Origin: Naegleria gruberi
Lineage: Eukaryota
Length of the DNA stretch: 64,000 nt
NCBI GenBank assembly: GCA_000004985.1
Contig: GG738853.1
Strand: one strand, 5' to 3'
Below, in pieces: positions 1 to 64,000 of this stretch. The translations under genes were made by a program, and so were the position numbers. Position 1 is the stretch's first letter. Every line of letters begins with the position of its first letter. The notes below the pieces were generated by a model. The model was not told the origin of the DNA and made no database searches. It was given only the letters and a program-made list of their open reading frames with translations.

Positions 1-6
1 CGAGAA

Positions 7-3000
7 ATGTTCATTCCCTTCCTTCTTCAATTCTTTCTGTGTTGGTTTGTTGTGTGGTGTGTTCAGACTTTTCTCCCGCCACCCGACAAGACTCCAAACA
101 ACACTTCCTCTACTGTAAATAATAATTATCAACAACACAAAGAAAACAACACGAAGGAATTACATAGAAATGATGAAGGAAAGTTATTGTTTTTGTGTGA
201 GTTGAGAGAGACGAGGGAGGCTTTGCAAAAGGATTTGGAGGAATTAATTAATACTAATAATAATAATATTCATCATGATGATGATGATGACGATAATTTA
301 GTAATACAAAAAGAAGAGGATAATGTAGAATTAATATCTAAATTATCAAATAGTGATGAGAAGGAAATATTAATGGAATGTAAAGAAGAATTCGGATTGG
401 AGACAATTAGTAATGTAATTCAAGACGATCATCATTCTAGTCTTCAAAATACTACTACTGAAGACGAAGAAAAACTTGCCGAATTTATTCAGGCCATCAT
501 TCATGCTCATGACAGCAATAGACACCTACGAAACCAATATCATTCCATTGAATTGATCGGACAAGTGTGTAGGAATTATTTGGAAAGGAAGGAACACGAT
601 CAAGAAAGAAACAGTCTCACCAATTTACAATCATTGATTAAAAGAAGATTTAATCAACAGGTTATGAAGAGTGATTTGGAAAAACTAAACTTAGTGACGG
701 GTTTTTTGCATTCCAAGCAGATACAGTATCGTATTGCTGAGGAGATTGTCATGTTGAGAATGATTCAATCAGTCATTAGAGGAAATTCACAATATTGTGA
801 TTTCAAGAACCAAGTTAATTGTACTGTTATGGTGCAAAGTCGCTGGAAGTCTGCATATTTGAGAAGGGAGTTTGATGAGATGAAAGAAACTTGTCAAACA
901 GTTCAGAGTTTAACAAGAGGAAGAACTCTAAGAGCTCATTTCACACAATTTGTACAAAATGCTAGTTTTATTCAAGGTATTATCAGAAAATATCAAACTA
1001 ACAAGCTTGTCAAGGATAATTTGGCAATTATTGAAGTAATTCAATCTTGTATGATTGGTAGAAATGCAGTGAATTCTTTTGTAAACTCAAAAACTTGTAT
1101 TGAGGCTATTCAAGCATTTTTAATTGGAAAATTAGAAAGAATCAGAACTAAAGAATTGGAACATGAGAAATGTAAAGTGGATTGCACATCCACATTACAA
1201 GCCACAATGAGAGGAAATTTAGTGAAGAGAGAAAAGGAGTTTCAATTATCAGCTGCTGAATGCATTCAAGCAACTATTGTAGGTGCCTTAGAGAGAAAGT
1301 TACTTCATCAAGCTTTAACAGAGCAATCATTCTTAACCGATGTTACTTTAATGCAAAGTTTAATTAGAGGAAAAATCGAACAAGATGCAATTGAAAAATG
1401 TTGGAATTTAGTAATATCACTGCAGAGTTCTTTAAGAGGTTACAAGGAAATACAACAATTCGCAACCTCCTTGCAGTCTACGGAGATTATACAGTCTCTG
1501 GTTAGAGGGGCTTGTGAGAGGAGAAAATACTCAACTGCTGTTCAAAATATTGACACGTTGCAAACCTTTTTCAAAGCTCAAATAATCAGGAGCGAATTAT
1601 CCCAATACCAGAATTCTTCTCTTTTACTAGGAGCTTTCTTTGAGAAACATTCAGCCAAAAGGAAATTCAGAGAAGAGAAGCAATCATTGACAAATATTCA
1701 AGCGATATTGAAAGGACATCTTTCTAGAGAGAACTATGCAAGCTCGATATGCAGTGTAATAACTCTTCAAGTTAATCTCAGATCAGCCCTTACAGCCAGA
1801 GAGGTCAGCAAAGAAATGGACGAAATAACCACAATTCAGGCATTTCAAAGAGGTAGTATCTGCAGAAGAGAAGCATCCTCTAGTTTGGCATCAGTTTACT
1901 ACTTGGGAGGATCAATTATTGGAAAAATTGAACGTTCTACCTTTTTGAAATGTTTATCCTCGGTTTATGATATTCAAGCTTCAATAATTGGCTCTATTAA
2001 AAGAAAGAGATTGAAACATATATACGCTCTAGTAGAAAATATCTTAGCTCTAAGAGAAAGAAAGATTGAAGAAGAGCTTTTGCAAAGCAGTATTCAAAAA
2101 ATTACTATTCTCCAATCTATTGTTAGAAGAAACAATGTCCTTACACCTAACGTTGCATTAACAATACAATCGAATGTCAAGGGATATCTTATCAGAAGAG
2201 AAAAACATGAGGCAACGGAGAACATTAAGACTCTATCAGGCTTTCTTCAATCATCTCAATCAAGAAAGGTCCATCAAAGCAAATTGACACAAATCATTCA
2301 ATTGCAAGCAATTATTCGTGGAAATTTATCTAAAAAGTATAGAGATCAAAGGAAATCTGATCTATTATGTTTACAGGGCTTAATAAGAGGTTATTTGTGG
2401 AGAAATGAATCCTATTTGTATATTCCTAATACTAGCTTGGCAGTTGCTCCAATTTCTGTCACTGAAACCATCAAGAGAATATTTGAAGATGAAATCACAG
2501 AGGATTCATCAGATAGCAGTCCTACTGAAGTTATTCCTCCAACCAGTAGAAGAGTTCCATCGTTTGATGCAGTAACAGGAGGAAGATCTAAACTTTCCCA
2601 ACTTATTAAGGACAAAGTTACAAAGTCACCAGTTCTTGATCTTTCAAATATGAATATCGAATCTCTTCCACCAATAGGAACAGACTGTTATCACATAACG
2701 GATTTGAATCTCTCCAAAAATATGTTAGTAACCTTACCAGAGTGGTTCTGTGACAAGTTTCCGAACCTTAAAAGGTTAAATTTGAGTGGAAACAGATTTT
2801 TCGATACTAACAAGTTACTTTCAGAAAATTTATCACCAATTTCTCAAACTTTAACCTTCCTTGATTTGAGCAAGAATAGATTAGAGTACTTTGAATTGCA
2901 TTACATTGATGAAAATGATAACGTTATGACCACAAATTTCCCAAACCTAACTAGTTTGAATTTGAGTTATAACCAACTTTTGAATGTTTCCAGTGAAATG

Positions 3001-6000
3001 TTTGAGCTCGTCTCTTTAAACAAACTTGAAAATCTAGATCTCTCACATAACCAATTGCTTACTTTTCCTACTTTGAAATCTTCTGATCTATTAAAGAGAT
3101 GGAAGGATTTCAAGGTTATTAATTTGGAACACAATTCTTTCCTCCAATCTGAAATTGGTAAGATATTTTACATGTTCAAAAAGCGTCCAGACTTGTTGAA
3201 ACAATTGAAAGGTCAGCTCTATAAGCGAGGAGCTGCCAAGGAGAGTGAATCAAAGCAAGTAATGGATGATTTGGAAATTAATGCAGAGATTGGCGCTCTA
3301 ATGGAGGAGGAAACTCAAACGGAAATGACAGAAATGGCTTATCATGATCAATTCAAATCCAACCTCACCTCACTAGGAAGTATAAGAACTATCAACACTA
3401 ATAGTGACTATGATTCAGAAGATGATGAATTGATGACTGATAGATCTTTCTACAGCTCTACATCTAATTTATCTTCTGGAGGAATTAGTCCTAGATTTAG
3501 TTCTCCAGCTCTTCCAAGAAAGAACAGAGCTAATTCAGCATCTCCATTCTTGTTAGGTCAAACTCCAAAACATAGCAATAATACAGAAAGTACAGAAGGT
3601 TCACCAAGAACTGATCTGGAAAAAGATACCCCAGAACTAGATTCTCCAAAGACACCAAGATTAGAACTTTTAGGACAACCAAAGCCAATATCAATCAATG
3701 TTTTGACTCCAATATCAGGTCAGGCCAAATATAGCTTTATTCAAGATATTCCAACAGTGCAATCAACAAACACACCAACTACTTTCACTCCTCCTGATTA
3801 CGAAACTAAAACTGTAAATATTCCAAAGCTCAATTTGAACTCAGCTCCATCACCTAATACTCCAAACAATCAATTAACTTTGAATGCTGACAATTTCCTT
3901 TCCGCTCGTTCTGCGTCTTCTGATAATATGAGTACACCTAATTCTTCATTGGCAAGTCCTGTTGTTGAATCTGAAAATTTGATCTTTATTCTCAATACTG
4001 AAGCTCTCAAAGACTCTTTCAAAGATTTCTGCGAAAAGGAACACTCTGGAGAGTCTATCGAATTTTATGATGCTGTTTCTTCATTCAAGAAACTCTCTAA
4101 CCCAGTCGAAGTTAGAGATCTTGCCTGTAATATTTATGATTTATTCATAAATCCAATAGGAAAACACGCCCTTAATATAAATAAGAAACAAATAGATAAG
4201 GTAAAATTGGATCTATTCAAAGAGGATGGAACACTCACAGAAGTGGTTTCAACTGGAACTTTTGATTCTTTATTATATTATGTAAAAATGAATTTGATGG
4301 ATCCTCTGAAAAGATACAAGGCAACAGAGGAATTTAAAAAGTTGGATGAATTTGTCAAGATGCCACCTGTGGATATTCCACTACCAAGACCAAAGTGGGG
4401 CACAGCAAGACATCCACTTTTGAAGGTTGGAGAATCTAAAAAACAATTCAGAAGAAAGAAAATTCCATACCTTTCAACTCCAAAACCTTCCACAACCAAC
4501 AGTAATAACAGTACTAGTGAGGACAGAACACCTACTATTCAAGGAAGTATTTCTCCAATCCCAGAGAGAAAGAGTATCAATATCAAACAGATGAAGAATA
4601 GAATTAACAACCTTATGGAAATTTTACACTCCGAGAGAAAGTACCTCTCGTTTCTCATAGATTTATGGGAAATGTATTACATGCCTCTCGTGGATAACAA
4701 ATATTTGAAAGGAACTGAACAACCTGTTTCTAAAAAGAGAAAATCCACTTCTGAGCCACCAAGCACAAGCGAAGATTCGACTCTCAAAAGAAAAATCTCG
4801 TTCATTGATAAGATTTTCAACAAGCAAAAGAGTTCTTCCTCATTAAAGGATGAAGATAAGAGATTGGTCGGTAAGAAGGATGCTCTCGAGATGTTCCCAG
4901 CCAATTTATTTACCATTATCACTTTCAACAAGAGCTTTTTAGTTTCATTGGAGGAGAGATTTGCACTATACAGCGAGGAGCAAGAAGGTTCAATTATTCC
5001 AAGAATGTACAACATGATGATTGGAGATATATTCGAAAAGAGTATTCCATACTTTAGAATTTATGAAAATTATTTGGAAACTTATGAAAGTTGTATGAAC
5101 AAAATTAGACAAGTCAGAGCTCAAAACAAGGAATTTGACACCTGGATTAAGAAACGTAAATCTCACCCAAGAAGTAGAAATTTGGAAATTAATTCACTAC
5201 TTGTGGTTCCTGTTCAAAGAGTTGTCAGATACAAACTCTTAATTGAAAATCTTATTGAAACAACTGAGGAAGATCATCCAGACCATATTCACTTACTTAA
5301 AGCTCTGGATATGATTGTGGATGTTGCCAACCAACAAAACAATAATATTCGTCTTACTAATAACCGTGTCAAGGTGAGAATGTTGACACAACTCTTTGAT
5401 TTTTATGAACAATTGGGAGCTTCCTCAATTTCTTCAGGAGGTGTTGTAGAAGATAATTTATTAATTAGAGAAGGAGATGTAGAGATTCAAATAATGAAGG
5501 ATGAAAAATCCAGTCCAAAACGATCCTACAAGGTTCAGAGAGCATACCTCTTTACTAATGTCATTATATTTGTGGAAAAAACCAAACAAGTTGACAAACA
5601 AATTACACAAGAAGAAAATACCAAATCATCAGAAAGCTCACAAGGTGAAACAAATACCAATATGGAGTTGAGAAAATCCTCATCGTTCGTTATGAGAAAA
5701 TTAAAGAAGAGTGGATCTGAAAATAACCTTACCAACTCACCACCTATGCACAAGTCAATCAAGGTAGAGAAGAAGCATTTCCGTTTGGAGGATGCCTTTG
5801 TTTCAGGAGGATCAGCACTTACCATTGAAATTCGTTTCACAACACCATCCATTCACTCCCTCAAGTCATATTCAACCAATGATTTGACATCTGTTGGAAA
5901 TTTTAATATTGGATCAACAATCAACTCGGCACGTAGTGCAAAATCATCAAACAGTACAGAAGATATGCCAGATTCTGCCAGAAAACGATCTTTCAGTCTT

Positions 6001-6195
6001 TTTGGGAAATTGACAGGCAAACACAAGAAACAAACCAATATTTCCAAAGATCAAACAGTTGCAGTATTGAGTTTTGATTCCTCTGAATTGAAGAATGAAT
6101 GGCTTTTTGATTTGGAATCATCTATCAAGGAAGCCAAACAACGAGCAGCCAACAAGGCAAGCAAACTCCAAATTTCCTCATCCTTTACAAATTAA
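7..6195 (+). CDS. Large multidomain signalling protein, 5'-partial. It has about 25 IQ calmodulin-binding motifs (nt ~480-2400), leucine-rich repeats (~2600-3130), an RGS domain (~3981-4345), and a DH (RhoGEF) domain (~4590-5340) followed by a PH-like region (~5400-6120). Architecture is RGS-RhoGEF-like.
   Basis: Uninterrupted 2062-codon ORF open to the window edge, so the 5' end is probably cut off. Repeated IQxxRGxxxR-type motifs. LRR consensus LxxLxLSxNxL. RGS signature FxxFCxKExSxExIxFYxAV. DH signature (LMEILHSERKYLSFL...VVPVQRVVRYKLLIENL). Basic/hydrophobic PH-like C-terminus. The first ~30 codons are hydrophobic and may be UTR or intron rather than true N-terminus. Confidence 0.75.
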   Translation: MFIPFLLQFFLCWFVVWCVQTFLPPPDKTPNNTSSTVNNNYQQHKENNTKELHRNDEGKLLFLCELRETREALQKDLEELINTNNNNIHHDDDDDDNLVIQKEEDNVELISKLSNSDEKEILMECKEEFGLETISNVIQDDHHSSLQNTTTEDEEKLAEFIQAIIHAHDSNRHLRNQYHSIELIGQVCRNYLERKEHDQERNSLTNLQSLIKRRFNQQVMKSDLEKLNLVTGFLHSKQIQYRIAEEIVMLRMIQSVIRGNSQYCDFKNQVNCTVMVQSRWKSAYLRREFDEMKETCQTVQSLTRGRTLRAHFTQFVQNASFIQGIIRKYQTNKLVKDNLAIIEVIQSCMIGRNAVNSFVNSKTCIEAIQAFLIGKLERIRTKELEHEKCKVDCTSTLQATMRGNLVKREKEFQLSAAECIQATIVGALERKLLHQALTEQSFLTDVTLMQSLIRGKIEQDAIEKCWNLVISLQSSLRGYKEIQQFATSLQSTEIIQSLVRGACERRKYSTAVQNIDTLQTFFKAQIIRSELSQYQNSSLLLGAFFEKHSAKRKFREEKQSLTNIQAILKGHLSRENYASSICSVITLQVNLRSALTAREVSKEMDEITTIQAFQRGSICRREASSSLASVYYLGGSIIGKIERSTFLKCLSSVYDIQASIIGSIKRKRLKHIYALVENILALRERKIEEELLQSSIQKITILQSIVRRNNVLTPNVALTIQSNVKGYLIRREKHEATENIKTLSGFLQSSQSRKVHQSKLTQIIQLQAIIRGNLSKKYRDQRKSDLLCLQGLIRGYLWRNESYLYIPNTSLAVAPISVTETIKRIFEDEITEDSSDSSPTEVIPPTSRRVPSFDAVTGGRSKLSQLIKDKVTKSPVLDLSNMNIESLPPIGTDCYHITDLNLSKNMLVTLPEWFCDKFPNLKRLNLSGNRFFDTNKLLSENLSPISQTLTFLDLSKNRLEYFELHYIDENDNVMTTNFPNLTSLNLSYNQLLNVSSEMFELVSLNKLENLDLSHNQLLTFPTLKSSDLLKRWKDFKVINLEHNSFLQSEIGKIFYMFKKRPDLLKQLKGQLYKRGAAKESESKQVMDDLEINAEIGALMEEETQTEMTEMAYHDQFKSNLTSLGSIRTINTNSDYDSEDDELMTDRSFYSSTSNLSSGGISPRFSSPALPRKNRANSASPFLLGQTPKHSNNTESTEGSPRTDLEKDTPELDSPKTPRLELLGQPKPISINVLTPISGQAKYSFIQDIPTVQSTNTPTTFTPPDYETKTVNIPKLNLNSAPSPNTPNNQLTLNADNFLSARSASSDNMSTPNSSLASPVVESENLIFILNTEALKDSFKDFCEKEHSGESIEFYDAVSSFKKLSNPVEVRDLACNIYDLFINPIGKHALNINKKQIDKVKLDLFKEDGTLTEVVSTGTFDSLLYYVKMNLMDPLKRYKATEEFKKLDEFVKMPPVDIPLPRPKWGTARHPLLKVGESKKQFRRKKIPYLSTPKPSTTNSNNSTSEDRTPTIQGSISPIPERKSINIKQMKNRINNLMEILHSERKYLSFLIDLWEMYYMPLVDNKYLKGTEQPVSKKRKSTSEPPSTSEDSTLKRKISFIDKIFNKQKSSSSLKDEDKRLVGKKDALEMFPANLFTIITFNKSFLVSLEERFALYSEEQEGSIIPRMYNMMIGDIFEKSIPYFRIYENYLETYESCMNKIRQVRAQNKEFDTWIKKRKSHPRSRNLEINSLLVVPVQRVVRYKLLIENLIETTEEDHPDHIHLLKALDMIVDVANQQNNNIRLTNNRVKVRMLTQLFDFYEQLGASSISSGGVVEDNLLIREGDVEIQIMKDEKSSPKRSYKVQRAYLFTNVIIFVEKTKQVDKQITQEENTKSSESSQGETNTNMELRKSSSFVMRKLKKSGSENNLTNSPPMHKSIKVEKKHFRLEDAFVSGGSALTIEIRFTTPSIHSLKSYSTNDLTSVGNFNIGSTINSARSAKSSNSTEDMPDSARKRSFSLFGKLTGKHKKQTNISKDQTVAVLSFDSSELKNEWLFDLESSIKEAKQRAANKASKLQISSSFTN

Positions 6196-6620
6196 TAATA
6201 TTATTCAATTTTTCAAAAATTACTATTATTTAATACTATTTACAAAAAAAGAATTTAACAATCATTCTGATGAGTGAAGAGTGCATGATTATGATGTTTT
6301 AAAAAAAGATAGCAAGAACCAAACAATTCCGATTAATAATATGACACCCACTGATATCAAGAAGAGAGTTTGTTGCTCCTTAAATTTGGCATTCTCCACA
6401 TTATTGAAAGCTGTTGAAGAAGCTGAAGACAAAAAGGGAAAACTGTATATTTCCAAGCAGCATCAACAGTAACCTCAACTCCTTATTGCAGCTGAGTTAA
6501 TATATAATACTACAGTAAGCTCAAAAATAGTCAGACGAGCACTAAAAAGCGAAGGCTGAGGCGAGTCTGTAAAAACATCTTATAAAAAAACAACTCAACA
6601 ATAGAGTATAAAATCAAAGT

Positions 6621-7934
6621 ATGATGGGAAGGTTGAGCTATTCTAAGGGCGTACTCTTGATGGCTCTTTTGGTCATTCTCGCTGTGATTGCATGCAGTGA
6701 TAATGTCCATGCTGCTCCAGCTACACCAGCTGATCCAACAAGGAAACAAACAAAGCCAGTTGCAGCTTCCCCAGCCACACCAGCTGCTAAACAAACCAAT
6801 TCATCCATTACGGAAATTTTCACATGTTTTGGAATCAAATCTGATGATAAGAAGGTTTGTAATGGTTTAGGAACTTGTATTGGAAAAGATAAATGTCGTT
6901 GCATGCCTGGAAAAGCTGGTCCAGAATGTAAACACAGTGGCGGTTTACCTCCAAAACCACAACCAAAGATTATCAATTCTCTATCCAAGAATAACTCTAC
7001 AAAGCCAGTAATTAAACCAGCCTCTATTACAGATCCATCCACTAAGAAAAAGGAAATTTTCACATGTTTTGGAATCAAATCTGATGAAAAGAAGGTCTGT
7101 AATGGTAAAGGAACTTGTATTGGAACAGATAAATGTCGCTGCATGCCTGGAAAAGCTGGTCCAGAATGTAAACACAGTGGTGGTTTACCTCCACCAAAAC
7201 CAAAACCCCAACCAAAGATTAAACCAGCCTCTGTTACAGATCCATCCACCAAGAGTAAGGAAATTTTCACATGCTTTGGTATTAAGTCTGACGAAAAGAA
7301 GGTTTGTAATGGTTTAGGAACTTGTATTGGTAAAGATAAATGTCGCTGCATGCCTGGTAAAGCTGGTCCAGAATGTAAGCACAGTGGTGGTTTACCTCCA
7401 AACCCAAAACCACAACCAAAACCACAACCAAAGATTATCAATTCTCCATCCAAGAATAACTCTACAAAGCCAGTAATTAAGCCAGCATCTATTACAGATC
7501 CTTCCACCATTGGTTTACCAATTCCACCAAAACCACAACCAAAACCTTCTCAACAAAAGCGGAAAGAATCTTTAATCAATAACACCATTAAACCTAAAGA
7601 AGTTGAACCAAAGAAGGATATCAAAATAGATGAAAATCCTGAAAAGAAAGAAGACGAAAAGAATAATGAAAAAACAAAAGAGAAGAGTTCACAAAACAAG
7701 AAACTCAAGAGATGTGGAAAGAAAAAGTGCCAGAAGAGAAAGAATAAGAAGGAAACAAATCAAACAACCACCGAAAAGCAAAAGCTTGACACTATTATTA
7801 ATATGATTAGAAAATTGATTGCTTCAAAGAGAAAGCCAAGTCCACAACCAAATCAAACACCTGTTCAATCTGCTAATGGTCAAAAGTCATCTGTAAACAT
7901 TTCCAATATTATTAATGTTGAAAACGAGCATTGA
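6621..7934 (+). CDS. Secreted protein with three tandem 6-Cys EGF-like repeats separated by Pro/Lys-rich linkers, and a lysine-rich C-terminal tail.
   Basis: ATG at 6621. N-terminal signal peptide (MMGRLSYSKGVLLMALLVILAVIACS). Three near-identical units EIFTCFGIKSDxKKVCNGxGTCIGxDKCRCMPGKAGPECKHSGGLPP. The antisense 290-aa ORF (6638-7510) is a repeat artefact. Confidence 0.7.
   Translation: MMGRLSYSKGVLLMALLVILAVIACSDNVHAAPATPADPTRKQTKPVAASPATPAAKQTNSSITEIFTCFGIKSDDKKVCNGLGTCIGKDKCRCMPGKAGPECKHSGGLPPKPQPKIINSLSKNNSTKPVIKPASITDPSTKKKEIFTCFGIKSDEKKVCNGKGTCIGTDKCRCMPGKAGPECKHSGGLPPPKPKPQPKIKPASVTDPSTKSKEIFTCFGIKSDEKKVCNGLGTCIGKDKCRCMPGKAGPECKHSGGLPPNPKPQPKPQPKIINSPSKNNSTKPVIKPASITDPSTIGLPIPPKPQPKPSQQKRKESLINNTIKPKEVEPKKDIKIDENPEKKEDEKNNEKTKEKSSQNKKLKRCGKKKCQKRKNKKETNQTTTEKQKLDTIINMIRKLIASKRKPSPQPNQTPVQSANGQKSSVNISNIINVENEH
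6813..7420. repeat. Three tandem near-identical DNA repeat units (periods about 240 and 207 bp) encoding the EGF-like modules.
   Basis: The string gaaattttcacatg(t/c)tttgg...aaacacagtgg(c/t)ggtttacctcc recurs starting near 6813, 7053 and 7260. Confidence 0.8.
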
Positions 7935-8098
7935 TATTAATAAATATTACTTAACAGGATTGTAAAGTTTGATCCCCATCTTGTAAAATATTAGCAAAAG
8001 AGATGTAGTGGTCTACTGACCGGGGAATTTTCATCATCTCACAAACTTTATTATCACAATTGAGTATATCTTCAATAAACTTTTGTTATTGAAAAAAA

Positions 8099-8908
8099 AT
8101 GCAACACGGCCAAGAGCATCCAGTTTCTCTCTCACTTGTTGATTTTATTTTCTTTCGTGATGAAGATCACTCCACACCATCATTGGAACAATTTCAAACT
8201 CTGATCCGTAATTTCAAGAGGAAAATTAGTGAACCTAGAAGTAGATTTTCCACTAAACAAATCGAAAATTTTGATGATTTACCAATTAAGGAAGAATTAT
8301 TGAGAGGAATTTATGGAAATGGATTGGAAAAAATGTCAGAAATTCAAAAGAAATGCATCTTGCCAATTATTTCATCAGAACCGCCTGTAGATGTACTAGT
8401 TGTGTCTGGAACTGGAACTGGAAAGACATCAAGCTATTGTATTTCAATTATTCAAAGATTGGATACTAGTCGAAAGTTGACTAAACTTTGTCCACAAGCA
8501 ATAGTAATTGTTTCATCGAGGGAATTAGCTTATGGAGTTTCCAGAGTAGTTGAAAATTATGGGAAATATCTGAATGTGAAATCTAAACCTCTAGTTCTCT
8601 CACCAACCAAAGAAATAGATGACAATTGTCATGTGCTTGTAGGAACAGCAGGAATCACGTTGGCTTATCTCAAAAATAGAAAGCTGGATGTTAATCAGTT
8701 GAAAATTCTAATATTTGATGATATAGATGATTCAATATCTGGAAATCAAATTTCATATGACAATATTTGTGACATTTTCAAAAAACTCAAGAAAATTAAT
8801 TTACAAATTTGCATCTATTGTTGTGGAGTGATATCAGAAAAAACACAAGAATTGATTGAAAAAGAGCTTAGAGACCCAGTGATTATTAAACAGGATATTA
8901 GAAAGTGA
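8099..8908 (+). CDS. eIF4A-like DEAD-box protein truncated to the N-terminal RecA domain. Motif II is degenerate (DEAD -> DDID) and motif III SAT is replaced by CCG.
   Basis: Collinear with eIF4A. Q-motif region (GIYGNGLEKMSEIQKKCILPII). Motif I VSGTGTGKT. Motif Ia SSRELAY. The DEAD position reads FDDIDD (nt ~8717-8731). The ORF stops right after the motif-III region; no domain-2 motifs (IV-VI) were found downstream. Confidence 0.6.
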   Translation: MQHGQEHPVSLSLVDFIFFRDEDHSTPSLEQFQTLIRNFKRKISEPRSRFSTKQIENFDDLPIKEELLRGIYGNGLEKMSEIQKKCILPIISSEPPVDVLVVSGTGTGKTSSYCISIIQRLDTSRKLTKLCPQAIVIVSSRELAYGVSRVVENYGKYLNVKSKPLVLSPTKEIDDNCHVLVGTAGITLAYLKNRKLDVNQLKILIFDDIDDSISGNQISYDNICDIFKKLKKINLQICIYCCGVISEKTQELIEKELRDPVIIKQDIRK

Positions 8909-9205
8909 ATATTTATTGGAAAGTGATTATTGGAATCTCGAATGCTTAATGATTCTATTGTAGATCCAATGGAAGCAACAAAAGACATGACTCGGTTATT
9001 TATGGTGTTTCTTTTTTTAGATAAACATAGCAAGACTAGCTGGTGGAGTTGATTTAAAGTGACCATCCCAGCGCTGGGATGGTCGATTGCCGCCAAAAAT
9101 CCCGTTGCCACTGTAGTTCATTGTAGTGTTGAACACTGATCCAGTCCTAATTATAGATTTCTTTCAAATTCTGGAAAGTTTGAGAAAACAGTTGTTAACA
9201 AAATA

Positions 9206-11071
9206 ATGCCACAACTGGCTGTAATAAATGTCACAGATCTGCCACCATTTCATCAAATACCATCATATAAATTCCAAAATACTGACTATTATCGTATAAA
9301 TGATGTTATTAATTCATACTTTGTTAAAAAATCAAATCATTCACCTTCCAAAATATTAGGAACTGTGTTTTGGGGAAGGAGCCATGTAGTTCCCTCCAAG
9401 GAGGCTGGAAAAGAAATCGGAATGGCAATTGATAAAGGACCAGAAACTATAATTGACCTAGCTGCTGTATTTTACTTGATCATGAATGTGACAAGTAGTA
9501 ATAAGGAAACTCAAAGTGTTGTTTTCAATCATATCATCTCCACTCTCAACCCTCCAATTAATAACAATGCTACTCTTCAAGAAATTCCTTCTGAACTTGG
9601 TTCCTGTGATTCGTATTTTGGATTAGAGGAGTATTTTGATGATGAAGAGGATGAAGATGAATCCGATTCCAACTCTTCGAATAAACCTCAATCGACTCAA
9701 AATAACGATTCAATTAATCAAGAAGATATTATGTTAGATGAGGGAAGGGTTAATTCAGATTCCTTACCACCAAATAATCAACGAAATGAAGAATTTCTCC
9801 CCGAATATGTTGTTGTTGAGCAAAGCAATACCCCAATGTCAAATAATTTTATTAACCGTCTGGAATATGATTCGTATTCATCTGCTATTTCTCAAATAAC
9901 AGAAATAATCAATACTCAAAATTTTAGTCACTTCGATCAATTAAGCAATCCATTTTCAAACGTGTGCAGTTACTTTGGAAATAATTTTTCAGTTTCACAA
10001 TTCAATTCAAATAGCCTCTCTCAATTTAGTCAACCAATATTTTCTCAAATACCAACAAATTACACAGAAACATCATCAAGGGTTCCAGTTGACCAAATCA
10101 TCGAAAAAGAGATTGAAAAAGTTATCATCAATGGATTTTCATGTTCACACTGCAATAACCCTGCATCAGTGTACTTTTCAGGGAAGTATTCAGGTATAGA
10201 TAGTCATGATTGTTTTTCAAAATATTCAAGAAACAGATGTAGAATGGATCTAGATTGCTTTGAGAAACTCCTTAAGGCACAAAATCATGATTTGTATCTT
10301 TGGTTTGAATGTTTGTTAAAAACCAGAGAAGGAAGAAAAAAAGTATTTGATATTTTAAATAATGAAGACAGTGAACGAATTAAGGTGCTATTTAAGGAGA
10401 GAAAGCAAACACGTAATGTGGATGATGTGATGTATTGGAAAGATAATAATTTAGTTTCTTTCAAAATTGTGAATAATTTAAGAAAAGAATGTACGCTTAG
10501 TGATGAATTACCACCAACAAAAGATATGAAGACACGAAAGAAAATTATTGATGAAGAAGTGGAAAAAATCTTCAAAATTATTGCTCCCTCAAACGGCATT
10601 GTTGGTTTTATTGCTGATCTACATGTGTCAGTTGAGCAAATCTTGAAATTATATAGATGTCTTGGCGGGAAACAATTACCAAAAACAGTTTATTTCAAAC
10701 TGTGTGTAGATGGACGAGAGATTAATGGCAAGAAACAAATTGCAATTGCCCTTGTTCCTCTTAATCTACGAGATATATTTCCAACTCAAGCAGTCTCATC
10801 TGTTTTCTATATTGGGCTATTTCTTGGATCAGAAACTAAAAGTTCATTACCTGAAACAGTTGGTTCTTTATCGGATAGTCTAAAATTCATCAGCTCAACA
10901 ACATTCGAAAATTCAAACATTAATTTTTTGAAATTCAAATATTTGAAAATGAAGAATTTATTAGATACTATTTATCCAAACAAAACCACAGTCAGAAGTA
11001 GAAGAAGCAATCTTCTTTTGGATCATAGTGGTCATGTATACATGGTAGACATCTGTGTGAGTATTCAATGA
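9206..11071 (+). CDS. Hypothetical protein (621 aa) with an acidic/Ser-rich N-terminal half and a Cys/His-containing C-terminal half.
   Basis: Long ORF with ATG at 9206. Dictyostelid-like composition. No family recognised by eye. The 3' end overlaps the convergent gene at 10961-11641. Confidence 0.5.
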   Translation: MPQLAVINVTDLPPFHQIPSYKFQNTDYYRINDVINSYFVKKSNHSPSKILGTVFWGRSHVVPSKEAGKEIGMAIDKGPETIIDLAAVFYLIMNVTSSNKETQSVVFNHIISTLNPPINNNATLQEIPSELGSCDSYFGLEEYFDDEEDEDESDSNSSNKPQSTQNNDSINQEDIMLDEGRVNSDSLPPNNQRNEEFLPEYVVVEQSNTPMSNNFINRLEYDSYSSAISQITEIINTQNFSHFDQLSNPFSNVCSYFGNNFSVSQFNSNSLSQFSQPIFSQIPTNYTETSSRVPVDQIIEKEIEKVIINGFSCSHCNNPASVYFSGKYSGIDSHDCFSKYSRNRCRMDLDCFEKLLKAQNHDLYLWFECLLKTREGRKKVFDILNNEDSERIKVLFKERKQTRNVDDVMYWKDNNLVSFKIVNNLRKECTLSDELPPTKDMKTRKKIIDEEVEKIFKIIAPSNGIVGFIADLHVSVEQILKLYRCLGGKQLPKTVYFKLCVDGREINGKKQIAIALVPLNLRDIFPTQAVSSVFYIGLFLGSETKSSLPETVGSLSDSLKFISSTTFENSNINFLKFKYLKMKNLLDTIYPNKTTVRSRRSNLLLDHSGHVYMVDICVSIQ

Positions 11072-11641
11072 CACAAAGAGCTTGTCAGCAACACATCGAT
11101 ACTCTGCTTCTCTGAAATATTCTGGAATAATTCCCCCTAACCCTTCGAATTGACTTGCAAGCTCTGACACGTCAACTATGGTGTAATATTTAGTCCAGGA
11201 TGGCTTGGAAAAACTTGGAAAATGAGGATAGTTAAATTCGTACACGATATGAGAAATGTGACCATCTTGTTCTCTAGTTGAGTATGGTGTGTATTCTTCT
11301 TTTCTAATGTACAAATGGGGTGGCATGGTGGCTGACATATAGGTATCGAATACATCTTCAGCACATTCTCCAATAGCAGTTCTTTCAAGTGCCTTTCCAT
11401 GAAGTGGAATGTTGTGGTCATCACAATAGCTTCGGATCTTTCTTTCCATTTTCTGTGCAGCCTCTGTCCTGGATTTGGTGGAGAAGAATGGATGGTTGGT
11501 AGTGAGTGGAGAAACATATGTGGTGACAGGTACCTCATCTGTATACACGAATGGATCAAGTGGATGAGCACGAGGTTTGTAGGTGTTCTTTGCTTTGTTG
11601 GCAGTCTCCTTCTTGGTGCTTCTTGATGTGTGTTTAGGCAT
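10961..11641 (-). CDS. Hypothetical protein (226 aa) with strong C-ending codon bias, suggesting high expression.
   Basis: ORF on the minus strand with ATG at 11641. About 42% GC versus about 33% around it, from preferred codons (TAC, TTC, ATC, AAG). Overlaps the 3' end of the 9206-11071 ORF by about 110 nt. Confidence 0.5.
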   Translation of the reverse strand: MPKHTSRSTKKETANKAKNTYKPRAHPLDPFVYTDEVPVTTYVSPLTTNHPFFSTKSRTEAAQKMERKIRSYCDDHNIPLHGKALERTAIGECAEDVFDTYMSATMPPHLYIRKEEYTPYSTREQDGHISHIVYEFNYPHFPSFSKPSWTKYYTIVDVSELASQFEGLGGIIPEYFREAEYRCVADKLFVSLNTHTDVYHVYMTTMIQKKIASSTSDCGFVWINSI

Positions 11642-12625
11642 GATGATTGTGTGAGTGTGTTGATTGTGTGTTGTTTGATTGACCGGTAAGTGGTCTATGT
11701 GTAATTGGATGTTTTGGTTTTTGTTTTAATGATGATGAACCAACCGACATTGTAGCTTCCACGTTTTATATTTTTTTTTTCACTCCATTAAACTAATTCT
11801 AGGCAGCCATTCATCGAAGCTCCTGTCTTGCTATGTCATTGCCATAACTCTGAATTCGAAACTTATTACAATGTGGTACATACAAAACAATTATTCAAGC
11901 AATCAACAAACCAATTTAGAAATAAAAAATGATGTGTAATGATCCATTTGAGACAATTTCAAAAGTTGTTTGCAGATGCAACAATTACAACTTTGTAGTT
12001 TCGAATAATATAAAAACCTAATTTTACAATTTAGAAGAGATGATTCAACATTTATGTAACATGTGCATTTCACAAATATTCTTGGAAGTTATTACTGTAT
12101 TCACATCAAATTACTATTATTTAGGAATTCAATTCTGACATATTCTTTCATCTCTGAATCCATTGAACTTTGACTAGAGACAGATGGGGAATGATTCCTG
12201 ATAAATTTTTTTAATCCCATCACTTCTTAAATTACAAATCATTTGCCGCTTAAAAATTGTCGAATTACAAAAAGGGTAAAGTTGATTAATTTTAGATAAT
12301 GATGTCTGACAGTATGGCAAATGACGGAACTTGTAACAACTATTTTTTGTGTTGGGTCATCAACATCCAGAATTGTCAGAGTAATCAAGTGGAACAAATC
12401 TCTTCAGGGGCAATCAAAGACTTTGTTTGGATATTCCTTTAATGAATAGCATGTTCTATTCTCGTTGATTGCACAATTGAGTAACAACAACATACTATGG
12501 TGGAACAATAAAACATTTCCCATTAGCATCATCTAGAAAAAAAACAACTCGTTATTACTACCTTGTTGTATACTAAACGAAACTAAACTCTAGTCCTCTA
12601 ATACCACTGCAATCTAGATTTTATA

Positions 12626-13552
12626 ATGACCATGCAATCATCACAATACACTTCACCATTCCTACAATTCAAATTGTCCAAACCGAGCAAAGTTGAGAAA
12701 CCTCAACATCAAATGAAACAACACAATTCACATGTCTTTGTGCACCAAGAACATGTTGCTCCACAACCAAAATCTTCCAATTCATCCAATCCACCAATGA
12801 TGATGCAAAACTATCATTATATACCACCTATTTTTGTGAATAATTCACCTCCTCCATCTCAAATTAGCTCTCAAATCCTTCCTCCACCACAAGAAGCACT
12901 TCAACATCAATTCACAATGTCATCATCTCAGCCACAATATCATCATCAATTCATGACACAACCTGAAAAGAAGGTTAAAAAAGCAAAGAGAACTCAATCA
13001 CCTCCTGTACCTGCTTCACAACAAGCAACTCAACCTGCCTATATTCATTGGAAATTCAATGAAAGTTTCGATAATTCTCCTCAACAATCAACCTCAACAT
13101 CTAGTCTCCCTTCTTCTAACAGCACTGTTGGAAAAAGTACAAACTCTAAAAGATCTAAGAAAGTGAAATATGGTTGTCTGGCATTTTCTCTCTCAGACTG
13201 TACTCTTGTAAATAATATAAATTATCAAAGACCCCATCACAATACTAATAATAATTGGTTACCTTCTTCAAATATCCCAAATTGTAACATTATCCAATCG
13301 AGTCAACCAACATTTCCAATAGAATCCAAAGAATCGAATATACCTTCTAATAATTCCAACAACCAACTTCATGGTATCCTTAATTATTCCAACAACAGCG
13401 AACATTCACTTCACATTGCCAAAAACCAAGAAGCAAACATGGTCAAGAATCAAGAATCGCCATTGACAACCGTTGAAACTTCTCTCTCTCCAAACCAAGT
13501 CTCTCCTAGAGTAATAAGGACAAACATCTCAATAAAAGACATCCTGAATTAA
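12626..13552 (+). CDS. Q/N/S-rich low-complexity protein ending in ...ISIKDILN.
   Basis: ATG at 12626. 308 codons. Poly-Q/N/S composition typical of dictyostelid nuclear proteins. Shares LAFSLSDCTLVNN and a C-terminal KDILN motif with the next gene. Confidence 0.5.
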   Translation: MTMQSSQYTSPFLQFKLSKPSKVEKPQHQMKQHNSHVFVHQEHVAPQPKSSNSSNPPMMMQNYHYIPPIFVNNSPPPSQISSQILPPPQEALQHQFTMSSSQPQYHHQFMTQPEKKVKKAKRTQSPPVPASQQATQPAYIHWKFNESFDNSPQQSTSTSSLPSSNSTVGKSTNSKRSKKVKYGCLAFSLSDCTLVNNINYQRPHHNTNNNWLPSSNIPNCNIIQSSQPTFPIESKESNIPSNNSNNQLHGILNYSNNSEHSLHIAKNQEANMVKNQESPLTTVETSLSPNQVSPRVIRTNISIKDILN

Positions 13553-14147
13553 CGTTTTCAATTGTAAATGGTGTTTGCTTTGGCAATAAGGCTGTCAAAT
13601 ATCGTGCCGATAATATGCCATTAGTGGCCCCAATTTGTTTTTTAAACAACTTTGGGTAGAGAAAGAGGACATGGTGCACAGAATATTCAGTCCTCAATTG
13701 GCAACCAACAGTTGCGTCAATAGCTCACTTCGCTTTGTTTTGTTAAAAACTGCCAAATTATCTAGTCCTCACACACACTTTATAAAAAAACAACTCAACT
13801 AGATCTTACTGGTTTCCACTCATTCATTAGAACAATAAGAGCCTATCAATAATATTATATTATTAGCATTATCATTGAAGGAGGATAAACATCATATATT
13901 AATAACCATTGTACATTCTAAAAATTGCTCCAGACCAAACAAAGATAGGATATTTCGAATTAATACCCTCTTATCTCTCTTGTCTTCCGCAAACCAAAGT
14001 CCTCCCCTACGACAGTCCTACATTAATTTTGAACGTTGGTTAATATATTTAACACGTTATCAACTGATAAAGGCTATTCACACGAAACTTTCCATTATTA
14101 TAACGTGTTGAAAAAACGTGCTAGTTGATTCCAAAAATTCCCCACAA

Positions 14148-15587
14148 ATGCCCAACGAAGAATCTCAGGAAATTTTTCACAACAACTCAACCCACAAAGA
14201 AATGACTTTACATCCAACCATGAGTTGCAGTACATCATCTTCCAGTTCTTCATCGGCAAAGATTCACAATCCTCCTAGTAAGATTGAAAAGAGGAGAGGT
14301 AGACCACCAAAAATCACTTCTCCATTAAGTTATCCTGTCAGATGGCAATTTATGAAAGAAGAGGGAGATGTACATGTTTCAAAAAAACAATCAAATAGAA
14401 ACCGTTATCACAATGATATCAGTATAGTGAATTGTTATGATATGTTTAAAGAAGGAGCTTCTCCAAGAACAGAATCCCCTTCATGCTCTTCTTCCACTTC
14501 ATCACTTGCTCAAACTAACTCTCCTTCATCAATTTCACAACAAACTAGAACGAGTTTTCAACTAACTGAATCATCTAACATGTTGATTGGCTCCCATCCT
14601 CTTCCTCCTCCAACTGCCACAATGTTAAATAATTTCACAAAATCAAATTCTGCTCCATCATCATCACAATATTCTCCAATGAATGATACAACTGCCAATA
14701 CTAATCTACCTAATTACAACAATAATATTAATAATTATAATACTAGTAGTAGCAGAGCATGTCAATATCCAGAACAGCCATCACCTGAATCCTACTTTCT
14801 TAACAATGCTCCTAAGCAACAACCTCCTTTCAATTCATCTCTTCCTCAACAATCATCTCCACTTGTAATACCCTCCTATCCAATGCCAAATACTAATAAT
14901 AATAGTCATTACTTTCCTCCATATTGTACAATACCTCCTCCTCAACAACAACAACAACAGAATATTCAGAATATTAACCAATTTCCAACTCCTATTCAAA
15001 CAAGCCAATTTTCCACTCCAAAGAAACAAGTTTCCCATTCTCCAAAATCAACTCCTTCACCAAGTGCCTCTGTATATCATTCGTGGAAGGTAGATTTGTC
15101 TCCATCAACTTCCCCTTATCAAAAACATGGTGAATTATCCTTCTCTCTGAATGATACTATTCAAGTTAATTCGAACAATTATAAGGTATCAATGACCTCA
15201 AAGAAACCCTCACCTTCCTCATCAGCCACCACCCACTCATGTAATAAGATTTCACCTCCCAAGTTTACAAATCAAATCACAACTACTTCCACAGTAATGA
15301 ATCAGTTCTCAACATCTTCACCACAGAATAATACCATCAGCACCACAATTACTAATACTGCTGAGAAAATACTCTCACCAGCTACAGCAACAGCAGCAAC
15401 ATCGAGTAGTACTTCATTTGTAATACATGATAATTATGTTGAAGAAATTCCATCAGTGGCAGCCACAACAGTAGGAGTGAATAGTTCGACGACCAGTGAT
15501 CAATCAACCACCAACATCTCTTCATCCTCACCTCATCAGAAAACCAGGAGAAGCTCCATGCCTAGCCTTAAAGATATTTTAAATTAA
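14148..15587 (+). CDS. Q/N/S/T-rich low-complexity protein ending in ...PSLKDILN, paralogous to 12626-13552.
   Basis: The ORF track starts at a GTG (14118); first ATG is at 14148. Shared motifs with the upstream gene (LSFSLNDTIQVNS; C-terminal KDILN). Confidence 0.5.
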   Translation: MPNEESQEIFHNNSTHKEMTLHPTMSCSTSSSSSSSAKIHNPPSKIEKRRGRPPKITSPLSYPVRWQFMKEEGDVHVSKKQSNRNRYHNDISIVNCYDMFKEGASPRTESPSCSSSTSSLAQTNSPSSISQQTRTSFQLTESSNMLIGSHPLPPPTATMLNNFTKSNSAPSSSQYSPMNDTTANTNLPNYNNNINNYNTSSSRACQYPEQPSPESYFLNNAPKQQPPFNSSLPQQSSPLVIPSYPMPNTNNNSHYFPPYCTIPPPQQQQQQNIQNINQFPTPIQTSQFSTPKKQVSHSPKSTPSPSASVYHSWKVDLSPSTSPYQKHGELSFSLNDTIQVNSNNYKVSMTSKKPSPSSSATTHSCNKISPPKFTNQITTTSTVMNQFSTSSPQNNTISTTITNTAEKILSPATATAATSSSTSFVIHDNYVEEIPSVAATTVGVNSSTTSDQSTTNISSSSPHQKTRRSSMPSLKDILN

Positions 15588-16587
15588 TAAAAAAAAATAA
15601 GGCAATTTTAAATTTAAATTTTCTTGATGATTAATTTTTATGATTTGGTTTTTGCTCAAGCCTTTGGAAGTTTATTTATTAACTTGGGATTGATGATAAT
15701 TCAAGAGAGATGAATTAAATGGTTGAGGTTTTGAATATAATAAGGCTTTTTCTCAAACCTATTGAAAACTTCACTGTAGATTGGAATTAAAAATCGGAAT
15801 CAAGCTTGCAACTCTATCTCTACGAAATCGTACATATGATCAGCGAACGCAAATTGAAAATGGTGTAGTAGTAGCAGCACGATATTCACAAATTTCTATT
15901 CTGAATCAAATTGGCCCTCCTTGTTCAATTTAGTAGACACCAACACCATACGAAAGTGCTCACAAAAAGAACGGCCTTTTTAATACTTTATAACTGCGTC
16001 TTTGTTACAACAGAAAACCAAGCCATAATTAACAATACAATGTGCCATCTACAACTTTCATGTATTGTCTTTTTGAAAGCAAAGGAGATAGAAAATCATT
16101 CCTGAAAGTATGTTTTGGGATTTTTCAATTTCCAAACTCGAAACACTTTCTCTCATGGAAATCACTCATAATTGATGCTGGTGAATCACCTACTCTTGCC
16201 GGCAGTAAAACAACATCAATTTTAATTGAGGAGATACGGTTACCTAAACAACTCATTCATACAAATTTTCAGCTCCCCTCACTAATATAATTGTAAAGAA
16301 TAACAGTCAACAAATGTCAACATGGTTCAATAATATTAATTAGTGATGATACTCCAGAGTGGCACCTGCGACCTTCACTTGTTGTCAAACTAAATATCGA
16401 CCAAGTGGTATTTATGGTTGGGTAGAGAACAATTTCAATCAAACAAAACAGCATCAAAAATCAAAAAAAAACAATCAGTCCGAAGAACAGTCTCTGATTC
16501 TCATTTTACGGCGTCACTTGTCTTTGTAGCGTATTATTGCACCTTTTAAAACTTGTGGCATCAAAATAACGCAAAAAAAACATCAAG

Positions 16588-18309
16588 ATGCTATCTTTTA
16601 AAGATTTGATCAAGTCCACAACTTCCCATCATGAAGAAGTGAAGGAACAAGAAAGTATTCGAAACCATCACTATAATCAACAAACAATTTTACCATCACA
16701 ATCACATCACCAATCAATAGTTCACCATAATGATAGAATAGAGAACAACAGCACCACTGGTTCACTTTATCAATCCCCGCCACCACCATCACCATTCGAA
16801 AGCTCATCAAATGGCTCCAACAGAAATTTCAATGAAAAGTTCAATCTACCAAGTATTGATACTCTATTGAATTCCAAACCACCAACTTTCTCATCACATT
16901 TGTATAACAACACAGTTTCTAATAACAATTTGGCAACTACCACTTCCACAACTAGATCACCACATCATCATCAACACTATTCAATACCCAACAATAACGG
17001 CACTATCCAACAACAGCAACACTATCAAACAACTGATATCCAAATGCAACGCTCTTATTCATCTTCTTCGGTACAACAACTCGGCACTTCAAACAAGTCT
17101 TATAACCATTATCCACACTCTTCGAATTCTTACAGTGATGCATCTCCTCCTACAAGCAGCAACTTTCTACAACATACCCAATATAATAGTAGCGTAACCC
17201 CAACGATATCTGCCACCACTGAGGGTTACTATCATTCTTCAAAGGGTTTTCCAAATTCATCTAATAATGCCGGTAGAAATTCTGAATTTGGGCAGGGTGT
17301 GTGTCCATCACATTCGAATAATGGTCATAATTATACTGGTTGGCAAAGCACTTCCAAAGAAGTTTCTCCTCCTCCTAGAGTAGTTACATCCTTAACAAAC
17401 ACAGCTTCCTATCCTAATCATCCTCATTACAATACTAATAGAGAAGCAAGACTAAATAGTAGTTTACCCTCACAACAATCCATGTACACTACGGCTACTA
17501 CAGCAACTAGTGAACCAACCCAGCAACACAATACAGCAACACCTTACCACCACTCAACTATTAGAGATTCCATTCCACAATCAAACCAACATGCTGACCA
17601 CCAACAGAAACCAAGATTTGAACATAATCTTTCATTAATACCTTCTTCCTCGCCACATCAATCATTAAGAGGATCATCCACCATACTTTCAACACTCAAT
17701 ACTACAGCTCCCAACAGTACTCAAGCAAATGCTTCCCAACAACAATCATCCCCCATGATGAATGGAAACATGGATGATGAAGAAGGTTTTGATGAAGCTG
17801 GTGGTTCTGGAACCTATCGTTTCAGAAAGGGATGGACAAAGGATGAACACATTCGTTTCCTCATAGGTGTACATCTCTTTGGTCGAGGCAATTGGAAGAA
17901 TATTTCAAAAGTCATTGCAGGTAAATCTCCAAAACAAGTTCAATCACATGCTCAAAAGTATTTCCTCAGACAGGAACAAACTTCCAAGACTAAACGTTCT
18001 ATTCACGATTTCAATCTTGAAGATTTGATAGAATTGTTAAAAGACGCCACTTATAGAAATACCATTCGAGAAGATACCACACAGAAGGGAAGAGATTTGG
18101 AAGATTTAGTCAACCGATTTGAATCTTCTTATTACAAAGACCAGACAAAGAATAATAGTAGTACCAGTAGCTCAGGAGGTGCTTCTGGATCACCATCATC
18201 ACCACATTCACCTGTAACAAATAGTCAATTGGGACGTGTTGATAACTCAACTGGTAAACAACTTGTACCAAATTCCAGAATCAACAAACCAAAAAACAAA
18301 CCTTATTAA
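16588..18309 (+). CDS. Myb/SANT domain protein of the SHAQKYF class, with Q/N/S-rich N-terminal low complexity. Putative transcription factor.
   Basis: ATG at 16588. The Myb repeat is WTKDEHIRFLIGVHLFGRGNWKNISKVIAGKSPKQVQSHAQKYF. The N-terminus MLSFKDLIKS echoes the KDIL motif of the two upstream genes. Confidence 0.7.
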   Translation: MLSFKDLIKSTTSHHEEVKEQESIRNHHYNQQTILPSQSHHQSIVHHNDRIENNSTTGSLYQSPPPPSPFESSSNGSNRNFNEKFNLPSIDTLLNSKPPTFSSHLYNNTVSNNNLATTTSTTRSPHHHQHYSIPNNNGTIQQQQHYQTTDIQMQRSYSSSSVQQLGTSNKSYNHYPHSSNSYSDASPPTSSNFLQHTQYNSSVTPTISATTEGYYHSSKGFPNSSNNAGRNSEFGQGVCPSHSNNGHNYTGWQSTSKEVSPPPRVVTSLTNTASYPNHPHYNTNREARLNSSLPSQQSMYTTATTATSEPTQQHNTATPYHHSTIRDSIPQSNQHADHQQKPRFEHNLSLIPSSSPHQSLRGSSTILSTLNTTAPNSTQANASQQQSSPMMNGNMDDEEGFDEAGGSGTYRFRKGWTKDEHIRFLIGVHLFGRGNWKNISKVIAGKSPKQVQSHAQKYFLRQEQTSKTKRSIHDFNLEDLIELLKDATYRNTIREDTTQKGRDLEDLVNRFESSYYKDQTKNNSSTSSSGGASGSPSSPHSPVTNSQLGRVDNSTGKQLVPNSRINKPKNKPY

Positions 18310-18714
18310 AGTTCTTTAAACATTCACTTCAGAAATTGAACTGTCATTTGACAATCATTTCAGGATAATTTTTTTTCAATATTAGCCGAAAGTGAGTAAG
18401 ACAATACTTGGCAAATATTTTGATAAAACATTAACATTGACTAACAGCCATTATGTTTTGTCATCCAAACAAGCCTTACTCTTCCTTGCTCGGATCAAAA
18501 CTCTGTTTACCTGTCAGCAATTAATGTCAACAGTCCATTTTCATCATAAAAAAAATTCTTGCTACCTCCACTTCATTCTACAAACCGTTAAAAACAGAGT
18601 TTCGAACTTGAGTTACAATTCCTCTTCCAACAACTGTTATCCTATATCATTGACAAGTTTCGAATAAACAATCGAATAACAATCCATCACATTCTAATAA
18701 TATAACACTTCAAC

Positions 18715-20243
18715 ATGGGAGCTTTTGCATCAAAGAAAGATAAAACAGATAACCCTAAAAAACCCCGAAACTCTTCAAATTCTCAACCAACAAATTCCTC
18801 AACAAGTGGTGTCAACAACAATACATCAACTTCATCTTTATCATCTAATTCTTCTACTGGACCTGTGGTAAAGAATTCACTTTCTGTTTTATTGTTGGGA
18901 ACGGGTGAAACTGGTAGGTTTTATATCTCATAGTTTAGTTTGAATAATTAATTGTTTCGTATAAATTTATTCGAAATTAGGTAAATCAACATTATTTAAA
19001 CAACTTGAATTGATTAATGGAGTGGGTATCATTAAAGAAAATGAAAAATCAATGTGGGCTACTCTAATTCATGGCAATGTAATTTCTGACATGAAAACTT
19101 TGATTGGAATTGTTGAGGAAATGGATGTTCAAGAAGTTTCGGATGAAATGCACGAATTAATTCAAGAAATATTAGAATTACCTGATCAAAATGTTACTAT
19201 TAATGAAGAATTATGTGAAAAGTTGAAGAAACTGTGGAATTATGAAGTAGTTAGGGAAGCTTATGATAATAGAGATCAAGCTTTGGATTCTGCTGAATAG
19301 TAAGTTTCTAATAATTTATAGTAATTTAGACGATTTGGGTTTTTAACATTTTCATAACATGAATTTCTCTAATTGTTGTTGACCTTTCGAATAATTATTC
19401 TTTTACAGTCTCTATAATAATATTGATAGAATTGCCAAGCCAGATTACTCACCAACAGTTGATGATGTTCTTCATTGTCGTGTAAAGACACTTGGTGTGC
19501 ATCATGTTGAACTCATGATGGATGGAAACTTTAAATTTAAATTGATTGATGTTGGTAAGTAGTTTCTATAAATGGATTTTGAGAATATTTATTGATTTGT
19601 TTACAATAATTTTTCTATAATTATTATTATAATATTTATAGGTGGTCAACGTTCTGGTAAGTTTTGATGATTTTTCTTGGTAGAATTTAACATTTAAAGA
19701 ACGAAGAAAGTGGCTTGAACGTAAGTTTTTTTATTCGAATTGGATATTTATAGTAATTTAATATTGGAAATGAATAATTGAATGATTGGAATATTGAAAT
19801 AATTTCGAATTGGATGAAAAATAGTCATGTCAGAAGTTGATGCTGTCATTTTCATGACATCTTTAGCTGAATTTGATCAAGAATGTTATGAGGAAAAAGG
19901 ATTTAAACGTGTTGTTGAATCTTTGGAAACATTTGAAAAGGTCATTAACAACAAACTCTTCCAAAAAGTTCCATTCATTCTCATGTTAAATAAGCGTGAC
20001 TTATTCGAGAGGAAGATTGCAAAGAAGAGTTTCAAGAAATATTTCCCAAATTATACAGGTGATGAAAAGAATCCCCAACAATGTATTGATTTCATTTCGA
20101 AAATGTTTTTGGGTAAATGTAAGGAACGATCAACTGATACCATTCTAGTTCAACCTCATTGTGCTATCAGTAAGGAAGAAACAGAACAAATGCTGCAACA
20201 TGCAAAGAACTTTGTAATAGGTCAATACTCAAAGAAGAAGTAG
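18715..20243 (+). CDS. Heterotrimeric G-protein alpha subunit, 6 exons: join(18715..18913, 18981..19299, 19409..19554, 19642..19656, 19700..19720, 19825..20243), about 372 aa.
   Basis: N-myristoylation-type MGAFASK. G1 LLLGTGETGKST is split by intron 1. Switch I is RVKTLGV. G3 DVGGQRSERRKW is encoded across 15-nt and 21-nt micro-exons. G4 NKRD. G5-like region is HCAIS. All introns are GTAAGT/GTAGGT...AG, and frames were checked against the ORF track. Confidence 0.85.
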
Positions 20244-20303
20244 AGCTGATAATAGAATAAATGATTTGTGTTTTATTTAACAATTTAGTGTGAATTAGAT
20301 AGT

Positions 20304-22370
20304 TTATCCACCCTTTGGTTTAACGAGAATTCTCAAAGCAAGGAAACCAATGATTCTGTAAGCGAGTGCCAAAGCAAAACAGAGACCAACATTGATCCAT
20401 ACATTGGACATGACACTAGTCATTTCCAAGTTTTCAATGACAGCTTCACCAGTTGGGAAAGCACATACTCCTGTTGATGGGCAAACAAACTTTTCACCAA
20501 TAAATTCATTCAGAACAAGGGCCTCAAATCCAAAGTGGAATAGAGACGTCCAATAAATCCATACAGTATAGTTTGGTAAATTGTTCACATTTCTGTAGAA
20601 GCCACCGAAAAGCATGAGCACAGTATTTACAAGTGGAATAATAGCCATAGCAACACCCATATTTGGCATCAATGTACCAATCATCAAACCAAGAGATTGA
20701 CCAGTCAAACCAATTACACCCAATAAGAACATGAACATGAAAAATCGTTCAATATTAGGATTAAGGTTCGTCATCCAATACACTATAGCACCAAACAATA
20801 GAGGGAAGAAAAACATGGTTGGCATTTCGGCAACACTTCTGGCAAGGAAATAACTACTGACTTTGTACATTTTTGCACCTCTTTCTCTCAAAAAGATTGG
20901 TTTTTCATCGTACATCATTGAAACTGAGGACATGGCAGAGCCCAAAAATTGATTTGTTAAAATGAAAAATAGCACACCGATTCTGTCTTGAACATTGGAT
21001 TGTTCATACCCCAGTTGTAAAAAGATCAGACCCACAAACAGAGACATGACAATATTCTGCACAAACTTGGCCATTGTCACCTTCTTATCTCTGATAATGT
21101 TAATGAACGCTCTCATAGTAAGCACTGTAAATTGTGCAAACCAACTGGAATTGTACGATGAAAATCTCTTAAGGTTACTATCTAATTGTTGGGTAGGTGG
21201 AATTTCTAATTGTACATTTTTGGAATAATGGTTCAAAACTCCTTCAATTCTTTCATCTTGTCTCTTCTTCTTTTCAAGATTGTCACCTGTGAGGGCAGCA
21301 TTTTCTGTAATAACATCCATCAAAAAGTCGGCAGGATTGTAACCAACTGGGCAAGGGTGTCCAATATCAGAAAAGTATGGCACAGCATCCTTAGCATTTC
21401 CGAAATAAGCAACACGTCCTCTAGAGAGAAGTAAAAGTTTGTCGAAAATTTCATAAATATTAGATGAAGGTTGGTGAATTGTCAAAACGACAGTACGTCC
21501 GTGAGTAGCCAATTTGGAAATTGTTTTCATGACATTGTAACTGGTCTTTGAGTCCAAACCAGTTGTAGGTTCATCCAAAAATAAGACACTAGGTTCAGTC
21601 AAAAGTTCAATACCAATACACAAACGCTTTCTTTCACCTCCTGAGATACCCTTTGTAAAACCAGGAATACCAACCTTAGTATCAGCAGCCTTTGAAAGAC
21701 CTAATTCCTCAATAATTGTATCAACTCTAGTCATTCTTTCTTTAAGTGGAATTTTACTGTCCAAACGCAACATGGCAGCATAACGTAATGATTCTCTTAC
21801 TGTCAAGTTGCCCATCAAGACGTCATCCTGTTGAACGAAAGCAGAAAGTGATCTAAAGGCCTTTCCTGCCTTTTCTCCGTTTGCTCTAATTTCACCTCCA
21901 GAAGCTTTAACTCTTTGTGAGAGAATATTCACTAATTCCGATGATTAATTTCAATCAATTTCATATCAATACTTACACAATGAAGTTTTACCAGCACCTG
22001 ATGGACCCTATATAATAGTTGAATTAGTCATTCCATTCATTATGTGTGTGACAAAACTTACCATAATAGCGAGGACAGAACCAGGGGCAACATAACCAGT
22101 CATTGGATGAAGAATTTGCTTTTCAACCTTCTTAAACATGTTACTCATTGTAAATTTGAATCTTTCCTTAGCAGTTAATAAATTGGAAGGTGCTGGAGCT
22201 TTAACCTTGACTTTATATTCCAAATTGTGCCATTCCAACTGAATAGGAGGCGATCTTCTAATAAACTTTTTATCATCAACAGGGCTGCTATTACTCAAGC
22301 TAACAATAGTCTCCTGCTGCTGAGGAATTGTATCAACAATTACATTATCGGGTAATTCAATATCAGTCAT
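20304..22370 (-). CDS. ABC transporter, G family (white-like half transporter, NBD-TMD), 3 exons: join(22370..22062, 22007..21977, 21931..20304).
   Basis: Walker A GPSGAGKTSLLNIL is reconstructed across two short introns (54 and 45 nt). ABC signature is ISGGERKRLCIGIEL. Walker B is VLFLDEPTTGLDS. Six C-terminal TM helices. First ATG is at 22370 (the track began at an upstream TTG). Confidence 0.85.
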
Positions 22371-23193
22371 GATGATTCCCAAGCAAGTATTATTATTTTG
22401 TATATATTAATCGATTATCTACTACAATTTATGTTTCCTTCTATTAAAAACACGTGATGATGTATTGTTCCTTTTTGCTCAAAAAACTAAAAGGTGTTGA
22501 GGTTTTTTTTTCTGTTTGTTTGTTGATGAATAAGATGAAATGTTGCGCTTCTTCTTAATCTCTTTGATGGAATCAGTGCGCCACCGTTGACGGAGTTTTT
22601 AAACAATGATAAAGTGCAACAGTATATTGTGAGCAGCGTTGTTTTTAAGATATTGCATGACGATGAAAGAATGAGAAGGAATATTTATTAATAAACAATT
22701 ATTGGGTGAAGGAATGATATTAAAGAGTGGAAGATCAACTGGGTGATATGTCCGCTAAGAAGAAGATGGTGGATATTTTGAAAGGTCCGTTATTAAAGAA
22801 ATCTTCAGTAATTGTTGCATTGAGGAAGAGAGGATTATTTATGATAGTTATTTTGATTAGAAGTGGTTGGGAAGAGGAATCGATGGATTGATGGTCCATG
22901 TGAGAGATGAGGCATTTGACTTGGAATGATGTTTACAAGAGTTCACTAAAAAATCAGAAACTGTAGTCAGTAAGGACACAGTTTGTATTTTCAATTGGAG
23001 AAATGCTCATGTCCAATAGTTTAGGTTGGAGATGTGGAGTCAATTTTGAATTTTGGTATTGTTACAGACCTTTGAATGTTCCAATATGTCAGCTCAATTA
23101 AAAATAAATATTTATATTCAACTTGGATTGAGTAATTATTTATTTTGATAATTATCTGCAATATTTGATTATTGTAAACAGGTTTCAATTAAA

Positions 23194-23598
23194 TTATAAA
23201 TCATCTAATTTCAATTTCTTTTGATAATATTTTCCAAAACGAGAGAATTGTCTAAAATCCTTTCTATCCTTCATTTCATAATTCTTCTTATGATCCTTTC
23301 TACAATATCCGACATTTCTAGAAATAAATCCACTGACAAATCTTCGTTCTTCAAAATGTTTCACTTCACTACAAAGAGAAACTTCATGATCCTTCTCAAT
23401 CAAATGACCATGAATTGAAACAGCCAATCTATCCTTTAAATTCTTATTAATATCCTTTCTATATTCCTTATCATTATTATAACGTTCTTTAATATTGATT
23501 TCAGAGGCATGGGCACGACATTTCCAACTGGTGCAAAGAGGGCACTTTTTAATGGTTTGATTAGAGGCTACATTAAATCTGACTCCGTCTCTCTTCAT
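23194..23598 (-). CDS. Small basic Cys/His-containing hypothetical protein (134 aa).
   Basis: ORF only. Cys/His spacing (CPLCTSWKCRAH ... HGHLIEKDHEVSLC) hints at a zinc-binding module. Divergent to the pseudokinase gene with about a 150-bp spacer. Confidence 0.3.
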   Translation of the reverse strand: MKRDGVRFNVASNQTIKKCPLCTSWKCRAHASEINIKERYNNDKEYRKDINKNLKDRLAVSIHGHLIEKDHEVSLCSEVKHFEERRFVSGFISRNVGYCRKDHKKNYEMKDRKDFRQFSRFGKYYQKKLKLDDL

Positions 23599-23748
23599 CT
23601 GTTGTGTGTTCTTTCGAGTTGTTTTTTTTTAGCTTGGAATTTTAGTGAAAGTTCTTCTGCGCAGGAATTTTTAAAGTTTTTTCAAAATCTAAAAATAAAA
23701 CAGTTTACAATATTTTGAAGTGTTACAATTTTTAAAAAAATATCTTGA

Positions 23749-24663
23749 ATGAATATGGAGGAAGTATTGAATTTTTCAGATTCGTTTGAAATTATTAGAA
23801 AAATTGGTTCGGGAAGAAAAAGTCAAATTTTTGAAGGAATTTATGTGAAATCAAATCTTGATGAAAAATGTGTCGTTAAGATTTTTACAAATTACAACAA
23901 TTCAGAAGAGAGCAAGATTAAAAGACAAGTTAAAATACTTGAAAAACTGGGTGATGGACCGAATATTGTAAAATTGAAAGATGTGATTTGGGATTTACCT
24001 AACAAGGCAATTGTTTTGGAATTTTGTGAAAATTGCAGCTTGAATTCATGTGGAAAGTTGACCGATATGGAAATTAGATATTATATGAGGGAATTATTGA
24101 AAGGTGTGGAGTATTGTCATTCTATGAGAGTGATTCATAGAAATATAAAACCAAAAAGTGTACTAATTGACCAAAAGAATAAGAAATTGACATTAATCAG
24201 TTGGGGTTTAGCTGAATTTTATCATGATGGAAGAGAATTGAATACCAGATTGTCAACTAGATATTTCAAAGCTCCAGAATTATTATTGAACGTGAAAAAT
24301 TATGATTATTCGATTGATATGTGGAATTTGGGATGTGTTTTTGCAAAATTGATTTTTGGAAAGGAACCATTCTCTCCTGGAAGAGATAATTTTGATCAAA
24401 TGGTGAAAATGATAAAAGTGCTAGGAAGTGAGCAATTATTTGAATATTTGGAAAGATACTCAATTGAATTGCCTTCCTATTTGGAAGGATTGAAATCATA
24501 TGAAAAACAGGAATGGAGAAATTTTGTAAAAGATGAAGAATTTGTGAATGAGCTAGCTCTTGATTTTTTAGATAAATTACTAAAATATGATCCTAAAGAA
24601 AGAATGACGGCAAAGGAGGCACTGCATCATCCCTATTTTGCATCATTCCCCAATGATGACTAA
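23749..24663 (+). CDS. Casein kinase II alpha-like protein lacking catalytic residues (predicted pseudokinase).
   Basis: Collinear with CK2-alpha over the whole kinase domain (CHSM..H..IKP....ID......L..WGLAEFYH, DYS.DMW.LGC, HPYF). HRD is replaced by HRN (nt ~24136-24144). DWG is replaced by SWG (~24199-24207). The alpha-C Glu is Gln. The Gly-loop reads GSGRKS instead of GRGKYS. The N-terminal about 35-aa CK2 segment is missing. Confidence 0.8.
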   Translation: MNMEEVLNFSDSFEIIRKIGSGRKSQIFEGIYVKSNLDEKCVVKIFTNYNNSEESKIKRQVKILEKLGDGPNIVKLKDVIWDLPNKAIVLEFCENCSLNSCGKLTDMEIRYYMRELLKGVEYCHSMRVIHRNIKPKSVLIDQKNKKLTLISWGLAEFYHDGRELNTRLSTRYFKAPELLLNVKNYDYSIDMWNLGCVFAKLIFGKEPFSPGRDNFDQMVKMIKVLGSEQLFEYLERYSIELPSYLEGLKSYEKQEWRNFVKDEEFVNELALDFLDKLLKYDPKERMTAKEALHHPYFASFPNDD

Positions 24664-24810
24664 TCTATTACAAACTAGTTTAAATTAGAATTTTAACAAA
24701 CTATTGTAAACTAATCATTTGATTCATTTTTGGAATTTTTTTCCTTTTCGAATGATAACTATATCAGAGAAACGAAATCCATTAATTCGTAACAGTTTCA
24801 GTACAATAAA

Positions 24811-25908
24811 TTGACTTGTTGTAAACTCGACCTTCAATTTCAATCTTTAAAAAAAATGCGCAAAAAACGAAGACCAGCCAAACCAACTCGATTTATTGCA
24901 AAAACACTAATATATGCCGATCATGACGACAGTGATGATGATGCTGATGATAATAACATTTTCATTTCTAACCAATTCCTCAACGATGATGTGATTTATG
25001 AAATTTTATCATTCGACAATGATTTTAAATTTATTGTAATGAATTGTGCACTGGTTTCAAAACAGTGGTTTCGAGTCATTTTGGAGAGATTGAAACAACT
25101 TGCAGTTCGAATTGATATTGGGAAAATGTCAAGGGTGCAAGGTCAATTTTTGGAAAATATTGCAAGTGTGAAAGCACTTAATGCGATTAATCATTTAATA
25201 CAGTATCGTGATGCCTTTAAGTTGATGAAAGGATTGACTACATTTGATATTTCTTACACTTATGTTCATGATCGAGAGGCCAAAATTATTAGTGAAATGA
25301 CACAATTGACTTCTCTTAATGTTAGTAATAGTATTAGGATTAAGAAAAGTATTGCATATTTTAGAGAAATGAATAATTTGACTTGTTTGAACATTGGCAA
25401 TAATGGTATTGGAGTTGAATGTGCCAAACACGTTAGTGAAATGAAACAATTGACCATTCTTCATATTTGTGGAAATGGTATTAAGTTTGAAGGGGCTAAA
25501 TTTATTAGTGAACTGCAACAGTTGACCAAACTTGATGTTAGTAGCAATAATATTGGAGAGCAAGGGGCTAAATATATTAGTCAATTAAAACAATTGACTA
25601 ACCTTGATATTTATTCAAATCGAATAGGTGCGCAAGGGGCCAAACATATTAGCGAAATGAAACAGTTGACAAGACTTAACATTTCTTACAATGATATCAA
25701 TGTTGAAGGTGCCAAATATATTAGTGAAATGAAACAATTGATTAATCTTAATATTACCAAAAATAATATTGGTGATGAAGGTGCTAGACACATTAGTGGA
25801 ATGAATCAATTGACTAATCTTTTTATTGGGAACAATAATATTAGCAATGCTGGATTTCAAAACATTTGTGTGTTCTTGGTTGATACATTCGTATTTCTAA
25901 GCGAATAA
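24811..25908 (+). CDS. F-box-like / leucine-rich repeat (RNI-type) protein.
   Basis: N-terminal F-box-like segment (VIYEILSFDNDFKFIVMNCALVSKQWFRVI). About 9 tandem 24-aa LRRs with the form MKQLTxLNIxxNxIGxEGAKxISE. Confidence 0.65.
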   Translation: MTCCKLDLQFQSLKKMRKKRRPAKPTRFIAKTLIYADHDDSDDDADDNNIFISNQFLNDDVIYEILSFDNDFKFIVMNCALVSKQWFRVILERLKQLAVRIDIGKMSRVQGQFLENIASVKALNAINHLIQYRDAFKLMKGLTTFDISYTYVHDREAKIISEMTQLTSLNVSNSIRIKKSIAYFREMNNLTCLNIGNNGIGVECAKHVSEMKQLTILHICGNGIKFEGAKFISELQQLTKLDVSSNNIGEQGAKYISQLKQLTNLDIYSNRIGAQGAKHISEMKQLTRLNISYNDINVEGAKYISEMKQLINLNITKNNIGDEGARHISGMNQLTNLFIGNNNISNAGFQNICVFLVDTFVFLSE

Positions 25909-25971
25909 TGATTTGAAATAATCATTTTTGATCCATTTATGTACATTAAAATATTAAAAAGTTTTAACTTT

Positions 25972-28900
25972 CTAATTCTTTGTTGGTGTGCTCTCAGTAG
26001 GGTTACTTTCAGAATTGGTTGCGCTCTTATTGGATGGATTGTGGTTGACTGCCTTGAGCTGATTCTCAATGAATTGAGTGTGTTTGATAGTGACCTTTCT
26101 CGATTTGCTATCTCCAATAATACTCTTCAGTAAGCTACTCTTCTTTTCGCTGACTTGTGGATTCTTATTTGCTTCAGCATTGGCTTTAACTTTCATCAAT
26201 TGCTCCATCAGCTCACTATTCACTTGACCTGGAGCAAGAGGTGAATTATTGTTCTTCTCAGTGCCATTGTTGCTTGTGGAAGATCCACCGCTGGTCGAAG
26301 TTGATGAAGTTGGTGCCTTGAAAGATAATTCTTCACCATATTCACATCCAAATACATGTTTGAAAGCTTCTTTTTCCTCGTGAAGTAACTTGAGAGCAGT
26401 TTTATCCTTTTGTTGCAAATCTTGCCACAATGTTGTAATCTTGTCACGGACTTGAACCTTTTCTTCCTTAATTACGTCAAGACGTTTTTCTTTATCTTGC
26501 TTTTCCTGTTCGAGGTCCGCAATTTCACGTTGGAGAGCAGCCAACAATTCCTTCTTTTGTTGAATCTCATTGCTCACCTGAACAGTTCTTACTTGCAAAA
26601 GCATTTGTTCCTGTTGGATTTGCTGATGGAACTTGAGATTTTCTTTAGCTTGGGTATGCACTGCAGCTCTTTCCTTTCCCAATTTGTACATTTCTGAAGA
26701 ATTTTGAAGACTAAGTCCTCTGTTGGCGTATATTTTAACATTGCAAATGTCAGAAATACAATTACCAAGTGATTCTTTCCATTCATCTCTGTCTCCAGTG
26801 GTACTTGTTGTGAGAATGTATTCATATTGAGAACCTTTAGTAATGACACGAATTGGAATGTCACACTCATCAATAACATCATAAAATCCTCTTTTTGGTG
26901 GAGGCACAGGTAAATTCCTTCCTCCACTGGTTGTGATGTTTAGATTGTTGCTATTGTTCCCAAAGAAGGTATCAGTATCAATAAAGTGGAAGAAAATAAA
27001 GTGTAAATTCTTTCCGACAGTTAATGTTAGTTGATGATATTTAGATTTGGTTGAATCTGAATTGGTTGGGGTATTTGATTGTTCCTTCTTCTTTCCAAAC
27101 ATGGTTGCCTTTCGAGTAAAGGATTGGAAAAGTGATGAAGAACCTTCATCAGATTCATTCTTTTCCTCAAGTAATACCAACATGTCAGTAAATTGATAAA
27201 TTGTAAATCTTCCCTCATTGTATTGTGGTTTCAGATTCTTTGAACCAGCCATCTGAGCCAATACATTAGAGAATGTATCACCTTGTTTTCCAGGAACAGG
27301 AGGTGGTAAAACTCTCTTACCTGTACTCGATACTGTAGCTGCAGTAGAAGTTGTTTTTGTTGGAACAGATGGTAAACTTCTTGGAGTCACGGATCCTGAG
27401 TTTTTGGAGTCATTACTTGGTGGTGTTGGCAGTGCTACGGAATTTCTTTGTGACTTCACTTGTCTATACTTGACATGGAAGGAGGCCTTTCGCAGGAACT
27501 TTCTGTTTGGTTGGACAAAACCAGGATAAATTGGTTCGATCATTCCATAAATTTCGTACATGTATCTCACATTATCAAAGTTTCTCTTTTGTTCATTAAT
27601 GTAGGAGGCAATCTTTTCAATTTCATTCACAACTTTTTGTAAGTTTTCAAATTCGGTATGTTCTTCAGGAGTATTAGACAAAATTTCAGAGAGCAACATT
27701 TTGTATCTTGGAATTCTTTGAATTGGTAAAATGAGGAAACTACAGAAATCTGATTTGATTCCCTTTTGCATTTGATAGCACTCTGTTAAAAATTCCTTAA
27801 ATTTCTTATTGGATTTTTTCATCTTGTCAAACATTTCAGTTGCTCTATCGTGGTTATTAATATAGGTTGTGTAAACTTTCAAAAATGGAACAAGATGACC
27901 GAATGGTTTACCGATAGAATCATAAATTCTGTATGATGAAGGTTGATTCTTCTTTTTAAGATTTGGGTCATCTTTTCTCTTGATGACAAACCCAACAGTT
28001 CTTGGACTAGTTAATTCACCAGAACCATTTGGAGTGGATGTTGAGTTGTTTGAAACTTGAGAGGATATGCTGGAGGTTGGAGATGGGAGAGATTCTTCTT
28101 CCTTGATTTCAATTTTGACTTCAGGATTTGCCTTTTCCAAATCATTCAATAATGTTTGATTAATGTTTGAAATTTGGTTAATGTTGGCAAACAGGACTTG
28201 AATCTCTGATTGACCTTTAAAAACACCTTTTCCGTGGTCTCTATTTTCAATTAGTGGTTGATAGTACAAATTAAGGAAGGACTTGAGATTTTGAACGTAG
28301 GTCTTTTCTGTCTCGATGGTCTCCTTAATCAACTCTTGACGTTTTCTACCCTTTTTAAGAGATGGATCTCTACGTATAAAATTGAAGAATCTAACACGTG
28401 TGAATAATTGTGGAATACGTTCTCCCAAAATTGAAATAGCCTTATCCTTGTCAAGTGTCGCCTTTGGTGTGGAAACAGTACTAATCTCGTCATCCTCTAC
28501 TACAGAAGATGATTCAGTAGTTTCGTCATCATCAAAATTAATAATTGATGGTGACTGTAATGTTTCCTCAAGATCTAGCTTTGGAATAATAGGTGAATCT
28601 AAACTATTCGAAACTCCAAAACTTCCATTACTGCTTATACTTTCATGAATAGTTGGAGATGAGCTGCTATTATCTGTACTGTCCATATCAGAAGTAGATC
28701 TCTTTCTAAAATGACTATCCGAAACTGAACCTAAAGCTGTCAAATTACTCAAACTAAATTTTGTTTCAAAATTCTCCAAACTATCAGCACTTGTTATTCT
28801 TGAATGAAGATTATTTGGGCTGTCAATCGATAGAATGACCTTTTCTTCATTACCACTTTCTGATTCAGCAAGAACATTCGAATCCAAATTACTTTCTTGG

Positions 28901-29103
28901 ATTTCATCATGATCAATATTATCTGTTGATGTGGATGATGGTGGTGAAGTATCATTATTAGCCTCTATTGTTGGTGGTGATGTTACACTGTTACCTCCTT
29001 TCCCATACATCAAGGAAGACAATTTTGGAGGAGGTTTAGGTGGTTGATTACTATACACCCTTGATGGTTTCATTGGTGGAGGTGTAGGAGGAAGATTAGA
29101 CAT
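25972..29103 (-). CDS. RhoGEF (DH domain) protein with PH-like region and C-terminal coiled coil (1043 aa).
   Basis: DH core QELIKETIETEKTYVQNLKSFLNLYYQPL...ILPIQRIPRYKMLLSEIL. Downstream heptad-rich segment (QQIQQEQMLLQ...LEQEKQDKEKRLD). The N-terminus is Pro-rich. Confidence 0.75.
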   Translation of the reverse strand: MSNLPPTPPPMKPSRVYSNQPPKPPPKLSSLMYGKGGNSVTSPPTIEANNDTSPPSSTSTDNIDHDEIQESNLDSNVLAESESGNEEKVILSIDSPNNLHSRITSADSLENFETKFSLSNLTALGSVSDSHFRKRSTSDMDSTDNSSSSPTIHESISSNGSFGVSNSLDSPIIPKLDLEETLQSPSIINFDDDETTESSSVVEDDEISTVSTPKATLDKDKAISILGERIPQLFTRVRFFNFIRRDPSLKKGRKRQELIKETIETEKTYVQNLKSFLNLYYQPLIENRDHGKGVFKGQSEIQVLFANINQISNINQTLLNDLEKANPEVKIEIKEEESLPSPTSSISSQVSNNSTSTPNGSGELTSPRTVGFVIKRKDDPNLKKKNQPSSYRIYDSIGKPFGHLVPFLKVYTTYINNHDRATEMFDKMKKSNKKFKEFLTECYQMQKGIKSDFCSFLILPIQRIPRYKMLLSEILSNTPEEHTEFENLQKVVNEIEKIASYINEQKRNFDNVRYMYEIYGMIEPIYPGFVQPNRKFLRKASFHVKYRQVKSQRNSVALPTPPSNDSKNSGSVTPRSLPSVPTKTTSTAATVSSTGKRVLPPPVPGKQGDTFSNVLAQMAGSKNLKPQYNEGRFTIYQFTDMLVLLEEKNESDEGSSSLFQSFTRKATMFGKKKEQSNTPTNSDSTKSKYHQLTLTVGKNLHFIFFHFIDTDTFFGNNSNNLNITTSGGRNLPVPPPKRGFYDVIDECDIPIRVITKGSQYEYILTTSTTGDRDEWKESLGNCISDICNVKIYANRGLSLQNSSEMYKLGKERAAVHTQAKENLKFHQQIQQEQMLLQVRTVQVSNEIQQKKELLAALQREIADLEQEKQDKEKRLDVIKEEKVQVRDKITTLWQDLQQKDKTALKLLHEEKEAFKHVFGCEYGEELSFKAPTSSTSTSGGSSTSNNGTEKNNNSPLAPGQVNSELMEQLMKVKANAEANKNPQVSEKKSSLLKSIIGDSKSRKVTIKHTQFIENQLKAVNHNPSNKSATNSESNPTESTPTKN

Positions 29104-29783
29104 TTTATCTATCTATCTGAATATTTGAATATATGAATATTTGGGTGTTTGAATGTATGAAACTCTTTTAAAACTCGTCAAAAATTACAACAACAATTGT
29201 TGACCGTATATTATTTGCGTTGTCGGCACGGACAGAATATGATATGATCAAACACTACTCTGAAATAATTTACGGGATGATATTTTGCTGCAATCTTCAA
29301 ATCGCCGTAGAAATGAGCGGGATGTTGAATGTTTTTTTTTTGGTTTTTTGTTTGCTGAAAGATGATCGCCTGGAAACGCTTCGTTTGTGTGTGGTTTTGA
29401 TGAGTTTTTCAAAGAGATTTGCGATGATTGGTAATTAGTGTTGGATATTTGAGGATACCTTTTAAGGATGGAGTTATTTCCTTCAGGTTTCTGTATAGAT
29501 TAGTTTAGTTTCCTTAACAATAGGATATTGGAAAGGTGGGAAGTGATATCTCTGAAATTATATGGAGGTGTCTGCTTTATTAGAATTTAAAAAAGTGTAA
29601 AATCTTTTAAAGTTGTACAGTTGACTAAAGATTGTGACAAATTCGTATTTTTTTGAATAAATGGTTTCTTTTAAATTTTGTTCGAAATAGTTTCGAATAG
29701 TTCTACCATGTTCACAGAATTTCTCCCTATTTAAAGATTTTGTAATCAACCATAAAAAAAATAAGATATTTAACAAAAAAAAA

Positions 29784-31931
29784 ATGTTAACTGTTCGACT
29801 TCCCAAGGAGCCGACAGTTGACTTTAATCAAATTCGTGATGATTTAATTAAATCTGATGAATATCTTTGCTCTGGAAATTTACAAGATTACGTTCTGACA
29901 AAATATCAAAATTGTGAAGAGTTTGTTCGTGAATGGATTATTGAAGATTTGCAAAACAAGAAGAAAAATGTTTATTCGAAACATGAAGAAATTATCAAGT
30001 TGAAAGAACTCCATGATGATTTAAAATATGAAATTATTCAATTCATTCCGACATGTTCATCCACTTTCAAAGACGAAACTTCTCCCCTATTCGACACTCA
30101 ACTAATCACCCTTCACAAAATGAGACTAATCTCCAAAAAATTCAATTCAATAATGATTCACAGAATTCTCACTCTTTCTCACATGGAAATTGATTTATCT
30201 CACCCATTAACAAAATCACATTTTTACAATTTGTTAAATGCTCAAGCTGAGTACAAATTAGAACAAAATAATTTCAATTCTCAAGAATTACTCTTAATCA
30301 AAAATCAATTGGAACAAGAAACAAATCGAACCATGGGTTTAGGTTTTCAATCTCCATTGAGTTTTGAAAATTATCCTGCATTGCCCTTTACACGTGAAGA
30401 ATTGAAAGAATATAAGAAAGCACTCTGCCAAACATTCAAGAAACCAATTAATAATAATAATAGGGTTGAACGTTACAAAATTAAGAATGTTAATACTACA
30501 ATTGAGAGTCTGGTTGTGGAAATAAGTATGAATCAATTATCATCTATCGAACAACATGGTGATGAATTTTCATCCATTGCTGATAATTGCAAACATTTGA
30601 AAAAGCTCTATGTAGTTTCTGATAGATTTAGCGTACCTGATGATTGGACAGTATTTGAATCTTTGGAGGAAATACATTTTTGCAGTAGCGTTTCAGTACT
30701 TGATTTGAATTCTGAAAATGTAAAGAGTTTTTTGAATTTCCTATTTTCTGAATGCCCAAAACTCCACTCCATTACATTTTCTCCTTTCATCCAAAACTAT
30801 CCAATTTCTAAACTTGAGAAGTATTTAAACCCCCAAAGATGGCATAATCGCAGCTTTAAAAAGATGAATATTTTCATTAAGGAAGAGAATGGTGAGAATA
30901 CTCTAGTCAAATCATTCGACAGCCCTTCAGAATATTTAAAAAAAGAGGTCAGCATCTTTCTATCGTCCAAGTCATCACACTTAAGCAAGAATGTTTTCAG
31001 AGAATTGGAGAAAATCTATGGTAATTCATTTATAAGAAAACAATTTCCAGGAATGCTTTTTTCATCCTTTTTGGATCCATCCTCATTTGAAGAATTGAGA
31101 AAGTTTAGAGATTTGTGTGATTATGCTTTCAAAGAAAGATGTATCCCAATTCAATATTTGGATTTGTTGAATTTTTGCACTACTTGTTTTATACAACCTT
31201 TCATGATTCAGTATATTTGCTATCTATGCAATGAATATCAAGAGTCTCGATTATTTGTCATAGAATTGATGCAAGATACGCATATGAATACCTTTTCACA
31301 TGCTTTGAGATTCATTAATTTTGGATGGGATTTTAGAAAGCCAAAGGCACTTAATAACCTAGTTCAATTATTTACTAATGTTGATACAATCATACCCATT
31401 CTTGATAACTTCCCAATCAATGATGAAACCCTATTGAGATTATTAAGAAAGTTTATCATTGGTTCATTTGGCTCAGTTTATCAACATGAACATCAGGACC
31501 AAATTAATCTTTTCATTTGTCATCTTCTTTCTCATAATCCAAGAAGGCTTTGTGAATATTTGGTTGAAGAAAGAATCCATTTCACATTGCTATCCAAACC
31601 ATGCAGTATTCCATTACTTGCTGCCTTGTTCTATACCCGCACCTCTCACTTCCTTTATGCCATTATTAAGGAAATGGATCAAGACATATTCAACAGATTG
31701 GGTGTGAACGAAAGAGGAGATTCCATTCTTCATCTCCTTTTATATTTGAGAGATGATTCCTTTTCTTTGGATTATAGTCTATTGTGTGAAATTGTAAAAA
31801 AGAATTCAAATTTGTTGAACTTGGAAAATGCCAAATCCCAAACACCTCTCCAAATCATGACGAAAACAGAACAAACAGCAAAATTGGTCTTGAAGGAACT
31901 CAAACGTACTATTAAGGATGTGAAATTTTAA
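29784..31931 (+). CDS. Hypothetical protein (715 aa).
   Basis: Single long ORF with ATG at 29784. No domain recognised by eye. The C-terminus has a possible ankyrin-like segment. Confidence 0.5.
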   Translation: MLTVRLPKEPTVDFNQIRDDLIKSDEYLCSGNLQDYVLTKYQNCEEFVREWIIEDLQNKKKNVYSKHEEIIKLKELHDDLKYEIIQFIPTCSSTFKDETSPLFDTQLITLHKMRLISKKFNSIMIHRILTLSHMEIDLSHPLTKSHFYNLLNAQAEYKLEQNNFNSQELLLIKNQLEQETNRTMGLGFQSPLSFENYPALPFTREELKEYKKALCQTFKKPINNNNRVERYKIKNVNTTIESLVVEISMNQLSSIEQHGDEFSSIADNCKHLKKLYVVSDRFSVPDDWTVFESLEEIHFCSSVSVLDLNSENVKSFLNFLFSECPKLHSITFSPFIQNYPISKLEKYLNPQRWHNRSFKKMNIFIKEENGENTLVKSFDSPSEYLKKEVSIFLSSKSSHLSKNVFRELEKIYGNSFIRKQFPGMLFSSFLDPSSFEELRKFRDLCDYAFKERCIPIQYLDLLNFCTTCFIQPFMIQYICYLCNEYQESRLFVIELMQDTHMNTFSHALRFINFGWDFRKPKALNNLVQLFTNVDTIIPILDNFPINDETLLRLLRKFIIGSFGSVYQHEHQDQINLFICHLLSHNPRRLCEYLVEERIHFTLLSKPCSIPLLAALFYTRTSHFLYAIIKEMDQDIFNRLGVNERGDSILHLLLYLRDDSFSLDYSLLCEIVKKNSNLLNLENAKSQTPLQIMTKTEQTAKLVLKELKRTIKDVKF

Positions 31932-32057
31932 GTCAATTATTTAATTTTGTAAAATGTTTTAGAGATTTTATTCTCACAACAATTCAAATGATGATTCCTA
32001 GTAGAATTCCTAGTATAAAAACTGTCAACATTCGAATATTAAATCCAATATGAATAT

Positions 32058-32678
32058 TTACATGTCTTGAATGAGAGCACAACCATTGGCCATGTACAAT
32101 CCACCAGTCAAGATTAAAATCCAATCCACAAGCTGCCAAATACCACAAGTTGGAACTAAAAGCTTGGCAACTCCAATGCAAGTATATCCCATAATCTTCA
32201 ACGAATTTTATGTGAAATATTTCATCATCGGAATGTTAATTGATTTTTAACATCTTTCAACTTACAAATCTATCAACAGCAAGACCTCCAACAAAGAATG
32301 AAAGTAAGAACATGACCATTTTGGATTTTGTTTGACTAGCATCACAAACATAAGGTCTATTCAGGAAATTTAATAATTATTTAAGAAATTATTATTAAAA
32401 ACATCATCATCATGGTTAACATATGGAATAATTGAATAAGATCATCATGACAATAAAAAAACAACAACTACTTACGGAGTACTATTATCATAAGTTTCCT
32501 TGATAAACATTGGCATTGTTCCCTCATCATCAGTATTAATTTTAATCAGCTTCATCTTCTCAGGTTCAGCAGCAGCATTCAATGGTGAATCCAAAAAGAA
32601 GGTAACCAATGCCATGCTAATCATGAATGTAAAAAGTGAGGCAAGAAGAAATTTACGGAGAGATAATTGTTCCATCAT
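32058..32678 (-). CDS. TM2 domain-containing membrane protein, 3 exons: join(32678..32476, 32356..32266, 32195..32058), about 143 aa.
   Basis: Signal/TM N-terminus. TM2 signature CDASQTKSKMVMFLLSFFVGGLAVDRF | IMGYTCIGVAKLLVPTCGIWQLVDWILIL is assembled across two GTAAGT...AG introns. Not present as a single ORF in the track. Confidence 0.6.
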
Positions 32679-33047
32679 TTTGTAGTAGGTGAGTTAGTGT
32701 GGGGTAGTGGTTGAGAACTTTTTTTGTGTGTTGTGAATATTCAAGTAGAGTGAACAAGTGGACAGAAACAAAAGAACTCACTGCTTTCATAATTATGAAC
32801 TTGGATGGTTCCAACTGGGCCCTGTTGTGGATGTTAGAAAGTTTTCTGAGAGTAAATTAGTTGGAAGGTTTTTCGGGAGAGTTCTGTGATCTTTGTTTGA
32901 GGGAAGAATTATTTAACAAACTGACTGAATTGAAAAAAACAGTAGATTCTTCTTCAAACTGTAGTTGTTGCAATGGAGAATGGTATTATCACTAAATGGA
33001 TTAAATCTTCAATTGATTTTATTGAGAGTATGGCAATGATATATATT

Positions 33048-33977
33048 TTAGAACGCGAAGGAGACAATCATGGCAATCAACATGATAACAACTCCTCTCA
33101 AACTCACAACATTTGCAGAATTTCTATTATTTGCCACTTGAACTAAATCTTTCGTAACAACACCAAAGTAATTCTCAGCCTCAACTGAGATTGAATAGGT
33201 ATCACTTGTAGTTGGAACACCAAATGTGAAAACAATTGATCCCAAATAGGAATTCTTGGCAGTGAATGAATTCGAATATAATGTTCCCTTCACAGTAACC
33301 TTAATATTTGAAGCAGATCGAATCCACAACTTTCCATCATTTCCAATCAAATCAATATTAATTTTCAAATTAGTGGAATCAAAATAACTTGTAGCATTAA
33401 TCCAATTCAATCCAATATAACAAGCGCCATTATGCTTATACTTGGAATTGCAAGTTGTGGCATTTGATATTTGAGAATCACAATAGTAAGCTGTGATAAC
33501 AGATGGAGAATTGTAAACGGTTGTATCCTGACTAGTTAGACAATTGGTATAGAATGAATCGAAATAGTAGAATGGTTGATTGATTAACAAACTCTTATAT
33601 TGTTCATTCTTCAACATGTAAGTTTGATACATTTCTTGAGTATTATCTGAACCAAGATTGAAAGAAATTCCTACAAAGTTTCTGGAATCTTGACATGTGC
33701 TATTGAAACTGTAAATTTTACGATTGATATCAGTATCTGAAAAACAACCAGAACAAGTGCAAGCTTTAACTGATCTTTTAACAGATTGGATATTAGATGA
33801 CGCATGGGATGGAATAGTTGGGATTGAATTAGTTGTGAATTTTGGAGAGGGACTATTTGATTCGAAAGGAGAACCAATGATATGGCCACCTACACCACTA
33901 TGGACAGAGACAGAGTTCATACATGAAATTAATTGGCATAATGCCAAGAGGCAAGCAAGAAGAATGAATGTCTTCAT
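33048..33977 (-). CDS. Secreted Cys-rich protein with hydrophobic C-terminus (possible GPI anchor or TM).
   Basis: Signal peptide MKTFILLACLLALCQLISC. Many Cys and N-glycosylation sequons. Hydrophobic tail VVIMLIAMIVSFAF. Confidence 0.5.
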   Translation of the reverse strand: MKTFILLACLLALCQLISCMNSVSVHSGVGGHIIGSPFESNSPSPKFTTNSIPTIPSHASSNIQSVKRSVKACTCSGCFSDTDINRKIYSFNSTCQDSRNFVGISFNLGSDNTQEMYQTYMLKNEQYKSLLINQPFYYFDSFYTNCLTSQDTTVYNSPSVITAYYCDSQISNATTCNSKYKHNGACYIGLNWINATSYFDSTNLKINIDLIGNDGKLWIRSASNIKVTVKGTLYSNSFTAKNSYLGSIVFTFGVPTTSDTYSISVEAENYFGVVTKDLVQVANNRNSANVVSLRGVVIMLIAMIVSFAF

Positions 33978-34383
33978 ATTTGTTTTTTTTGTTTCGAATA
34001 TTATTGAAAGAAAGAGAATGTGAATTTAAACAATTCGGAGAAATGAATGGTTAAAGTCAACTTTCGCCCTCCAATTTTAATAGATCTTACAATATCAAAC
34101 ATTAGTTTATTCCTAAAAAGTGATGGTATTAAGACAATTAGAAAGTTTACAACAAAACCATTGGGATTGAAGTACACGATTGGTTGAATGAAACATTTTC
34201 TTGGGGCAGCAATATGATTCAGAAAGTTATTCGAAAGTCATTGTAAATTACAAGTTCTTTCACACATTTTCGGATATTTATTGATTCGCTCAACTTTTTA
34301 CAATAATTCACTTTCATGATTTTTAGAGTGTTAATCATTATTTTAACAAATCTACTAATTTACCAAATTTTCATCTTTAAAAA

Positions 34384-36337
34384 ATGCTCAAATTGCTACT
34401 GTCAGTAATTTGTTTCCTCTGCTTGACAAGTGGCGTTCTCATCACCACTTCGACAGCTGCCACAACAGTAACTTTGGATGCAAATAATTTATCAATATGG
34501 CCACAACCACAAATTATTAAAAATTATGAAAACAAACCATCACTTGAATTTACAAGAATTTGCTTTAATGTTTCGTCATTTATTTCCAGCGATTGGAATA
34601 ATTTGGCCGAATGTGAAAGGAATTTCTTGTCCAATGCATTAAATAGACTCTCCACAAGATATCAATTCATAGGTCCAAGCAATTCGTCAAGTTGTGTTAA
34701 ATTCTCATTGAAGAAAGAAACTTCTTCATGCAAAATTTCACTTTTAAATTCAAGTGAAAAATACGAAATGTGGTTGAATGGAAACTATTCTACCATCAAA
34801 GCTGAAAATGTATTTGGAACATTGAGAGCTATTCAAACTCTTGCTCAAATTATTGATCAAGCATATTCTATTGTAAAGAATGCCAAATCTCAAGTTATTA
34901 TTTCATCAATTTACATTCAAGATTATCCATTTTACAATTATAGGTTTGTTTTTGAAATTATTGTACACTGAATTCAAGAATTTATCATTCAGAGGTTTAA
35001 TGTTAGATACTGCTAGACATTTCATTGCAGTTGACTCATTGAAAAGACATATTGATTCAATGGAAGAAGTTAAGATGAATGCATTTCATTTACATATCAC
35101 TGATGATGAAAGTTTCCCAATTAACATGACAAAATATTCACCATCAACTTACAAATTTAATGGTGGACCATTGACATTTGAAATTTTGAGAGATTTGAAT
35201 GAATATTGTGCTGATAGAGGTATTCAATTTATACCTGAGATTGATACACCATCTCATTCACAATCTTGGTCAACCTATTATCCATCCATTATGTATCCAT
35301 CGTGTACTAATCATTTAGATATGGGAAAACAAGAAACATATCAAGTAGTTGCCAATGTCTATCAATTCCTATTCAAATTACTTGGAAGTTGGACTCAAAC
35401 AATTCCAAGAATCAAATTTACCAATCAATTCCTTCATGCTGGCTTTGATGAGATAGATGGTAATTGTTACTCTAATGATGCAACTCTTAAGAAGTACCAA
35501 ACATTTGTTCTCAATAATATTCTTCAAAATGGAAGTCTAATTGCAAGTGGTGATTCAACTGATAAGATTTTACCAATTGTTTGGGCAGACGACTTGATTA
35601 CTGATTATCAACTTGGCAATACTTCAGCACTTCCCAGAGATACTATTCTTCAAATTTGGAGAAATGATGCTACCCTCACTGAAACATTGAAATACTATTA
35701 CAAGACAATTGTTTCAATTTCAGAGCCGTGGTACATTGATGCTCCATGTAGTAGAACATTTGAAAAGATTTACCAATACAAGCCACCTGCTCACCCATCA
35801 GTGATTGGAGGAAGTACCTGTATGTGGACTTCATCTGGTGATACAGATAATGATTTGGAGGAATATGTTTGGCCAAGAGCAGCAGCTGTTGCAGAAAGAT
35901 TGTGGACTAATCCTTGTAATCCAATCACTTTTTGGAATGCTTCATTCCCATATAATACTCAAAAATTGAGTAGAAAGACCATTCTGACTAATAGAATTGT
36001 AAAGACTGGAACAGCAGCTCAAACCTATGCCTGTTCATCTACTACTAATCCAACTTTCTCTTCGAATTGCACATCTGGTGTGACTTTCACAGTACCAGCC
36101 CAACCTTCACTGGATTCAGTTACTCCACAACAATCAACAGTGAATCCATCCACATCAACCCCAACTGCAACCTCTTCCGTATCTCCAAAATCATCTACAA
36201 AAACTCCAGTTGGAAAATCTCAATCAATGAATACTGGTTCATCCACCACTAGACTAAGCCAAGCAAATAGTGTCAAGATTTCCCTTATCTTGTTTGTGGT
36301 TATCCTTGCCATTGCATCATGGTATACAACTCACTAA
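34384..36337 (+). CDS. Beta-hexosaminidase (glycoside hydrolase family 20), 2 exons: join(34384..34943, 34993..36337). Has a Ser/Thr-rich stalk and hydrophobic C-terminal tail.
   Basis: Signal peptide. GH20 catalytic-domain motifs RGLMLDTARHF (spanning the 49-nt intron), HLHITDDESFP, and catalytic D-E in GFDEI. C-terminal S/T-rich region plus hydrophobic end. Confidence 0.85.
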
Positions 36338-36387
36338 ACCAAATAAAAACCGGTTTTGGTTTTGTGAATAGACTAAAAATTGGTGTT

Positions 36388-36393
36388 AAAAAA
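36388..36393 (-). terminator. RNA polymerase III terminator (T6 run) immediately 3' of tRNA-His.
   Basis: Minus-strand sequence after the tRNA reads CACC-TTTTTT, i.e. a T6 run 4 nt downstream of the discriminator base. Confidence 0.5.
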
Positions 36394-36397
36394 GGTG

Positions 36398-36468
36398 TAG
36401 GAAGACAGGGAATCGAACCCTGATCTTAGGAACCACAATCCCATGTTCTACCACTGAACTATCTCCCT
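36398..36468 (-). tRNA. tRNA-His (anticodon GUG).
   Basis: Folded by hand on the minus strand. Acceptor AGGGAGA/TCTTCCT (one G-U pair). D-arm GTTC-AGTGGTA-GAAC. Anticodon stem TGGGA/TCCTA with loop TTGTGGT. T-arm CAGGG-TTCGATT-CCCTG. Discriminator A. No encoded CCA and no intron. Confidence 0.8.
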
Positions 36469-36725
36469 TCTTGGAAGAATAACACAAGTAGCACCTTATG
36501 TCATTTATTCATATAACATGTGAATTAACATTGTCAAGACCGAAACTCTCAAATCACCTTGTATTGGCAACCAAACAAATGACATCCATTTTGTCATCTT
36601 TGTTCACTTTTTCAAAATCAATCTTGAAATGTATTTTTAATTTTCAAGCCAAAATTTGCATTTTTCACGGAAAAGATTACTGCTTTCCATACACTCACAA
36701 GTATTTTGTAATCACACATAAAAAA

Positions 36726-38089
36726 ATGAGTACAACAACAGAACAAGTTTCCGTCCCACAACAACAACAAGAAAACAACAACACCACTTCCCCTCAACAA
36801 GAAGGTGGTGCCGGATTCAAGAGAAGAAACAACGACAACAATAACCGTGGACGTGTTAGAGGAAGAGGTAGAGGAACTAGAAATAATCAAGGAACCAGAC
36901 AACCTCAACAACAACAACAAGGTGAACAACAACAAGCCAAGGTACAAGATCAACAAGCTACTCCATCTAATACAACAACGACTACCGAAGGTGCTGCTCA
37001 ACAAAAACCAAAGAGACAAAGAAAGCCAAGACAACCAAAGCCTCAAGGTGAACAACAAGAAGGTACTACTACCACTCCTACTACAACTTCTCCATCTACT
37101 ACTCCACAACAAGAAGGAGCCTCCACTGAAAAGAAGCCAAAAAGACAAAGAAAACCAAGACAACCTAAGCAAAATGTTGAAGGAACTCCTGAACAACAAA
37201 CAACAACTAGTACTCCAGCCTCTACTACTACTTCTGCCACCACAACAAATGCAACAACTACTCCAGTAGTAGAAGGTTCTGGTAAGCCAAAGAGACAATT
37301 TAAACCAAGAGTTCCAAGAGAACCAAAACAACAACAACCAAAGGAAGCTACTACTACTTCATCTGAAGCTACTACTACAACTCCAGTTGTTGCTTCCACC
37401 GAAGAAGGTGCCAAGCCAAAGAAGCAAAAGAAACCAAGAAAGCCAAGACAACCTAAGGAACAAAATGGAGAAAAGCCAGCCACTACTACTCCAGCTACTA
37501 CTACCACCACTTCAACTGAACAACCATCAACAACCACTCCTCAAGAAAAGAAGGAAAGAGCTCCAAGAAAACCAAGACAGCCAAGACAACCAAGACAACC
37601 AAATGTTGCTTCTTCCGAAGAACAAAAGGATGATGGAAAACTCAGAATTCCAACTTGTAAGTATTGTGTGAAATTTTCACATTTAACATTTTTCTAGTCT
37701 GTAAGGTCAAGGATGTCGAACCAGGTCAATCATTCTATCCTGGACAAGGTGGATTTAATATTGTTTGTAAGATTGTTAGTATAGAAATTGTTTCTCAAAC
37801 CAAGGGACATGCTGTTGCTGAAGTAACAGTTGGTGATGAAACTGGTTGTGTTGTTTTGACTACTCGTACTGAACAATTAGGAGAAGCTAAGGTCGGAAGC
37901 TCAATTATTGTTCGTAATTCCAAGATTAGTTTGTTCAAGAAGAAGTTGCGTTTGAAGATTGATATGTGGGGTAAGATTCAAAGTTTCGAAGAAGGAAAGA
38001 AGGCCATCAGTGTTCCATTGTCTGATGACTTTACTGTCAAGACTGACAAGAATTTGTCAAAGGATGCTACTTATGAACCTCAAATGTAA
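36726..38089 (+). CDS. OB-fold nucleic-acid-binding protein (SOSS-B/NABP/SSB1-like) with long N-terminal basic repeat region, 2 exons: join(36726..37656, 37698..38089).
   Basis: The C-terminal exon encodes an OB fold (VEPGQSFYPGQGGFNIVCKIVSIE...VGDETGCVVLTTRTEQL...GSSIIVRNSKISLFKKKLRLKI). The N-terminal 310 aa carry an RGRVRGRGRG segment and six KPKRQRKPRQPK-type repeats. The intron is GTAAGT...CTAG (41 nt). Confidence 0.6.
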
Positions 38090-38150
38090 AAAAATGTAAA
38101 AAAAAAGACTTGTATCAAGTAAGATTTTGCAAGTTGTAAATAAAAAGTGA

Positions 38151-39284
38151 TTAATTTTTTTGAAATAATTTGGAATTGATAAAATTCAACAATTCAGAGC
38201 TAGGTTCTTGTTCACTGAAATTCACCACCTTGGATTTGGAATTTTCCAAATCGGTATGTACAATTTGGTCAACATTAAGATGACATTTACCCAACTGAGC
38301 TACCAAAATATCCATCATGTGAACATATTGTTCATTCGAAATTTCTTCCAATTTCAATTCATTGGCCAAACTTGTCATTTTAACATGATGAAGTCCACAA
38401 GCTACAATATCACTCCTGAAAGATTGTAAATCTTGACTACTCAAATTCAGATTCATTGCCACGCCATGCATTGATACAAATCTCGATAATTGCAATCCAA
38501 TACTTGCTAACTTTCTCTTCTTTTCTTGTGAATTATTCTCATCAGACTGTTCACAAAGTTTCATACTACTGCTAATATAAATACCCATCTCTGATTCTCC
38601 TCCAACATTCAATTCAATTCTTTCACCCTTTTCAATATTCTCCACTTGGCCCTTCACATCTTTCAGTAAATCATTTGAAAATTGTTGAAGAAATGGAACA
38701 CACAGAGAACGAAGCATAAACTCATCTGAAAACCATTTGATATTCTTTTGGAGAAATGAACTATTCTCCAAATCAAAAAGTGGATACAAAACTAATTGAC
38801 CAGGACAGTGAAAGGTAATTCCACCTCCACGACCAATTTTGTGAATGGCCAATTGTCTTGGATTGTGAAGAATGTGATTTTTGGAAAAGGTTTCGTCAAA
38901 TCTTAACTTTCCAATAGTGAAACAAGATTCTGAATGTTCTGTTGCAATCATGTATTGTCTGTGTTGTAAATTATTGTTTTGATGTTCTTGTTTCAAATTC
39001 CTCAAATAATCGAATAGAAATTGTTGAAATTGTAAACTTTGTTCATATTTCGAATTGGATAAGAGAATTAAACAAAGAGAATCGTATCCTTCCTTTCCTT
39101 TTGTATTTCTAGTTTGTGCAGTATTGAATAATTCATTTTCTTTCTTTTCCATCCACTTTCCAAAACCTTCCGATATTGAATAGTTACATTTCTGATAAAC
39201 ATTCTTCCCAACATTCAATAATCCTCCACATTTATTACCAGAAATCAATCCAATCCTTCTCCTTCCACAACTCAATCGAAGCAT
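38151..39284 (-). CDS. lipB: Lipoyl(octanoyl) transferase (LipB family), probably mitochondrial, with a C-terminal extension.
   Basis: LipB active-site region IGRGGGITFHCPGQLVLYPLFDL. C-terminal KLASIGLQLSRFVSMHGVAMNLN matches the conserved Lys region. The N-terminus is basic, like a presequence. Confidence 0.7.
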   Translation of the reverse strand: MLRLSCGRRRIGLISGNKCGGLLNVGKNVYQKCNYSISEGFGKWMEKKENELFNTAQTRNTKGKEGYDSLCLILLSNSKYEQSLQFQQFLFDYLRNLKQEHQNNNLQHRQYMIATEHSESCFTIGKLRFDETFSKNHILHNPRQLAIHKIGRGGGITFHCPGQLVLYPLFDLENSSFLQKNIKWFSDEFMLRSLCVPFLQQFSNDLLKDVKGQVENIEKGERIELNVGGESEMGIYISSSMKLCEQSDENNSQEKKRKLASIGLQLSRFVSMHGVAMNLNLSSQDLQSFRSDIVACGLHHVKMTSLANELKLEEISNEQYVHMMDILVAQLGKCHLNVDQIVHTDLENSKSKVVNFSEQEPSSELLNFINSKLFQKN

Positions 39285-39787
39285 TTTCTATCAAAATATC
39301 CCACAACTCAACTATTAATAATTCAATTCTCAGTATTTACCCAACAGTTGCTGCTAATCAACCATAATACTGCACACTACACACCAGCAATTGCTGAGAA
39401 TCCAAATAGCCACCACATACCTATTGAATGTTCTCTTTTTGATTGAACAATTGCTTCAATTTATCCAAATTTCCGTATTAAATTAGGTTATTTGTAAACA
39501 ACATCTCCATTTTTTCACCGTAAAACTGAGATTTCTCACCAACAAATCAAAAAACGACAATTTTTTCCCTTACTGTTTCTCTCTTACACTGCGTTTGTGT
39601 TAAAAACAGCACACAAAATGATTGAATTCTCAATATTATCAACAATGCAGAATTTCGTTCCATCACCAAATTGTTGCTTGTTTGCTGAGGTTGATTGTTG
39701 TTATTGTTGAGGATTCGAGTAGTGGATTGTGTGAGGGTTCAATTGTGTGGGCGTGGATAATTAATTAGCAGAGTGGAAAAAAAAGAG
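39285..39787. promoter_or_regulatory. About 500-bp bidirectional intergenic region between divergent lipB and lipA.
   Basis: Head-to-head gene arrangement. No element could be called from sequence alone. Confidence 0.3.
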
Positions 39788-41245
39788 ATGAAGAGGAGCA
39801 GTGGGATAATAGACAAGATTGTGAAGGCAGGTTTGAAGAGGCAATTTTATTCGAAAGGTACTCATTGTGAGCAGTTGATGAAGATGAGTGGACGAAAGGG
39901 AGTGGATTTTCATTTGAGTAATTTGGGAGGAGGAATTTTGCATCAATGTAGTACTGCTGTTGGAGTTTCGAATAATGTTGAAGAAATGAATCAAACTTGG
40001 CAAGAACGAAGAAATATCAAGAGAATGAATCGATTGAAAGAAAAGAAAGTGGAAGAAACTCAACATTCTGAAGCACTTTTACAAGAAAGAGACGAAATGG
40101 TTAAAAAATCATTAGAAATATTACAATCCCGAATGGACGAAATGGAAAACTTTCAGATAATTCGTTCATTTCTTCCAAAATCTATATCAGATGCTGATTT
40201 ACTCACTAAATACTATCCAGCACTCAAAGATTCGGATAATTCTATTCGATATGATGGTAAACTAAAGAATGTAGATACCATTCGTGCAAAACCAAGATGG
40301 TTACTTTCGAATATAATTCCAAAGAATGAAGAATCAAATTCCAATTACAATCGTCTCAGAAACACATTAAGCGGACTCAAACTAAACACTGTCTGTGTAG
40401 AAGCCAAATGTCCAAACATTGGAGAATGTTGGGGAGGAAAATCCCAAACTAAACATCAAGATTCGAATATAAATATTCTAGACGAATCGAACAACCATCA
40501 AATGGCCACAGCAACCATCATGCTAATGGGTGATACTTGCACTCGTGGTTGCAGATTCTGCTCAGTCAAGACAAGCAAATGTCCTCCACCCTTAGATCCT
40601 TCAGAACCTGAAAACACCGCAGATGCCATCCATAAATGGGGTTTAGAATATGTTGTCTTGACATCTGTCGATCGAGATGATTTGACAGATGGAGGAGCTC
40701 AACATTTTTATGAAACTGTTCAAAAGATTAAGGAAAAAAATCCTAAAATTTTGGTGGAATGCTTAACTGGTGATTTTCAAGGAGATTTGGAATGTATTCG
40801 AAAGATGAGTTTATCTGGAATGGATGTTTATGCGCATAATGTTGAAACTGTGGAAGAGTTGACTCCACAAGTGAGAGATTACAGAGCTACCTTTCGTCAA
40901 TCATTGAAAGTTTTGAAACTTGTAAAGGAATTTAATCCGAAACTCATTACAAAAAGTTCAATAATGGTTGGCTTGGGAGAAAGTGATCAACAAATATTCG
41001 AAACCATGTGGGAATTGAAGAATGCAGGTGTAGATTGCATTACCATTGGTCAATACCTTCGTCCAACGAAAATGCACATGAAAGTTTTGGAATATTTCAC
41101 ACCAAAGAGATTCGAATTGTTACAAGAAATTGGAGAGAAAGTTTTTGGATTTAAATATGTGGCAAGTGGACCAATGGTTCGTTCAAGTTATAGAGCTGGA
41201 GAATTGTTTTTGAAGAATCTCATTTTGAAAGAACAAGTTGTTTAA
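39788..41245 (+). CDS. Lipoyl synthase (LipA/LIAS, radical SAM).
   Basis: N-terminal auxiliary-cluster motif [12 protein letters not shown]. Radical-SAM motif CTRGCRFC. Conserved [19 protein letters not shown] and C-terminal SSYRAGE. The track start at 39773 is GTG; first ATG is at 39788. Confidence 0.9.
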
Positions 41246-41407
41246 ATTTGGAATGTTTCGAATAAATAATGTACTAATGTGGTTTAAATCAATATAGTAT
41301 TTTCTTAAATAAACATGTAATATTTGAGTAATATTCTAAAGTAATATCATGAGAGAAGCTTTAAAAACTCACACAACATTCGAACTATTTAAACGAAACA
41401 AAACGAA

Positions 41408-41563
41408 ATGGACAACAATAGATCTAATCAACTCAATCCAAACAATCCATCCTATGAATCTTCTAGATCAGGTGGAACAGCCTCCAATGTAAATCATTCC
41501 AATCAAATGAATCCCAATAGTCAATCCTATCAATCCTCAAGAAGTGGAGGCAAGAATAAATAA
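41408..41563 (+). CDS. Small hydrophilic 51-aa protein made of two 17-aa repeats (N-Q-x-N-P-N-x-x-S-Y-x-S-S-R-S-G-G).
   Basis: ATG-to-TAA ORF below the track's 60-aa cutoff. Internal duplication NQLNPNNPSYESSRSGG / NQMNPNSQSYQSSRSGG. Codons are mostly preferred C/T-ending. Confidence 0.3.
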   Translation: MDNNRSNQLNPNNPSYESSRSGGTASNVNHSNQMNPNSQSYQSSRSGGKNK

Positions 41564-41910
41564 CCGAATCTGAATAAATTGTCATTCTTCAATATTCGTG
41601 AGGTTTCTTCAATTCTTACTTGTTGTGAAAACTCCATTTCATTCTCCTGTTGTATATGATACGATTAGATTGCTTGTATTTAAGTTTGATAATGAAACAT
41701 TGACAGAAATGGTTTATGAATTTAATGTTTGGATTGCTGACATTTGTTTAATTGTTTAACTGTTTTGTTGTGGTTGTTGGAGGATGATATTTTGAGTAAA
41801 TCTTTTCTGATTATTTCAGTGTTTAGTTGTGTTATTCGAAACTTGGTTTTGGACATGAAGCCAATGACTCACAACAAGACTGAATAGAAAATGAATACTG
41901 AAAAATCAAA

Positions 41911-42402
41911 TTAGATGTGAATTAGATTATTTTCCTGGAGACGATACGATTCATATCTGACATAATTTCTTCCAGTTTCTAATTGAATTTCCTCCTTAAA
42001 GAAATAATCATCCCTCCACATCTTTATCCCAACCATAAAAGAAAGCACTGCAAGAAACATTAAAATTATTGCTAACATTATCAGAAACAGATAAAGTTTA
42101 CCTCCCAATCCAACACATCCACCTATTAGAAACAAACTAATCATACATAATAAACTCGTCACCAATTCTATATGAAATGAAAAATTAGCCTTTCTCGCCG
42201 TTACATATCCCTCTCCATTATTCATTTCCATTATTTGTTCACTTTCATTATTCGAAACTTGTTTCTCATTTCTCATTCCACATCCATCTTCTCTTTCCAC
42301 CTCCAAACTCTCCAAACTGCAGCAATCTCTCTTCATGATTAATATTCGAATTAGTGACGATGATTTGAAGTGTTTTTTTAGTTGTGAAATCTTTGCTCGC
42401 AT
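41911..42402 (-). CDS. Hypothetical small membrane protein (163 aa).
   Basis: ORF with two predicted TM helices (LLCMISLFLIGGCVGLGG; LFLIMLAIILMFLAVLSFMVGI). Confidence 0.35.
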   Translation of the reverse strand: MRAKISQLKKHFKSSSLIRILIMKRDCCSLESLEVEREDGCGMRNEKQVSNNESEQIMEMNNGEGYVTARKANFSFHIELVTSLLCMISLFLIGGCVGLGGKLYLFLIMLAIILMFLAVLSFMVGIKMWRDDYFFKEEIQLETGRNYVRYESYRLQENNLIHI

Positions 42403-42934
42403 GCAAAACCCAAAAAAAGAATTTGAAAAGTTGCTAATGTCCCATGAAGGACAAATTTATGGACCCATTCCTCCTCTTGAAGGGAAGGAAAAGTGTGAGA
42501 ATGGACTTTAGACTAGCATTCTCTGTGTGTTTATTTAGTATTGAAAAATGTTTGATAAAAAGATTGGAATGGAAAAAAGGTTAAATTGTATGAAAGTTTA
42601 CAAATTCTTGATTGACTACGTGACAGATGTTACAATAGATTGAAAATCAGCAAAGTTTATGGTGCACAGAATCAATGGTAAAATCAATAATTCGTATAGA
42701 TTTTCAGTGGTTATGAAAAAGACCATATTTCAGCACTTTAAAGATTGGATTAGAAAGAAATGAATCTGATTTTAGTGAATTACCAACTGTTGTTTAGAAT
42801 GCAATCTTATAGAATTGAGAATATTCTTTAATGGAAAAGTTGGCAAGCCATGGAATTGCTTAATACAGATGAATACAATTGTAAACAATTTTCCAACTGT
42901 TTTTAAAGGAGTATCTCTAGAAATTGCCTTAAAA

Positions 42935-43955
42935 TTATTTTTCTTCGAATTGTATTGAATTTAAAATGAAATCAATCAAAACTGAATTCTTGAAATTCTT
43001 CTTCTCATCTGCAGTTAACATCATGGCTGCAATGCAATATGGCAAATCCACTTGATTAAAAACAAGAACTTGACCAAATCTCAATTGTCCATGCAATTCA
43101 TTATGAAATTTGCTTTCTTCCAAATGTTCTATCTTAGAATTCAAGCCAAAATAATTCGAAGGTTTAATACGAATCTCTGTTTCTGCCATTTTGAAATGAG
43201 ATCTGTATTGTTCCACATGGGTAATTGTGGAGAGTGCCTTCTCCTTGCTCATATCAAATGGATAATCATTTCCATTTTCTAGAATGTAAAATTGTAAAGT
43301 TTTTGATTCACATCTAAGTAAAATTCTTTGAGATTCTTGAGATTCGTCTTTATCAAGAATAAAGAAATTTGGACAGTGGAAATGAAGATATCTCTTTCCT
43401 TTGTGTATAGTATATCTAGTGGAAGGTATGGTTGAAAGAAGTTCATTTCTATACTTGTCAATTTCGATATTTTCAATTGACCTTTCAATTGTAATTCCAA
43501 TAGTAATTTCTCCATGTTCAATATTTTCCAATTTTAATGTAATTACTTTCTCCTTATTAGATCCAAAAGAATTGTCAATAATAAACTCTGCATTTCCAAG
43601 AAAATCCTTCATTTCCAACACATTCCAATAACACATTCGAATAAAATTAACTTACATCCTTTGAAATTAAATCATAATCCATCACTATCACCTTCACTTT
43701 AACATGATCGACAGCTTTAACAAGTGCTGGCATTGAAAATGATTCATTCCAAATAGGATTTAAATTCTTCTTCTTGACACTTGTCTTGATTTTCTTTTCA
43801 TTTCCAATCAAGTCAATCGATCCATTCGGAATAAACGAGTCGATGATCACATAACCATCAGAACTGCAATTCGTATCAGCAGCTACAAGATTTTTACATC
43901 CGATAATGTTTATTTTAACATTATCATTAGGAAGAAGTGACAGTTGGCTTGACAT
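42935..43955 (-). CDS. C2 domain-containing protein, 2 exons: join(43955..43656, 43606..42935), about 324 aa.
   Basis: N-terminal C2 ([25 protein letters not shown]...[10 protein letters not shown]...[14 protein letters not shown]). A 49-nt GTAAGT...AG intron joins in frame to the second ORF. Confidence 0.6.
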
Positions 43956-44077
43956 TTTTTTTCTGTCAACAATCTCTTACAAGATCCTTTGATCTATTTT
44001 GTGATTTTAAGATTCTCAACAAGATTGTAATCAAATTCCAATCCAAAAAAACATCTCCACTTCTTGTATCTTGCAAA

Positions 44078-44704
44078 ATGTCAACTGACTCTGATTTTTA
44101 TTCATTTACTGTCAAGGATGCTGATTTAAATGATGTATCTATGGCTGATTATAAAGGAAAAGTAGTAATGATTGTGAATGTTGCCTCTAGATGTGGTTTC
44201 ACCAAACAGTACGGTAGGTATTTGTTATTGGAAAGTGTTGGAAATGCTAACCGAATCAATAGACGAAATTCAAGAAGTTTATAACAAGTATAAGGATCAA
44301 GGTTTTGAAGTATTGGCATTCCCATGCAATCAATTCGGATCTCAAGTAAGTTTCCTCTAAATTTTCAATCATCCAATTTAAACCAAACTATTCCTCATCA
44401 TTAAAAATTAAAATTCCATGCACTCAATCAGGAACCTGGCACCAATGAAGAAATCTGCACATTTGCCAGAACCAAATTCAAAGTCACCTTCAAAATATTT
44501 GACAAGATTAATGTCAATGGATCCGAAACTATTCCACTTTACAATTTCCTAAAGAAGGAAGGTGCTGGTTTTCTCGTTGATGCAGTAAAATGGAATTTTA
44601 CCAAGTTTCTCGTTTCAAAGAGTGGAAAAGTATTGAAACGATATGCTCCGAATACTTCTCCGAAAGATATGGAAGATGATATTCAAAAATTGTTAAAGGA
44701 ATAA
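44078..44704 (+). CDS. Glutathione peroxidase (Cys-type, non-selenocysteine), 3 exons: join(44078..44213, 44263..44345, 44432..44704), about 163 aa.
   Basis: NVASRCGFT active site with Cys (no in-frame TGA). The [20 protein letters not shown]|EPG motif spans intron 2. C-terminal WNFTKFLV. Confidence 0.85.
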
Positions 44705-44994
44705 GCTGCTTTAATTGTAAAATTAAATTATTAAATATTTAATATTAAATAATTGAAAATTCAATCTTCCAATTCAGAGTTTTCTTTCAATGATAAAATC
44801 TTTATCGGAGTTCACTTCCTATTTTTCTTCTTTTTCAAAACTCGCGCTCTTTTTAAAAACATGAACAATCACGAAGAAGAAGAATTGGAGGACTTTCACA
44901 ACAAAAAAACCCAACCTACATAGAGTTTGATATTTTCAGATTTTGTTCATCATCCAGTTATCATCATAAGCAGCATCATCATCGATAGGTAACA

Positions 44995-47900
44995 ATGGAC
45001 GGGTTATTATTATCTTCTTCTGCATCATCTTTGAGTCCTAGGAAGACCTCGTATTATTTATTAATTGTTTTACTTTGTTTGTTGTTGGTAGTTGTACAAT
45101 CGTCATCATCATGGCTAGTGAGTGGCTCTTCTTTCAAGTTTGAAAGTGAATTGTACAGTTTTGAAACTATCGACTCGGAGGCTTCTTCTTCATCTTTGCA
45201 ATGGATTGATACTTCCTTGAGTAATAATGAGAATAACATTATGATGACGATGGAAAGTGAAACTCTATCTTCCAATACTAATAACAACACAAAGGAAGCT
45301 AATGGAGTGGCCCTATTTACCTACTCCCACGAGTCGAGTATTCTCAAGTGGGAAATATTGTCAAAGGCTTCGAATTTTACCTATGAACAGAGTGTTGAGC
45401 AGGATAGATGGTTTGTTTTGGCTCACTCTGATTATGTCAATGAAACTAATGCTATGGAATATTGGGATAGGAATGAAACAACGAGGAGATTTATAGTTTT
45501 AGGGTAAGATTATTATTAATTTAAATATTAATTTATTATTGTAATTATTTGATATTTAATTATTTGAATAATAGTCAATCATGGAAGGGATTAATGAATG
45601 AAACTAGAAAATCTATCAATATTCCGGATCTATTCGAAAATTTGTACAAGGTGATGGTTATCCAAGTGGAAAGAAGTGATATCAAGAAAATAACAGTGAT
45701 TGAAAGTGGAATTATGAAGAATGTCTGTAAATCAAGCTCACCTATCGGAAGTTACAATTTAAGAAATTGGAAAATGTGGATTGTGTTAATATTTGTAGTT
45801 TTCATGTTAATTGCATTGATTATGGATGTGTTTAGACCATACTATGTGGTCATGGTAACTTTGATTTTATTTACCATAACGGAAATTATTTCTGTGAAAG
45901 AAGCACTTGAAGGATTTAGTAATGGTTAGTATCATTATAGATTAGTTTTATTATTTACATATTTGGAATGTTATAATGTGTGAATATATGAAAATGATAA
46001 TAATAACAGAGGGTATGGTAACAATTGGTTTACTATTTGTTGTAGTTCAACCACTTAGTCACAATCCAATTCTACTCAAATTGTCCAAATTGATGTTTGG
46101 TAAACCAAAATTTTTGCCACTCACACTTTTCAGAATTATCTTCCCAATCTCAATACTTTCCATGTTTTTGAATAATACTCCAATTGTAGTAGCATTCACA
46201 CCACTAATTGTAGAGTGGGCTCGTGAAAACAAAGTACCTGCCAGTAAGATTTTGATTCCGCTCTCATATGCCACACTTGCTGGAGGTTGTTGTACAATTA
46301 TTGGAACATCCACCAACTTGGTTGGGTCAGGTTTGATGGAAAGTTATGATTTGGATCCACTTTCATTCTTTGAGTTGATTTACATTGGAGGAATATTGTT
46401 GGTCATCATGTTGTTCTATTTGTGCTTTATTTCAATTTGGATTTTACCATCCAATACTGCAGGAATGATGGATTCCTACTCAAAGGAAAAGGGAGAATCA
46501 TTCATGAGTCATTTTGTTGTTCCAGAAAAGTCACCACTTGCTGGAAAATCAAAGAAATCTGTTTTGGCTCACCTAGGATTGAAATCTTTGGAAATTATCA
46601 AGGTTGTAAGAACCAAAGAAAATGCATCTGAAGATTTGGAAGTTGCCAATAATACTACAGTTACCTCAGTGGAGCAAATTACACCAGTAGAAGATACTTT
46701 CAGAATTCAAAAAGGTGACAGACTTGTATTCAGAGGTCTTCCAGAAGATATCATGCATTTGCACTCTATTACTGGTATTGAAAAGAAGGTAAAGTTTAAT
46801 AATGTAATCTTCAAGGAGAGCAATGAAACTCCAATCATTGAAGAAAAGCCATCCATATTTTCCAAGTTTTCATTTGGAAAGAAGAAGAAGGACAAGAGTG
46901 AATCCATGTCCCTGATGGAATCCAATAAGAATGCCACATATTATGGCGGTGGAGATAGTGATACCATCTCGACAGAAATCAAGGAATTGACTGAAGAACC
47001 AAAGGATGAACAATTGCTAGAAGTTACAGATCAAGCACCACCTTCCACCTCTAGTGATGTCAAAAAATCACTCAAAGGTAAAGAAATTGGTGCTGATTTG
47101 GAATTCTTAGAAGTGGTCATTTCAAATAATAATTCACTTCTTGGATCTGATTATAGAGCTTTTGAAAAACACTTCCAAACAGTCGTTTTTGCTCTCAAGC
47201 ACAGAGAAACACTGATTGAAACAAACACAGAGACTGATGATTTCCACTCAGCAAATGTTTCAACAGGAGATTCTGTTTTAATTATTGCTCCAAAAGATTT
47301 CCATGACAAGTGGATTGAAACTAGAGAATTTTTCTTAATTTCTCGCTCCACAGTAGATCCAAAGAAGGATGTGAGAAAATTCATTGTCAAATTCAGAGGA
47401 AAGGAATTCAATTTGTGGTGGTGGGAATATCTTGTTGTTCCAATTTTCGTCCTCATGGTTGCTGGTGCAACTGCTGGTTATCCAATGATCAAATGTGTCA
47501 TGATTGCATTCGTTTTGATGATTTTGCTCAAATTAATTAATCCAACTAAGGCTGTCCAAGTTGTTGATTGGCAATTGTTATTATTAATTGCTGGAAGTTT
47601 TGGTGTTGGCTTAGCTATTAAGAATAGTGGTTTTGCTGAGGCTCTTGCTGAATTGGTTGTCTATTTGAAAATTCCACCACTCGTGATTCCAGCATTAATT
47701 TTCCTCTTTACACAAATTTGTAGTGCTGTCATTACAAACACAGCTGCTGTGAGCGTTAATCTTCCACTTGCTTTGGCTATTGCTGAAGCCAATGGTTTAA
47801 ATCCAAGAATGATTAGTATTATTGTGATTGTTGCTGCATCCTCTGATTATACATCTCCTATTGGTTCCACGACAAATCTCATTGTCCAAGGACCTGGAGG

Positions 47901-48012
47901 ATACAAATTCTTTGACTTTACCAAAGTTGGTCTTCCTCTTAATGTAATGTTCTTGGCTGCATGTGGTACTTTGATTCCATTAATTTGGGGTTTAAATGCT
48001 CCTAATTTCTAA
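44995..48012 (+). CDS. SLC13/CitT/ArsB-superfamily anion transporter with two internal TrkA-C regulatory domains and an N-terminal signal-anchor extension, 3 exons: join(44995..45503, 45575..45924, 46010..48012).
   Basis: Permease repeats (GTSTNLVGSG ... SPIGSTTNLIV). The central region contains TrkA-C-like segments (RLVFRGLPEDIMHLHSI; DSVLIIAPKDFHDKW). Three track ORFs joined in frame by GTAAGA/GTTAGT...AG introns. Confidence 0.7.
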
Positions 48013-49234
48013 TTCATGTTTGATAAATTATCACACATGTATTTATCAAATTATTTAGCATCATGTTTTTGTTTTCACATGCATCCAATTTCTTTGTTTT
48101 TGCATGTGAGCATCATTGATAGATTCAATCACTACATGCTATCATATGATTGGTGCATATTATGTGATGCATGCATCCAATACCTCCATCCTTAATTAAT
48201 TCTTGTCCTCAATTTCCTCCAACCAAATTATTTATGATCCATTCACACAATATCCAAGCACTTGCCGTAAACCATTTTTTTGAACTTGTTTCCTTACTTG
48301 TGCTGGCCAATGCCACAACATGTCCAAGTCAATGTTGTTGATGAATGAGAATGAAATTACACCATGCAATGTGTATAATATGTATCAATAACTAGCAAGA
48401 TGAAAATTTTTCTTATCTAACCTAAACCAAATATCAACCTCTTAATGTGCTACCTGCCTTGTTACTATTTGCTTAATGGATGCAAATATTCATGTGGATT
48501 TTTCTTTTTTACTTGATGATATTAATAGACTAAGCGAGCACTCCAATGGAGTTGATTGGGATAGTGTTAAGAATTGCTGGTTTTATGGTGAATCACCGTA
48601 AAGAGCTAGCTACTTGAAACTTGAAGGAGTGTAACACTGCTCAGTTTCCAATTTGATCATATCAAAATTCGGTCGTACTGTATTACCATACGGTTTCATT
48701 TCTTATAGAATAAGCAATTCTCCTGTTGGAAAGGTATATCTCTCCCAACTCCCACAATTCCTTTGAGGAGCAGCTACTCATGTGCATCCCTTAATAACTA
48801 CAATTAGAATGTTGTCTAATAATACATTCACAATTGGAAGACAAAAACAGATAGCTTCATTGCTAAGGACCTTAGCCATTAAAGGACCCTTGATATATCC
48901 ATACAAGTCAACAGTTAATAATCACTGTATATATAGATCGGTACGATAGCCGTCGACGAGTGTGGGAACAAAAAGGGTTCAATTCTAAACTGTTGCCAAG
49001 ATGTTTGCGCCTTAATTGTGTAAAGAAGGCCCCTTAAAGCATCATTGATAACATGTGTGATCAACTCTATAAGGAAGAGATAAGGAAGGAAAATTATAGT
49101 AACAGAGTTGGAAATTGGCTCTATTTGACAATGTCCATGTGTGAGGCGCTATGTTTTTTGCTGTCCAACAAACAAACATCAACACCAATACATAATACTA
49201 TTCAAAGGTCAAACAAGTTGTAAAAATTGCTTCC

Positions 49235-50404
49235 ATGTTAACAGCCTGCTATTGCCCTCAAAATATTATGTTATCTAGAACTAGTGCATCTGGTGGTGCT
49301 TCACTTGACCAATTCGTTGACGACTGTGGGAAGCTAATAAGGAAACGATCGACTACTTGTGCAAGCAACTGTAGCAATAGGAGTTTCACTTCTTCATCCA
49401 TTGCCTCATCATGTCCCTCCTCAATTTCCTCTTCTGAATTTAATGATGAAGAGGTGGCATGTTTGAATCATCATCATCATCAGCAGCAGTATCATTTCTA
49501 TCAAGAAACACATCCACTAAATGTTAATCAACATGGCTCAATCAATAATGAATTTAATAGTGGTGAGGAATTTTATGGAATGGGAGTTGGAGTTGGAGGT
49601 GTGTCTCTTTCATCAGAAAACAGCATCATGAGCAGTATGAATCTTAATAATTCAATGTGCAGTCAAGATCCTATTCAGAACTATTACACTTCTTCATCGT
49701 CCAATAGAATCAATATTGTAAGTTGAAATACAATTGAGATCCTCCTTACAACAACTCTTCGCACAAATGTGTATTCTCCCATCACCACCACACTACTTTT
49801 CAAAATCATGAATATAGGATAAAGATGAAATGGTAAGTAGATATCCATCCATCAGAAACAAGCTAATCATGATGCTATTTAGAAAAAGTATTTTAATGCT
49901 CCTCAAGTATTGGCAGCACGAATGCTCAATGTCAGTGTTTCCACTCTCAAAAGAAGATATTATGAAATGTATAAATCAAGATGGCCTTATCAGAGAGTAC
50001 GTATTTACGCATGCATCATTTTACTAATCATGTATTTCAAATCATGTCACATGTGCATTTATGTGGAATAGTTAGCGAATGCGGAGAGGAAAAAGAGTAT
50101 TTGGTACTATGTCAATGAAGAGGATGAATCTGAAAAGTACATTTCATCTGAAAGTATGACAACTCTATTGAAAGCATTCGAAGATCCAACAGTTCAAATG
50201 ACAAAGGTGAAACAGGTAAAGGAGAAACAACCTTCCCAAGTACAAAGACAATTTCTGAGTTATATTCCACCTTCAGAGAAGACTAAACGATATGACGATG
50301 TAAATTTGACACAAATAACATCAAACTCGACTCAAATTAAGGGAGGATCTAGGCAAAAGTACTTTTTGATTGGAGGTAAATCAAGAAGAGGAAACAAGCA
50401 TTGA
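49235..50404 (+). CDS. RWP-RK domain transcription factor, multi-exon: join(49235..49717, [optional 15-nt micro-exon 49818..49832], 49883..49996, 50072..50404).
   Basis: Exon 3, read in the frame offset from the track ORF, gives FNAPQVLAARMLNVSVSTLKRRYYEMYKSRWPYQR, the RWP-RK signature. Flanking GTAAGT/GTACGT donors and TAG acceptors. The last exon was frame-checked against ORF 50156-50404. Confidence 0.65.
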
Positions 50405-51389
50405 ATTTAGATTGGATAATGCAGTGAAAAATCGATCAGCTAGCTGTGTTAGTAGTGTTAACATATCATGTAATCTGCACAACAGACAACCATACGAGAA
50501 TGCAACCAGAAGCATGTCATTACTCTCCTCTCTCGATTCCTCAATTAAGGAGATAAGCATTTCCATATAGATTTGATCAATGAATGCAAACAGCAGTGTG
50601 TCTATTGAGGCTAAACAAGTGTGTGTGTTAAATAAGACCTAAAAATGTAATGAATGAAAATCACAGTAAATAAATGGACCCTTCAATCTCTATATTTGGA
50701 AGTTTAATTCTTTATATGAACTAGTGGTCACCACAAAATCTAGTGCCGATCAGAGATGGCTTATTGTTATATTTACTATTTTAACATTCTATATCTAGTT
50801 AGTCGCATTCCTTAATATGTTGCTTCAACAATTTGCTTAAACTTGCTGAATGCTCACTACATTATACATTAAGGGTTCAGACGTTTTCAAGTTGGTTTTG
50901 TATAAAACAAAAAGAAAATCAGAACTTGCAATTATGGTTCGCCCCCTACAAGAAGATGTGTCCCTTCACATTGCAACAACTTCCATGTGTCCAATTATCT
51001 TCCTTTTAAACGTAACACATGAGATGGAGGAGAAACAATCTATTTAGCATGATTTGCAACAGATTCAATTCACACTACAGTTTCGCATGTGATGCAATGA
51101 TATCGAAATGAAGATACAATATTACCTTACATGTGTTCCATTTGAGTATAATTAGTAGCTTTTATTGATCAACCGAGTCAATCGTGGACTAAATTTAACT
51201 TTATGAGCTATATTTTACAAACAAAGAATTTTAAACTAACATCAGAACATGCATCTTCAATCCATTCAATCCATACGAAGATCGCACTTTAACAATAATG
51301 CTAAACCAATAAGCTGGAAATGGGAAATTTTGGGATTGTGAAAATCCAAATTCATAACTGAGATAATTCATTTCTTTTTATTTACACAA

Positions 51390-51764
51390 TTAAGCAATGA
51401 CTCTTGGATTCCATGTCAAGACAACATACAGTCCAAATGCAACCAATCCAAAAGCAATCACACTGCTCACCCCGAATAATATTATACTAGCAAGTGCCAA
51501 CTTTTTACATGTTGGACTATCCGAATTACGATACTATATCATGTAATCATTAATTGATCATTAATTGAGCAGTTTAATATGTGGACAATAGACCATTCAA
51601 CTTACCTTTACAAAATTCACAATCCAAACAATATTCATCAAAAATCCAAGGAAAAAGAATAAGGTACACATCTCTTCATCATGTTGAATACTTGATGATG
51701 ATGTATGGTGAGCCAGATCATTGGATGGCGAGGTAATTAAACGTTCATCATCTCGTTGTTGCAT
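51390..51764 (-). CDS. Putative 100-aa two-TM membrane protein, 2 exons: join(51764..51606, 51533..51390).
   Basis: ATG...AAG|GTAAGT, 66-nt AT-rich intron ...ATATAG|, in-frame continuation to TAA. Two hydrophobic helices. No homology recognised. Confidence 0.3.
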
Positions 51765-52180
51765 CTTGTGTGTAATTTTTTTTTATATTTGTGGTCGCAT
51801 CTAAAATAGTAGTATAATTAAGAACAGTGTGGCTTCTAATTGGTTTCCACTGAACAATCCAATTGTTTCACCCGAATTTTGGCAATTCATCATGAAGACA
51901 AAAAACAATATTCCGATATTCTTTAATGATGTCAAATTATTGGTAAATCTCCTAAGATTGATCCATCAATAATAATTAACACCCACCTTCATTGCCTACT
52001 AAACAACACAGTCCTCCCTTCATGTCCGATAACAATCATCCTCTTCATCTCTCTTCATATTTTTTTTAAAATTATTAAAAAATTTACAGCAAAATCCTTT
52101 TTTTTTGATCATCACATCACGAATTTATTTAATTAATTTAATTTCATTATAATTTATTGAAAACAATTAACTATTGAAAA

Positions 52181-53173
52181 ATGTCATCATCATCATCTGC
52201 TAATACTAAACCAGAATCACCAACAGCAATGCTATCCGATAATTTGTTCAATGTAAAGGGAAAGATTGTTGTCATTACTGGTGGCACGAGAGGAATTGGC
52301 TTGGCCATTGCACAAGGCTTTCTCATGAATGGAGTTGCTAAAGTTTACGTCTGTTCGAGAAGGAAGGAAGCCTGCCAACAAGTTGAAGATCAAGTGAATC
52401 AATTCGTTAAAAAGTACTATAGTGGAAAAGATCAAATTCCAAAACTTGTTGCTTTACAGGCTGATTTGGCCACAATGGAAGGAATTGAATCATTTTGTAG
52501 TCAAATTGTTGAAGATAAGGTTGATGTCTTGGTCAATAATAGTGGAACTAATTGGGGAGAATCAGTGGATACTTATCCTGAACATGCTTGGGATAAGGTT
52601 ATGGATTTGAATTTAAAGACACCTTTCTATGTGATTCAAAAGTTACTGCCAAAATTGAGAAATGCTGCCTCAATTGATAATCCAGCAAGAATTGTGAATA
52701 TTGGATCAATTAATGGAGTGACTTGTCCTAATATGGATACATTTGCATATTCTGTTTCTAAAGCTGGATTGCATCATTTGACTAAACACTTGGCACTTCG
52801 TTTGGCAAGTGATCATATTGCTGTCAATGCATTGGGTATGTTGTTTGATTTTGAAAATTTTATTGAATTTCAAATACTTTACAAATTATTTCACACTTGA
52901 TTTATTGGAATATTATTTTAAAATTAATTACATTTCTAAATTAATTTCTGCTGATATCATGTTACAGCTTGTGGATTCTTCTTTACCAAAATGACAAAAC
53001 AAACCTTTGAAGACTTTGGAGATCACATTATGGAAAATATTCCTCTTGGAAGAGTTTCCAAAGGATCTGACATTGTTGGAGCTACTCTCTTTCTTTCCAG
53101 TCTTGCATCTGCCTGGATGACTGGTAATATCATTGCCATCGATGGAGGCTCTCTCATCAAATCCAGTTTATAA
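52181..53173 (+). CDS. Short-chain dehydrogenase/reductase (SDR; 3-oxoacyl-ACP reductase / RhlG-like), 2 exons: join(52181..52835, 52968..53173), about 286 aa.
   Basis: Cofactor-binding TGGTRGIGLAIA. NNSG. Catalytic YSVSKAG. The C-terminal exon completes the PGxxxT and IAIDGG motifs. The intron is GTATGT...TTACAG. Confidence 0.8.
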
Positions 53174-53404
53174 AATCATTGAATCATTCTCAATATTACC
53201 TTCACTGCCACACACCACATCTACTTGTATCATACATTAAATATTTCAACAATTTACAATATTACCAAGCAGCTGTCATCTTTTTTAACCTATTTCCCAT
53301 TTGGCATTCCATTACTCCATCAAATTTTCCACATCTTGCTCTAAAGTTTACAAAAATCACCAAATTTGCCTTCGAACCGTACACACAACTCACGGACAAA
53401 AAAA

Positions 53405-55439
53405 ATGAAGAGAAAGATCTTGGGAAGAATCCTCTGCCAACCAACACAAGAGGCCAATAAACAACAACAGCTGATGAACCTGTTGTTGATCAATAATAAG
53501 AATCATCATCAGATGAAGATGAAAAATACATTAACAGAAAAAAGACAATTTTCGACACAACAAATTGTTGAATCTTCCTTTGGTCATCATCATCAATTTC
53601 TTGTTGATAACAAGCCTTTGATTGTTGATCAACAGGTGAGTCATATCAAGGGATCGACAAGGGAACCACTCATTCATGAAACCTTGTTTGAATTGTTTGA
53701 GAAACGTGTCTATGAGATGGATTCTCATCCATTGTTGCAAGTTAGTGGTTCCGAACATAATTTAAATCAGGATCAGACCTTTTCATGGAGAGAGGTTCAT
53801 GAGCAGAGTTTAAAACTTGCTAATGCTCTTCATAGATTGGGATATAAGAAGGAGGATCGTATTGGAATTTGGATGCCTAATTCACATGAATGGTCAATTG
53901 TGTTGATGGCAGCTGCCAAGTTGGGTTTGATTGTTGTAAATGTTAATCCTGCTTATAGAAAGCATGAATTGCAACATGCTTTGAATTTGGTACAATGCAA
54001 GGGTTTGATTATTGTTCCAGAATATAAGGGAACTAATTATGTTCAAATGTTATATGATTTGTGTCCTGGATTGGATAGAAATGTGAATCAAAATGGCGGA
54101 AAACATGCTTATTCAGATGAAATGCAAGTGCCAACTGTTGAATCTGAAGCATTACCTCATTTGAGACATATTTTCTACTGTTCTCCATCTAGAGCTTTCT
54201 TCCCTGGAATGATTGATTTTACAAATGAATTGTTGAACATGTCCATTCCAAAAGGATTGACTCATCAACAATGGATGAAAGCCAAGCATAATTGTAATGA
54301 TACTTTAAAGTAAGTAGTGCAGATCTTAAAGTGTGAAATTTAACATTTCCAAAAATTTAATTAGTATTCAATTTACATCTGGAACAACTGGATTACCAAA
54401 GGGAGCTGCCCTTTCACATTTTAACATTGTAAATAATTCATATTTTGTTGGAAAGGCAATGAATTTGCAGACTGGAGTTGACAAACTGGCCTTGTGTGTT
54501 CCATTTTACCATTGTTTTGGTTCAAATTTGGGATTCTTGGCCTTCTCCCTTCATGGTTGTGGAATTGTCTTGTCAAGCTTTGGATTTGATCCTGAAGCCA
54601 CTCTCAGAGCAGTTCACAAATACAAATGCACAGCTCTTCATGGCGTTCCAACAATGTTTATTGCTGAATTGGAACATCCAAACTTTAAGAAATATGACTT
54701 GTCATCCCTTCGTACAGGTATTGTGGCTGGTGCTTTGTGTCCAATGCCACTCATGAAAAGATGTATCAATGAAATGAATTTGAGAGAATTGATTAATGTT
54801 TATGGTATGACTGAGACATCTCCTTACTCATTCAATACACATATTAATGATAGTTTGGAAGTTCGTACCACCTCAGTTGGTAGAATCCATCCTCATGTTG
54901 AAGCAAGAGTTGTGGATCCAGAAACTGGAAAGGTTGTCCCATTTGGAACTCAAGGTGAATTGCAAGTGAGAGGATATTTGGTTATGAAATATTATTGGGA
55001 TCAACCAGAAGCCACTAAGAAAGTCATTGAAAATGGATGGATGAAGACTGGTGATATTGCCGTATTCAGAACCGATGAAAATGGACCATACTGTAGCATT
55101 GAAGGAAGAATTAAGGATATTATCATTAGAGGAGGTGAAAATATTGTACCACGTGAAATTGAGAATTTCCTCTACATGAATCCAAATATTAAGGATGTTG
55201 CAATTGTTGGAGTTCCTGATGAGAAATACGGAGAACAAATTTGTGCTTGTATTATATTGAAGAGTGGAAAATCATTAACTGAAGAAGAATTGAGAGCTTT
55301 CTGTCAAGGACAAATAGCTCACTACAAGATTCCAAAATATGTCATGTTTATGGATGAATTCCCAATGACTGTTACAGGAAAGATTCAAAAGTTTGTATTG
55401 CGTGATTGGGCAACAGACAAATTAGGATTGAAAAAGTAA
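53405..55439 (+). CDS. Acyl-CoA synthetase / AMP-binding enzyme (medium-chain, ACSF2-like), 2 exons: join(53405..54309, 54365..55439), about 659 aa.
   Basis: The AMP-binding motif (N)IQFTSGTTGLPKGAALSH is reconstructed across a 55-nt intron. Motifs YGMTE, TGD..., GRIKDIIIRGGENI and a C-terminal Lys region. Confidence 0.85.
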
Positions 55440-55501
55440 TTGTTACTTTGTAAACTATTAAAAAATACTTGTAAATTATTATGAAACAGCAAAGATAAAT
55501 T

Positions 55502-58500
55502 TTATAAGAACACAACATCATCTACAGCAACTGCCAATGTCATGGTCTTCTTGAATTGATCTTCCTCAGCAAATTTAAGAGGGAATAAACAAAGATAACC
55601 ATTCACCTTTTTAAGGAGCTTTCGTTTTTCTACTTCTGTCTTTGCTAGAGCAGATGCTGCTGGATCAGTGACAGTTTGAGCTTCATTGGGTGTGGCTGCT
55701 TCACTGTTATTGACCTGGCTCACTACATCAGTGGTGTTAACTGCACTATTGCAAATGTCATGAATTTTCTTTGATAATTTGAGAACTGCTCTCGAAGGGC
55801 TCAAAATCATGTGATGTTCATGATCATCCTCAAAAGATTGCTGTTGTGGTTGTCCTGCAGAAAGTGGAGAAGCAACGTCATCTAAGAATTGACTCTTTGA
55901 AACAACCATTACCTTATCATCCTTTGCAATTTCATTACTTGTAGGAGTTTTATCCAATACTGTATCGAAAATTGCTGTTTTTGATCTAGCTGCTACGTAT
56001 TCTTCAATTGTCTTGTATCTGTCAGTTATTATATCAGTAAATACAGTATCATAAATTTCTGTATTCTTCTTGGCGAGTGTCATTAAAATATTATGTGTTT
56101 CATTATGGATTGGATCTTCAATTTGACTTCTTTTTCTTTCATGTTCTTCCAATTCCAATTCCAACTTGGTCTTTGTTCCTGATAAATTTTGAGAACGATC
56201 AAAGTGGAAAATCTTTGCCATATTGGTTCCCATCAAACGACCAGCTGTAGTTGTTGGAGGAGGAGGAACCAAATGATTAATCTGGTCAGGGGTGGTATCC
56301 ATGGAAGCTCTCAAATCCTCTTCAGATTCCATTGAGCTGATTTCTTGAATGTGTTTCTCTAATAGTTTTTGTTCCTTCTTCTTTGGGAACAGTCCCAAAT
56401 GTTCCTTCCACAATCTGAGTCTGAGAGAGTGAGCAAATTTACCAGCTCTGTATGGTCTTCCATTCATCTTGGAAGTGGTAAATGACTTGTCAGAAATCAC
56501 AACAGCAATTTCACTATCTCTATTTCCTAACATGGATCTGTCATTGATATTTGCACTTCCAATAATTGTATGTCTATCGTCGACAATCATAACCTTACTG
56601 TGAACATAGACATGCTCAGTAACTGCTCTCTTTCCAGTTGGAATCTTATCAACAAATGAGCTTTCAGTCTTTTTACGTTTCTTCTTTTTCTTCTTTTTAT
56701 CTTCATCAGAGGTATATTCATCAGAGGAAATGTCATAGTTTGGCTTTCTCCACTTGTCATCGAATATTTTATCATCACCTGAATCATCATCATCATCTAC
56801 TGAAGTAGCTGCTTGATAATATTTCATGAGGTCATTATTATTCATAAATCCATAATTTCTCAAACAAAAGAAGACAATATACTGTTCAATGAGTTCCTCA
56901 GTTGCCTGTGGATACTCCTGTTTGATGTAATTGAAGAGAGAAGTGGAAGATCTGTTAATGGTCTTGTACTGGAATTTCATTAATTGTTGAACAGATGCAA
57001 TAGCAACATCTCCCTCAGGATGTGAAGGTACAACAATGTAAACTCTGAATACCTCTCCTCTTCTCATCTTTTCAACAACCTTTCTGCCTATGAATAGTGG
57101 AATGGCATTCTTGACAGGACTTCCAGCAGTGCCTCCTATGAAGAATTGATTCTCAATGTAAATGTAGTGTTGAGCTTCCTCAATCAAGTGTAAATAGGAT
57201 AGATAAATCGATTGTTCTGTATCATTTCCTCCACTCCATCTAGAAATGGATCTGACAACTTGGGCGTTACATACGAATCCTTCATCATCAGGACAGGAAA
57301 TTTCCTCGACATATTTACTTTCTTCCTTTGAGCTCTTCTTTTCTTCCCTTTTCTTTTCTTCTCTCTTCTTTTCTTTCATAAATTCCTTCATAATCTTTTC
57401 TTCCTTTTCCTTTTCTCTTTCAACGTCCTTGTGTCGTTCTCTTTCAGCTCCTCTTCTAATGAGTTGATTTGGATTGTGTTTCTCGAACCAACTCTTGGTT
57501 CTTGCTCTTACACCCTCCATTCTGCTTTCGAACTGAGAGGTTCTTGGAGAACCGACCACATTCTTATCCAAGTGAGGAGCATTACTGGAAGATACCTGCA
57601 CACCGTCCTGATTAGTAACATTCTCATCACGAATCATCAGTGGTGAGCTGGTATTGGCATTTCCAGAACTACCTGGTGCCTTGTTCATTAAGGTGGCAGT
57701 ATCTTCTGTCTGAATACTTGGCGGAGTATTGTACTGCTGAGTGAAGAATTGTTTGAGACGTCTAGGAGTATTTTGAATGTTAGAAATATTATTGTACAGA
57801 TTAGTAGGCATGCCTGCAAATCTTCTCTTTTTGATCTTTTCCTTTCTAGCAAGAGATGCATTCTGGAGTTTGTAATACTCAAAGAGAGGATTCTTCTTGA
57901 CAGTTTTCAATTGGAGAGCTGTTGAAGGTGTTGCCTTTGTGTGCTGATTCCATCTTTCAATGAAATTAAGTGCAACATCTCTTGCCAACAATCCACTCAC
58001 CATTGAGTGAACATCATGCCAAGGTTCTCTTGGAATGAACTCTCTATCGAAGGTATCTTTAAAGTGAGCTAGTTTGTCTTCAAATCTAGTCGATGGTACA
58101 AGATTAGGATTCATATAGTCACCTCCAGGGAATTTGAGGGCAGTGTGATTGTCATCAGTTAGTGAATGATGGTGATCGTCCCATCTTCCATAAGCCAAAT
58201 CCAATCCTCCAATGAATGCCACCGATTGATCAACCACAACAATCTTTTGATGATGTGTAAAATTGATAGGGTATCTCTTTGGATGGCTGCAGACGTAAAT
58301 ATTTCGAGGGAAGAGACTTCTCAAATACTTTTTGGTTTGTCTCGTGTCAAGATTCAAACCAGCCACTGAAGTCTCCTTCCACAAAATAATGTAAATCTTT
58401 ACACCTTGAGCTGCCTTATTTTTAATCAGAATATCCAAACGAGATTCAGCAACTCTAGGAGCATCGCCTCTAATGAGATACATGAGAGGACTGAGGAGCC

Positions 58501-61429
58501 AATCAGAGATGAAAATTTCTTCCTTTGCTCTGTCCATGGCAATGGCAATATCTCTGAATGCATCTTTTCCGTCGACGTACCATTTGATTTTGACATTGTC
58601 TCTCTCTGGTGCAAAGGAGTGGAATCTGTTATTGAGCTCAGTTGCCTGAGTAATTTGCATGAAGAGCGTAAAAAGCCATGCAACTTTCTGTTCATTTTCA
58701 TCAGCCATAAACATGAATTTCTTAGCTACGAAATTACTCGAAACTGAAACAAATGCTGTATTGCTTGGAGAGCCTACGTTTGGTTGGGAAGCTGATTGTA
58801 AGGTTAGGAAGGAGAAGTAAGGAGTAGTTGAGAAGGAAAATGTTGGTTTGCCACCATTCAAGTTTGGTGAAGAGCTCTGTTGGGTTGAAGCCGCAGTTGT
58901 GACACTTGTTGGCATGCTCGTGGAGGGAGAGGCAGGGCTTTGTGGATTGAGGGAGTCCTGGAACATTTCATCACCATCGCCTGAATGTCGTGAATTCATA
59001 ATGGATCGTTTCTTTCGTTCATTATTTCCTCCATTCGTGTGAACTGCATAGGACGGAGTGGTGGGAGGTGTGATGAGCTCTGCTTGTTTTTCATTGATTA
59101 CTTTCACACAAGTTCTCAAATCAATAGTTTCTATACATTTGGAATGAATGTCGGAATTTTCTCCTGTCATTGTTGATGGATCAACATCGTAGAGGAACAT
59201 CATGGAGCCCTTAATTTCACAAAAGTAGGTTTGCTGAGAGAACATATTCTTCAACTTGCCACTAATTTCATAGGCATCTTTGGATTTGGAAAGGAATTCA
59301 TGAACAGGTTTCATAATTGGAATGAAGAAGGTTTCGAAAACTCCCAAACCATTCAGAAAGACATCGTCGAATATTTGGCTGTTATCGAAAAATTCTCCCC
59401 TCGTCAATGTTAAACTGGAAGCCGATTTGAGATTCAAGAGACTTGAATTCTTTCTCTGGTTATATGAAAAATCAAAGAATTGATCGACAAGTGTTTCGAA
59501 TAATTTGAATTTCTCTGTTGTGGTCAAACCATCCAATTTGATAATTTCCACATGCTCTGAAGATAGAGCAACTGCTGAGGTGAGCAGTGAACTGCTCAAT
59601 GCTTCATTATTGTCATCTTCCTCTACAGATTTCTTTCCTTTGGTTTTCTCAGAATTCACAGGTGACATTCCTCCATCAGAATATGTATCCAGATCAGATA
59701 TATTGTTTGTACTTCGTGGAGAGAAGAGCATTTTCCTAGCAGAGGCTAACATGCCTTTAGTTCTTTTCAGTGTTAACAAGTTCAACCTGTCCATAGCAAT
59801 CAAAAAGGTCAATAGATCTTCTCGTGACAAACACTCGTCTCCATCCAAATCGAGCATTGTAAAAACAAGTGAGGATCTTTCTCTCAAAAGTGCTTCTCTT
59901 TTCAATTGCTCATGCTCTTCAATATCAGAATCGTTATCTGAAAAGACAGTACTCATTGATAATCTACTCATCTTTTGTGCATAAACTTGGCCATCACGGA
60001 TTGAAATCGATGCAGCAGCAAGTGACAAGATGAATCTCTGGAACGTCAACACGAAAGAATCTGCCGATAGAATGAACTGATGATGATGGTGATAGTGATT
60101 ATGCTCATTTGCCAAATGTCCATCAGTGACTGCTCTATAAACAGCATCAAAGACAAATTTTTCCACCAATTCCAAATCCATATCCTCAATATTAGAAAGA
60201 GTCATTGAGGCAGAATTGTTTGTTAATGAGAGAGGTGGTACAGTTGCAGGAATGAAGGTTGTTTGTGGAGGAGAGGCATAAGAAGCATTATTTGGGGAAG
60301 TTGAAAGGAGTGGTGGAGAAGTCTTCTTATCTAAACTTGATTGGAGGAATGGTACACCTGTTTGTTGTGATGTTGCCTGAACATTACTAGTCGATGGTGT
60401 TGCCTGATAATGGGAATGCAATGAATTTGATTTTGTTCTCGTCTTGTTCACAACCTTTCCATGTTGGAAAAGCAATTGATGGCATTCTCCCTGTGCCAAG
60501 TACAGCTGATGAATATCATAATATGAAACAGAGGAGGCCAACAATGCCTGTCTCAAGATAGTTTTTCCAGGAGTTGCACCATTAATACTGGCCATACTAG
60601 ATGAATTTGACATGGTCGATGAGACGGAATCTCTCTTTTGACCATTCTTCCACTGTTCCTGTGTATTTCCTCTCGGTGTTTGCATTGTTTGATGAGAATG
60701 AGATTGTTGAAAACACAAGTTGCAAAAACTGAGAAAAATTCCCTTAAATAACTTGAATTCGTCCAATGTAAAACAAGATTTGTTCTGTAAATCTCTCTCC
60801 ATTCTAAACTTGGTCCTATTCACAGCTTGCATCACATTACCTCCAGAACCAGATCTTGATTGACCTGGATTTGCTGATGTTGGCAATTTCAATTCCTCCT
60901 TTGAAGATGAAGATGAGGAAAATCCCAAAGTTTTGTTTCTTGGAGTATTCTTTGAATTTGTACGTGGAGTGGTAGCTGAGAGTGATTTCTCATTATTATT
61001 CGTCATGGTCAAGACAATTTCCATTGGAGGAACTGTTTCATGGCCACCTCCATTTCCTGTACTCAAATATGATGGTTCTCTACGATGACCCACTTTACCA
61101 GCACCAGTTGACCGAGGAGTATTCGCCGTATTAGGTGTAGTTGTAGAATTTGGTGTAGTATTAACATTTCCTGTTGTTGATGTTCCATTGTTATTGCTAG
61201 TTCTCGCAGTGAGTGTTCCATTCTTTGCTTGTTGTTTTAATGAATCTAATAAATGTTTGGGAAGATAGACATCTGCCTCCTCATTATGAACGACCTCATG
61301 ATAGAGATGATGATTGGGAGGTAATTGTTGTTGTGAATTATTGGAAAGTGAAAGATCGATTGGTTGGTGTGATTTGATATTGCTATTGCTGATGGAAGGA
61401 TCGGAATGGTGGGAGTGTTTGTTTCCCAT
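55502..61429 (-). CDS. Phospholipase D (PLD1/2-type, two HKD motifs) with long N-terminal low-complexity region, an EF-hand-like loop and PH-like region (1975 aa, single exon).
   Basis: HKD1 is HHQKIVVVDQSVAFIGGLDLAYGRWDD. HKD2 is YVHSKVMIVDDRHTIIGSANINDRSM. Also IYIENQFF, an EF-hand-like DLDGDECLSREDL, and acidic/lysine inserts in the catalytic region. Confidence 0.9.
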   Translation of the reverse strand: MGNKHSHHSDPSISNSNIKSHQPIDLSLSNNSQQQLPPNHHLYHEVVHNEEADVYLPKHLLDSLKQQAKNGTLTARTSNNNGTSTTGNVNTTPNSTTTPNTANTPRSTGAGKVGHRREPSYLSTGNGGGHETVPPMEIVLTMTNNNEKSLSATTPRTNSKNTPRNKTLGFSSSSSSKEELKLPTSANPGQSRSGSGGNVMQAVNRTKFRMERDLQNKSCFTLDEFKLFKGIFLSFCNLCFQQSHSHQTMQTPRGNTQEQWKNGQKRDSVSSTMSNSSSMASINGATPGKTILRQALLASSVSYYDIHQLYLAQGECHQLLFQHGKVVNKTRTKSNSLHSHYQATPSTSNVQATSQQTGVPFLQSSLDKKTSPPLLSTSPNNASYASPPQTTFIPATVPPLSLTNNSASMTLSNIEDMDLELVEKFVFDAVYRAVTDGHLANEHNHYHHHHQFILSADSFVLTFQRFILSLAAASISIRDGQVYAQKMSRLSMSTVFSDNDSDIEEHEQLKREALLRERSSLVFTMLDLDGDECLSREDLLTFLIAMDRLNLLTLKRTKGMLASARKMLFSPRSTNNISDLDTYSDGGMSPVNSEKTKGKKSVEEDDNNEALSSSLLTSAVALSSEHVEIIKLDGLTTTEKFKLFETLVDQFFDFSYNQRKNSSLLNLKSASSLTLTRGEFFDNSQIFDDVFLNGLGVFETFFIPIMKPVHEFLSKSKDAYEISGKLKNMFSQQTYFCEIKGSMMFLYDVDPSTMTGENSDIHSKCIETIDLRTCVKVINEKQAELITPPTTPSYAVHTNGGNNERKKRSIMNSRHSGDGDEMFQDSLNPQSPASPSTSMPTSVTTAASTQQSSSPNLNGGKPTFSFSTTPYFSFLTLQSASQPNVGSPSNTAFVSVSSNFVAKKFMFMADENEQKVAWLFTLFMQITQATELNNRFHSFAPERDNVKIKWYVDGKDAFRDIAIAMDRAKEEIFISDWLLSPLMYLIRGDAPRVAESRLDILIKNKAAQGVKIYIILWKETSVAGLNLDTRQTKKYLRSLFPRNIYVCSHPKRYPINFTHHQKIVVVDQSVAFIGGLDLAYGRWDDHHHSLTDDNHTALKFPGGDYMNPNLVPSTRFEDKLAHFKDTFDREFIPREPWHDVHSMVSGLLARDVALNFIERWNQHTKATPSTALQLKTVKKNPLFEYYKLQNASLARKEKIKKRRFAGMPTNLYNNISNIQNTPRRLKQFFTQQYNTPPSIQTEDTATLMNKAPGSSGNANTSSPLMIRDENVTNQDGVQVSSSNAPHLDKNVVGSPRTSQFESRMEGVRARTKSWFEKHNPNQLIRRGAERERHKDVEREKEKEEKIMKEFMKEKKREEKKREEKKSSKEESKYVEEISCPDDEGFVCNAQVVRSISRWSGGNDTEQSIYLSYLHLIEEAQHYIYIENQFFIGGTAGSPVKNAIPLFIGRKVVEKMRRGEVFRVYIVVPSHPEGDVAIASVQQLMKFQYKTINRSSTSLFNYIKQEYPQATEELIEQYIVFFCLRNYGFMNNNDLMKYYQAATSVDDDDDSGDDKIFDDKWRKPNYDISSDEYTSDEDKKKKKKKRKKTESSFVDKIPTGKRAVTEHVYVHSKVMIVDDRHTIIGSANINDRSMLGNRDSEIAVVISDKSFTTSKMNGRPYRAGKFAHSLRLRLWKEHLGLFPKKKEQKLLEKHIQEISSMESEEDLRASMDTTPDQINHLVPPPPTTTAGRLMGTNMAKIFHFDRSQNLSGTKTKLELELEEHERKRSQIEDPIHNETHNILMTLAKKNTEIYDTVFTDIITDRYKTIEEYVAARSKTAIFDTVLDKTPTSNEIAKDDKVMVVSKSQFLDDVASPLSAGQPQQQSFEDDHEHHMILSPSRAVLKLSKKIHDICNSAVNTTDVVSQVNNSEAATPNEAQTVTDPAASALAKTEVEKRKLLKKVNGYLCLFPLKFAEEDQFKKTMTLAVAVDDVVFL

Positions 61430-62173
61430 TATGATGATGATATTATTATGTTTGTTGTTGTTTGTTTGGTTGTATGTTTAGCTAAATAATTATATTAGAA
61501 ATTAAATTATTAGAAATGATGATGGAAAAGGTATGGTGCTAACTTGATGATATTATTTTGCATCATCAAGTTCTGATGGGAATGGATTATCTTTGTACAC
61601 TCTAAATGTTGTCAAAATTGTTTGAGCCACTTTCTAATACTTTCGAATAATTTCTTTCTCGAGAAATTATTAGGTGGTCAATTATAATGGGAATGTGAAG
61701 AGAGAAATTGCTGCGTTGTTGTAGCTCCCGTCAGCCAGCAATTAATCTCGAGATAGTTTTTTATATTTTGCGTATGAAAAGTTCTTATCAATTCCACCTC
61801 ACGAATGGTAACAGATGATCGGAATGATTCTTACGAAGTCTTTAAATGTGCAAGTTTAGAACAATTTGAGTTGGAGTTTAAACTGAGCCACCAAATTGTT
61901 TGTGCTTTTTCTTTGAGAGAAATTATCGAAACACTCACAGAAGAAGGAAGGAACATCAAGTCGATGAAGACACAACCTCTCTCAACGTGGTAGAGCAAAA
62001 GATCGAGTGTGGAGAAAACAACCAACTATTAATACTCTGAGTAAAATATCAAAAAGGTGTTACATTACAAAATAGAGCGTTGCTCTTGTTTGGTGATAGG
62101 ATTGTGAGTCGTTCAACATAAAAGATGAATTGTCAATTTGAGATTTTGAGGTGAAATGAAAATTTAGTACTCT

Positions 62174-62875
62174 TTACTTTTTCTTGGAGCTTCCTTTCTT
62201 GGATTGTTTCTTCTTTTCGTTTGCATCCTCTTGTTCCAAAAGTAATTTCATCATGACTTCTTGTTCGGAAGGTTTTTTCTTTTTATCATTCTTTGAAGGA
62301 GTATTGGATGATGTTTGTTCATTTGGTTGTTGTTGTTGTTGATTGACCAAAGTAACAATAATATCTTCGAAAGGAAGAGCAGCAACTGTTGATTTAGCAG
62401 CACCAGTACTTCTTCCTCCCAACTCGAGACGTAAACTATATTCTTGTCCAATATTGTATGCCTTAACTGGAATTTGTAAGAATTGTTCCTTTTCGGAAAC
62501 AAAACAATTATCCAAGTGTGAAACAACATCATCCAAAGCAGGTAATAAATTAATAGAATCAACATTCGATACCGATGTATTATCCTTCTTTGATTCAAAA
62601 GTATGAACAATTTGTCCAACCACTCTATTAGGAATACCCATTGTTGAATTATCGGAAATTATAGAAATTGTAAATTTAAGAGGCTCAATAGGAGAGAGAA
62701 CCTTTAAAAACATGTCCAATTCCTTCTTATCATTTTCTGTTAATTTTCTATTAAAAACATTTTCCGATGATGCTGATGATGATGATTTTTTAGAGAGGGG
62801 AATCAGGGCATTATTTTTCAAGAGTTTAATTTGAATGACTGGCTTTTTTGTGGTGGTGGTAGTGGAGGAGCTCAT
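62174..62875 (-). CDS. Hypothetical protein with lysine-rich C-terminus (233 aa).
   Basis: ORF with ATG at 62875. A globular middle region. The C-terminal KKKK-rich tail looks like a nuclear-localisation signal. Confidence 0.45.
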   Translation of the reverse strand: MSSSTTTTTKKPVIQIKLLKNNALIPLSKKSSSSASSENVFNRKLTENDKKELDMFLKVLSPIEPLKFTISIISDNSTMGIPNRVVGQIVHTFESKKDNTSVSNVDSINLLPALDDVVSHLDNCFVSEKEQFLQIPVKAYNIGQEYSLRLELGGRSTGAAKSTVAALPFEDIIVTLVNQQQQQPNEQTSSNTPSKNDKKKKPSEQEVMMKLLLEQEDANEKKKQSKKGSSKKK

Positions 62876-63054
62876 TTTTTTTCAACAATTCTTGTTTAAT
62901 AGTTTGGAGCTACAATGAGTTCAACAATTATTCAAATAACACATAATACACTGTACCATCATATGCATAACAATATGAAAAGACTGGTTGATGAGATTAA
63001 CGTTGTAAAGTATTAAAAAATCTCCTAAAAACTAGAAATAATCAACAGAAAAAA

Positions 63055-64000
63055 ATGCCTCCAAGTAAAAAGACCAAACGTTCTTCATCAGAGAACAAGG
63101 AAGAAGCCAAAAGCCGATCGGCTGATCTATCAACAGACTCTGATGAAAAGTTACAATATTTCTCACTGGCTGAAGGAATTGTTTCCATTCCGAAACTTTT
63201 AAGTAAGGCTGACTGTGAAGAACAGATTAGAAAAAGTTACGATTACACTTTCGAAGAATCAGAAGTTGGAAATTCCTCTCGAAAGAAGAATGTTGGAAAC
63301 AAGAAAGTTAGAAACAGTGAACAGGTTGAATTAAATGATGAAGAGCTATCCAAGAAAGTTTTTGTAAAGTGTGAGGATGCAATTAAGAAAATGGTAGGAT
63401 GCTTGCAAACTCTGTTTCTAAATTTAATCCTGTAAAGATTGATAGCAATTGGAAATTATACAGATACAAGAAGGGACAATTTTTTAATTCTCATATTGAT
63501 TCTGGAAGAAATATAGAGGGACATCCAAGCTTTATTACAGTTTTGATTTATTTGAATGATGACTTTGAGGGTGGAGAAACAGTTTTTGAGGATGAAGACG
63601 TTACCATTGAGCCAGAGTTAGGAAAATGTGTCTTGTTTCTTCATCAAATCAAACACACTGCTGAAGAAATCACTAAAAACACCAAGTTTGTCATCAAGTC
63701 TGCAGTGTTATTCGAAGAGAATGAAAATTATGAAAAACAACTAGCAGAAAAGTTTTTCTCTGGGGAATCCAACAAGACCAAGTTAGAAGGTTCCGTCATT
63801 GTTCAAGTAGGAGATGAAGCTTTTAATATGAGTGTAGAAAATATTGGTAATTTTACTGATTCCATGCTGTACACACTCATAAATACGGAAATGGCAAGTG
63901 ACGTTGAAATCAATAAGGATGGTATTCGTGTGTTTAAATTTCCATCCCAAGACCCCCACATATTCAAGAGATTCATCTTGCCAATTTTCAATCAAGCAGA
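63055..64000 (+). CDS. Prolyl 4-hydroxylase-like 2OG-Fe(II) oxygenase, 3'-partial, at least 2 exons: join(63055..63393, 63438..>64000).
   Basis: Exon 2 encodes a P4Hc-type core YKKGQFFNSHIDSG...SFITVLIYLNDDFEGGETVF...KCVLFLHQIKHTAEEI...KFVIKSAVLF (HxD...H plus basic 2OG-binding residue). A 44-nt intron GTAGGA...TAAAG. The ORF is still open at the window end. Confidence 0.7.

Follow-up and report, generated by a model that had tools for sequence, protein, structure and literature searches.

The window analysed here, a 64,000-nucleotide stretch of Naegleria gruberi contig GG738853.1, carries head to head the genes of a predicted LipB-type octanoyltransferase and of lipoyl synthase (LipA), and because this layout is kept in close relatives a shared control region is likely. 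In the working model that we regard as the most likely one, with a probability of roughly 0.6, the two genes would be the N. gruberi nuclear pair for de novo mitochondrial protein lipoylation, where LipB would transfer octanoate from acyl carrier protein to lipoyl domains and LipA would subsequently insert two sulfur atoms. The genes have stood in this head-to-head layout, with little sequence between them, at least since the ancestor that Naegleria and Willaertia share; the spacer would serve both genes as a single bidirectional regulatory region, production of the two enzymes would be coordinated, and lipB and lipA would be kept together by selection against any break within it. The genes themselves encode ordinary housekeeping enzymes, and the mitochondrial proteome file for N. 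gruberi (PMC8134430) includes lipoylated clients (OGDH E2) together with E3. No mention of the pair, its locus tags or their expression was found in the literature and its supplements.

Table 1. Features of the lipB-lipA locus (positions refer to the window)
Feature	Position	Strand	Remarks
Predicted LipB-type octanoyltransferase gene (LIPT2/LIP2 equivalent)	38151..39284	-	377 aa; basic N-terminal presequence-like segment
Codon of LipB Cys296, predicted acyl-thioester catalytic cysteine	38397..38399	-	invariant in LipB alignment
Codon of LipB Lys258, predicted catalytic lysine of Cys/Lys dyad	38511..38513	-	invariant in LipB alignment
Divergent spacer, candidate shared (bidirectional) promoter region	39285..39787	.	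503 bp, between the two start codons
TTTGATTGAAC, candidate conserved cis-element, 11 bp	39438..39448	+	core TTGATTGA in all five spacers
TGATTGAA, partial second motif copy in spacer	39619..39626	+	motif scan
Lipoyl synthase gene (LipA/LIAS, mitochondrial type by sequence)	39788..41245	+	485 aa counted from first ATG
Auxiliary [4Fe-4S] cluster motif CX4CX5C (C208, C213, C219)	40394..40429	+	invariant columns, LipA alignment
Lineage-specific hydrophilic insertion, 22 residues	40439..40504	+	LipA ORF residues 223-244
Radical-SAM cluster motif CX3CX2C (C256, C260, C263)	40538..40561	+	invariant columns, LipA alignment

Both reading frames lie exactly where the original prediction had placed them, and both genes are already present in the public annotation (NAEGRDRAFT_55158 for LipB and NAEGRDRAFT_31291 for LipA), each as a single public copy in N. 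gruberi. Pfam, NCBIfam, alignments and structure comparisons agree with the original prediction that these are true LipB and LipA family members encoded by eukaryotic nuclear genes. The host, which had been sought among Dictyostelia and Amoebozoa, is N. gruberi (Heterolobosea, Discoba), whose protein XP_002680643 matches the LipB reading frame with 100% identity across 333 aa. By domain and catalytic motifs LipB is a predicted octanoyltransferase: the Pfam model PF21948 (LplA-B_cat) matches residues 106-321 with 54.2 bits (cutoff 27), and the motif RGG..T.H.PGQ contains R152, G153, G154, T157, H159, G162 and Q163, which are invariant in the LipB alignment, together with the nearly invariant P161. 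Cys296 pairs with the PCG-motif cysteine of Mycobacterium tuberculosis LipB (PDB 1w66), while Lys258 pairs with the lysine of RK(V/L)A(A/S)IG in 1w66 and 2qht; the catalytic dyad of the M. tuberculosis enzyme is Cys176/Lys142.

Both public N. gruberi models appear to be without N-terminal presequences. The LipB start in NAEGRDRAFT_55158 (39152; 333 aa) is probably N-truncated, and a motif 5' of it (ISEGFxxW) is kept in LipB orthologues; the LipA start in NAEGRDRAFT_31291 (40142; 367 aa) is probably truncated likewise, and an 11-residue block 5' of it is kept in LipA orthologues. Since residues upstream of the public starts are conserved in orthologues, the long reading frames are taken as the better gene models, that of LipA running from a GTG at 39773 to 41245 on the plus strand (490 aa), with its first ATG at 39788. 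Presequence-like N-termini are found on both long frames and likewise on the orthologues, the first 30 residues of LipB containing six R+K and zero D/E, from which mitochondrial import of both proteins may be inferred. In the LipA structure model, pLDDT exceeds 84 at approximately residues 101-170 of the reading frame and is below 50 at residues 1-95. An exact-protein look-up of the 377-aa LipB frame found no entry, the public protein being shorter. The annotation of NAEGRDRAFT_55158 reads just 'predicted protein', and this label, together with the apparent absence of presequences from the public models, could lead mitochondrial proteome inventories astray.

LipA is matched by the NCBIfam model TIGR00510 with 370 bits (curated cutoff 310.25) and by Pfam Radical_SAM with 80 bits, and besides the two cluster motifs it contains the C-terminal RSSY (R470-S471-S472-Y473), which is invariant in the LipA alignment. 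Judged from sequence comparison, Naegleria LipA is of the mitochondrial eukaryotic subtype and not the bacterial one: it scores 410 bits with human LIAS (8tsk), 214-215 bits with T. elongatus LipA and 198 bits with M. tuberculosis LipA, and its best matches outside Heterolobosea are animal and fungal mitochondrial LIAS (55-63% identity). The insertion between CX4CX5C and CX3CX2C measures 22 residues against fungal and animal LIAS and 17 against human LIAS, and has no counterpart in animal and fungal LIAS in the LipA alignment. It had originally been described as Asn/Gln-rich; its existence and placement are confirmed, but the richness is only mild, with N or Q at 7 of 22 residues. The insertion of N. 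lovaniensis and N. fowleri is longer, about 40-45 aa by eye, and that of Willaertia is much shorter; pLDDT is below 50 across the segment that holds it (residues 203-244) in the structure model. An unspliced intron was considered and rejected, as the insertion is in frame, shows no GT...AG boundaries and is partly conserved at the protein level.

Synteny, which the original prediction had singled out for comparison among orthologous loci, is retained in Naegleria and Willaertia. The same divergent lipB-lipA pair occurs in N. lovaniensis (L001), N. fowleri (L002, L003), an environmental Naegleria-like contig (L005) and Willaertia magna (L004), where the ATG-to-ATG spacers are approximately 309, 331, 229 and 140 bp, respectively; counting N. 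gruberi, the divergent layout is present at five of five heterolobosean loci, and spacer lengths range from 140 to 503 bp. Among the reading frames of the window, only RhoGEF, an OB-fold gene, LipB and LipA were matched in the N. lovaniensis and N. fowleri loci, RhoGEF being on the opposite side there, while only LipB and LipA were matched in the 21-kb locus of Willaertia. The OB-fold gene lies 62 bp from the LipB stop and is kept across Naegleria species and L005. The lipB-lipA pair outlasts its surroundings. As the N. gruberi genome contains approximately 15,700 genes, the chance that two specified genes lie immediately side by side is about 1.3e-4; given the many pathway-partner pairs per genome, one such adjacency alone is unremarkable, and conservation across genera is what raises that of lipB and lipA above chance. 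The conserved loci count as few independent events, because all of them come from one family-level clade.

The exhaustive LipB profile search gave only four representatives below 1e-30, all of them Naegleria, Willaertia or a JGI contig. The long-contig candidates P0221, P0226 and P0263 were rejected as bacterial, and P0213 as a protist candidate without a LipA neighbour. Two protist contigs (L006, L056) show no lipA-lipB adjacency. A search seeded with LipB of Heterolobosea sp. BB2 revealed no further recognisable heterolobosean among the 120 matches listed, of which the named ones are bacterial-type LipB proteins of about 205-265 aa. A metagenome scan with the heterolobosean LipB profile yielded 48 loci, all prokaryote-like in look and none heterolobosean, with best-segment identities of 22-61%, the two highest of which extend across just 28-47 residues; these loci, 45 of them scorable, served solely as an orientation control.

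The two consecutive enzymes of lipoylation are divergently arranged, as originally proposed, and the spacer of roughly 500 bp measures 488 bp from reading frame to reading frame and 503 bp from ATG to ATG. With the public models of 333 and 367 aa the gap is 989 bp, so that by either set of models lipB and lipA are head to head with starts less than 1 kb apart. Two promoters within 140 bp, the spacing in Willaertia, could hardly be independent, and shared promoter activity and co-expression of the two genes are plausible. The Rfam scan of the window detected a tRNA-His only, leaving the spacer without any match.

Global MAFFT alignment of the five spacers was uninformative, as short blocks alone are shared; these comprise 34 ungapped blocks with an identity of at least 12/14, against a null mean of 8.1 and a null maximum of 15. 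All five heterolobosean spacers, otherwise unalignable, have the 8-mer TTGATTGA in common (empirical p about 0.001-0.002), a shared 8-mer being obtained 4 times in 3000 trials with random segments and 7 times in 3000 with Markov shuffles. The Willaertia copy of the spacer motif is the sole one in 21 kb of locus. The motif was rejected as a general promoter element, as 6 of the 20 copies in the window lie in non-ORF sequence, which makes up 29% of the window and thus indicates no enrichment. Its use as a marker of mitochondrial genes found no support, as other extended copies precede an unrelated Myb gene and an ABC transporter.

Lipoylation may not be the reason for the adjacency. The two genes may be fortuitous neighbours held by inertia, where breakpoints would seldom fall within so short a spacer (140-500 bp) and a break there would harm either gene, with no specific coordination between them. 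We consider this explanation possible though somewhat doubtful. It is favoured by the compactness of the genome (reading frames of at least 120 aa cover 71% of the window), by the retention of the unrelated OB-fold gene in the same relatives, by the motif's lack of promoter enrichment in the window and by the confinement of all conserved loci to one clade; however, Willaertia has lost the OB-fold neighbour and the rest of the window and yet retains the pair, the 8-mer is common to the spacers beyond chance, and the products catalyse consecutive steps of one pathway, which is improbable a priori for a random neighbour. The minus-strand gene might, on the other hand, encode no working octanoyltransferase but a LIPT1/LplA-type ligase or a degenerate paralogue, so that the pathway-pair reading would be wrong. 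The best NCBIfam model, TIGR00214, does score 80.3 bits, just below its curated cutoff of 83.55, in two stretches with clade-specific insertions between them, and LipB also has a C-terminal extension of about 60 aa and a long branch. The near miss is attributed to sequence divergence: all five NCBIfam matches of the reading frame are LipB equivalog models, none is LplA or LipM, the LipB structures of M. tuberculosis and T. thermophilus align with it at RGG...H.PGQ, Lys258 and Cys296, all of which are invariant, and the word-indexed search gave one N. gruberi protein with an LplA/LipB domain, all of which makes a non-octanoyltransferase very improbable.

Equally improbable is that the pair is a relic of a bacterial lipA-lipB operon, derived from the mitochondrial ancestor or from joint horizontal transfer. 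In 28 of the 45 scorable prokaryote-like metagenome loci lipA is adjacent to or near lipB, fusions occur as well (P0010, P0061, P0304), and the best out-of-clade LipB matches in the word-indexed search are bacterial, at about 30% identity. Those 28 pairs are nevertheless all on the same strand, whereas the heterolobosean ones are divergent in 5 of 5 cases, and Naegleria LipA shares about 60% identity with the mitochondrial LIAS of animals and fungi, against 36-46% with LipA of the metagenome loci. For LipB, the exhaustive search gives scores in the bacterial range to LIPT2-type proteins of insects, fungi and protists and to Heterolobosea sp. BB2, and the neighbour-joining tree is star-like, the best vahlkampfiid sister being recovered in 59 of 200 bootstraps. 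The echo of bacterial lipB-lipA linkage in the original prediction consequently stands as analogy and falls as ancestry, given the uniform orientation of the bacterial-type pairs and the score of 410 bits between LipA and human LIAS.

Under the preferred reading, that of a lipoylation pair on one shared regulatory spacer, co-regulation of lipB and lipA is a plausible candidate feature, and selection would be the cause of retention. More speculatively, the locus might be a selection-maintained vahlkampfiid lipoylation module with one bidirectional promoter, in which TTTGATTGAAC would bind a factor matching cofactor assembly to mitochondrial demand (e.g., iron-sulfur supply or an aerobic/anaerobic switch), and which would be an independently arisen functional equivalent of the bacterial lipA-lipB operon; we put this forward as a tentative proposal only. 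Naegleria promoters are almost uncharted, and the 11-bp motif would be a concrete candidate element there.

The two enzymes of the pathway are orthologous to human LIAS/LIPT2, yeast LIP5/LIP2 and Plasmodium LipA/LipB, which are also nuclear-encoded and organelle-targeted. In human, yeast, Arabidopsis and P. falciparum the equivalents of lipA and lipB are on separate chromosomes. Bacterial lipA-lipB (or lipB-lipA) operons and LipB-LipA fusions also link these two enzymes physically, so that they are produced stoichiometrically or in coordination. Among the loci examined, however, the bacterial pairs are co-directional or fused and never divergent, while the Naegleria pair is divergent and does not constitute an operon; in contrast to the bacterial arrangement, each gene needs its own transcript and presequence, and LipA is of the eukaryotic mitochondrial type. 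The divergence, the eukaryotic LipA and the separate transcripts therefore make the resemblance to a bacterial operon one of analogy.

Further counterparts are the eukaryotic bidirectional pairs, which, like lipB-lipA, are functionally coupled and head to head, with a spacer of less than 1 kb and an orientation conserved across species. Examples are GAL1-GAL10, histone H2A-H2B and the mammalian mitochondrial chaperonin pair HSPD1-HSPE1. In yeast, ribosome-biogenesis, purine and heat-shock pairs are adjacent co-regulated genes, and for such adjacent pairs tighter co-regulation and conservation among fungal lineages are reported (PMC3500266). The likeness of lipB-lipA to these pairs is one of gene layout and functional coupling. 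No such gene pair was found described for lipoylation or for Heterolobosea in the searchable literature. The lipB-lipA pair is a further example of something already known, conserved divergent pairs of co-functional genes, and if its spacer co-regulates both genes, it would be a clean, small case in which a eukaryote has convergently arrived at an operon-like arrangement for a cofactor pathway.

The Naegleria gruberi contig encodes LipB (octanoyltransferase) and LipA (lipoyl synthase, LIAS) head to head, as two long ORFs which match exactly the coordinates (38151–41245) of the original prediction. The identities then proposed are supported by Pfam, NCBIfam and diagnostic motifs. The LipB ORF belongs to the LplA/LipB catalytic-domain family of Pfam and matches only LipB models in NCBIfam, the best being TIGR00214 (80.3 bits, just below the cutoff of 83.55, in two parts with insertions between them); it keeps the motif RGG..T.H.PGQ, and its Lys258 and Cys296 align with the catalytic-dyad lysine and cysteine in the LipB structures of M. 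tuberculosis and T. thermophilus. The LipA ORF contains Radical_SAM and LIAS_N domains, scores 370 bits against the equivalog TIGR00510 (cutoff 310), retains the motifs CX4CX5C, CX3CX2C and C-terminal RSSY, and matches human mitochondrial LIAS at 410 bits vs 198–215 bits for bacterial LipA structures. Both genes are already in the public annotation, as XP_002680643 (NAEGRDRAFT_55158, "predicted protein") and XP_002680506 (NAEGRDRAFT_31291; UniRef name "Lipoyl synthase, mitochondrial"), respectively, on one 695,587-bp scaffold. As the ORFs are 100% identical to these N. gruberi proteins, the dictyostelid or amoebozoan host assumed earlier is incorrect; the window (~33% GC, 71% ORF coverage, long intron-poor ORFs) fits Naegleria.

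Coordinates of the LipB/LipA pair and neighbouring features in the window
Feature	Position	Strand	Remarks
tRNA-His (GTG anticodon)	36397–36468	-	sole RNA-family match in the window
399-aa ORF	36498–37697	+	extremely T/Q/P/K-rich
OB-fold Ssb-like gene (Pfam PF21473)	37664–38089	+	tail-to-tail with LipB, 62 bp from LipB stop
LipB ORF	38151–39284	-	377 aa
LipA ORF	39773–41245	+	490 aa counted from GTG; first ATG 39788
LipA insertion	40439–40504	+	22 residues (ORF 223–244), between the two cluster motifs

Both public N. gruberi models (LipB, 333 aa, start 39152; LipA, 367 aa, start 40142) appear from orthologue alignment to be N-terminally truncated, missing 39152–39284 and 39788–40141. Orthologue-conserved residues lie upstream of each public start, namely ISEGFxxW in LipB and the block RR..KR.N....HSE..LQERDE with a GxxIL segment in LipA. 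At their N-termini the long ORFs are rich in basic and poor in acidic residues, as is usual for mitochondrial presequences (the first 30 residues of LipB, which begins MLRLSCGRRRIGL..., include six R+K and no D/E), while the annotated starts are acidic, beginning ME. On this conservation and composition, the start codons are taken as 39284 and 39788, giving an ATG-to-ATG spacer of 503 bp, in agreement with the ~500-bp shared intergenic region originally claimed.

Synteny, the check proposed originally, supports the finding. The divergent pair recurs in N. lovaniensis (C9374_004786/004787), in two assemblies of N. fowleri, in Willaertia magna (ABK040_001492/001493) and in a JGI environmental contig, whose LipB falls, in the neighbour-joining tree, between that of Willaertia and those of the three named Naegleria species. 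The corresponding spacers are ~309 bp (N. lovaniensis, after correction of the LipA start), 331 bp (N. fowleri), 229 bp (JGI contig) and 140 bp (Willaertia). Synteny around the pair is poor. Only RhoGEF, the OB-fold gene, LipB and LipA among the window ORFs match the ~20-kb N. lovaniensis and N. fowleri loci, and only LipB and LipA match the 21-kb Willaertia locus. RhoGEF is placed to the LipB side of the pair in N. gruberi (25972–29103, minus strand). In N. lovaniensis (L001:3–2303) and N. fowleri (L002:65–2519) it is found to the LipA side with its relative orientation reversed, which implies rearrangement with breakpoints flanking the OB-LipB-LipA trio.

The OB-fold neighbour is kept in N. 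lovaniensis, N. fowleri and the JGI contig and is not found in Willaertia; it has no in-frame ATG upstream of its conserved region, and its start may thus be in an upstream exon. The adjacent 399-aa ORF, which has no match in a Pfam search, consists of KPKRQ(R/F)KPR(Q/V)P(K/R)-like repeat units with poly-Thr tracts between them, and shows strong AT skew throughout.

The evidence best fits a conserved divergent pair, formed by the genes of two consecutive pathway steps, with one common regulatory spacer, from which LipB and LipA would both be controlled and probably co-expressed, selection then being the putative cause of their retention. The chief alternative, less probable but plausible, is neutral persistence, whereby a chance adjacency is kept because short spacers rarely break. 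The five spacers are not alignable globally, yet each of them includes TTGATTGA, which N. gruberi has in the longer form TTTGATTGAAC (39438–39448). By chance, an 8-mer common to all five arose 4 times in 3000 draws of random segments from these loci and 7 times in 3000 Markov shuffles. Outside the spacer, TTGATTGA occurs nowhere in the Willaertia locus. In addition, the spacers contain 34 common blocks of at least 12/14 identity (null mean 8.1), with collinear footprints between N. lovaniensis and N. fowleri. It is difficult to see how two independent promoters would fit into the 140 bp of Willaertia. The lipoylated client enzymes are present in the N. gruberi mitochondrial proteome list (PMC8134430).

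A role for the spacer motif as a general promoter element within the window was rejected; other copies of the extended motif sit upstream of unrelated genes. Within the 64 kb, TTTGATTGAA occurs just once more, at 16434–16443 (minus strand), ~150 bp upstream of the Myb-domain gene at 16588–18309. Across 39200–40100, GC skew changes sign within the LipB/LipA spacer (~-0.5 left of ~39600, ~+0.6 right of ~39650), so that the sense strand is G-rich at the 5' end of both genes, which may mark divergent transcription or merely codon content.

The LipA insertion is real, and its description as Asn/Gln-rich is only mildly true (N or Q at 7 of 22 residues). It is in frame, showed no intron boundaries on inspection of the window sequence, varies in length among Naegleria, is short in Willaertia, and is predicted to be a disordered loop within a segment of pLDDT <50. 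N-terminal to the auxiliary-cluster motif, a helical segment (~40073–40282; ORF residues ~101–170) is predicted with pLDDT >84, part of which (...ILQS) is apparently conserved only in Naegleria and Willaertia LipA. The N. lovaniensis LipA is split into two tblastn segments in different frames ~73 nt apart (L001:8982–9056), where the public model has a gap, which indicates a putative intron or frameshift; N. gruberi and N. fowleri LipA are uninterrupted at this site.

The vahlkampfiid LipB proteins form a long-branch clade, for which the neighbour-joining tree gave no resolved sister group. Only four of 1.84 billion representatives fell below 1e-30 in the profile search, and the next tier intermixes bacteria, another heterolobosean (Heterolobosea sp. 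BB2), insects, fungi and protists; these searches and the tree yielded no positive evidence of horizontal transfer.

Conserved adjacent pairs of co-functional genes are a documented eukaryotic phenomenon (PMC3500266). Our literature search found no description of this LipA/LipB divergent pair and no expression or localisation data for either gene, and the adjacency is absent from two protist contigs examined. The orthologous genes are not known to be linked in human, yeast, Arabidopsis or Plasmodium. Among prokaryote-like metagenome sequences, lipA is present in 28 of the 45 scorable lipB loci, on the same strand in all 28, and lipA-lipB fusions also occur. One bacterial metagenome contig (L059:3214–11140) carries a complete lipoylation neighbourhood on a single strand, comprising E1 alpha and beta, E2, a LipB-radical-SAM fusion-like protein (P0221), a second LplA/LipB-domain protein and GcvH. 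LipA of the prokaryote-like loci is 36–46% identical to that of Naegleria, vs ~60% for animal and fungal mitochondrial LIAS. The proposed echo of the bacterial lipB-lipA linkage therefore holds only as an analogy: since the pairs in the prokaryote-like loci scored are co-strand or fused, whereas those of Naegleria are divergent, and Naegleria LipA is nearer to mitochondrial LIAS, the Naegleria pair is, judging from these comparisons, an analogue of the bacterial arrangement with no sign of descent from it.
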